Below are positions 1-16,922 of a stretch of DNA of 16,922 nucleotides, one piece after another. The DNA comes from an archaeon. Its GTDB lineage: Archaea > Asgardarchaeota > Heimdallarchaeia > Hodarchaeales > S146-22. The stretch's first letter is position 1, and the number at the start of each line of letters is the position of its first letter. A program made the position numbers and the translations under genes. The stretch is taken from the NCBI GenBank assembly GCA_024276395.1, contig JAJRXH010000099.1, positions 1 to 16,922 of the forward strand, in the 5' to 3' direction. The notes beneath the pieces are model-generated. The model was not told the DNA's origin. It searched no databases and was given only the letters and a program-made list of their open reading frames with translations.

Positions 1-55
1 AAACACGAGCCCTCGTGGGATTACCCCTGGTCACGGGTGGTTTTTCTTCTTTTTT
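1..55 (+). repeat. Copy 1 of a ~54-nt double-hairpin plus oligo-T element (may extend left of the window)
   Basis: Positions 1-39 match 162-200 at 37/39. Both mismatches (pos 10 c/t, pos 28 t/c) fall in a loop or at a U-G to C-G position. Hairpin 1 is CACGAG(4-9)/CTCGTG(12-17). Hairpin 2 is ACCC(23-26)/GGGT(35-38). A T-rich tract follows at 41-60. Confidence 0.7.
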
Positions 56-161
56 CTCTTCTGTTTTGCCGATCACGTCATCACGTCGGTGATGCGTGGC
101 TTTCAAGCATCAGCATCGCGTCATCCGTGAGATTAGTGTCACTCCTGGTGTTGCGAGGATA

Positions 162-214
162 AAACACGAGTCCTCGTGGGATTACCCCCGGTCACGGGTG
201 CTTTTCTTCTTTTC
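162..214 (+). repeat. Copy 2 of the double-hairpin plus oligo-T element; terminator-like on both strands
   Basis: 'aaacacgagtcctcgtgggattacccccggtcacgggtg' is followed by 'cttttcttctttt'. On the minus strand, hairpin 1 is followed by TTTT (161-164), about 80-130 nt downstream of the hisS stop. The segment is GC-richer than its flanks. Confidence 0.7.
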
Positions 215-292
215 CCAAGTTTTATTTTCTCATTCCTCCACTCATCCTACTTCAAATTGACCTTGATACATACCGCAAGTTTTAACTAATTT

Positions 293-1609
293 TCAACTAA
301 TTTGGAAAGTTTTCCTCAAGCGAGAGATAATTTCATTTAATGTAAGCAATAACTGCTCACCACTAACCATATCTCTCAGGATGTATTTATTTTCCTCAAG
401 TTCTTTCTTCCCAATCAGAATGACCTTCGGGACTTGAAGTTTATTGGCATAATCCAAAGCTTTTCGTGCTTTCCATCTTGATATGTTAAAGACTACAGAG
501 AACCCCTCATTTCGAAGTTGTCGAGTGATATTCATAGCATCATCAATCAAATCTTCGGTGAGGTTAACCACGAACACGTGAGGCTTTGGAGTTACCTCAC
601 TGGGAATTAGCTGACGCTGCTTTAATACCATCATGGCCCGAAGCAATCCACCAGCAGTTCCCGTGGCTGGAATGTCACGTCCACCGTAAAGACCTACCAA
701 GGAATCATAACGCCCTCCGCCGAACAATGCCCCAGCTCGCTCATCCTTCAAGTCATAAGCTTCCCAAACAGGGCCTGTATAATATCCTAGGCCCCTTACG
801 ATGGACAAATCAATGGTCACGAAGTTTTTCATCCCTACCACTTCAAAATAATGGAGCAATTCCCGTAAATCTTTCAGTCCATTCTTTACTTTGTTAACAT
901 CACCGAATCGTTCTTCAATGGCAAGCAAAGCCTCCTCTTTCCCTCTCATCAACGTACCAAGAACCTCTTCACCAGCTTGCCTAGAAAATCCATTCTGTTC
1001 AAAGCCAGATAAGATTTCTTCGCGTGACACCTTCTGTAACTTGTCAATCAATCGTAGCAATTCGATGATATTGTCATCTGTAGCACCCAATCCTTTCAAA
1101 ATACCCTCTGCCACCTGACGATGACCAATTCTTACCTCGAAATCTTCATATCCTAATGAGCGAAAAATGTCAATTCCCACGGCAATTGACTCAAAATCAG
1201 CTAAAACATCCTTTTCACCAAGAATTTCCACGTTCCATTGAAAAAACCATCGCCTTCTTCCATAGGCAGGTTGATCATAACGCCACATGGAAGAGATGGC
1301 ACCTAATCTTATCGGTAATGGCCAGCGAGGATGATTGGCAACCATCCGAGCGATTCCCACGGTAAGGTCAAATCGCAATCCTAGTTCTCTACCAGCCTTG
1401 TCTCTGAAATAGTAGATTTCATCCTTGATGGCAGGGCCAGATTTAGCAGATAATGTCTTAAATTCTTCAACCATCGTAGGTTCAACTAATTGGAAACCAT
1501 AACGACGGAATTCTTTCCTAATTTTAGTCGTCATCCAATCTTGAATGGCCATTTCTTCGGGACCTATATCGTCCATCCCTTTTGGCGGTTTGTATTCTTC
1601 TTTTCCCAT
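293..1609 (-). CDS. hisS: Histidyl-tRNA synthetase (class II aaRS)
   Basis: 438-aa ORF. Motif 2-like 'WRYDQPAYGRRRWFFQWNVEILG' and motif 3 'FGGGRYDSLVGLYGG' are present. A C-terminal anticodon-binding-type domain is present ('VFVVNL...KVILIGKKELEE'), which argues against HisZ. GAGGT (complement of 1618-1622) lies 8 nt upstream of the ATG. The stop is TGA. Confidence 0.93.
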   Translation of the reverse strand: MGKEEYKPPKGMDDIGPEEMAIQDWMTTKIRKEFRRYGFQLVEPTMVEEFKTLSAKSGPAIKDEIYYFRDKAGRELGLRFDLTVGIARMVANHPRWPLPIRLGAISSMWRYDQPAYGRRRWFFQWNVEILGEKDVLADFESIAVGIDIFRSLGYEDFEVRIGHRQVAEGILKGLGATDDNIIELLRLIDKLQKVSREEILSGFEQNGFSRQAGEEVLGTLMRGKEEALLAIEERFGDVNKVKNGLKDLRELLHYFEVVGMKNFVTIDLSIVRGLGYYTGPVWEAYDLKDERAGALFGGGRYDSLVGLYGGRDIPATGTAGGLLRAMMVLKQRQLIPSEVTPKPHVFVVNLTEDLIDDAMNITRQLRNEGFSVVFNISRWKARKALDYANKLQVPKVILIGKKELEENKYILRDMVSGEQLLLTLNEIISRLRKTFQIS

Positions 1610-1643
1610 ATTAATGAACCTCTTCAGTGACTTCTAAGCAAAA

Positions 1644-4600
1644 ATGGTAGAGCAATATTTAAATGAGTTGGCGCCATTGTATGATAGGAGAGATACTATG
1701 TCCAACCTCAGAGCAATTCTTGATGAATTAACCGCTAAAGGCATTGATACTGATCAACTAAAAGAAATCTTGGTAAAAAACCACAAGAAATTACAAAAAA
1801 ATTCAGATATCAATGATCTGCAGGTAATGATTTATCGCTTGATGGCACCCGTCTTTGGGGCTGGAGAAGCACGAACCATTGCTGCAAAAATCGTTCCCAT
1901 CCTACCTGAATTATTAAAAAACGAATTGGTAGATGGAGAAAAAAGGGAAGATATAGGGAGACCAGCCTTTTTCACTCTTACCCACCAAGGTGAAACTCTC
2001 ACGGGGTATCTCCCGCGAAGCTTTCATCAAGGCCTTCTAAAGCTTGCATCACAGCCACCAATTACGTATCTCGAACTAAACGAATACTTTTTCAGTATTT
2101 CTGATTCGTCACTCGATTCTCTCGTACGAGATCAGTCTGCAGAAGAAATTTTTCAATGGACGACAAAACGCCTTCTTTCTTGGCCAAAACTGTATGGTGA
2201 GGATGAACATGACATTTATCTCTTCTATTTCTCGGACTTTGAAGATAAACACGTGATGCATTCCAATGACATCGTTTTTCATGCGAGAGAGACTTGGGAT
2301 CGAATTGGAATTAGGATAATTTGGCCAATTGAAGAGAGAAAACTCCGAGATCTTAACGCTACTAGCATCATCCTGTACATGATGAACCTTGCCTTCAAGC
2401 ATTTGGCTGGCATCTTCGAATGGAAGCGACTATTTTCAAAGATAGAAAAAGATGCAATCATAAATGCAAATATTGATGAATTAAATACTTTTTTTATTCA
2501 CTTACTCCAAGGATATCTCAATTATTTCATCAATCCAAGAATACATGATCATTCATTCAGTATCAAACTCGAATCAGTCCACGATTTCAAGCATGAATTA
2601 GGGTTCACTCCCGAACAATTCATCAAAACAAGTGATCCAAGCCTCCAACAATTTGGGTCTAGACTGATGAACTTAATGTTCCATTGGAAATTATTCCGAT
2701 GGATGGGCTTCAGAGACGAGGGTCATGGCAACACATCGAAAGAATCATTTTTTGACTTGTTCATTCTTTTATGCCGTGATATTTTGGGATTTAACATCAG
2801 TTCACCCCTCCAAATCCCATCATTAGCCGAGATCAAGAAACGATGTGAAGAAATTGCCCCAGAAAAACCATTTGAGAAGGCAATCGTTGAGCCAATAGCT
2901 AAAGAGCTCACCTATCTTGTCAAGATTGTTACCCTAAAAGGGGGAATTAACCAAGACCTCACCATGTCTTTCAGAAATGGATATCTTTCAGCTCGTATCG
3001 GCAAAACCTTACATCAAATCTATACCTACTACCTAGAATGGAAAGGAGAAGAAAAAGGGCAAGAAAGTTTTGTATTGTACATTTATCGAGTGGCAGCGGA
3101 AGGGCTTGTATCAAGCAATAACATGGTAATTAAGAAAAGCCTCCAATATCTGATAGACATGGAAGAAGAAGGATTTGGAAGAAACAAGAATAGAACCATC
3201 AAATCGGACATGGTACAAGACCTATTGAAACTCCATAACGTAATCCTCATAAAAAAACTTGACGATGCTGAAAGCACGCAACAATGGATTAAGAACACGG
3301 TCTTGCAAGTATTCTCTTTCGTCCATGGTGCCCGATTGTTCAAGCTCCTGAGAGAAGGGTTCAAAAGATTTGAAGAAAGACCAATAAGAGTCATTTGGAA
3401 TCCTGATGAACAAGAAGAGATGCACTCTGAACTGCAATCAATGCTTTCCCGTGCTCTTGAAACAAAAGAAACTATTTTAAGCATCCAAAACATCATCAAA
3501 AGAGCAATGCAGGAAGGAATTCGGAAGATACCCCCTGACAATGAAATCTTTGACACCATCATCGAAAACTTACCATTGGAAAAAAACCTAACTTTAAAGG
3601 AAAATGTCCACCAATTTGTCCTTGTTCTCACGAACTTGCTTCATAGCCACATCAACCCGCTCTTAGGAAGAAAAACCGAAGAGAAAGAAGAACGTGTCTC
3701 TTTCACTGATGAATTAGACCAAGCAGTGACAACTGAAATATTTCTACAGAGAATTTTCAGAGAAAATCATGAAAATTTCTCAAAAATAGCCAAAAACAAA
3801 TCAACTTGGCTATATCAGCAAGATGATTCCATCATAAAAGAGTTAGAACCACTACTCATTGGAGGAGTAATTTCATTAGTTCTACACAAGAGACCTTTAA
3901 GCAATGACGAATACAAGATACTTTCTTTTGAAGATATCCTACAATTACTGGAAACTGAACTATTACACCTATCTCACACATCAATAATCCAAGAAAAAGA
4001 CGACTCGGAAAAAATAAAACTTTTCAAGACCTACATCATTGATAGCGTGGAATTATGGAGTAACGTGTTTAGAGTATCAGACCTTCTGAGCGTCTTTCTT
4101 CAATCTCAAGACTTCCTGGATGCGTTCTCAATCACGGTTAACAACACTAACAAGGAAAACCTCCTCCAAAAACCAGAAATCAGAAGCTTTCTAGCGCAAC
4201 ATTACATTCGAGGTTGGATTTCAGCATGGTTCAACCATGGGATTGATTTTGCCGAAAATGCAGTTAACACGCCAGATCCACCAGAGGAACTTCTTTGGGA
4301 AATTGTTGATGCGACGCGGCGAGTGCATTTCCCACAATTTCTTCGATGGTTTTTAATTGGAAACACGAACCTTTCCTTGGAACGAATCAACCATCTAATG
4401 GAAAAATATCTTCTTCTCACGGAAACCATCGTACAAGGAGAGTTTTTAAGTCTTTATCCAGAAATCTGTCTAGCATTCTTGGTACTGCACGGTTCTGGTA
4501 CCAGAAACCTGACACATCTTTCATCATTATTACAAATCCCTAATACGGAATGTGACATTCATTTCCTTAAAAGCGGTGAAATACACTCCGTGATGAATCT

Positions 4601-5627
4601 TTTGACAGACTCAGATGCTCCGTTTCCAAAAGATATTCTCAAGAATGTCGCTGCCCTAAGTATACTACATGGACTAGAACTGGAAGCCATTACCTTTCGC
4701 TTGCCATCATCATCCATCTACCTCACGATGAGTTACTTCCCACGAGTAAGCGCATTTACAGATGTTGCTGGGACAACCAGCATCATTCTAACTATGCAGC
4801 GTCCTTTATCCGAACAGATAGCCGATCTCGCTCCGAAAAATGCCGAAGTCATCAGCGGTCTTTATTCGCTATTTACTGACAATCCCATTGATAATCCCAT
4901 TGGTAAACTTGTACTTCTCCAACGGCTGCGATTCACCACGATAGCTGCACTCAAAAACCTTGATTTCATCAAAAAAATGAAAATGCCCAGCGATCTCGAC
5001 ATTCAACTTTCCATTTCTAAAGATGAAACCACGCTATCCCGTGACTATGATGTAATTGGTTTATTTCATCTAAAACTCGGAAAAATCGATCAATCTACCA
5101 GTGAAAGCAAAATTTACGTGAGAAAGATCCAGTTTTACGGAAAAAAATTGAATCAATTCTTGTACATTAATCAATTTTTCCTCGCCTTTCTGCCCTTATC
5201 CACAACAGTGTCTCATTCTCTAGAAACCTCTAAGAGTCTCGGAACGAAAACGTATCTCGCCCGAGGACGTTCATTGTTCCTCACTCCCGTAGCGTCAATA
5301 TTCAGATTCAAGGACGAGAACGACGATAAAAGAAAAATCATCATCCTATACGATTCTCCAACTGAAGATACCATGGATCTTTGCATTCTATGGGAAAGCA
5401 AAATGGTCAAAGAGCCATATAGCGTGAACAAAGCTAGATTCATTCTAGAATCAAATCGAGTGAAGGAAACAGGAGCTTGGAATCTAGAAAATCTTGCATC
5501 AAAAATCTTTTCCTTGCCAGTACGAACACCATACTTCGACGTGACAAAAAAGGACACAACCACGGGGAAAGAAATGCCAGAAACTGACTTGGAAAAGATT
5601 GAAAGCATTTCTCTCGGAGGATTTTGA
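1644..5627 (+). CDS. Large (1327 aa) hypothetical protein with no recognisable domain; predicted soluble and largely helical, with a more beta/Ser-Thr-rich C-terminal ~300 aa
   Basis: This is the longest uninterrupted ORF in the window, and every antisense ORF within it is short. I saw no P-loop, no TM segments and no catalytic signature. An alternative start is ATG 1698 (aa 19), preceded by AGGAG (1686-1690) at 7-nt spacing. The stop TGA (5625-5627) abuts the next gene. Confidence 0.85.
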   Translation: MVEQYLNELAPLYDRRDTMSNLRAILDELTAKGIDTDQLKEILVKNHKKLQKNSDINDLQVMIYRLMAPVFGAGEARTIAAKIVPILPELLKNELVDGEKREDIGRPAFFTLTHQGETLTGYLPRSFHQGLLKLASQPPITYLELNEYFFSISDSSLDSLVRDQSAEEIFQWTTKRLLSWPKLYGEDEHDIYLFYFSDFEDKHVMHSNDIVFHARETWDRIGIRIIWPIEERKLRDLNATSIILYMMNLAFKHLAGIFEWKRLFSKIEKDAIINANIDELNTFFIHLLQGYLNYFINPRIHDHSFSIKLESVHDFKHELGFTPEQFIKTSDPSLQQFGSRLMNLMFHWKLFRWMGFRDEGHGNTSKESFFDLFILLCRDILGFNISSPLQIPSLAEIKKRCEEIAPEKPFEKAIVEPIAKELTYLVKIVTLKGGINQDLTMSFRNGYLSARIGKTLHQIYTYYLEWKGEEKGQESFVLYIYRVAAEGLVSSNNMVIKKSLQYLIDMEEEGFGRNKNRTIKSDMVQDLLKLHNVILIKKLDDAESTQQWIKNTVLQVFSFVHGARLFKLLREGFKRFEERPIRVIWNPDEQEEMHSELQSMLSRALETKETILSIQNIIKRAMQEGIRKIPPDNEIFDTIIENLPLEKNLTLKENVHQFVLVLTNLLHSHINPLLGRKTEEKEERVSFTDELDQAVTTEIFLQRIFRENHENFSKIAKNKSTWLYQQDDSIIKELEPLLIGGVISLVLHKRPLSNDEYKILSFEDILQLLETELLHLSHTSIIQEKDDSEKIKLFKTYIIDSVELWSNVFRVSDLLSVFLQSQDFLDAFSITVNNTNKENLLQKPEIRSFLAQHYIRGWISAWFNHGIDFAENAVNTPDPPEELLWEIVDATRRVHFPQFLRWFLIGNTNLSLERINHLMEKYLLLTETIVQGEFLSLYPEICLAFLVLHGSGTRNLTHLSSLLQIPNTECDIHFLKSGEIHSVMNLLTDSDAPFPKDILKNVAALSILHGLELEAITFRLPSSSIYLTMSYFPRVSAFTDVAGTTSIILTMQRPLSEQIADLAPKNAEVISGLYSLFTDNPIDNPIGKLVLLQRLRFTTIAALKNLDFIKKMKMPSDLDIQLSISKDETTLSRDYDVIGLFHLKLGKIDQSTSESKIYVRKIQFYGKKLNQFLYINQFFLAFLPLSTTVSHSLETSKSLGTKTYLARGRSLFLTPVASIFRFKDENDDKRKIIILYDSPTEDTMDLCILWESKMVKEPYSVNKARFILESNRVKETGAWNLENLASKIFSLPVRTPYFDVTKKDTTTGKEMPETDLEKIESISLGGF
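1654..1664. promoter_or_regulatory. AT-rich near-palindromic TATA-like element between divergent hisS and the 1327-aa gene (possible bidirectional promoter core)
   Basis: 'aatatttaaat' reads as TATA-like on both strands. It lies ~50 nt upstream of the hisS ATG (1609) and ~39 nt upstream of the in-frame ATG at 1698. A second TATA-like 'atattaat' (1608-1615) could instead serve the ATG at 1644, so the assignment is ambiguous. Confidence 0.35.
5616..5620 (+). promoter_or_regulatory. Shine-Dalgarno (GGAGG) for the GTPase gene, embedded in the last codons of the upstream ORF
   Basis: The sequence reads 'ctcGGAGGattttgaGTG', so GGAGG ends 7 nt before GTG 5628. The same motif class precedes other starts in the window. 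Confidence 0.6.
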
Positions 5628-6953
5628 GTGAAAATAGATCTCATTCTCATTGGAGATGGCATGTCTGGGAAAACAACTCTCATCAAAAAACATACCGAGT
5701 TTGTTTTTCAGAAGTTCGCCTTAAAATTCGAGCAATATCTCATTGAGCGTGGCCTGCCGTCATTTTCACAATGGAAAAATGAATTCCAAGACATTAATCG
5801 CGCTCTAAAACTAATAGAAAGAGATCTTAGTGCAAGTTTCATGGCAAATGACCCAGAATATCCACAAAAAAAATACTTTGAATGGGCAACACGAAATGCA
5901 AACGTGATAAAGTTCGAGGACTGGCTCAATCATTTAGGAGTTGATCTTGGTAACCACTTATCCACAGATACGTCAGTTGCCACACTCGGAATGGATACCA
6001 TCCAGATGAAATATCCCATCAAGGATGACCTCATCCACATCAGCGGATATGATCTAGGGGGACAAAACATCTATGATCAAATTAGAGACGTGATTACTGG
6101 TTTGGCTAAGCCAAAATCTTTCCTTGTTGTAGTATTCGACTCATCTCGTTTCCTTTCTTGTGAAAATAGCATAAGACAATTGCTTAGTAGCTTGAAAAAG
6201 TTTGAAATGAAAGAATATACCCCAACAATCCTTGCTGTCCTCAACAAAATTGACTTGCAGGATTATATGAGCAAGGAAAAATGGCAAGAATTTACCGCCA
6301 AGCACATTGCAACCACGTTACAAGAACTAAGGAAAAAAGATATCAAATACCAAGTTCCTAATCTATTATTTAAGGAAGAAATACGAGAGATCATCCTACC
6401 AAGATCAGATTTAGTTGGTTTTGAACACCTAGAGGCGTTAATATACCACAGTCTCAAGAAAAATGAGGCCACCTTTGGAAAAAATCCATTTACTGAAATA
6501 AATACAAAAGCCATTGCCAGGGAAATAGCTGCCCAACTCTTACTCTACCAAAACCCCAATCCAAGCTATTATGAAGGACTAAGAAAATTACTGTTTGAAC
6601 AAAGGCCATTAGCCGTCCAATACATCGAAGGTATTTCCCTCACTACTTTAGAGCCAGGAAGGCACGAAAAAGAAGCATTAAGAAGGTTAAGAAAGAAGTT
6701 TGAAGGCTTCGAACTTGACCTCACTTCCATTAATGCAAACGTGGTCAAAGCCGTCATTCTTAATTCCATCAACACGAAAGACCTCGAGATGACACTAAAG
6801 GAACAAGGTTATCCCTTATTCAAGACTAGTGCCCTTGAAGGGACAGGAATTCCAGAATTATTCGATTATATCACGAAATTATCGAGAGAAAAACAAAAAG
6901 ATTTGAATTCAGAAAAAAGAAGAATTCCAAGGAGACTGGGAAAAATTACGTGA
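5628..6953 (+). CDS. Atypical small-GTPase-superfamily protein (441 aa) with two large insertions; G3 is Arf/Galpha/Rag-like (DxGGQ)
   Basis: G1 is 'GDGMSGKT' (aa 9-16). The switch I candidate is 'ATLGMDT' (aa 118-124). G3 is 'DLGGQ' (aa 142-146, nt 6051-6065). G4 is 'NKID' (aa 206-209, nt 6243-6254). G5 is 'TSALEG' (aa 400-405). There are ~95 aa between the G1 helix and switch I, and ~185 aa between G4 and G5. A GTG start is required because any later ATG would delete the P-loop. Confidence 0.85.
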   Translation: MKIDLILIGDGMSGKTTLIKKHTEFVFQKFALKFEQYLIERGLPSFSQWKNEFQDINRALKLIERDLSASFMANDPEYPQKKYFEWATRNANVIKFEDWLNHLGVDLGNHLSTDTSVATLGMDTIQMKYPIKDDLIHISGYDLGGQNIYDQIRDVITGLAKPKSFLVVVFDSSRFLSCENSIRQLLSSLKKFEMKEYTPTILAVLNKIDLQDYMSKEKWQEFTAKHIATTLQELRKKDIKYQVPNLLFKEEIREIILPRSDLVGFEHLEALIYHSLKKNEATFGKNPFTEINTKAIAREIAAQLLLYQNPNPSYYEGLRKLLFEQRPLAVQYIEGISLTTLEPGRHEKEALRRLRKKFEGFELDLTSINANVVKAVILNSINTKDLEMTLKEQGYPLFKTSALEGTGIPELFDYITKLSREKQKDLNSEKRRIPRRLGKIT

Positions 6954-6980
6954 TATACACTGAACAGATCGTTCTTTACC

Positions 6981-6991
6981 TTTTATTTTTT
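6981..6991 (+). terminator. Oligo-T tract downstream of the GTPase gene (archaeal-type terminator candidate)
   Basis: 'ttttatttttt' lies 28 nt after the TGA at 6953. It overlaps the 3' end of the convergent 94-aa gene. Confidence 0.4.
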
Positions 6992-7267
6992 CAAACGAGA
7001 AGTAATGCCTTTTACCTTGTCCTTAAGAGCGGCACCAGCTTGAGAGATCTTCATTTTCGCCTGGATCGTTTCTGATCCAAGGAGCTTCGTAATGCCCGCG
7101 CAAATCTCACAAACACACTGATTTCTGAAAGTTTCTTGCACTTCCATATCCTTAAATACACCAGAGAAGGCTTCACGCAAGTCTTGATCAGTAAGAAATA
7201 TCGCTTCTTCGCTTACTTTTCTTCGGCAGATCCAACATTCAGCCTTACCAGAACCAAATAATGGCAA
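6983..7267 (-). CDS. Small hypothetical protein (94 aa) with two CxxC pairs (possible zinc-binding)
   Basis: It carries 'CWIC' (aa 11-14) and 'CVCEIC' (aa 51-56) and has a Lys-rich C-terminus. The start is a non-ATG TTG (complement of 7265-7267), preceded by a strong GGAGGTG (complement of 7277-7283) at 9-nt spacing. Confidence 0.55.
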   Translation of the reverse strand: MPLFGSGKAECWICRRKVSEEAIFLTDQDLREAFSGVFKDMEVQETFRNQCVCEICAGITKLLGSETIQAKMKISQAGAALKDKVKGITSRLKK

Positions 7268-7312
7268 TTGATATCACACCTCCTTACGTCACGTGGATAC
7301 AGCTCGGACAAG

Positions 7313-7321
7313 CTTATAAAA
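7313..7321 (+). promoter_or_regulatory. TATA-box candidate for the metallophosphoesterase gene
   Basis: 'cttataaaa' is centred ~35 nt upstream of ATG 7352. No SD is present, which fits a short leader or leaderless mRNA. Confidence 0.45.
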
Positions 7322-7351
7322 CATTCTAATTAGATTTCAAGTGAAGTTACC

Positions 7352-8068
7352 ATGAAGAGAATGCTTGTTGTCTCTGATACTCATTCCAATCTCGAGGCAT
7401 TAGAAGCAATTTTAAAAAATCCGATGGCAAAATCCGCCGAAATCAAAGCGTGCATTGGCGATATTGTTGGATATGGACCAAATCCCAATGAAATCATTTC
7501 CATCGTAAAAACCTTTCAGCACGTGGTACCTGGCAACCATGATGCAGCAGCTCTACTAGGTGACTCTCCGGTATTCAATAGAGCAGCCAGAAAGGCAATT
7601 TCATGGACACAACAACAACTAACAGAAGAAAGCAAAAAGTTTTTAGCAAGCTTACCTCGACCTCATGAGATATACCACTTTACCTGGGAGGGGTCAGCTT
7701 TTGCAGCTTGCCATGGTTCTCCATTCCTTCCCTTACTAGGATATGTTTATCCTAGAACTAATCCAGATGTTCTGAATCGGATGTTATCAAAAGCTAAAGC
7801 TGATATCCTTCTGTTAGGACATACACACATTCCCATGGTTTACCACAATGGCAATGAAAAGGCCAAGCTGATATTGAATCCCGGGTCAAGCGGACAACCA
7901 CGAGATTTGGATCCTCGTGCATCTGCTCTCGTGCTAGAATATGAAGGTGGGAATGAATTCACGCCAATTTTCATTCGAGAAGAATATGAGATCGAAATAA
8001 CAGCTGATAAAATAAAAGATGCAGGATTGCCAAACGTCCTCGCAGAAAGACTCTTTCTAGGAAGATAG
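7352..8068 (+). CDS. Metallophosphoesterase (calcineurin-like, YfcE/MJ0936/ApaH-related family)
   Basis: The ordered signature motifs are 'VVSDTHSN' (DxH), 'GDIVGYG' (GD), 'GNHD' and 'GHTH', followed by 'LNPGSSGQPRD'. Length is 238 aa. Confidence 0.9.
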   Translation: MKRMLVVSDTHSNLEALEAILKNPMAKSAEIKACIGDIVGYGPNPNEIISIVKTFQHVVPGNHDAAALLGDSPVFNRAARKAISWTQQQLTEESKKFLASLPRPHEIYHFTWEGSAFAACHGSPFLPLLGYVYPRTNPDVLNRMLSKAKADILLLGHTHIPMVYHNGNEKAKLILNPGSSGQPRDLDPRASALVLEYEGGNEFTPIFIREEYEIEITADKIKDAGLPNVLAERLFLGR

Positions 8069-8088
8069 ATAAACTAGTAAATAAATTT

Positions 8089-8391
8089 TCACAAATTGAT
8101 GGGACGATTTGAACTAATCAAGACAAAATCTCTTTTGAGAACTTCATTCACGTGATCCCGTGGAATCCCCTTGTGTAATAATTGTGCAACGAAAACCGCC
8201 TTGCAATTCTCACAATAAGTGTTTCTAGTCTTTTTATTGAAATATAAACGATATTCAAGTATGGTCTTACCACAGAACGTGCATTTTTGATCAAAATCAA
8301 ACAATAAATTCCGAAGAGTAGCACAGTCATCACAATATCCAGCACGAGAAACGGGACGACCGCATCTCAAGCATAATTGAATACGTTTCAT
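8089..8391 (-). CDS. Small zinc-ribbon protein (100 aa, four CxxC motifs)
   Basis: It carries 'CLRC', 'CDDC', 'CTFC' and 'CENC', which suggests two Zn-ribbon knuckle pairs. GAGGT (complement of 8399-8403) lies 7 nt upstream of the ATG. An AT-rich 'tttttaaac' box lies ~50 nt upstream. Confidence 0.6.
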   Translation of the reverse strand: MKRIQLCLRCGRPVSRAGYCDDCATLRNLLFDFDQKCTFCGKTILEYRLYFNKKTRNTYCENCKAVFVAQLLHKGIPRDHVNEVLKRDFVLISSNRPINL

Positions 8392-8508
8392 GAGAAAAAC
8401 CTCAAGATCATTCTCAATGGTGCCAATGCAAAAAAAGTTTAAAAAGAAAATGTTAGTTAGAGTATTTTTTTAATGGGATTCTCAAGAAAATGGCCTGAAT
8501 AACACCCA

Positions 8509-9726
8509 TTACTTGTTCTTTTGAGGTCCAACAGAAGGCTGTTTCTTGCTAATATCTTTCACAATTTGCATGAAAGGTAATACCATCTGTGCTATGGCCT
8601 TGTAAGCCTCCTGTCCTTCTCCTAATAGCATCATTTGATCGACTTTAATGTTGCTAAAGACTTGTGGAAGCACTTCTAGGGTCTTGAGTTGAATGAAACG
8701 CTCGTCCGCCTGTTGTATGGCCTTGACTTGCTCCATCAAACCTTCAGCTTCTGCAATGATTCGTTGTCGAATCTTGGCAGCTTCACCCTCAGCCTCAGCC
8801 AAAAGCTGAGCTTTCTTGGCTTCAGCTTCTCTCATAATTCTTTCCACTTCAACTTCGATTTCCTGTTTCACACGCTTGAATCTTTCAGCCTCTGCTTCGA
8901 TTTGCACTCGCTTGCGGACAGTTTCCGCTTCTACGAGAGCTCGTTCTTGTTCTAATCTCGCTACTTGAATCTCTCGTTCTTTAGATTTCTGTTCAATTTT
9001 CAACTTAACCTCTTGCTCTGATAAACCAGTTTTCTCTCTCACTTGCAAGTCACGAAGCCTAGTAATTTCTTCCATTTCTGATCGAGAAAGTCGAGCTTTC
9101 TTCTCCTCTTCAATCTTTTTAATGGCTTCAAGGTTTTCCTTGAGATTACTGTCCAATACTTCAACATCTCGAATTTCAACACTCTCTATTTCAATGCCCC
9201 AATCACCGACCAAATCATGGAGTTCACTCGTCACGCGCTTGATGATTTCTGCACGTTCGCGAATGATTTTCTCGATGGGCATATTTGCACAAGTTGTTCT
9301 AATGATGGACTCTGTAGCATTTTTGAGAACTCGTTCAATGTAGTCAGGCGCTGTTGGATCCCAATTAACTCTTCCGAAAGACACCTCTGGATCCGTAACT
9401 CTCCAATAAATATAGGCAGTTAAAGCTACATCCTGGTACTCATTTGATACTACTTGTTCTCGGGCCTCAAGTAATGTTTGTTGTACGGTCGTAGGAATCA
9501 CGACAATCTCATCGATCAAGGGCAATAGTATCAAGGAACCACCAGTCTGTGCCTTTCGGATCCTACCATTCCGAAAATGAATCACGAACTGATTGCTAGT
9601 ATACTTGCGGTACCGAGACGCTAGAAAGACGAAAAAAAAGACAAGGAGTATGCCAACTACAACAGCAGCACCACTCACCATGGGCAATAATTCTTGTTGT
9701 GCTATTATTAGATTTCCGATAGGCAT
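8509..9726 (-). CDS. SPFH/band-7 family protein, flotillin-like (YqiK/FloT type)
   Basis: It has an N-terminal TM helix ('VVVGILLVFFFVFLA') and an SPFH-like core ('FVIHFRNG...LILLPLIDEIVVIPTTVQQ...YIYWRVTDPE'). A long Glu/Ala/Lys/Arg-rich coiled coil follows, with flotillin-type 'AEAEGEAAKIRQRIIAEAEG'. GAGGTG (complement of 9734-9739) lies 7 nt upstream of the ATG. Confidence 0.88.
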   Translation of the reverse strand: MPIGNLIIAQQELLPMVSGAAVVVGILLVFFFVFLASRYRKYTSNQFVIHFRNGRIRKAQTGGSLILLPLIDEIVVIPTTVQQTLLEAREQVVSNEYQDVALTAYIYWRVTDPEVSFGRVNWDPTAPDYIERVLKNATESIIRTTCANMPIEKIIRERAEIIKRVTSELHDLVGDWGIEIESVEIRDVEVLDSNLKENLEAIKKIEEEKKARLSRSEMEEITRLRDLQVREKTGLSEQEVKLKIEQKSKEREIQVARLEQERALVEAETVRKRVQIEAEAERFKRVKQEIEVEVERIMREAEAKKAQLLAEAEGEAAKIRQRIIAEAEGLMEQVKAIQQADERFIQLKTLEVLPQVFSNIKVDQMMLLGEGQEAYKAIAQMVLPFMQIVKDISKKQPSVGPQKNK

Positions 9727-9938
9727 TCATTTACACCTCATTCTTTCATTTTTTTGATATGATCCACCAAATGATCAAAGTTGTTTTTACCATATCATCA
9801 CACAATTTTTTCGAGGAGATGGCGGCAACAGATAAGCGTCATCTCACCCATGTTTTCCTCTCTTGCTTTATTAGGATTAATTCATGTTCATAATCTCCCA
9901 AATTGATCATAATGACACTGCTTGCATCACACTTTGAT

Positions 9939-9959
9939 GGCAAAAGGTGCTATTTTGCC
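9939..9959 (-). other. Perfect 7-bp stem-loop in the NfeD-flotillin spacer
   Basis: The structure is GGCAAAA (9939-9945), a 7-nt loop, then TTTTGCC (9953-9959). It lies 22 nt downstream of the NfeD-like stop on the minus strand. No oligo-T run follows, so it may be a processing or stability element rather than a terminator. Confidence 0.4.
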
Positions 9960-9980
9960 AACACGAGTGTGCTATCTCTC

Positions 9981-10610
9981 TCATTTCTTACCAGTAATCG
10001 GCCATTCATCAATTATTAACATGGATCCGACTTTATCAACGATATATGCGGTGGATCCTCTTGGAATTCGATGGCCAGTTGTCCGTGCCGACATTTTTAT
10101 CTGCTTGTGAGTTGTTCCAGTGCTCACTCTCACGATACCTCCTTTTTCATCGACATCTGTAATGCAATATACTTCATCATTAATTCTTACCGTCTGAGAG
10201 GGGATGGGTTCTCCACTAGTTGACCGAGAGATGGAACCCCATAATCGTGCCGTTCCCATCGTGACGAGTAATGGAATGCCAACCACCACTCCCAAACGAA
10301 CCATGGGATCAAATGCTTCAAACCAATACACGATCGTCCCAAATCCACCAAAACTTAGCAAAAATACACCAGCAATCAGAAAGAGTGGTGTAGCGCCATC
10401 ACCACCATGCGCATCGTGAATGTCACCACCAATATCATGTGCGCCGCTCACATCCACATCCCCATGTACATCAAGATCTGAATCCAGATCAAAAACATGC
10501 ATTCCAGAAAAAATGATGGTCATAAAGAACAAGATGAGACCAATTATGAGCATGAACACAGCAGCATAAAAAATCCAATATTCCCACATTTCAAGTGGCA
10601 ATTCAACCAT
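9981..10610 (-). CDS. NfeD/YqiJ-like membrane protein (partner of SPFH proteins)
   Basis: It has N-terminal TM helices and an Asp/His/Gly-rich segment, 'DLDSDLDVHGDVDVSGAHDIGGDIHDAHGGDG'. Further TM helices follow, then a C-terminal beta-rich segment ('VRINDEVYCITDVDEKGGIVRVS...AYIVDKVGSMLIIDE') typical of the NfeD OB-fold. It lies immediately upstream of the SPFH gene on the same strand, which is the classic pairing. Confidence 0.68.
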   Translation of the reverse strand: MVELPLEMWEYWIFYAAVFMLIIGLILFFMTIIFSGMHVFDLDSDLDVHGDVDVSGAHDIGGDIHDAHGGDGATPLFLIAGVFLLSFGGFGTIVYWFEAFDPMVRLGVVVGIPLLVTMGTARLWGSISRSTSGEPIPSQTVRINDEVYCITDVDEKGGIVRVSTGTTHKQIKMSARTTGHRIPRGSTAYIVDKVGSMLIIDEWPITGKK

Positions 10611-10881
10611 CCTCCTATGATTTATTCTTCATTAACCTCAAGATTAGTAGCAGCATCGTTTCAGCTATACCATTGCTAGTGTCATCTTAAAAAGATTTGA
10701 TTGCGGAAGTAAATACGAAATTAGAGATTCATTCACGGTAGAGACAACACTTAAAGCCTCTATTTCAAGCGATATCACCATTTTATTGGCATTCTGCCCA
10801 TCATGAGGTTAATGACGAATGAACGTGTTCCAGTCCATCACGTGCCATCCATCCATCAATGATTATTCATGGAGCTACATT

Positions 10882-10892
10882 CTTATATAAAG
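10882..10892 (+). promoter_or_regulatory. TATA box for the MFS-fusion gene (near-leaderless)
   Basis: 'cttatataaag' is centred ~29 nt upstream of ATG 10916, and no SD lies between them. This is the classic archaeal leaderless geometry. Confidence 0.55.
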
Positions 10893-10915
10893 ATGCGCGA
10901 CTATCGTGATGTGCA

Positions 10916-12928
10916 ATGAAAAGCAACGAAATCGAATCCAAGAATGGTGTGGAAATCATCATCTTGGCATGTTCCATCATATTCTTCGCCGCTGCTGTTT
11001 ATGGAGTCCAAAGAAGCATTTTGAGCATTCAGACACAACAAGATGTCAGTTTTACTAAATGGGTTCTAAGCGGACTTTTTCTTTCCGCAGCTGCCTCATT
11101 GATTGGATTTGGCTTAACAAAAGCCGCAATGGGAACCATCTCGGGAATACTTGTCGACAGGTCAGGATTCTTTAAAGTTGCCTCATTAGGTGCGACCTTG
11201 TTCGTCATCAGTCCGACACTAGCCTCACTATGGACGAATCCACTCATCACGACCTTTAGTAACCTTCTTTTAGGAATGGGTGAAGGAATATTATACACTG
11301 CGGTTTCCATTCAGTTAGGACAAATGGTAAGCTCACGGAAGCGAGCTACGATGATGAGCATCATGGAGCTTTCAATTTTTTTAGGCTATTCAATCGGAGC
11401 ATTAACCCCTGGGATTAAAGTCATCCATGATACTCTTAATCCATTCCTCATTGCCAGCATCTTTGGAGGACTAGCCGCAATTCTCACTTTCAGCATCAAG
11501 TATTTCCCTTTTACTCACCAAAAAAAATCGAAAAAAAACCGTATTAAGAGTAGATTTAGTCATGATTTGAGCTTAAGCAAAAATTTAAGTCCAAGATTAG
11601 CCAAGTTATTACCAAGGCTCCCTGTACAACCTGAAGAACTAATCAAGAAAAAATATAGCGGGTTAAAGCCCTTGCACAACCGCTTACTAGTCACGATATC
11701 CCTAAATGGACACGTGTCCAAATTTGCAGATGCTGTAATAGTCTTATTCTTACCAATATTGCTAGTAAATTTCCGAGATTTTTCATTAGCACAAGCTGCA
11801 CTAGTCTCTTCCGCATTCACGTTTGCATGGGCATTAGCAATGCCATTCTCTGGAAGACTGTCAGATACTTTTGGAAGAAAGCCAGTCACCTTGGTAGGGT
11901 TAGTTGGTCAGGCTATTGCAGTCGGCCAAATAATTAGTGGCACGTCGTTTTTTTCTACTCTGAGCGCGGTGGCTTTAATGGGAATCTTTAGTGGTCTATA
12001 TTATCCAGCAAATCCCTCAGCAGTGTTAGACATGACACCGAGACCCGTTCAAGGAAAATTAATGGGAATTTATAGAGCTAGTAAAGATTTAGGATATGTA
12101 ACTGCACCACCCTTGAGCGCAATCCTAGTCTACTTGTCTTTAGTTGGCTTAAAGGATGTCAACCTTGCTATCAAGATGCCTTTCCTAATTGTCCAGATAG
12201 CATTAATAATAGCTGCAACAAACACGTTCTTCTTTGGCATCGAAACTAGACCGGCTTGGTGGCAGTATCAAACCTCTCTTGAACACGCACTAACGTGTCT
12301 TGCTGCTGTAGATGCTGCTGTGGATGGCATGAGAATCTACCTACGAGATTCAGACCATCCTTTTTTCACGAAAAATCCTAAAAATGAAGAAATTGAAAAA
12401 GAAGCAAGAGAAAAAGCCATTGACGCTAAGCATTATGAAGTAATTGCCGATGAATTATTAGATCAAATTGCAATGAGAACGTATCAAACCATTCAAACGG
12501 CAGCTGATGCGCCCGAATTCATAAAAATAGCACGTCGCTTTGACAGAGTAGCTGGACTGAGTGTCGGAGCGACCATGAGACTCAGAAAGATTGAATTCGA
12601 CTTGATCCCAGAATTTCTACGTGTCACGTTGATTCGACAAGCCAAGGGATTACGAGAACTAATGAACCATGGCATCCAAGGACTAGCCTTGTTGGAACAC
12701 GGAATCGACCAAATAGAATATATCTACAAGAAGACAAGAAAGAAAGAGAAACATCTTGATGACATCTACCTTCAAGCATCACGTTACCTATATTCAAAGG
12801 CGGATTATCTCTCATTCGGCACGTGGATGTCCATTCATAATGTCATCGAGATTCTTGAACAGGCTGCAGATACAATTGAAGATGCTGTCGAAGGCATTCG
12901 CATGCTCTCTCTCAAGTATGTCACTTGA
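10916..12928 (+). CDS. MFS transporter fused to a C-terminal cytoplasmic DUF47/PhoU-like (PhoU_div) domain
   Basis: There are about 12 hydrophobic helices over aa 1-445. MFS motif A occurs in both halves ('GILVDRSGFFKV' at aa 77-88 and 'GRLSDTFGRKPV' at aa 313-324). Aa ~446-670 (nt ~12251-12925) is soluble and helical with a DUF47-like pattern ('HYEVIADELLDQIA', 'IARRFDRVA', 'KKEKHLDDIY', 'VIEILEQAADTIEDAVEGIRMLSLKY'). Confidence 0.82.
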   Translation: MKSNEIESKNGVEIIILACSIIFFAAAVYGVQRSILSIQTQQDVSFTKWVLSGLFLSAAASLIGFGLTKAAMGTISGILVDRSGFFKVASLGATLFVISPTLASLWTNPLITTFSNLLLGMGEGILYTAVSIQLGQMVSSRKRATMMSIMELSIFLGYSIGALTPGIKVIHDTLNPFLIASIFGGLAAILTFSIKYFPFTHQKKSKKNRIKSRFSHDLSLSKNLSPRLAKLLPRLPVQPEELIKKKYSGLKPLHNRLLVTISLNGHVSKFADAVIVLFLPILLVNFRDFSLAQAALVSSAFTFAWALAMPFSGRLSDTFGRKPVTLVGLVGQAIAVGQIISGTSFFSTLSAVALMGIFSGLYYPANPSAVLDMTPRPVQGKLMGIYRASKDLGYVTAPPLSAILVYLSLVGLKDVNLAIKMPFLIVQIALIIAATNTFFFGIETRPAWWQYQTSLEHALTCLAAVDAAVDGMRIYLRDSDHPFFTKNPKNEEIEKEAREKAIDAKHYEVIADELLDQIAMRTYQTIQTAADAPEFIKIARRFDRVAGLSVGATMRLRKIEFDLIPEFLRVTLIRQAKGLRELMNHGIQGLALLEHGIDQIEYIYKKTRKKEKHLDDIYLQASRYLYSKADYLSFGTWMSIHNVIEILEQAADTIEDAVEGIRMLSLKYVT

Positions 12929-12971
12929 TGACCGCATTTTCATAATGGTGCAATAAATCTAGACGACATTT

Positions 12972-13913
12972 CTATTCAGGCATCTCTATTCTTATTGTCA
13001 TGGCCTCAAAAGATTTCCACCTAATAGATCTTGGTCTCAATAGGGGAAGAAGACTAATGACGGAAAGGGTAGCATCATCATACTTCTGATGTCGTAGCAA
13101 ATAATGATCGAGAATCTTAATGATTCCTTTTTTCCAGTTCAAGATCATCCTATCTTCACCACCCTCGAACGAAGAGCCATAATTGGCATCAAGACTATAG
13201 GCACGCAATAACCGTGCTAAAGAATCAATCAAAGTACGAGCATTCTCACGAACGGCCGCACCATCCGTCCCTAGCACGGCAATGATACCATTTCTTGGAA
13301 TCCTAAGTTTTAGATATTCTGGTTCTCCCACCACGCCACTTTCATCAACGAATGAACGGATCACATCATCTGAAGACTGCTTAAAAAAGGGAAAGGTTGC
13401 TTGTTTAATTCGTAATTCTACAATCTCACCGTCATACTCGATAACTGGATAAATTAACAGAAGATCAGAATCCCCAAGATTATAGGCATGGAGATACTGA
13501 GTTCCTTCCAAAACCAGACATAAAAAAGTAGTTGAAGACTCAATTACACCATTAACAGCAATTAAACTAGTTAAGTGTTCTTTTATTAGTGGAGATACCT
13601 TTTCACTAATAAATTGTGTCAAGAATTCATCGACTCTCGAAAAGATGTCAGAAGTTGAGGAATATCTCCTCTGAAATTCATCAGAGACCATATTTACAAT
13701 GATGGAAGAAGCTATATCACCCCGTGTTGCTGAAATACCATCAGCAATGAAAATTCCCGGAATATTGTGGTGTTTTAATAGAGACGCACTATCTTCTCCC
13801 TTTACTAAATTATTAATTTTATAATGAGCATGGCCAAAATACCTAGTTTTCGAATGAGTAACAATCCAGGAAAATTCATCTTCAATCGGTTTTGAATTGG
13901 GATTTAAGGGCAT
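12972..13913 (-). CDS. PP2C-like (PPM-family) protein phosphatase, divergent paralog B (313 aa)
   Basis: The ordered PPM-like motifs are 'KGEDSA' (ED), 'FIADGIS' (DG), 'SSTTFLCLV' (GTT-like), 'NLGDSDLLL' (GDS), 'LGTDGAA' (xDG) and 'YDDATLSVISL' (DNxT-like). It shares all of these with the 254-aa ORF at 14568-15332. Confidence 0.65.
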   Translation of the reverse strand: MPLNPNSKPIEDEFSWIVTHSKTRYFGHAHYKINNLVKGEDSASLLKHHNIPGIFIADGISATRGDIASSIIVNMVSDEFQRRYSSTSDIFSRVDEFLTQFISEKVSPLIKEHLTSLIAVNGVIESSTTFLCLVLEGTQYLHAYNLGDSDLLLIYPVIEYDGEIVELRIKQATFPFFKQSSDDVIRSFVDESGVVGEPEYLKLRIPRNGIIAVLGTDGAAVRENARTLIDSLARLLRAYSLDANYGSSFEGGEDRMILNWKKGIIKILDHYLLRHQKYDDATLSVISLLPLLRPRSIRWKSFEAMTIRIEMPE

Positions 13914-13930
13914 CTAAATGCCTTCCATGG

Positions 13931-13940
13931 ATATATTTTT
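13931..13940 (-). promoter_or_regulatory. TATA box for PP2C-like paralog B (near-leaderless)
   Basis: On the minus strand 'aaaaatatat' is centred ~22-25 nt upstream of the ATG (13913). No SD is present. Confidence 0.5.
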
Positions 13941-13945
13941 CTTCT

Positions 13946-13987
13946 CTTCATCCCGTACGAACTAATCTTCATCCCGTACGAACTAAT
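13946..13987. repeat. Perfect 21-nt tandem duplication (2 units), each containing the palindrome CGTACG, directly upstream of the TATA box
   Basis: 'cttcatcccgtacgaactaat' at 13946-13966 is identical to 13967-13987. The CGTACG cores sit at 13954-13959 and 13975-13980. The repeat lies in the 106-nt spacer between the Rab-like stop and the PP2C-B start. Confidence 0.9.
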
Positions 13988-14019
13988 AACAAAACTTTAG
14001 AAGATAGAAATGATTAGGA

Positions 14020-14571
14020 CTAATCAAGGATAGACCTAACAAAGTAATCAAAGGCCTCGTTTACACCTTCACCTGTTTTAGCAGAAGTCTCAAAGAAATA
14101 TACGATGTTAAATTCCTTCCTCAATTTTTCAGCTAATTGCTCACCTTCTTCCTTAGAAACAGTTGTTGTTCTCACGGTATCTCTCAAATCGATCTTATTA
14201 CCAATCAGCATCAACGGTATTTTCTTGTTATCATTATTCTGCAACAACTCTTTCGTCCATAAAGGGATGTTTTCGTAGGAATGAGGATTGGTGACATCAT
14301 ATACCAAAATGGCACCCGATGAACCATTGTAGTACAAGGAACGGACTGTAGCGAATTGCTGCTGTCCAGCCAGATCCCATATCTGTAAGCGAACTTCTCG
14401 ATCATCTATCAAGACGCTTTTCACAGAGAAATCTGCACCAATCGTGACCATATATTTCGTATTAAAACCTTCTCCTAGGTATTTCTTCCGTAATGACGTC
14501 TTACCGACTGCCATATCACCCAATAACGGAATTTTCAAAATTCGGCGGAGCATCTTTCTCATCCTCATCAT
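14020..14571 (-). CDS. Rab-like small GTPase (Ras superfamily), eukaryote-like, without a C-terminal prenylation cysteine
   Basis: G1 is 'GDMAVGKT' (nt 14497-14520). Switch I is 'YMVTIGADF'. G3 is 'LQIWDLAGQQQF', compared with eukaryotic Rab 'LQIWDTAGQERF'. G4 is 'GNKIDL' and G5 is 'ETSAKTGEGVNEAF'. The protein ends '...VRSILD' with no Cys. Its ATG overlaps the upstream TGA (ATGA at 14568-14571). Confidence 0.92.
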   Translation of the reverse strand: MMRMRKMLRRILKIPLLGDMAVGKTSLRKKYLGEGFNTKYMVTIGADFSVKSVLIDDREVRLQIWDLAGQQQFATVRSLYYNGSSGAILVYDVTNPHSYENIPLWTKELLQNNDNKKIPLMLIGNKIDLRDTVRTTTVSKEEGEQLAEKLRKEFNIVYFFETSAKTGEGVNEAFDYFVRSILD

Positions 14572-15332
14572 TTGGAATCAGAATCTTTCATGTAGTCTGG
14601 TGCAGGTACATACATCACACCAATCGTTGCATCATCCTTCACTTCCAACTTGCTCATAAAATGTTGTAACCCATCCTCTAAGGAAAACTTCTCCATTCGG
14701 ACACCATGCAAGTGCAACCATAATGACTTGTATATATCTGGATTATTGAAAGAGATACCATCAGTGGCCATGATGAGAAAACTACCCTCTGGAAAAGATT
14801 GACGCACGGCAAGGAAGGTAGGTAGTGAGGAAACTCCCTTTGATGACACGTATCCTTCTAGCTTGCCCCCACGAGAATATGGAATTAAATAACTTGCTGA
14901 TGCTTGCAAATCACCATTAAAATGAAGTATGGTGCCATCACCAAGATAGTATACATAAATGTAATTTCCATCAGTTGCTCCTATCATGACTGTTGTTGCG
15001 GCATCCTCCGATTTCACACCCTCTTCAAGCAAAGCAAACCGCATATTCTGTGGTGCAGCGTACATGAGATCATCTAACACGCTCTCCAGTTCAGCTGGAT
15101 TACCATCATGCGTGATCGCATAAGAAAAAGCTTCATTCATGATCTGAACCATTATACGAGATGCCACTGAGCCAAGTGTCTGGGATACCCCATCACAAAT
15201 GATAATTCCTCGAAGATGACCATCTACCGTTTCAAAGGTACCAACTGCATCGTGACCATGAAAGTCATTTCGCGAATAAGTTGCGATCTTCACTTGCTCG
15301 AGGACGGCAGTATTAGGTTTCATCCAATTCAC
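14568..15332 (-). CDS. PP2C-like (PPM-family) protein phosphatase, divergent paralog A (254 aa by ORF track, more likely 251 aa starting at ATG 15323)
   Basis: The motifs are 'SRNDFHGHD', 'IICDGVS' (DG), 'AATTVMIGA' (GTT-like), 'YLGDGT' (GDS-like), 'IMATDGIS' (xDG) and 'KDDATIGVMYV' (DNxT-like). The ORF-track start is GTG (15332), only 1 nt after GAGGT (complement of 15334-15338). ATG 15323 has a 10-nt spacing and is preferred. Confidence 0.7.
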   Translation of the reverse strand: MNWMKPNTAVLEQVKIATYSRNDFHGHDAVGTFETVDGHLRGIIICDGVSQTLGSVASRIMVQIMNEAFSYAITHDGNPAELESVLDDLMYAAPQNMRFALLEEGVKSEDAATTVMIGATDGNYIYVYYLGDGTILHFNGDLQASASYLIPYSRGGKLEGYVSSKGVSSLPTFLAVRQSFPEGSFLIMATDGISFNNPDIYKSLWLHLHGVRMEKFSLEDGLQHFMSKLEVKDDATIGVMYVPAPDYMKDSDSK

Positions 15333-15442
15333 AACCTCAATGTTGATGGCAAGAATTACAAGTCATGAAAAATCTAGGCATATTTGTTTTAAAACGGTTC
15401 GCGTGAGTGTTACTGAATGATTGCCCATTGAAAAAGCAAGAT

Positions 15443-15486
15443 AAAAAAATCAGATAGGAAGAAAGAAAAAGAATGAAGATAAAAAA
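15443..15486 (-). terminator. Oligo-T tracts downstream of glpK (archaeal-type termination signals)
   Basis: On the minus strand there is a T6 run (complement of 15481-15486, 21 nt after the stop) and a T7 run (complement of 15443-15449). Confidence 0.4.
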
Positions 15487-15506
15487 CACTTATAATTAAT
15501 GAAACA

Positions 15507-16922
15507 TCACGAAACCCACTTCATAGCTCGTCTCACGGCATCTTCCCACCTTTTTAGAAGTCTCATCCTAGTTTCCATCTCAATAGCTGGAATGAAAACC
15601 TTATCTAATTCCCATGCTACTTGTAATTCTTTTTTATCCTTCCAAAATCGAGAAGATAAGCCAGCCAAGAAGGCTGCACCCAAAGCAGTGGTTTCTTGAT
15701 TCCTTGGACGCTCACATCTCACGCCTAGAAGATCTGATTGAAACTGCATCAATAAATCATTACGAGAGGCTCCGCCATCAACACGTAACGCTGCAATGGT
15801 CTTACCGCTATCTTGAATCATTGCCTTGAAGACATCATAACAAGAAAAAGCAATGGATTCAAGAGCAGCCCGTGCTAAGTGATGCTTGTTGCTTGCCCTA
15901 GTTAAACCAATGATGAGTCCTCTTGCAGTTTCATCCCAATAAGGCGCAAAAAGTCCAGTGAAAGCAGGCACGAAATAGACACCACCATTATCTGGAACCT
16001 GTCGTGCTAACGTTTCAATTTCCGAGGAAGTTGAGATGATTCCCAATTGATCACGTAGCCACTGCACCACTGCTCCAGCAATGGCCACACTTCCCTCGAG
16101 AGCATAATAAGCAGGCTCTCCTTTCAGTTGATAGGCAACAGTCGTTAATAATCCATGATTCGAACTGACCGGAGTCTTCCCTACATTTTCAAGGAGAAAG
16201 GCACCTGTGCCATAAGTTGCCTTTGCCATCCCTTCTTCAAAGCACAACTGTCCGACCAAAGCTCCTTGTTGATCACCGATAACCGCTGTAATGGGAATTT
16301 CAACATCTTCTTCACTTGACATGTTCAGCAGACCTGTCTTTATCGTTCCATATTCATTTGAATCACTACTTGGAACGATTCGCGGTAATATGTCCTCTGG
16401 AATGTTAAAGAGTGTCAATAATTCTTCGCTCCAGGTTAGGGAACGGAGATCCATCAGCATCATTCGAGAAGCGTTAGTTACATCAGTCACGTGCGTGCCA
16501 CCAGTCAAGTTCCACACAAGCCAACTATCCACCGTGCCCACCTTCAAGGATCCTCTTTCTAGCGTTTTTTTCACGGCACTAGAATTGTCAAGAAGCCAAC
16601 GAATCTTCAAGGCAGAGAAATAGGTAGATACAGGCAACCCCGTGATTTTTCTAATGGTATCCTCATTCATCTTGAATTGTCTTACTAAATCCGCAGTTCT
16701 CAAATCTTGCCACACGATAGCATTATGAAGTGGTCTCCCAGTCCGTTCATCCCACGCTATCGTGGTTTCACGTTGGTTAGTCACACCAATGGCAACAATA
16801 TCACGCAAAGAAACACTTGCCTGATGCATTGCTTCTTTAATTACCTGAACCGTCTTATTTAACATTTCTAATGGATCATGCTCAACCCATCCTGGATGAG
16901 GAAAAATCTGTTGATGCTCTTG
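15507..16922 (-). CDS. glpK: Glycerol kinase, 5'-truncated by the window edge
   Basis: The frame stays open from the track's Met (16865) to nt 16922, reading 'QEHQQIFPHPGWVEHDPLE'. That is the conserved GlpK N-terminal block. It is followed by 'VTNQRETTIAWDERTGRPLHNAIVWQDLRT', 'GTGAFLL' and 'DGGASRNDLLMQFQSDLLG' (FGGY kinase family). About 30 N-terminal residues lie off-window. Confidence 0.95.
   Translation of the reverse strand, partial: QEHQQIFPHPGWVEHDPLEMLNKTVQVIKEAMHQASVSLRDIVAIGVTNQRETTIAWDERTGRPLHNAIVWQDLRTADLVRQFKMNEDTIRKITGLPVSTYFSALKIRWLLDNSSAVKKTLERGSLKVGTVDSWLVWNLTGGTHVTDVTNASRMMLMDLRSLTWSEELLTLFNIPEDILPRIVPSSDSNEYGTIKTGLLNMSSEEDVEIPITAVIGDQQGALVGQLCFEEGMAKATYGTGAFLLENVGKTPVSSNHGLLTTVAYQLKGEPAYYALEGSVAIAGAVVQWLRDQLGIISTSSEIETLARQVPDNGGVYFVPAFTGLFAPYWDETARGLIIGLTRASNKHHLARAALESIAFSCYDVFKAMIQDSGKTIAALRVDGGASRNDLLMQFQSDLLGVRCERPRNQETTALGAAFLAGLSSRFWKDKKELQVAWELDKVFIPAIEMETRMRLLKRWEDAVRRAMKWVS

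Follow-up and report, generated by a model that had tools for sequence, protein, structure and literature searches.

An orphan protein of about 1,300 residues as the candidate cognate partner of an insert-bearing Ras-superfamily GTPase in Heimdallarchaeia

The window, that is, the whole 16,922-nucleotide stretch of archaeal DNA that was analysed, contains two abutting genes on the plus strand, the first encoding a very large orphan protein (hereafter the giant protein) and the second an insert-bearing GTPase. The pair is transcribed divergently from hisS (293-1609, minus strand), and comprises the following features.

1644-5627, + strand: maximal open reading frame of the giant protein, 1327 codons (list of open reading frames)
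1652-1690, + strand: putative archaeal promoter and ribosome-binding region upstream of the giant gene
1698-5627, + strand: likely coding sequence of the giant protein, 1309 aa (open reading frame, NCBI call, N-termini of homologues)
5607-5624, + strand: conserved C-terminal hexapeptide ISLGGF of the giant protein, whose codons hold GGAGG (alignment)
5625-5630, + strand: stop/start junction TGA/GTG with a spacer of zero (TGA 5625-5627, GTG 5628-5630)
5628-6953, + strand: insert-bearing Ras-superfamily GTPase, 441 codons, GTG start (open reading frame and Pfam)
6981-6991, + strand: T-rich tract (T4, T6) 3' of the GTPase stop, a possible archaeal terminator

An earlier note on this DNA had described a 1327-aa frame at 1644-5627 followed by an abutting GTPase with a GTG start, and both genes are found there, with the likely start of the giant protein now revised. 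Translation probably begins at ATG 1698 (M19), yielding 1309 aa: the NCBI record has this length, M19 pairs with residue 1 in all aligned homologues, and the TATA-like caatatttaaat at about 1652-1665 and the GGAG at 1687-1690, 8 nt ahead of this ATG, are also present upstream of the orthologue at locus L001. The zero-spacer junction and the GGAGG in the last codons of the giant gene (5616-5620), from which translational coupling had been proposed, are likewise seen, and a like arrangement recurs in all 10 distinct loci described below; the family consensus of the C-terminal hexapeptide is (I/L)SLG(G/A)(F/I). The divergent orientation relative to hisS and the oligo-T end, previously read as the borders of a self-contained operon, are both present, but a 94-aa open reading frame that runs convergently has its 3' end in the same T tract, so that the terminator is possibly common to both.

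A model of the giant protein was built with AF2 on the alignment of matches from the representative-sequence search, and its secondary structure was assigned with DSSP. The model and a conservation scan delineate five internal features.

1698-4532, + strand: all-helical N-terminal two thirds, to about aa 963 in the 1327-aa numbering (DSSP of the AF2 model)
3318-3452, + strand: highly conserved block "LLREGFKRFEERPIRVIWNPDEQEEM...", aa 559-603 (conservation scan and alignment)
3633-3767, + strand: conserved block "INPLLGRKTEEKEERVSFTDEL" with R676 (conservation scan and alignment)
4551-4955, + strand: α/β module 1, aa about 970-1104, order ββα(α)βββαα (AF2 model, low pLDDT here)
5046-5453, + strand: α/β module 2, aa about 1135-1270, order ββαααβββα(α) (AF2 model, strands at pLDDT 56-89)

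The model has an overall pLDDT of 62 and a pTM of 0.44; residues 12-556 mostly reach pLDDT 70-90, and the remainder of the helical part scores low. The earlier impression of a helical protein with a beta-like, Ser/Thr-rich end agrees with the switch from helical to α/β structure after about aa 963 and with a Ser+Thr content of up to 20-23% per window across the last about 375 aa. R676, located in the block aa 664-708, is the sole invariant arginine in the family, and the windows of highest conservation fall in α/β module 1 (aa about 994-1068). The giant protein had also been described as devoid of assignable motifs, and this description holds: the sequence scan reveals neither a Walker A motif nor CxxC, there is no convincing transmembrane segment (one hydropathy window lies just above the threshold), and hhalign comparisons between sub-alignments, including module 1 against module 2, detect no internal repeats.

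Profile and structure searches, which could have placed the protein in a known family, assign it to none. There is no match in Pfam, NCBIfam or PADLOC, sequence and profile searches of the PDB return 0 matches at E <= 10, and neither the helical part nor the α/β modules have a significant Foldseek match. By sequence or fold, no GEF, GAP, longin, roadblock, DENN, TBC, Sec7 or DOCK signature is found in the giant protein, and in 11-13 family members no Robl_LC7/longin profile from Pfam or NCBIfam gives a match at E <= 1. The PAS/longin-like resemblance of module 1 consists of non-significant Foldseek matches, and the longin/roadblock likeness of the protein consists of a secondary-structure order that agrees with longin (ββαβββαα) or roadblock (αββαβββ) topology plus such non-significant matches. 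Searches of Pfam, NCBIfam and PADLOC with 11-13 family members also returned GCP5-Mod21_N, Sigma_B and WxxxE effector matches, all sub-threshold and read as noise. Among these, the possibility that the giant protein is a WxxxE type-III effector GEF mimic was rejected, because NCBIfam NF053507 matches a single member (P0002), which scores 15.8 bits where the cut-off is 38, the W-to-E spacing in the region of this weak match (block aa 559-603) differs between lineages, and there are no PDB or Foldseek matches to Map, IpgB2 or SifA.

The downstream protein, in contrast to this orphan, is readily classified. Its Pfam scores for Ras (39.6 bits), Arf (33.8) and Roc (33.2) all exceed the gathering cut-offs and place it, by sequence, in the Ras superfamily with the small GTPase fold. 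The motifs G1 GDGMSGKT (aa 9-16), G2 T119, G3 DLGGQ (142-146), G4 NKID (206-209) and G5 TSA (400-402) follow the canonical order and vary little or not at all, the catalytic Gln included, over the 33 full-length homologues found in Asgard MAGs; from these motifs, the protein is predicted to bind and hydrolyse GTP. The core is embellished by three elements, which are delineated by the alignment and, for the insertions, by a model with pLDDT 85 and pTM 0.83.

5700-5972, + strand: insertion 1, made of four helices (aa about 25-115) and located between α1/G1 and G2/β2 (alignment and model)
6333-6812, + strand: insertion 2, comprising a small β unit and about 7 helices (aa about 236-395) that separate G4/α4 from β6/G5 (alignment and model)
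6912-6950, + strand: basic C-terminal tail EKRRIPRRLGKIT (family consensus KRxIxRF)

Compared with the canonical 183-aa Ras GTPase encoded in the same window (alignment A3), insertion 1 adds about 90 residues. Insertion 2, of about 160-190 aa, contains an invariant RPLAxQ motif (6603-6623) and the invariant arginines R298, R326 and R355. The last 24 aa include 9 K/R against 3 D/E and no Cys for lipidation, and the polybasic tail could hold the protein on anionic membranes.

These features bring to mind Rup3, a group of insert-bearing Ras-superfamily GTPases that is specific to Heimdallarchaeia, diverges from the RasL, ArfR, Rag and MglA groups, has expanded sequence in the G1-G2 and G2-G3 intervals, and is without known eukaryotic relatives or function (Vargova et al., bioRxiv 10.1101/2024.02.28.582541). 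The same preprint names no partner protein or genomic neighbours for Rup3, and the words 'operon' and 'neighbour' are absent from it (bioRxiv 10.1101/2024.02.28.582541). The expansions described for Rup3 are seen in the window GTPase as well as in its 33 homologues, and the protein probably belongs to this group, as judged by that description; the insertion between G4 and G5 and the basic tail are not mentioned in the preprint. The expansion between G2 and G3 is modest: relative to the canonical Ras protein, the β2-β3 hairpin is longer by about 9 residues in the window lineage and by about 13-15 residues in the Hodarchaeales lineage. Homologues that bear names are assigned to Hodarchaeales, Hodarchaeota and Heimdallarchaeota, along with a few labelled by their submitters as Thorarchaeota, Hermodarchaeota or plain Promethearchaeota.

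In architecture, the GTPase also recalls G-alpha, the alpha subunit of heterotrimeric G proteins: it has a Ras-like core, a DxGGQ G3 box and a T-x-A type G5, and its insertion 1, after α1 and ahead of β2 on the switch I side, occupies the topological position of the helical domain of G-alpha. The best Foldseek matches of the model are G-alpha chains (E 3.6e-5 to 3e-4, probability about 1.0), but with TM scores of only 0.20-0.34. Unlike G-alpha, the GTPase has four rather than six helices in insertion 1, possesses a second large insertion and lacks the switch-I arginine finger: three residues before the G2 Thr, where the window protein reads S-V-A-T and the family consensus D-T-E-T, there is no Arg and thus no G-alpha-type cis finger at that position. 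Membership in the G-alpha family was rejected on the grounds of the missing Arg finger, of a Pfam G-alpha (PF00503) score of 16.9 bits (E 0.0037) against a cut-off of 48.8, and of a sequence profile that favours Rab28, RhoA, Rab21, Rab6 and Ran; the resemblance is one of architecture and probably convergent.

The family of the giant protein is small. When 1.84 billion representatives were scanned exhaustively with HMMER, only 9 relatives came to light, of which those bearing names are all Hodarchaeales or Heimdallarchaeota, and the full-length homologues span 1260-1317 aa. A word-index search with the giant protein, repeated with a 5-sequence profile, recovered the protein itself and one 60% identical orthologue only. 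Scans of genome contigs and of metagenomes returned 2 and 3 loci, respectively; so few were found because the family is rare and divergent. The block aa 559-603 was the pattern that the locus-finding tool selected for its search. Colinear homologues of 1261-1317 aa on independent assemblies show that the giant frame is not an assembly chimera, a possibility raised by the earlier note.

The same note had made its proposal dependent on synteny elsewhere, and this synteny is observed. A GTPase of this type is the next gene on the same strand in 10/10 distinct loci where the 3' end of the giant gene is on the contig (the window, L001, L005, L007, L008, L011, L012, L013, L014, L015 and L016, where L014 and L015 have identical junction sequences and were therefore counted as one), and the locus tags ACW99F_16405 and ACW99F_16410, which are consecutive, point to an additional instance. 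The GTPase start lies -1 to +3 nt from the stop of the giant gene in each of the 10 distinct loci, and across loci an SD-like GGAG or GGTGA is embedded in the last codons of the latter. The giant proteins are merely 20-26% identical between lineages and the linked GTPases of the two lineages about 27-32% identical; the pairing is nonetheless kept. The flanking genes vary by lineage (hisS/metallophosphoesterase, PolB/DUF72 or POR), and the pair alone is constant. There are 0 cases of a giant gene without the GTPase among the informative loci, while GTPase paralogues stand alone at L002, L003, L005 (4631-5992) and L007 (970-2262), which ties the giant protein to one paralogue; in the tree, the giant-linked GTPases of the Hodarchaeales lineage form a separate clade. 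A 378-aa conserved neighbour of a solo paralogue was considered as a possible relative of the giant protein and ruled out (hhalign probability 0.3). With adjacency retained in 10/10 loci at about 20-26% identity of the giant proteins, the interpretation of the giant protein as the cognate partner of the GTPase is, on comparative genomic grounds, well supported.

The reading that we prefer, tentatively and at a little under an even chance, is that the two genes constitute a translationally coupled operon encoding two subunits of a single Heimdallarchaeia-specific complex, in which the giant protein controls the GTPase cycle. The downstream subunit would be a Rup3-type switch of the Ras superfamily, its core embellished by a helical insertion beside switch I and, ahead of G5, by a second and larger one, and its polybasic tail could hold it on anionic membranes. 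The giant protein would be the dedicated partner, with about 950 aa of helical scaffold and then, over about 350 aa, the α/β modules, which are the best-conserved part of the family. It would bind the GTPase stoichiometrically, with these modules and the conserved blocks at aa 559-603 and at aa 664-708 as contact regions, and govern its nucleotide cycle by GEF and/or GAP activity in trans, and the helical scaffold would relay the state of the switch to other factors. The physical interaction, the direction of regulation and the membrane targeting are steps that we infer. The missing switch-I Arg is compatible with a need of a partner for hydrolysis; R298, R326 and R355 of insertion 2, on the other hand, could act as a cis finger and make a GAP in trans unnecessary.

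The giant protein may regulate the GTPase or serve as its effector; conserved operons can join a switch to its effector and not only to its regulator. Under the latter scenario, which we consider rather unlikely, the giant protein would be an effector or cargo scaffold that is recruited or activated by the GTP-bound GTPase, itself held on the membrane by its basic tail, much as Arf/Sar1 recruit large helical coat or tether subunits, and cycling would be intrinsic or driven by other proteins. The conserved operon and the evidence for coupling fit this scenario equally, the AF2 model of the giant protein is largely a long helical scaffold whose weak Foldseek matches include Munc13 MUN, transportin, CRM1 and COPI, and the GTPase has conserved insertion 2 arginines and a polybasic tail of its own. 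However, the matches to tether and transport folds are all non-significant (E >= 0.1, TM <= 0.15), no β-propeller, membrane-binding or coat-type domain is recognised in the giant protein, and its best-conserved part is the α/β region rather than the helical scaffold.

It is improbable that the two genes are co-transcribed neighbours without a direct functional link, their synteny being inherited within one archaeal class. Every locus indeed comes from one class-level clade, and some wider synteny exists, for example, PolB nearby in L001, L005, L007, L008 and L013; yet the flanks have been reshuffled repeatedly around a pair that, with its proteins down to 20% identity, has kept both the -1 to +3 nt spacing and the SD inside the giant gene, and the giant gene never occurs without the GTPase. 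Defence islands often hold large orphan proteins beside NTPases, and the pair, a large orphan of narrow family distribution next to an NTPase, could be taken for a module of conflict or defence in which an NTPase acts as sensor beside a large effector, carried on a variable island, but this is very improbable, considering that PADLOC gives no match for either protein, that there is no nuclease, protease, TIR, Sir2 or transmembrane effector signature, that the pair adjoins the housekeeping genes hisS, PolB and POR, that gene lengths and order are stable with an apparently vertically inherited giant-linked clade, and that no mobile-element genes are seen in the flanks.

Asgard archaea, and Heimdallarchaeia above all, have hugely expanded repertoires of small GTPases, the regulators and targets of which are barely known. 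Rup3, a prominent orphan group specific to Heimdallarchaeia, received its name in 2024, and one probable paralogue of this group now has a strictly co-inherited and, judging by the junctions, co-translated partner of 1,300 residues, which would turn an orphan GTPase into a defined two-component system open to co-expression, assay and imaging. The suggestion of the earlier note that this is a new type of GTPase system stands in so far as a cognate partner without a known domain is supported; the GTPase half is less novel, with Rup3 already named. Should the giant protein turn out to have a new fold and to act as a GEF, GAP or effector, it would establish a further class of GTPase regulators, and it would show that the closest relatives of eukaryotes evolved elaborate GTPase systems themselves, in addition to those that eukaryotes inherited. 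A bolder reading, which we hold to be doubtful, is that the pair is a machine found only in Heimdallarchaeia, in which the giant protein has a new fold and represents a new regulator or effector class, and Rup3 is an independent, G-alpha-like combination of a G domain and a helical lid that needs the giant protein to cycle.

Two further groups of known systems invite comparison with the pair. In the eukaryotic GEFs and GAPs built on longin/roadblock platforms (Mon1-Ccz1, Fuzzy-Inturned, DENN, folliculin-FNIP and GATOR1), large partners engage a small GTPase via α/β sandwich modules, and the C-terminal modules of the giant protein have a similar ββα..βββα(α) order. This order equally fits PAS domains, which dominate the weak Foldseek matches; these matches also include Fuzzy-Inturned/Rab23, KICSTOR and longin-SNARE, none of them significant (E 0.26-1.5), and there is no sequence signal for these GEF/GAP families in the giant protein. 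The second comparison is with MglA/MglB and other prokaryotic small GTPases encoded next to a roadblock/longin regulator. MglB-type partners are single roadblock domains of about 130-160 aa that are recognised by Pfam, whereas the giant protein has 1309 aa, is encoded upstream and carries no Robl_LC7/longin signature, and the window GTPase, unlike its counterpart in that system, keeps the catalytic Gln and bears two large insertions. What the two share is a Ras-superfamily switch in an operon with its cognate partner, and the implied logic would likewise be to produce the GTPase jointly with a regulator dedicated to it.

The orphan giant protein and the insert-bearing Ras-like GTPase adjoining it are encoded in a window with a GC content of ~40%, in which the following features were delineated:

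293-1609 (-), hisS
1644-5627 (+), giant protein, maximal ORF
5628-6953 (+), 441-aa Ras-like GTPase ("window GTPase")
6983-7267 (-), 94-aa ORF, convergent with the GTPase gene
10916-12928 (+), 670-aa protein, MFS transporter fused to PhoU_div/DUF47 at its C-terminus (Pfam E 5e-7)
12972-13913 (-), PP2C-like phosphatase
14020-14571 (-), 183-aa canonical Ras-family GTPase (Pfam Ras E 2.9e-50)
14568-15332 (-), PP2C-like phosphatase

The window additionally encodes a metallophosphoesterase, an SPFH/Band 7 protein and glpK. The 94-aa ORF, which produced no matches in Pfam and PADLOC searches, recurs at the same place and with the same length in L001, the orthologous locus (15583-15867, -). The 670-aa protein joins a transporter to a domain of phosphate-signalling type, which is an unusual combination. 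The region 12972-15332 (-), where the 183-aa GTPase gene sits between the two PP2C-like genes, looks like a second GTPase module; a 4-nt overlap of the upstream PP2C-like ORF with the GTPase start points to another translationally coupled GTPase-partner pair.

Both ORFs of the pair were found exactly where an earlier note had placed them, with the TGA stop codon of the giant gene (5625-5627) followed without a spacer by the GTG start of the GTPase gene (5628), and GGAGG inside the giant gene at 5616-5620. The size of 1327 aa given there for the giant is probably an overestimate: ATG 1698 (M19) is most likely the actual start, yielding a protein of 1309 aa, because this is the length in the public record, residue 1 of every giant homologue aligns with M19, and a TATA-like element, caatattta[a/t]aat, together with GGAG 8 nt 5' of this ATG, is common to the window and L001. 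Residue numbers below follow the 1327-aa frame.

Judged by sequence and profile searches, the giant represents a true orphan family. When it and 11-13 family members were scanned singly, no Pfam, NCBIfam or PADLOC matches were detected, and neither phmmer with the giant nor the family profile (E <= 10) matched any protein in the PDB. Exhaustive phmmer search of 1.84 billion representative proteins with residues 128-1327 as the query retrieved only the giant's own entry and nine relatives, of which the full-length ones are 1261-1289 aa long and 21-26% identical to the query; all named cluster members are "hypothetical proteins" from Hodarchaeales MAGs, and a homologue is also encoded on a complete 4.9-Mb "Heimdallarchaeota" chromosome (L007). 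The earlier description of the giant as motif-free held up, with no Walker A, CxxC or convincing TM segment on inspection and no internal repeats by hhalign between sub-alignments. Independent assemblies carry colinear homologues of equal length, so the ORF is genuine and not an assembly chimera.

The window GTPase has 33 full-length homologues (~425-465 aa) in Asgard MAGs, in which the G1-G5 motifs are intact and invariant or nearly so (GDGMSGKT, T119, DxGGQ, NKxD and T-[SN]-A). Compared with canonical Ras, it contains ~90 additional residues between G1 and G2, a longer β2-β3 hairpin, and, between G4 and G5, ~160-190 additional residues that include an invariant RPLAxQ motif; the C-terminal tail is basic, with the consensus KRxIxRF. 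Matched on the described features, this GTPase likely belongs to Rup3, a Heimdallarchaeia-specific group with G1-G2 and G2-G3 expansions, for which eukaryotic relatives and function are not known and neighbours or operons are not discussed (bioRxiv 10.1101/2024.02.28.582541); the literature searched contains no other mention of Rup3. In a good AlphaFold2 model (pLDDT 85, pTM 0.83), the first insertion is predicted to form four helices between α1 and β2, and the second, a small β unit followed by about seven helices. Foldseek against the PDB ranked G-alpha subunits first (Gs, Gi, Golf and Gt; E 3.6e-5 to 3e-4), above Rabs, with TM-scores of just 0.20-0.34. Membership in the G-alpha family was rejected, given that the score against the Pfam G-alpha model falls far short of the cut-off, the switch-I arginine finger is missing, and the nearest solved proteins by sequence profile are Rab28, RhoA, Rab21, Rab6 and Ran; the resemblance is therefore read as architectural only, and would consist of a G domain with a helical lid inserted at the same point.

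The model of the giant (residues 128-1327; alignment of 11 sequences) is mediocre, with a mean pLDDT of 62 and pTM of 0.44. Model residues 12-556 (aa ~140-683) are confidently predicted to be all-helical, with long helices, the remainder of the helical part up to aa ~963 is poorly predicted, and the C-terminal third comprises two putative α/β units followed by a short α/β tail:

aa ~970-1104, α/β unit 1, order ββα(α)βββαα
aa ~1135-1270, α/β unit 2, order ββαααβββα(α)

Foldseek returned nothing significant for this model (best E 0.1 in PDB and 0.04 in BFVD). The non-significant matches fall into three classes: tandem PAS, LOV and GAF domains; helical tethering or transport proteins (Munc13 MUN, transportin, CRM1 and COPI); and a few GTPase-platform proteins (KICSTOR, Fuzzy-Inturned/Rab23 with E 1.5, and a mimivirus longin-SNARE with prob 0.77 and E 0.26). 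Because the order of elements in the α/β units fits longin as well as PAS, "longin/roadblock-like" is a lead only. Thus, Pfam, NCBIfam, PADLOC, PDB and Foldseek searches all failed to assign the giant to a known family. Conservation peaks in the first α/β module (aa ~994-1068), followed by blocks at aa 559-603 and aa 664-708, the latter including R676, the only invariant arginine of the family. The block at aa 559-603 (window 3318-3452) contains W585-x3-E589, and residues 573-609 of the orthologue P0002 give a sub-threshold match to T3SS WxxxE effectors, which are Rho-GEF mimics (15.8 bits, cut-off 38). A WxxxE GEF mimic was rejected, as the spacing is not kept in the other lineage and structure and PDB profile searches lend no support.

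Loci with a giant homologue were collected by exact-protein look-ups and two collection scans, and all were searched with both window proteins using tblastn. The 3' end of the giant gene is present in eleven loci (window, L001, L005, L007, L008 and L011-L016; L007 and L009 are the same place, counted once), and a homologue of the window GTPase lies downstream on the same strand in 11/11. The junction sequences of L014 and L015 are identical, leaving 10 distinct loci; the conserved synteny on which the earlier note had staked its proposal is therefore seen in 10/10. The stop/start arrangements (TGAGTG, overlapping TAATG, TAGtATG, TAGATG, TAGaATG, TAAcacATG, TAAcATG, TAAaATG and TAAtTTG) correspond to a spacing of -1 to +3 nt. 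The C-terminal end of the giant is kept as (I/L)SLG(G/A)(F/I) across the family (window 5607-5624), and its codons provide GGAG 7-10 nt 5' of the GTPase start, except in L011, which has GAAGGTGA instead. Since these conserved codons double as the ribosome-binding motif of the downstream gene, coding and translational-signal constraint appear to act on the same bases. Giants of different lineages share only 20-26% identity, yet adjacency and junction are kept, whereas the flanks differ (hisS/metallophosphoesterase vs PolB/DUF8156 and DUF72/TrmB vs POR). With only the pair conserved amid changed flanks and divergent giants, genome comparison strongly supports a two-gene unit that is functional and co-translated.

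Several GTPases of the window type are encoded per genome, and only one is linked to the giant. Solo GTPases of the window's lineage have unrelated surroundings (P0006 in L002, P0007 in L003), and in the Hodarchaeales lineage a solo GTPase lies 4-9 kb upstream of the giant; tblastn across the collected loci detected no giant-like sequence near them. In a neighbor-joining tree, which splits into two lineages, the giant-linked GTPases of the Hodarchaeales lineage group in a clade of their own, apart from the solo paralogues. Within the window's lineage, solo P0004-P0006 branch beside the giant-linked GTPases, which suggests recent duplication.

A conserved protein of 376-378 aa, with no Pfam domain, is always encoded convergently to the Hodarchaeales-type solo paralogue and may be its partner; sequence comparison ruled out a relationship of the 378-aa protein to the giant. 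Two Arf/Rag-like small GTPases of 194 and 191 aa, encoded in tandem, lie ~1.2 kb from solo P0007. A family-B DNA polymerase, interrupted by an intein in L013, is encoded upstream of and divergently from the giant in both lineages, and is accompanied in the Hodarchaeales lineage by DUF8156 and a protein of 229-271 aa whose Rad51-like match is weak; this may reflect residual synteny or a functional neighbourhood. The respective regions are:

L005 4631-7163, L007 1-2262, L008 1-2345 and L006, solo paralogue and 376-378-aa protein
L003 12556-13728 and L004 7469-8641, P0007-associated cluster of three Ras-superfamily genes
L005 7354-9919, L007 2259-5525, L008 2351-5734, L013 1-5513 and L001 3661-6306, polymerase neighbourhood

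Pairing, coupling signals and paralogue specificity point to one complex with the giant and the GTPase as subunits, produced in a fixed ratio. The favoured reading is that the giant is a dedicated regulator-scaffold, whose conserved C-terminal modules and mid-protein blocks would touch the switch and insertion surfaces of the GTPase and govern its nucleotide state; membrane attachment would come from the GTPase's polybasic tail. In the main rival reading, the GTP-bound switch recruits the giant as an effector scaffold. Mere inherited synteny is unlikely, fitting poorly with an invariant junction amid reshuffled flanks. A defence module is likewise unlikely, with zero PADLOC matches, no effector signature, housekeeping neighbours and apparently vertical inheritance. 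The earlier note's view of the giant as the cognate regulator, effector or scaffold is thus partly supported, namely as to partnership, and the regulator-scaffold mechanism is a proposal.

The Rup3 group is already named and uncharacterised; the literature searched contains no description of the giant family or of its obligate link to one Rup3 paralogue. A GTPase encoded in an operon with its cognate partner is a known theme, exemplified by MglA/MglB and others, and is shared by the pair described here. As a GTPase partner, the giant is unprecedentedly large, with neither a family match nor a detectable fold relative, and the window GTPase has, according to its model, a lid-bearing architecture resembling that of G-alpha.

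Follow-up and report, generated by a model that had tools for sequence, protein, structure and literature searches.

What kind of switch is encoded by the open reading frame at positions 5628 to 6953 of the window (the whole 16,922-nucleotide stretch of archaeal DNA analysed here), and does the extra sequence that interrupts its GTPase domain make it a relative of the heterotrimeric G-protein alpha subunits? The original prediction described a GTPase with one insert at the position of the Galpha helical domain and a second at that of the Rho insert, and suggested an Arf/Galpha-like lineage. The question has some weight in the Heimdallarchaeia: no known archaea are more closely related to eukaryotes, and their expanded repertoire of small GTPases is central to ideas on the origins of membrane trafficking and signalling. 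Our analysis shows that the gene is real and that its product is an unusual switch GTPase of the Ras superfamily. Full-length homologues number 33, with 27-63% identity, and the Pfam Ras, Arf and Roc profiles all match the whole protein above their cut-offs, Ras (PF00071) with 39.6 bits against a cut-off of 21.6. The gene and its parts are as follows.

5628..6953, plus strand: the GTPase gene, 441 aa, GTG start, stop included (from the open reading frame list and translation, the 33 full-length homologues and Pfam).
5652..5675, plus strand: G1/P-loop GDGMSGKT, aa 9-16; G14, K15 and T16 are invariant, and G9, D10, G11, M12 and S13 are at least 90% conserved.
5709..5972, plus strand: insert 1, aa ~28-115, a helical extension of alpha1 plus three helices (AF2 secondary structure).
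5982..5984, plus strand: G2, the switch-I threonine T119, invariant in 33 sequences and aligned with the Rab switch-I Thr in HMM alignments.
6051..6065, plus strand: G3 DLGGQ, aa 142-146, with Gln146 catalytic by motif; D142, G145 and Q146 are invariant.
6243..6254, plus strand: G4 NKID, aa 206-209; N206, K207 and D209 are invariant.
6258..6713, plus strand: insert 2, aa ~211-362 (~150 aa), a conserved alpha/beta and helical domain (family alignment, AF2).
6723..6836, plus strand: canonical alpha4-beta6 and the G5 SAL motif, aa ~366-403; T400 is invariant, and N401, A402 and L403 are at least 90% conserved.
6909..6950, plus strand: C-terminal basic tail after alpha5, RRIPRRLGKIT (family alignment).

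The original prediction had read the five motifs at these same residues, with SAL at 401-403, and the family alignment of 33 sequences, on which all invariance figures given here are based, bears this out. Since the motif residues are invariant or at least 90% conserved throughout it, the assignment is no chance reading. Nor does the real G2 or G5 lie elsewhere. When both inserts are removed, the remaining ~180 aa (the masked core) can be aligned over their whole length with canonical small GTPases, residues 7-166 of Rab21 matching positions 2-168 of the masked-core profile, and the inserts stay. At G5, TNAL aligns with TSAK of Rab21. An AF2 model of the whole protein (pLDDT 85.4, pTM 0.84) has beta1 at 2-9, alpha1 at 15-40, insert helices at 46-71, 80-91 and 96-102, beta2 at 122-131, beta3 at 134-143, beta5 at 200-206, an inserted alpha/beta and helical region from 208 on, beta6 at 397-399 and alpha5 at 408-432. 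Membership of the Ras superfamily is supported by the canonical order of G1-G5, by the full-length match of the masked core to Rab21 and by the agreement of this order of secondary structure elements. Judged by its motif set, the GTPase is predicted to be catalytically complete. The switch-I arginine (RxxT), which the original prediction did not see, is indeed not conserved in the family alignment: the family consensus at switch I is SLDTETIG, the window protein has TSVATLG, and an Arg at -3 occurs in P0009 only. The model has no domain following alpha5, and the basic tail there, which reads KRxIKRF in most relatives, may have a role in binding a membrane or a partner.

Both inserts are real, although each is somewhat shorter than first estimated. 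Insert 1 lies between alpha1 and switch I, as predicted, in the alignment and in the AF2 model alike. From K15 to T119 there are 104 residues, against 19 over the matching interval in Ras, which makes this helical insert, a hairpin or bundle, about 85 aa long and not about 95. Extra residues between G1 and G2 are found in all 33 homologues, but their number varies from 42 to 87, F..W..G is the sole conserved motif among them, and in the window protein the pLDDT drops to about 50 around aa 60-80. The second insert, predicted as a stretch of ~185 aa between G4 and G5 at the Rho-insert position, does lie between G4 and alpha4. Its last ~30 aa belong to the GTPase fold, however: aa about 366-399 ('SINANVVKAVILNS...GYPLFKTSAL') are the canonical alpha4-beta6, so that the true insert 2 covers about aa 211-362. 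It shares its insertion point, from the G4 loop/beta5 to alpha4, with the Rho insert helix, but the latter is about 13 residues long and the family has a conserved domain of ~150 residues there. Twelve residues of insert 2 are invariant in the family alignment, including P244, E269, N292, R298, E299, R326-P-L-A-x-Q331 and R355. A small beta-sheet of its own and about seven helices are predicted for it, and when aa 210-396 (insert 2 with alpha4) are modelled alone the pLDDT is 87 and the pTM 0.84. A Foldseek search of the PDB with this model gave no fold match (best E 0.25, TM at most 0.20), and nothing was found in Pfam. When 1.84 billion representatives were searched exhaustively by HMM, insert 2 turned up in only 14 sequence clusters, all inside the GTPase family, and a mobile or stand-alone domain was rejected on this ground. 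A weak resemblance to eIF2B-delta and ribose-1,5-bisphosphate isomerase through an 'RPTAV' helix (E 0.16, profile against PDB sequences) was rejected as chance.

To which GTPases is the core related? By sequence, the masked core scores nearest to Rab, Rho and Ran, then to Arf, Rag and Galpha. In Pfam, Ras (1.2e-10) and Roc (5e-10) come ahead of Arf (2.7e-8), and in a reference panel Rab1A scores 26.4 bits, RhoA 23.6, Ran 23.5, Arf1 17.4, an Asgard Rag 15.6, Gai1 10.0 and Sar1 8.2. The best 60 of 216 PDB matches are Rab28, Rab21, Rab6, RhoA, Rab1, Ran and similar proteins, with no Arf or Galpha among these 60. The Rab/Ran/Rho proteins (PF00071, especially Rab28) thus give the best sequence-profile matches, and they share with the window protein the full G1-G5 set, the GDGxSGKT P-loop and NKIDL. 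They differ from it in that it has two domain-sized insertions and no C-terminal prenylation cysteine, and in that it scores only about 25-42 bits, which marks it as a deep separate branch and not a Rab. The original prediction had taken DxGGQ as a mark of the Arf, Galpha and Rag lineages. The motif is not diagnostic, because the G3 of Rab28 is DIGGQ, and with the core scoring higher against Rab, Rho and Ran than against Arf and Rag we rejected an Arf or Rag affinity on this ground. The Arf profile matches 9 of 16 family cores, with scores below those of Ras and Roc, and the window protein has no N-terminal amphipathic helix of the Arf kind, as it begins one residue before beta1. Gtr1_RagA matches 3 of the 16 cores and reaches 15.9 bits on the whole GTPase, under its cut-off of 22; a C-terminal roadblock domain as in Rag/Gtr is absent, there being no domain past alpha5. 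Membership of the ROCO proteins was also rejected, because no COR domain was matched although the Roc profile matches the core; the extra sequence sits inside the G domain.

The family itself is almost confined to one group of archaea. All named homologue matches are from Asgard archaea, mostly Hodarchaeales or Heimdallarchaeota, and the GTDB species genomes yielded 15 loci, all of them from Hodarchaeales, Heimdallarchaeota or unclassified Asgard, with two to three paralogues per genome. For a few members the label is Thorarchaeota or Hermodarchaeota, which suggests that the restriction to Heimdallarchaeia may not be absolute. The family has two deep clades, and that of the window GTPase has ~30% identity to the Hodarchaeales members. 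A Heimdallarchaeia-specific group named Rup3 has been delimited on the basis of unusual insertions into the GTPase domain, with expansions between G1-G2 and G2-G3 according to the legend, and has been set apart from the RasL, ArfR, ArfL, RagGtr and MglA groups and described as without eukaryotic relatives (Vargova et al., bioRxiv 2024). The window family is probably Rup3, as judged by the published description. The original prediction was staked on the protein lying outside any prokaryotic GTPase family already described with such inserts, and Rup3, as far as its available description goes, probably is such a family. Both are Asgard groups of the Ras superfamily, centred on Heimdallarchaeia and with characteristic insertions that include a G1-G2 expansion, and the weak, roughly equal similarity of our core to Ras, Roc and Arf fits the Rup3 description. 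The G2-G3 expansion named for Rup3, on the other hand, is not seen in the window protein, where T119 and D142 are 23 residues apart, as in Ras; in Hodarchaeales members the beta2-beta3 hairpin between G2 and G3 is longer by 4-6 residues. The published Rup3 alignment may split insert 1 around a different Thr. Two further differences, which appear to be points beyond the available part of the Rup3 description since it mentions neither, are the ~150-aa domain between G4 and alpha4, without a fold relative, and a coupled partner gene of ~1300 aa. This gene, which we call BIG, and its junction with the GTPase gene are placed as follows.

1644..5627, plus strand: BIG, an orphan gene of 1327 aa directly upstream of the GTPase gene, with stop/start coupling.
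5616..5630, plus strand: the coupling junction, with GGAGGA at 5616-5621, the BIG TGA stop at 5625-5627 and the GTPase GTG start at 5628-5630.

By this arrangement BIG is translationally coupled to the GTPase gene. In seven loci (L001, L002, L004, L005, L006, L007 and L011), which span both deep clades of the family, the GTPase gene is directly preceded by a BIG homologue of ~1300 aa, and in all seven the stop and start codons abut or overlap. BIG matches the copy in CP070695 with 1e-39 in BLASTP and, by HMM, its ~1300-aa homologues over the full length. No match to BIG was found in Pfam (searched with the entire protein, with three pieces of it and with seven homologues), NCBIfam, PADLOC or a profile search against PDB sequences, and two word-indexed searches returned only BIG itself and one close relative. 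Not all members have the partner: P0004, P0028 and a PolB-adjacent subfamily are paralogues without an adjacent BIG gene. The ~1280-aa open reading frames on the minus strand beside some paralogues, considered as a second partner family, are intein-containing family-B DNA polymerases.

We consider it probable, though well short of assured, that the window protein is a switch GTPase of a small Heimdallarchaeia-centred family (most probably Rup3, on its available description) that is interrupted twice, is co-translated with an orphan of ~1,300 aa and works as a complex with this partner. The GTPase and BIG would form a stable, stoichiometric complex in which the GTP/GDP state of the GTPase controls BIG or, alternatively, BIG is an exchange factor, GAP or effector scaffold dedicated to the GTPase and controls it. 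A surface for docking or regulation that is peculiar to the family may be provided by the conserved insert 2, and the basic C-terminal tail may recruit the complex to a membrane. The identity of the GTPase, its motifs and inserts, the narrow distribution and the conserved coupling of the two genes are established here; the complex, the part played by insert 2 and the membrane targeting are inferred. The alternative that survives best, although we regard it as unlikely, is a self-contained lidded GTPase whose inserts close over the nucleotide and supply residues in cis, with R298, R326 or R355 as an intrinsic arginine finger, BIG being unrelated or only loosely linked. Both inserts do arise from loops on either side of the nucleotide site (alpha1/switch I and the NKxD loop), three arginines of insert 2 are invariant, the pTM of the whole model suggests a single compact body, and several paralogues have no adjacent BIG. 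This reading does not account for the stop/start coupling, which has been kept in all seven BIG loci, in both deep clades and down to 21-25% protein identity. Such conservation points to a functional link between the GTPase and BIG and would be hard to explain otherwise.

In prokaryotic defence islands a GTPase is commonly paired with a large orphan protein in a two-gene module, and BIG and the GTPase could accordingly be an anti-virus or mobile-element-associated defence module and not a cell-biological switch. The Hodarchaeales locus of the family adjoins a Rad51-like gene and a family-B polymerase that contains an intein, which would suit this idea. Against it, no PADLOC model matches the GTPase or BIG, the neighbours in the window are housekeeping genes (HisRS, phosphoesterase, SPFH, MFS and sugar kinase), GC is flat across the locus at 0.37-0.44, relatives with about 60% identity retain synteny at the locus, and the distribution of the family is vertical within one archaeal class. 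We therefore regard a defence function as very unlikely.

Galpha and the window protein have in common the DxGGQ form of G3, NKxD and a helical insert placed between alpha1 and switch I, and the top five PDB matches of the GTPase model in Foldseek are Gs-alpha and Golf, with E of 2e-5 to 1e-4 over alignments of 340-480 columns. These matches have TM values of 0.26-0.37 and an rmsd of 17-20 A, however, so that the proteins share a topology without superposing. The Pfam G-alpha profile (PF00503) gives a weak match to the whole protein (0.0037), but its 16.9 bits compare with a cut-off of 48.8, and after masking only the P-loop, aa 3-33, still matches. The Galpha helical domain has about 120 aa in six helices; insert 1 of the window family, at 42-87 aa, is variable and barely conserved, with two to four helices. 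The window protein also differs from Galpha in lacking the switch-I arginine and the TCAT G5, in its GDGxSGKT G1 of the Rab/Ran type and in the extra 150-aa domain, which Galpha does not have. As set out above, DIGGQ occurs in Rab28 too, and the core scores higher with Rab, Rho and Ran than with Arf and far higher than with Gai1 and Sar1, so that an Arf/Galpha-like lineage is unsupported. No WD40/Gbeta-like or RGS-like gene lies within the window. Homology to Galpha was accordingly rejected, and only the shared topology is kept. That this archaeal family is related to heterotrimeric Galpha or gave rise to it, or belongs to the Arf/Galpha/Rag lineage, with insert 1 a homologue of the Galpha helical domain that clamps the nucleotide, is the least probable of the readings considered, and it is just as improbable that insert 1 is the surviving archaeal counterpart of that domain and that lidded GTPases with a large dedicated partner arose in Heimdallarchaeia and not in eukaryotes.

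The GTPase family is probably not a forerunner of the animal-type G-protein alpha subunits, and the tempting idea that it bears on how heterotrimeric G proteins arose is thereby removed as unsupported. It is possible, and we put it forward tentatively, that lidded GTPases evolved here independently, by convergence, with a 150-aa domain of novel fold that docks a giant orphan partner, the two proteins forming a machine that only the nearest archaeal kin of eukaryotes possess. As a branch, the family is prominent and specific to its lineage; eukaryotes apparently did not inherit it, and in the available part of its published description it has so far been noted solely for "unusual insertions". 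A conserved domain without known fold relatives and a locked orphan partner of ~1,300 aa would make of it a two-protein system that is experimentally tractable, and the partner is a concrete candidate for the regulatory target of these additional GTPases.

The GTPase gene lies directly downstream of BIG, an orphan gene for a protein of about 1,300 aa:

1644-5627, + strand: BIG ORF, 1327 codons
5628-6953, + strand: GTPase ORF, 441 codons, GTG start

The TGA stop codon of the 1327-codon ORF (5625-5627) directly precedes the GTG of the GTPase ORF, and GGAGGA is found six bases 5' of this GTG. The translated GTPase carries GDGMSGKT at aa 9-16, Thr 119, DLGGQ at aa 142-146, NKID at aa 206-209 and SAL at aa 401-403, all where the original prediction had placed them. 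Among 5.8 billion proteins, a word-indexed search identified 33 homologues of 342-467 aa, with 27-63% identity and mostly more than 90% coverage. In their alignment G14, K15, T16, T119, D142, G145, Q146, N206, K207, D209 and T400 are invariant, while N401, A402 and L403 are at least 90% conserved. This strict conservation of the P-loop, the switch-I Thr, the catalytic Gln and the guanine-specific NKxD shows that the G domain is intact. In most family members the extreme C-terminus is a conserved basic motif, KRxIKRF (family alignment A1); that of the window GTPase (6909-6950) reads RRIPRRLGKIT. Hodarchaeales members have a conserved N-terminal GFxPxxIxL before beta1, and the window's clade is without it.

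Inserts of about 95 and 185 aa had been predicted within this domain. Both are present, at corrected lengths of about 85 and 150 aa. A core profile of 16 diverse family members, from which the two putative inserts had been deleted, matches canonical small GTPases from beta1 through alpha5; its positions 2-168 correspond to Rab21 residues 7-166, with the G5 TNAL opposite TSAK. In an AlphaFold2 model for which the family alignment served as input (pLDDT 85.4, pTM 0.84), the core strands and helices occur in the expected order, with additional helices at 46-102 and an additional alpha/beta and helical region from 208 to ~362. Because the masked core aligns with canonical GTPases and the model is confident, the inserts do not vanish. 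The length of insert 1, between alpha1 and switch I, follows from the 104 residues between K15 and T119, compared with 19 from P-loop Lys to switch-I Thr in Ras. The ordinary alpha4-beta6 takes up the end of the second predicted stretch (aa ~366-399), and the true insert 2 extends from the NKxD loop to alpha4, the Rho-insert site. Both insertions sit in loops flanking the nucleotide site. On an alternative view, they would serve in cis as a lid or an arginine finger.

The comparison with the insertion points of Galpha and Rho was sound as topology, but the proposed Arf/Galpha-like lineage is unsupported, the masked core scoring Rab, Rho and Ran first. In Pfam, the whole window GTPase falls in the Ras/Arf/Roc group of families through aa 115-228 only, and scores 16.9 bits for G-alpha against a cut-off of 48.8. 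All 16 masked cores match Roc and Ras, nine match Arf, and three each match Gtr1_RagA and G-alpha; the G-alpha match of the window core covers the P-loop only. The best 60 of 216 matches in a PDB profile search include Rab28, Rab21, Rab6, RhoA, Rab1, a Thorarchaeota Rab and Ran, with no Arf, Arl, Sar or Galpha among these 60. We also scored the core profile against a panel of Asgard ArfL, MglA and RagGtr (Vargova et al. supplement) and human sequences. The highest scores were those of Rab1A (26.4 bits), the window's own Ras-like GTPase (26.0), RhoA (23.6) and Ran (23.5), followed by Arf1 (17.4), Asgard RagGtr (15.6), MglA1 (15.2), ArfL (13.0), HRAS (11.9), Gai1 (10.0, P-loop only) and Sar1 (8.2). 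Since every score is low, the family forms a deep branch of its own, which leans, if at all, towards Rab/Ran (P-loop GDGxSGKT). As Rab28 carries DIGGQ, DxGGQ does not serve as a lineage marker. The alignment of 33 homologues contains no conserved arginine ahead of the switch-I Thr. The top Foldseek hits are Gs-alpha and Golf (E 2e-5 to 1e-4; TM-scores 0.26-0.37, rmsd 17-20 A), and the next are Rab, Ran, Rac and MglA, with E of 1e-4 to 1e-3. We take the former matches to reflect a common topology, in which helices follow alpha1 of a G domain, and not homology. The Galpha helical domain is conserved and has six helices, whereas insert 1 varies from 42 to 87 aa across the family and retains only F..W..G, near its end.

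Insert 2 is the conserved insert, with 12 positions invariant in the family (P244, F265, E269, N292, R298, E299, R326, P327, L328, A329, Q331 and R355). Its profile has no significant match in Pfam or among PDB sequences, where the best E is 0.16, to the 'RPTAV' helix of eIF2B-delta. Modelled separately, aa 210-396 give a confident fold (pLDDT 87, pTM 0.84), for which the best Foldseek match in the PDB has an E of 0.25 and TM of at most 0.20; the modelled fold is a novel one. When 1.84 billion representative proteins were scanned exhaustively with HMMER, only 14 clusters contained the domain. It invariably occupies aa ~180-410 of proteins 400-460 aa long, or lies in fragments of such proteins, and was never seen alone or in another context. 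Insert 2 is therefore a family-specific domain. The weak resemblance to the 'RPTAV' helix involves the invariant RPLAxQ motif (window 6600-6620, aa ~325-331) and the preceding helix; the fold search gave no support for a likeness to eIF2B-delta or ribose-1,5-bisphosphate isomerase, which is probably due to chance.

The window BIG protein (1327 aa) has no match in Pfam, whether searched whole, in thirds or across seven homologues, nor in NCBIfam, PADLOC or PDB sequences. A complete Heimdallarchaeota genome encodes a 1302-aa protein with 22% identity to it across ~1100 aa (E 1e-39), and an HMM of six copies finds a full-length match in every locus with sequence available. In the window, as in loci L001, L002, L004, L005, L006, L007 and L011, BIG is the immediate 5' neighbour of a GTPase paralogue and has the same orientation. 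In each of the seven distinct loci examined, the BIG stop codon adjoins or overlaps the GTPase start codon, with junctions including TGA|GTG, TAATG, TAG|ATG and TAAcacATG, and the gene pair is present in the two deep clades of the neighbour-joining family tree. Translational coupling of the GTPase to an orphan of ~1,300 aa is thus conserved. The window BIG ORF (putative start 1644) is divergent from the HisRS gene (293-1609, -), 34 nt away (window 1609-1698); the public database copy (P0035) is 1309 aa and would thus begin 18 codons later.

A second paralogue subfamily, in Hodarchaeales, has no adjacent BIG and lies five to seven genes off, convergent with a family-B DNA polymerase gene. In these genomes (L004 8678-20417; L017/L007; L014; L018; L008) the two paralogues share one conserved neighbourhood, in the order unknown 376-411-aa gene (-), GTPase-B (+), family-B DNA polymerase (-), DUF8156 (-), Rad51-like (-), BIG (+), GTPase-A (+) and TrmB-like (+). 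The polymerases of L014 and L018 contain an intein and a LAGLIDADG domain, and in the relative L001 a PolB gene is ~4 kb 5' of BIG. With two paralogues near one BIG, the GTPases might pair as a heterodimer.

The housekeeping genes in the rest of the window neighbourhood, the flat GC content across the window and synteny with a relative at 60% identity make a mobile or defence island less likely. Downstream of the GTPase, a 94-aa ORF (6983-7267, -) has no family match and occupies the same place in L001 and L002; a 100-aa ORF (8089-8391, -) encodes a zinc-ribbon protein (DZR_2, 8e-5). The 670-aa product of 10916-12928 (+) joins an MFS transporter (two MFS_1 stretches) to a C-terminal PhoU_div/DUF47 domain, an uncommon combination of transporter and regulator. 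A canonical 183-aa Ras/Rab-like GTPase gene (14020-14571, -; Pfam Ras 2.9e-50) is flanked by PP2C_2-like phosphatase genes (12972-13913 and 14568-15332, -), overlapping the upstream one by 4 nt, and 12972-15332 (-) looks like a GTPase-phosphatase operon.

Named homologues come from Hodarchaeales, Heimdallarchaeota or unclassified Asgard ('Promethearchaeota'), with a few labelled Thorarchaeota or Hermodarchaeota (clusters P0014/P0050/P0051, P0016 and P0020). Either these MAGs carry the wrong label or the family also occurs outside Heimdallarchaeia. With one genome per GTDB species, the 15 loci are all from Hodarchaeales, Heimdallarchaeota or unclassified Asgard, with two to three paralogues per genome. 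Vargova et al. (bioRxiv 10.1101/2024.02.28.582541) describe Rup3, a GTPase group prominent across Heimdallarchaeia, without eukaryotic relatives and recognised by unusual GTPase-domain insertions; their figure legend gives expansions between G1 and G2 and between G2 and G3. The window family resembles Rup3, so described, in taxonomy, G1-G2 insert and isolated position, but its G2-G3 expansion is 4-6 residues and restricted to Hodarchaeales members. We consider it quite likely that the two are the same. Beyond Vargova et al., no mention of Rup3 or of an Asgard Galpha-like protein was found in the literature searched. The family has probably been named already, which would make the window GTPase a divergent member of a named yet uncharacterised group.

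The fold-orphan insert 2 and the coupled giant partner BIG appear to go beyond the published Rup3 description, as far as its accessible part extends. We propose that the window GTPase and the BIG protein assemble stoichiometrically, and that the bound nucleotide of the GTPase would gate BIG or BIG would be a dedicated regulator of the GTPase. Insert 2 would then provide the docking or regulatory surface, and the basic tail at the C-terminus, which reads KRxIKRF in most members, may give membrane or partner contact.

Follow-up and report, generated by a model that had tools for sequence, protein, structure and literature searches.

A Rab-like GTPase gene between two members of a rare PP2C_2 phosphatase subfamily: a lineage-specific neighbourhood in a Heimdall-like Asgard archaeon

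The regulation of small GTPases in Asgard archaea bears on the origin of eukaryotic membrane trafficking, and a locus in which a Rab-like GTPase gene lies between two genes for PP2C-like (PPM) proteins raises the question of whether the phosphatases and the GTPase form a functional module or are simply neighbours. If real, a PPM–Rab operon would be a directly testable regulator–substrate pair, echoing the eukaryotic PPM1H–Rab axis. Asgard small GTPase genes are generally not found in operons with their regulators, and genome layout rarely reveals their partners (PMC10933270). The original prediction for this locus had named no established PPM–Rab operon, and no prokaryotic one turned up in the literature that we searched. 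The window analysed here, a stretch of 16,922 nucleotides, contains the genes in the order first proposed, as minus-strand ORFs for PP2C-A (14568–15332), the GTPase (14020–14571) and PP2C-B (12972–13913). These are real genes that form a lineage-specific neighbourhood in a Heimdall-like Asgard archaeon. The features of the locus, from upstream to downstream on the coding strand, are as follows:

15387–15394, minus strand: TATA-like element TTTTAAAA, predicted to act as a promoter and probably that of the PP2C-A–GTPase transcript
14568–15323, minus strand: PP2C-A, 251 aa, predicted PPM/PP2C_2 phosphatase; conserved start ATG 15323, longest ORF from GTG 15332
14568–14571, minus strand: ATGA, in which the PP2C-A stop overlaps the earliest in-frame ATG available to the GTPase
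14562–14566, minus strand: GAGGA, a Shine-Dalgarno-like motif that ends 8 nt 5′ of the conserved GTPase ATG
14020–14553, minus strand: Rab-like small GTPase, 177 aa when read from the conserved ATG 14553, or 183 aa from ATG 14571
14512–14514, minus strand: codon of the P-loop residue Met14, which corresponds to Ras Gly12
14347–14349, minus strand: codon of the switch-II residue Thr69, which aligns with Thr73 of Rab10 and Thr72 of Rab8A
13945–13986, minus strand: perfect tandem duplication of the 21-nt unit TTAGTTCGTACGGGATGAAGA, just 5′ of the TATA-like element of PP2C-B
13931–13940, minus strand: TATA-like element AAAAATATAT, 18–27 nt 5′ of the PP2C-B ATG, a putative promoter element
12972–13913, minus strand: PP2C-B, 313 aa, a predicted PPM/PP2C_2 phosphatase of divergent sequence that the relatives lack at this site

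Our analyses support the assignment of both flanking proteins to the PPM fold. Both scored above the threshold of the Pfam PP2C_2 model (PF13672; cut-off 24 bits), PP2C-A with 39.4 bits and PP2C-B with 24.5 bits, the latter being marginal when taken alone; NCBIfam yielded no specific family for either protein, only a generic resemblance to Stp1 that scored far below cut-off. Profiles of the family recovered solved PPM structures, among them tPphA with a value of 5.6e-36. The AlphaFold2 model of PP2C-B (pLDDT 83, pTM 0.81) was used in a Foldseek search, in which the top 50 PDB matches were all PPM phosphatases, with TM values of up to 0.72 (PstP). The single-sequence AlphaFold2 model of PP2C-A had a pLDDT of 38, and fold support for this protein is provided solely by sequence profiles.

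The acidic positions of the PPM metal centre are present in both proteins, in agreement with what had been read from the sequence. Specifically, PP2C-A contains the motifs HD25, D44-G45, D188-G189 and D230-D231-A-T, and PP2C-B contains ED41, D58-G59, D217-G218 and D279-D280-A-T, such that the metal-coordinating Asp residues of motifs 1, 2, 8 and 11 are kept in each, as D25, D44, D188 and D231 in PP2C-A and as D41, D58, D217 and D279/280 in PP2C-B. These motifs align with NQDA, ADGMGGH, SDG and RDNVT of the solved PPM tPphA. In PP2C-A, residues D25, D44-G45, D129, D188-G189 and D230/D231 are invariant or nearly so (90% or more) across the family, and the columns of the PP2C-B motifs are likewise invariant or nearly so. 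The two proteins share with bacterial-type PPMs (PF13672; tPphA, Stp1 from S. aureus and S. agalactiae, PstP from M. tuberculosis) the same catalytic domain and predicted fold, together with the motif-1 Asp, the DG Asp, GD[GS], the xDG Asp and DD/DN-x-T. They differ from these enzymes, however, in the loop that follows the DG motif, which is CDGVSQTLG in PP2C-A and ADGISATRG in PP2C-B instead of the usual DGMGGH. The resulting DG[VI][ST]xxxG loop is one residue shorter, with a one-residue deletion compared to CDGMGGHKAG of Stp1, and the Gly-rich DGxGG(H) loop with its general-acid His is absent in both proteins; the replacement by DG(V/I)S that had been proposed is evident in the alignment. 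PP2C-B differs further in having extra insertions and a C-terminal tail. PP2C-A is a predicted stand-alone PPM Ser/Thr phosphatase, probably Mn2+/Mg2+-dependent and catalytically competent.

Sequence comparison places both PP2C-A and PP2C-B in a PP2C_2 subfamily that is very rare and has a DG[VI][ST] loop, and the distinct PPM subfamily that had been predicted for them was thus recovered. A word-indexed homologue search returned one relative of PP2C-A and zero of PP2C-B, and a search for related loci with a seven-sequence alignment gave a single locus in the genome collection and another in the metagenome collection. It was an exhaustive HMMER search that revealed the family, with 69 matches at E ≤ 1e-3 among 1.84 billion representative proteins. 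PP2C-type domains were the only Pfam domains in all 70 of 70 subfamily members, and none contained a GTPase fusion. The two proteins had also been called clear paralogs. Indeed, their homology extends along the whole of both sequences (24% identity, E 2e-10), but they are not nearest relatives, as PP2C-A ranks only sixth among the matches of PP2C-B, the best of which are P0131, P0136, P0124 and the L013 protein. By identity, the closest homologues of PP2C-B are P0131 and P0194 (34%), with the rest of the family at about 29% or below, and the PP2C-B homologues have PP2C-B-specific insertions in common. A recent local tandem duplication yielding A and B was rejected on these two grounds, the lack of a nearest-relative relationship and the shared insertions. 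Orthologues of PP2C-A were found in L001 (79% identical), L021 (70%, partial) and L013 (51%). The L021 gene contains an in-frame TGA, which could be a sequencing error, and the GTPase there is intact.

More distant relatives of PP2C-A are encoded in three-gene loci with a vWA protein and a Pkinase protein. This vWA–kinase–PP2C arrangement was present at four of the four informative loci (L011, L014, L016 and L020), and was found for the relatives P0124, P0125, P0128 and P0130. The architecture has been described as TerY-P-like, and such triads were reported to be stand-alone antiphage systems (PMC11090510). The closest non-Heimdall relatives of PP2C-A (33–39% identity) are the PP2C component of this architecture. 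The vWA and kinase genes of these loci are both missing from the window: its ORFs of at least 110 aa contain no vWA or Pkinase domain, and neither do the genes called on L001, which cover 10 kb upstream of PP2C-A. The triad proteins also have an N-terminal, coiled-coil-like extension of roughly 150 aa that PP2C-A lacks.

The middle gene is, by its domain and motif content, a typical Asgard Rab-like GTPase. It matches Pfam Ras with 170 bits, and its best PDB matches are Rab7, Rab10, Sec4, Rab8A and the Thorarchaeota Rab 7ezb, with the eukaryotic Rabs at E values of about 1e-36. Like other Asgard Rab-like GTPases (for example, 7ezb), it contains a full set of G1–G5 motifs (GDMAVGKT, T37, DLAGQ, NKID and SAK) and no C-terminal prenylation Cys, with a tail that ends in DYFVRSILD. 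Most aligned Asgard homologues also have a tail with no Cys; P0089 ends in Cys. The protein is 49–58% identical to aligned GTP-binding proteins labelled as Heimdall, Odin, Baldr and Hermod. It differs from them at the position of Ras Gly12, which is Met in all three PP2C-linked GTPases and Gly in nine of the ten other aligned Asgard homologues (Ala in P0089), and it differs in its upstream neighbour, which is a PP2C gene here, whereas the homologues examined have Roadblock genes nearby. In the HMMER alignment to Rab10, FATV stands opposite FHTI at Thr69. All three PP2C-linked GTPases have Thr at this position, in contrast to their four nearest unlinked homologues, which have Ala; the difference represents one evolutionary event.

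Comparison with relatives showed that the conserved PP2C-A start is ATG 15323 and not GTG 15332, and TTTTAAAA is found at an equal distance 5′ of this start in the window and in the relative L001. The ATGA overlap is present in the sequence (14571–14568), as originally noted, but its ATG is probably not the GTPase start. The ATGA is missing in both L001 and L021, where the GTPase ORF begins at the equivalent of Met7. This Met7 codon (ATG 14553–14551), which lies 18 nt downstream of the ATG within the ATGA, is the conserved GTPase start, and the gene caller agrees for the window. A GAGG motif is located 7–9 nt 5′ of the conserved ATG in three of three genomes (the window, L001 and L021), and the spacers between the PP2C-A stop and this ATG are 14, 34 and 22 nt. 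The translational coupling of PP2C-A and the GTPase through the ATGA that had been proposed is unlikely. A GAGG and an ATG situated 14–34 nt past the PP2C-A stop leave no room for a separate GTPase promoter, and PP2C-A and the GTPase are probably co-transcribed.

PP2C-B is separated from the GTPase stop by a 106-nt spacer, the length first given, and the TATA box ascribed to this spacer corresponds to AAAAATATAT (13940–13931). The element suggests that PP2C-B may have its own promoter. The adjoining TTAGTTCGTACGGGATGAAGA unit is present in 2.0 copies with a 100% match (Tandem Repeats Finder), and no further copies were found in the window, in which the chance expectation is 0. An imperfect 19-nt inverted repeat around PP2C-B (12890–12908 and 13907–13925, 79% complementary) was considered as a sign of a mobile element and judged to be a likely chance match.

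If the phosphatases and the GTPase formed a conserved module, their adjacency would be expected to extend beyond close relatives. Our neighbourhood survey covered about a dozen loci, many of them on short contigs. The order PP2C-A then GTPase recurs only in the close relatives L001 and L021 (70–81% protein identity), in which the unrelated flanks glpK and MFS/PhoU are also syntenic, and in both genomes PP2C-B is absent from between the GTPase and the MFS gene. The 6.6-kb L013 contig with the 51% identical PP2C-A orthologue contains no GTPase gene, the neighbours on either side of the orthologue encoding a 195-aa membrane protein and a 185-aa protein, and no GTPase gene is present among the neighbours of the B-type homologue L022. 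Near the GTPase homologues L002–L009 (54–58% identity) no PP2C gene was found, with Roadblock genes nearby instead, and the adjacency of PP2C and GTPase is also absent in the vWA–kinase–PP2C loci. In this sample, the PPM–GTPase adjacency is confined to a single clade with block synteny, made up of the window, L001 and L021, and its supposed conservation was not supported; the original prediction had itself counted a lack of conservation, in the form of an adjacency unique to this genome, against the idea. Within this clade, PP2C-A and the GTPase remain 14–34 nt apart in three genomes with saturated synonymous sites. Saturation of the synonymous sites between the window and L001 precludes a dN/dS for that pair; the dN of PP2C-A versus L001 is 0.14, below that of glycerol kinase. 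Because the window is slightly more distant from L001 and L021 than these two are from one another, a single gain of PP2C-B is as parsimonious as a single loss. The distribution of PP2C-B is patchy. A functional PPM–GTPase partnership is possible, and the functional link is hypothetical.

The explanation that we favour, with a probability of roughly 0.55, is that the locus consists of ordinary signalling genes in a lineage-specific arrangement and is not a conserved PPM–GTPase module. PP2C-A would stem from the rare PP2C_2 subfamily whose distant members are the phosphatase arm of vWA–kinase–PP2C triads. In the Heimdall-like lineage it would have lost its N-terminal coiled-coil region and its triad partners, and it would now reside directly upstream of the Rab-like GTPase. 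PP2C-A and the GTPase would most likely be expressed as one transcript from a promoter 5′ of PP2C-A, with the GTPase translated via its own ribosome-binding site at ATG 14553. PP2C-B would be a separate, older branch of the same subfamily, located at this site only in this genome and transcribed from its own promoter. Both phosphatases would most likely act on phosphoproteins of kinases encoded elsewhere, and we infer no obligate partnership of the phosphatases with the GTPase. Some observations sit uneasily with this explanation. The GTPase gene has on each side a member of a very rare subfamily, the two being of independent derivation, which is unlikely under random placement, and the 14–34 nt spacing of PP2C-A and GTPase was kept in three genomes despite saturated synonymous sites. 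The linked GTPases also have a Thr at the Rab8A Thr72 position together with a clade-specific P-loop Met, and the context survey was small, at about a dozen loci with many short contigs.

In eukaryotes, PPM1H is an established Rab phosphatase that dephosphorylates Rabs at the Rab8A Thr72 site (PMC6850886, PMC8567228), a precedent that the original prediction had missed. It is possible, although we consider it doubtful, that an unlinked kinase phosphorylates the GTPase, most plausibly at Thr69, or its regulator, and that dephosphorylation by PP2C-A and PP2C-B resets effector binding, in an archaeal analogue of the control of Rab8A and Rab10 by LRRK2 and PPM1H. As for human PPM1H and phospho-Rab8A/Rab10, a PPM-fold enzyme is here combined with a Rab, and the switch-II target Thr has an aligned residue in Thr69, a Thr that all three linked GTPases share and that is Ala in the closest unlinked ones. 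The probable bicistronic unit, the presence of another PPM from this rare subfamily beyond the GTPase gene and the intact catalytic residues in PP2C-A and PP2C-B are in keeping with such a switch. However, the adjacency is limited to one narrow clade with block synteny and does not occur for the 51% PP2C-A orthologue, the B-type homologue or the GTPase homologues. The Thr/Ala contrast amounts to a single evolutionary event, no kinase gene, LRRK2-like or other, lies near the locus, and the L021 PP2C-A carries its in-frame TGA (a possible sequencing error) beside an intact GTPase. The defining features of PPM1H/J/M, moreover, are a 110-residue flap, which underlies the Rab specificity of PPM1H, and an N-terminal RPxFL anchor (PMC8567228). 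In PP2C-A, the GDG and TDG motifs are separated by about 58 residues; both PP2C-A and PP2C-B are without this flap, and the RPxFL motif was found in neither sequence. PPM1H is absent among the matches listed for PP2C-A and PP2C-B, whether structural (PDB) or sequence, and there is no evident orthology. Improbable in our estimation is the fuller scenario in which, within one Heimdall-like lineage, an unlinked kinase phosphorylates Thr69 of the GTPase, the co-transcribed PP2C-A removes the phosphate, PP2C-B serves as an additional phosphatase and both PPMs were recruited from triads.

The PP2C genes might instead come from vWA–kinase–PP2C cassettes of defence islands and be degenerate or rewired, with the GTPase replacing the vWA protein and the kinase. 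We regard this as very improbable. The nearest non-Heimdall relatives of PP2C-A are all in such triads, for which antiphage activity has been reported (PMC11090510), one triad adjoins DndB, a methyltransferase and a TIR protein, and PP2C-B is patchily distributed. Yet the locus adjoins housekeeping genes in the window, which encode glycerol kinase and an MFS transporter, an effector gene is absent and PP2C-A evolves more slowly than glycerol kinase. In addition, PADLOC models gave no match to PP2C-A, PP2C-B or the GTPase, with only weak PDC-M21C matches for family relatives and only generic kinase models for the triad kinases, so that the triad partners show no similarity to TerY-P models other than that of kinases in general. 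Finally, the suggestion that the PP2C folds were recruited as GTPase regulators, acting non-catalytically as a GAP, GEF or scaffold, accords with the replacement of the DGxGG(H) loop and its general-acid His in two proteins that both adjoin a GTPase, but is very improbable given that all catalytic residues are retained, that the metal-binding Asp residues and GD[GS] are kept subfamily-wide, including in kinase-paired triad members, in the pattern of active enzymes, and that the DG[VI][ST] loop variant is also found in kinase-linked triad proteins and so is not specific to the GTPase context.

The present evidence reduces the finding to a lineage-specific neighbourhood. It also introduces a PP2C_2 subfamily that is very rare, is marked by a DG[VI][ST] loop and is otherwise found in vWA–kinase–PP2C triads, as a first account of this group. 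The locus is a cheap biochemical test case in that the two phosphatases are small and soluble, the GTPase is small as well and the candidate Thr is defined. If the GTPase were indeed controlled through Thr69 by these phosphatases, the locus would encode the first prokaryotic PPM dedicated to a small GTPase, and would represent an independently evolved archaeal counterpart of the eukaryotic LRRK2/PPM1H–Rab switch.

The gene for the Rab-like GTPase lies between those for two PP2C-like proteins, PP2C-A and PP2C-B (hereafter A and B), in the following arrangement:

15507-16865: glycerol kinase gene, upstream of A
14568-15332, minus strand: PP2C-A ORF
14020-14571, minus strand: small GTPase ORF (longest ORF, from the first ATG)
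12972-13913, minus strand: PP2C-B ORF
10916-12928, plus strand: MFS transporter and PhoU_div/DUF47 fusion gene, convergent, downstream of B

The MFS/PhoU protein has 670 aa, with PhoU_div/DUF47 at its C terminus, and the fusion is kept at the loci of two close relatives, L001 (GCA_054014235.1) and L021 (a 1.2-kb contig). Because the best named GTPase homologs come from Heimdallarchaeia and other Asgard archaea, and a Heimdallarchaeota MAG carries the ortholog of A found among reference genomes, the window most likely derives from a Heimdall-like Asgard archaeon. A second GTPase locus occupies 1644-6953 of the plus strand. There, a 1327-aa ORF (1644-5627) without a Pfam or NCBIfam match stops a single base short of the GTG that initiates a 441-aa protein, whose Ras-like G domain is split by large insertions (N-terminal GDGMSGKT, DLGGQ, NKID, and SAL near the C terminus) and which has a weak G-alpha match; a calcineurin-like phosphoesterase gene follows (7352-8068).

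The original prediction held that both flanking proteins have a PPM fold and keep its acidic motifs around an altered loop, and our analyses bear this out. Both exceed the Pfam PP2C_2 cut-off of 24 bits (A, 39.4 bits; B, 24.5 bits). A profile combining A and B with their relatives matched Staphylococcus aureus Stp1 at 1e-6, and a 70-member family profile matched the solved PPM phosphatase tPphA end to end at 5.6e-36, with the family motifs neDa, ADGvGg, GDG, TDG and DDaT opposite NQDA, ADGMGGH, GDS, SDG and RDNVT of tPphA. The motif aspartates, D25, D44, D129, D188 and D231 in A and D41, D58, D148, D217 and D279/280 in B, occupy positions at which conservation within the family is complete or no lower than 90%. 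For B, AlphaFold2 modeling on the family alignment gave a confident structure (pLDDT of 83, pTM of 0.81), and the top 50 PDB matches of this model are all PPM phosphatases. Thus, B is a PPM phosphatase; A, judged by its sequence, is one also. The loop after the second motif in A and B reads DG[VI][ST]xxxG rather than the usual DGMGGH, being one residue shorter and without the usual His.

Searched exhaustively with HMMER, 1.84 billion representative proteins yielded no more than 69 matches at E ≤ 1e-3, only ∼10 of them strong. A Pfam scan of the 70 family members found only PP2C-type domains in every one, with no GTPase fusion among them. In the 612-aa P0127 (locus L015, 7-1845), the N-terminal PP2C domain is followed by ∼290 residues without a Pfam match. 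All-against-all BLAST gave three groups: a short A clade (A, P0002 at 79% and the protein of locus L013 at 51%); a sister group at 33 to 39% identity to A, with an N-terminal extension of ∼150 aa; and a separate B clade (B with P0131/P0194 at 34%). After its own clade, B next matched P0136, P0124 and the L013 protein. The view that A and B are clearly paralogs therefore needs qualifying: they are homologs in one genome but, on these rankings, not from local duplication, since A is only sixth among the matches of B.

The ATGA from which translational coupling had been proposed is present at 14571-14568 (minus strand). However, the GTPase likely starts at ATG 14553, 14 nt past the A stop, because the GTPase ORFs of L001 and L021 begin at the Met7 equivalent, the gene caller chose the same start in the window (177 aa), and a GAGG motif lies 7 to 9 nt upstream of it at all three loci. 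Its translation is more likely driven by this ribosome-binding site of its own than by the overlap. As spacers of 14, 22 and 34 nt between the A stop and the GTPase start are too short for an archaeal promoter, and a TTTTAAAA element upstream of A is conserved, we infer that A and the GTPase are likely co-transcribed. B has a TATA-like element 18 to 27 nt before its ATG, directly preceded by a perfect tandem duplication of the 21-nt unit TTAGTTCGTACGGGATGAAGA (13945-13986, minus strand), of which the window holds no other copies; this repeat could bind a regulator or be a scar left when B arrived. B is bracketed by an imperfect inverted repeat of 19 nt with 79% complementarity (12890-12908 and 13907-13925), one arm of which falls within the terminal part of the MFS gene; chance probably accounts for it.

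L001 and L021 share the order A, GTPase, convergent MFS/PhoU; B is absent from both, and the GTPase-to-MFS stop distances are 70 and 39 nt, respectively. The wider block is syntenic in L001, as glycerol kinase is also upstream of A there (L021 is too short to show this). Between the window and L001, saturated synonymous sites together with the dN values (A, 0.14; GTPase, 0.17; glycerol kinase, 0.22) indicate that A and the GTPase are under purifying selection. Near position 17-19 of L021, an in-frame TGA interrupts A (SKGVS*LPTF) in place of the TCA (Ser) of the window, and the GTPase that follows is intact; this reflects either a pseudogene or an assembly or sequencing error. On the 6.6-kb L013 contig the neighbors of the A ortholog encode a membrane protein of 195 aa on one side and a protein of 185 aa on the other, and no GTPase was found. 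The B-type homolog of L022 is preceded by 215 nt of non-coding DNA and followed by a convergent ABC ATPase gene. The nearest other GTPase homologs (54 to 58% identity) lie close to Roadblock/LC7 genes, with no PP2C gene among their neighbors. Within this small sample of contexts, the adjacency is thus limited to one narrow clade, the window, L001 and L021, and the proposal of a conserved module fails by the criterion set in the original prediction. The arrangement, a putative system at most, appears undescribed in the literature searched. We favor, at a probability of roughly 55%, ordinary signaling genes in a lineage-specific neighborhood, without obligate partnership.

The GTPase is a standard Asgard Rab-like protein, with a Pfam Ras match of 170 bits. 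It has every G motif and lacks a prenylation Cys, and its best PDB matches are Rab7, Rab10, Sec4, Rab8A and a Thorarchaeota Rab. Two of its features are specific to the clade, one in the P-loop and one in switch II. Its P-loop, GDMAVGKT, places Met14 (codon 14512-14514) at the Ras Gly12 position, which is Gly in 9 of 10 other aligned Asgard homologs. All three PP2C-linked GTPases have this Met (GDMAVGKT or GNMAVGKT), which may alter intrinsic or GAP-stimulated hydrolysis. In switch II (F-A-T-V), Thr69 aligns with Rab10 Thr73 and Rab8A Thr72, the site at which human PPM1H dephosphorylates Rabs (PMC6850886, PMC8567228); the four nearest unlinked homologs all have Ala. Thr69 is a lead toward phospho-regulation, yet represents one evolutionary event; in addition, A and B have neither the flap nor the anchor to which PPM1H owes its Rab specificity. 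A tentative second reading is a phospho-switch in which the GTPase or its regulators take part. The probable A-GTPase operon, the presence on either side of one GTPase of two PP2Cs from a rare family, each independently derived, the switch II Thr and the eukaryotic precedent speak for a functional link. Against it, the adjacency does not recur outside one clade, the syntenic block takes in unrelated genes, A of L021 may carry a stop codon (or a sequencing error) beside an intact GTPase, no kinase or vWA gene was found either in the window or within 10 kb upstream of A in L001, and Asgard GTPase genes generally do not share operons with the genes of their regulators (PMC10933270). One form of such a switch, in which the PP2Cs dephosphorylate the GTPase directly, is doubtful.

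The members of the A sister group are the non-Heimdall proteins closest to A, and every informative locus of the group (L011, L014, L016 and L020) carries a vWA, Ser/Thr kinase and PP2C triad, the same architecture as in TerY-P-like systems (PMC11090510). The TerY-P PADLOC models do not recognize these triads, nor do PADLOC models recognize A/B-family proteins. In L020 (1-13096) the triad has DndB, a methyltransferase, a TIR protein and an AAA ATPase as neighbors, and it may be an uncatalogued variant of a defense triad. That the window retains the remnant of such a triad is improbable, and a role of the PP2Cs as non-catalytic GTPase regulators, with the motif aspartates kept, is more improbable still. 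The components of the locus are new members of recognized kinds; A and B belong to a subfamily marked by its rarity and its distinctive loop, yet covered by Pfam.
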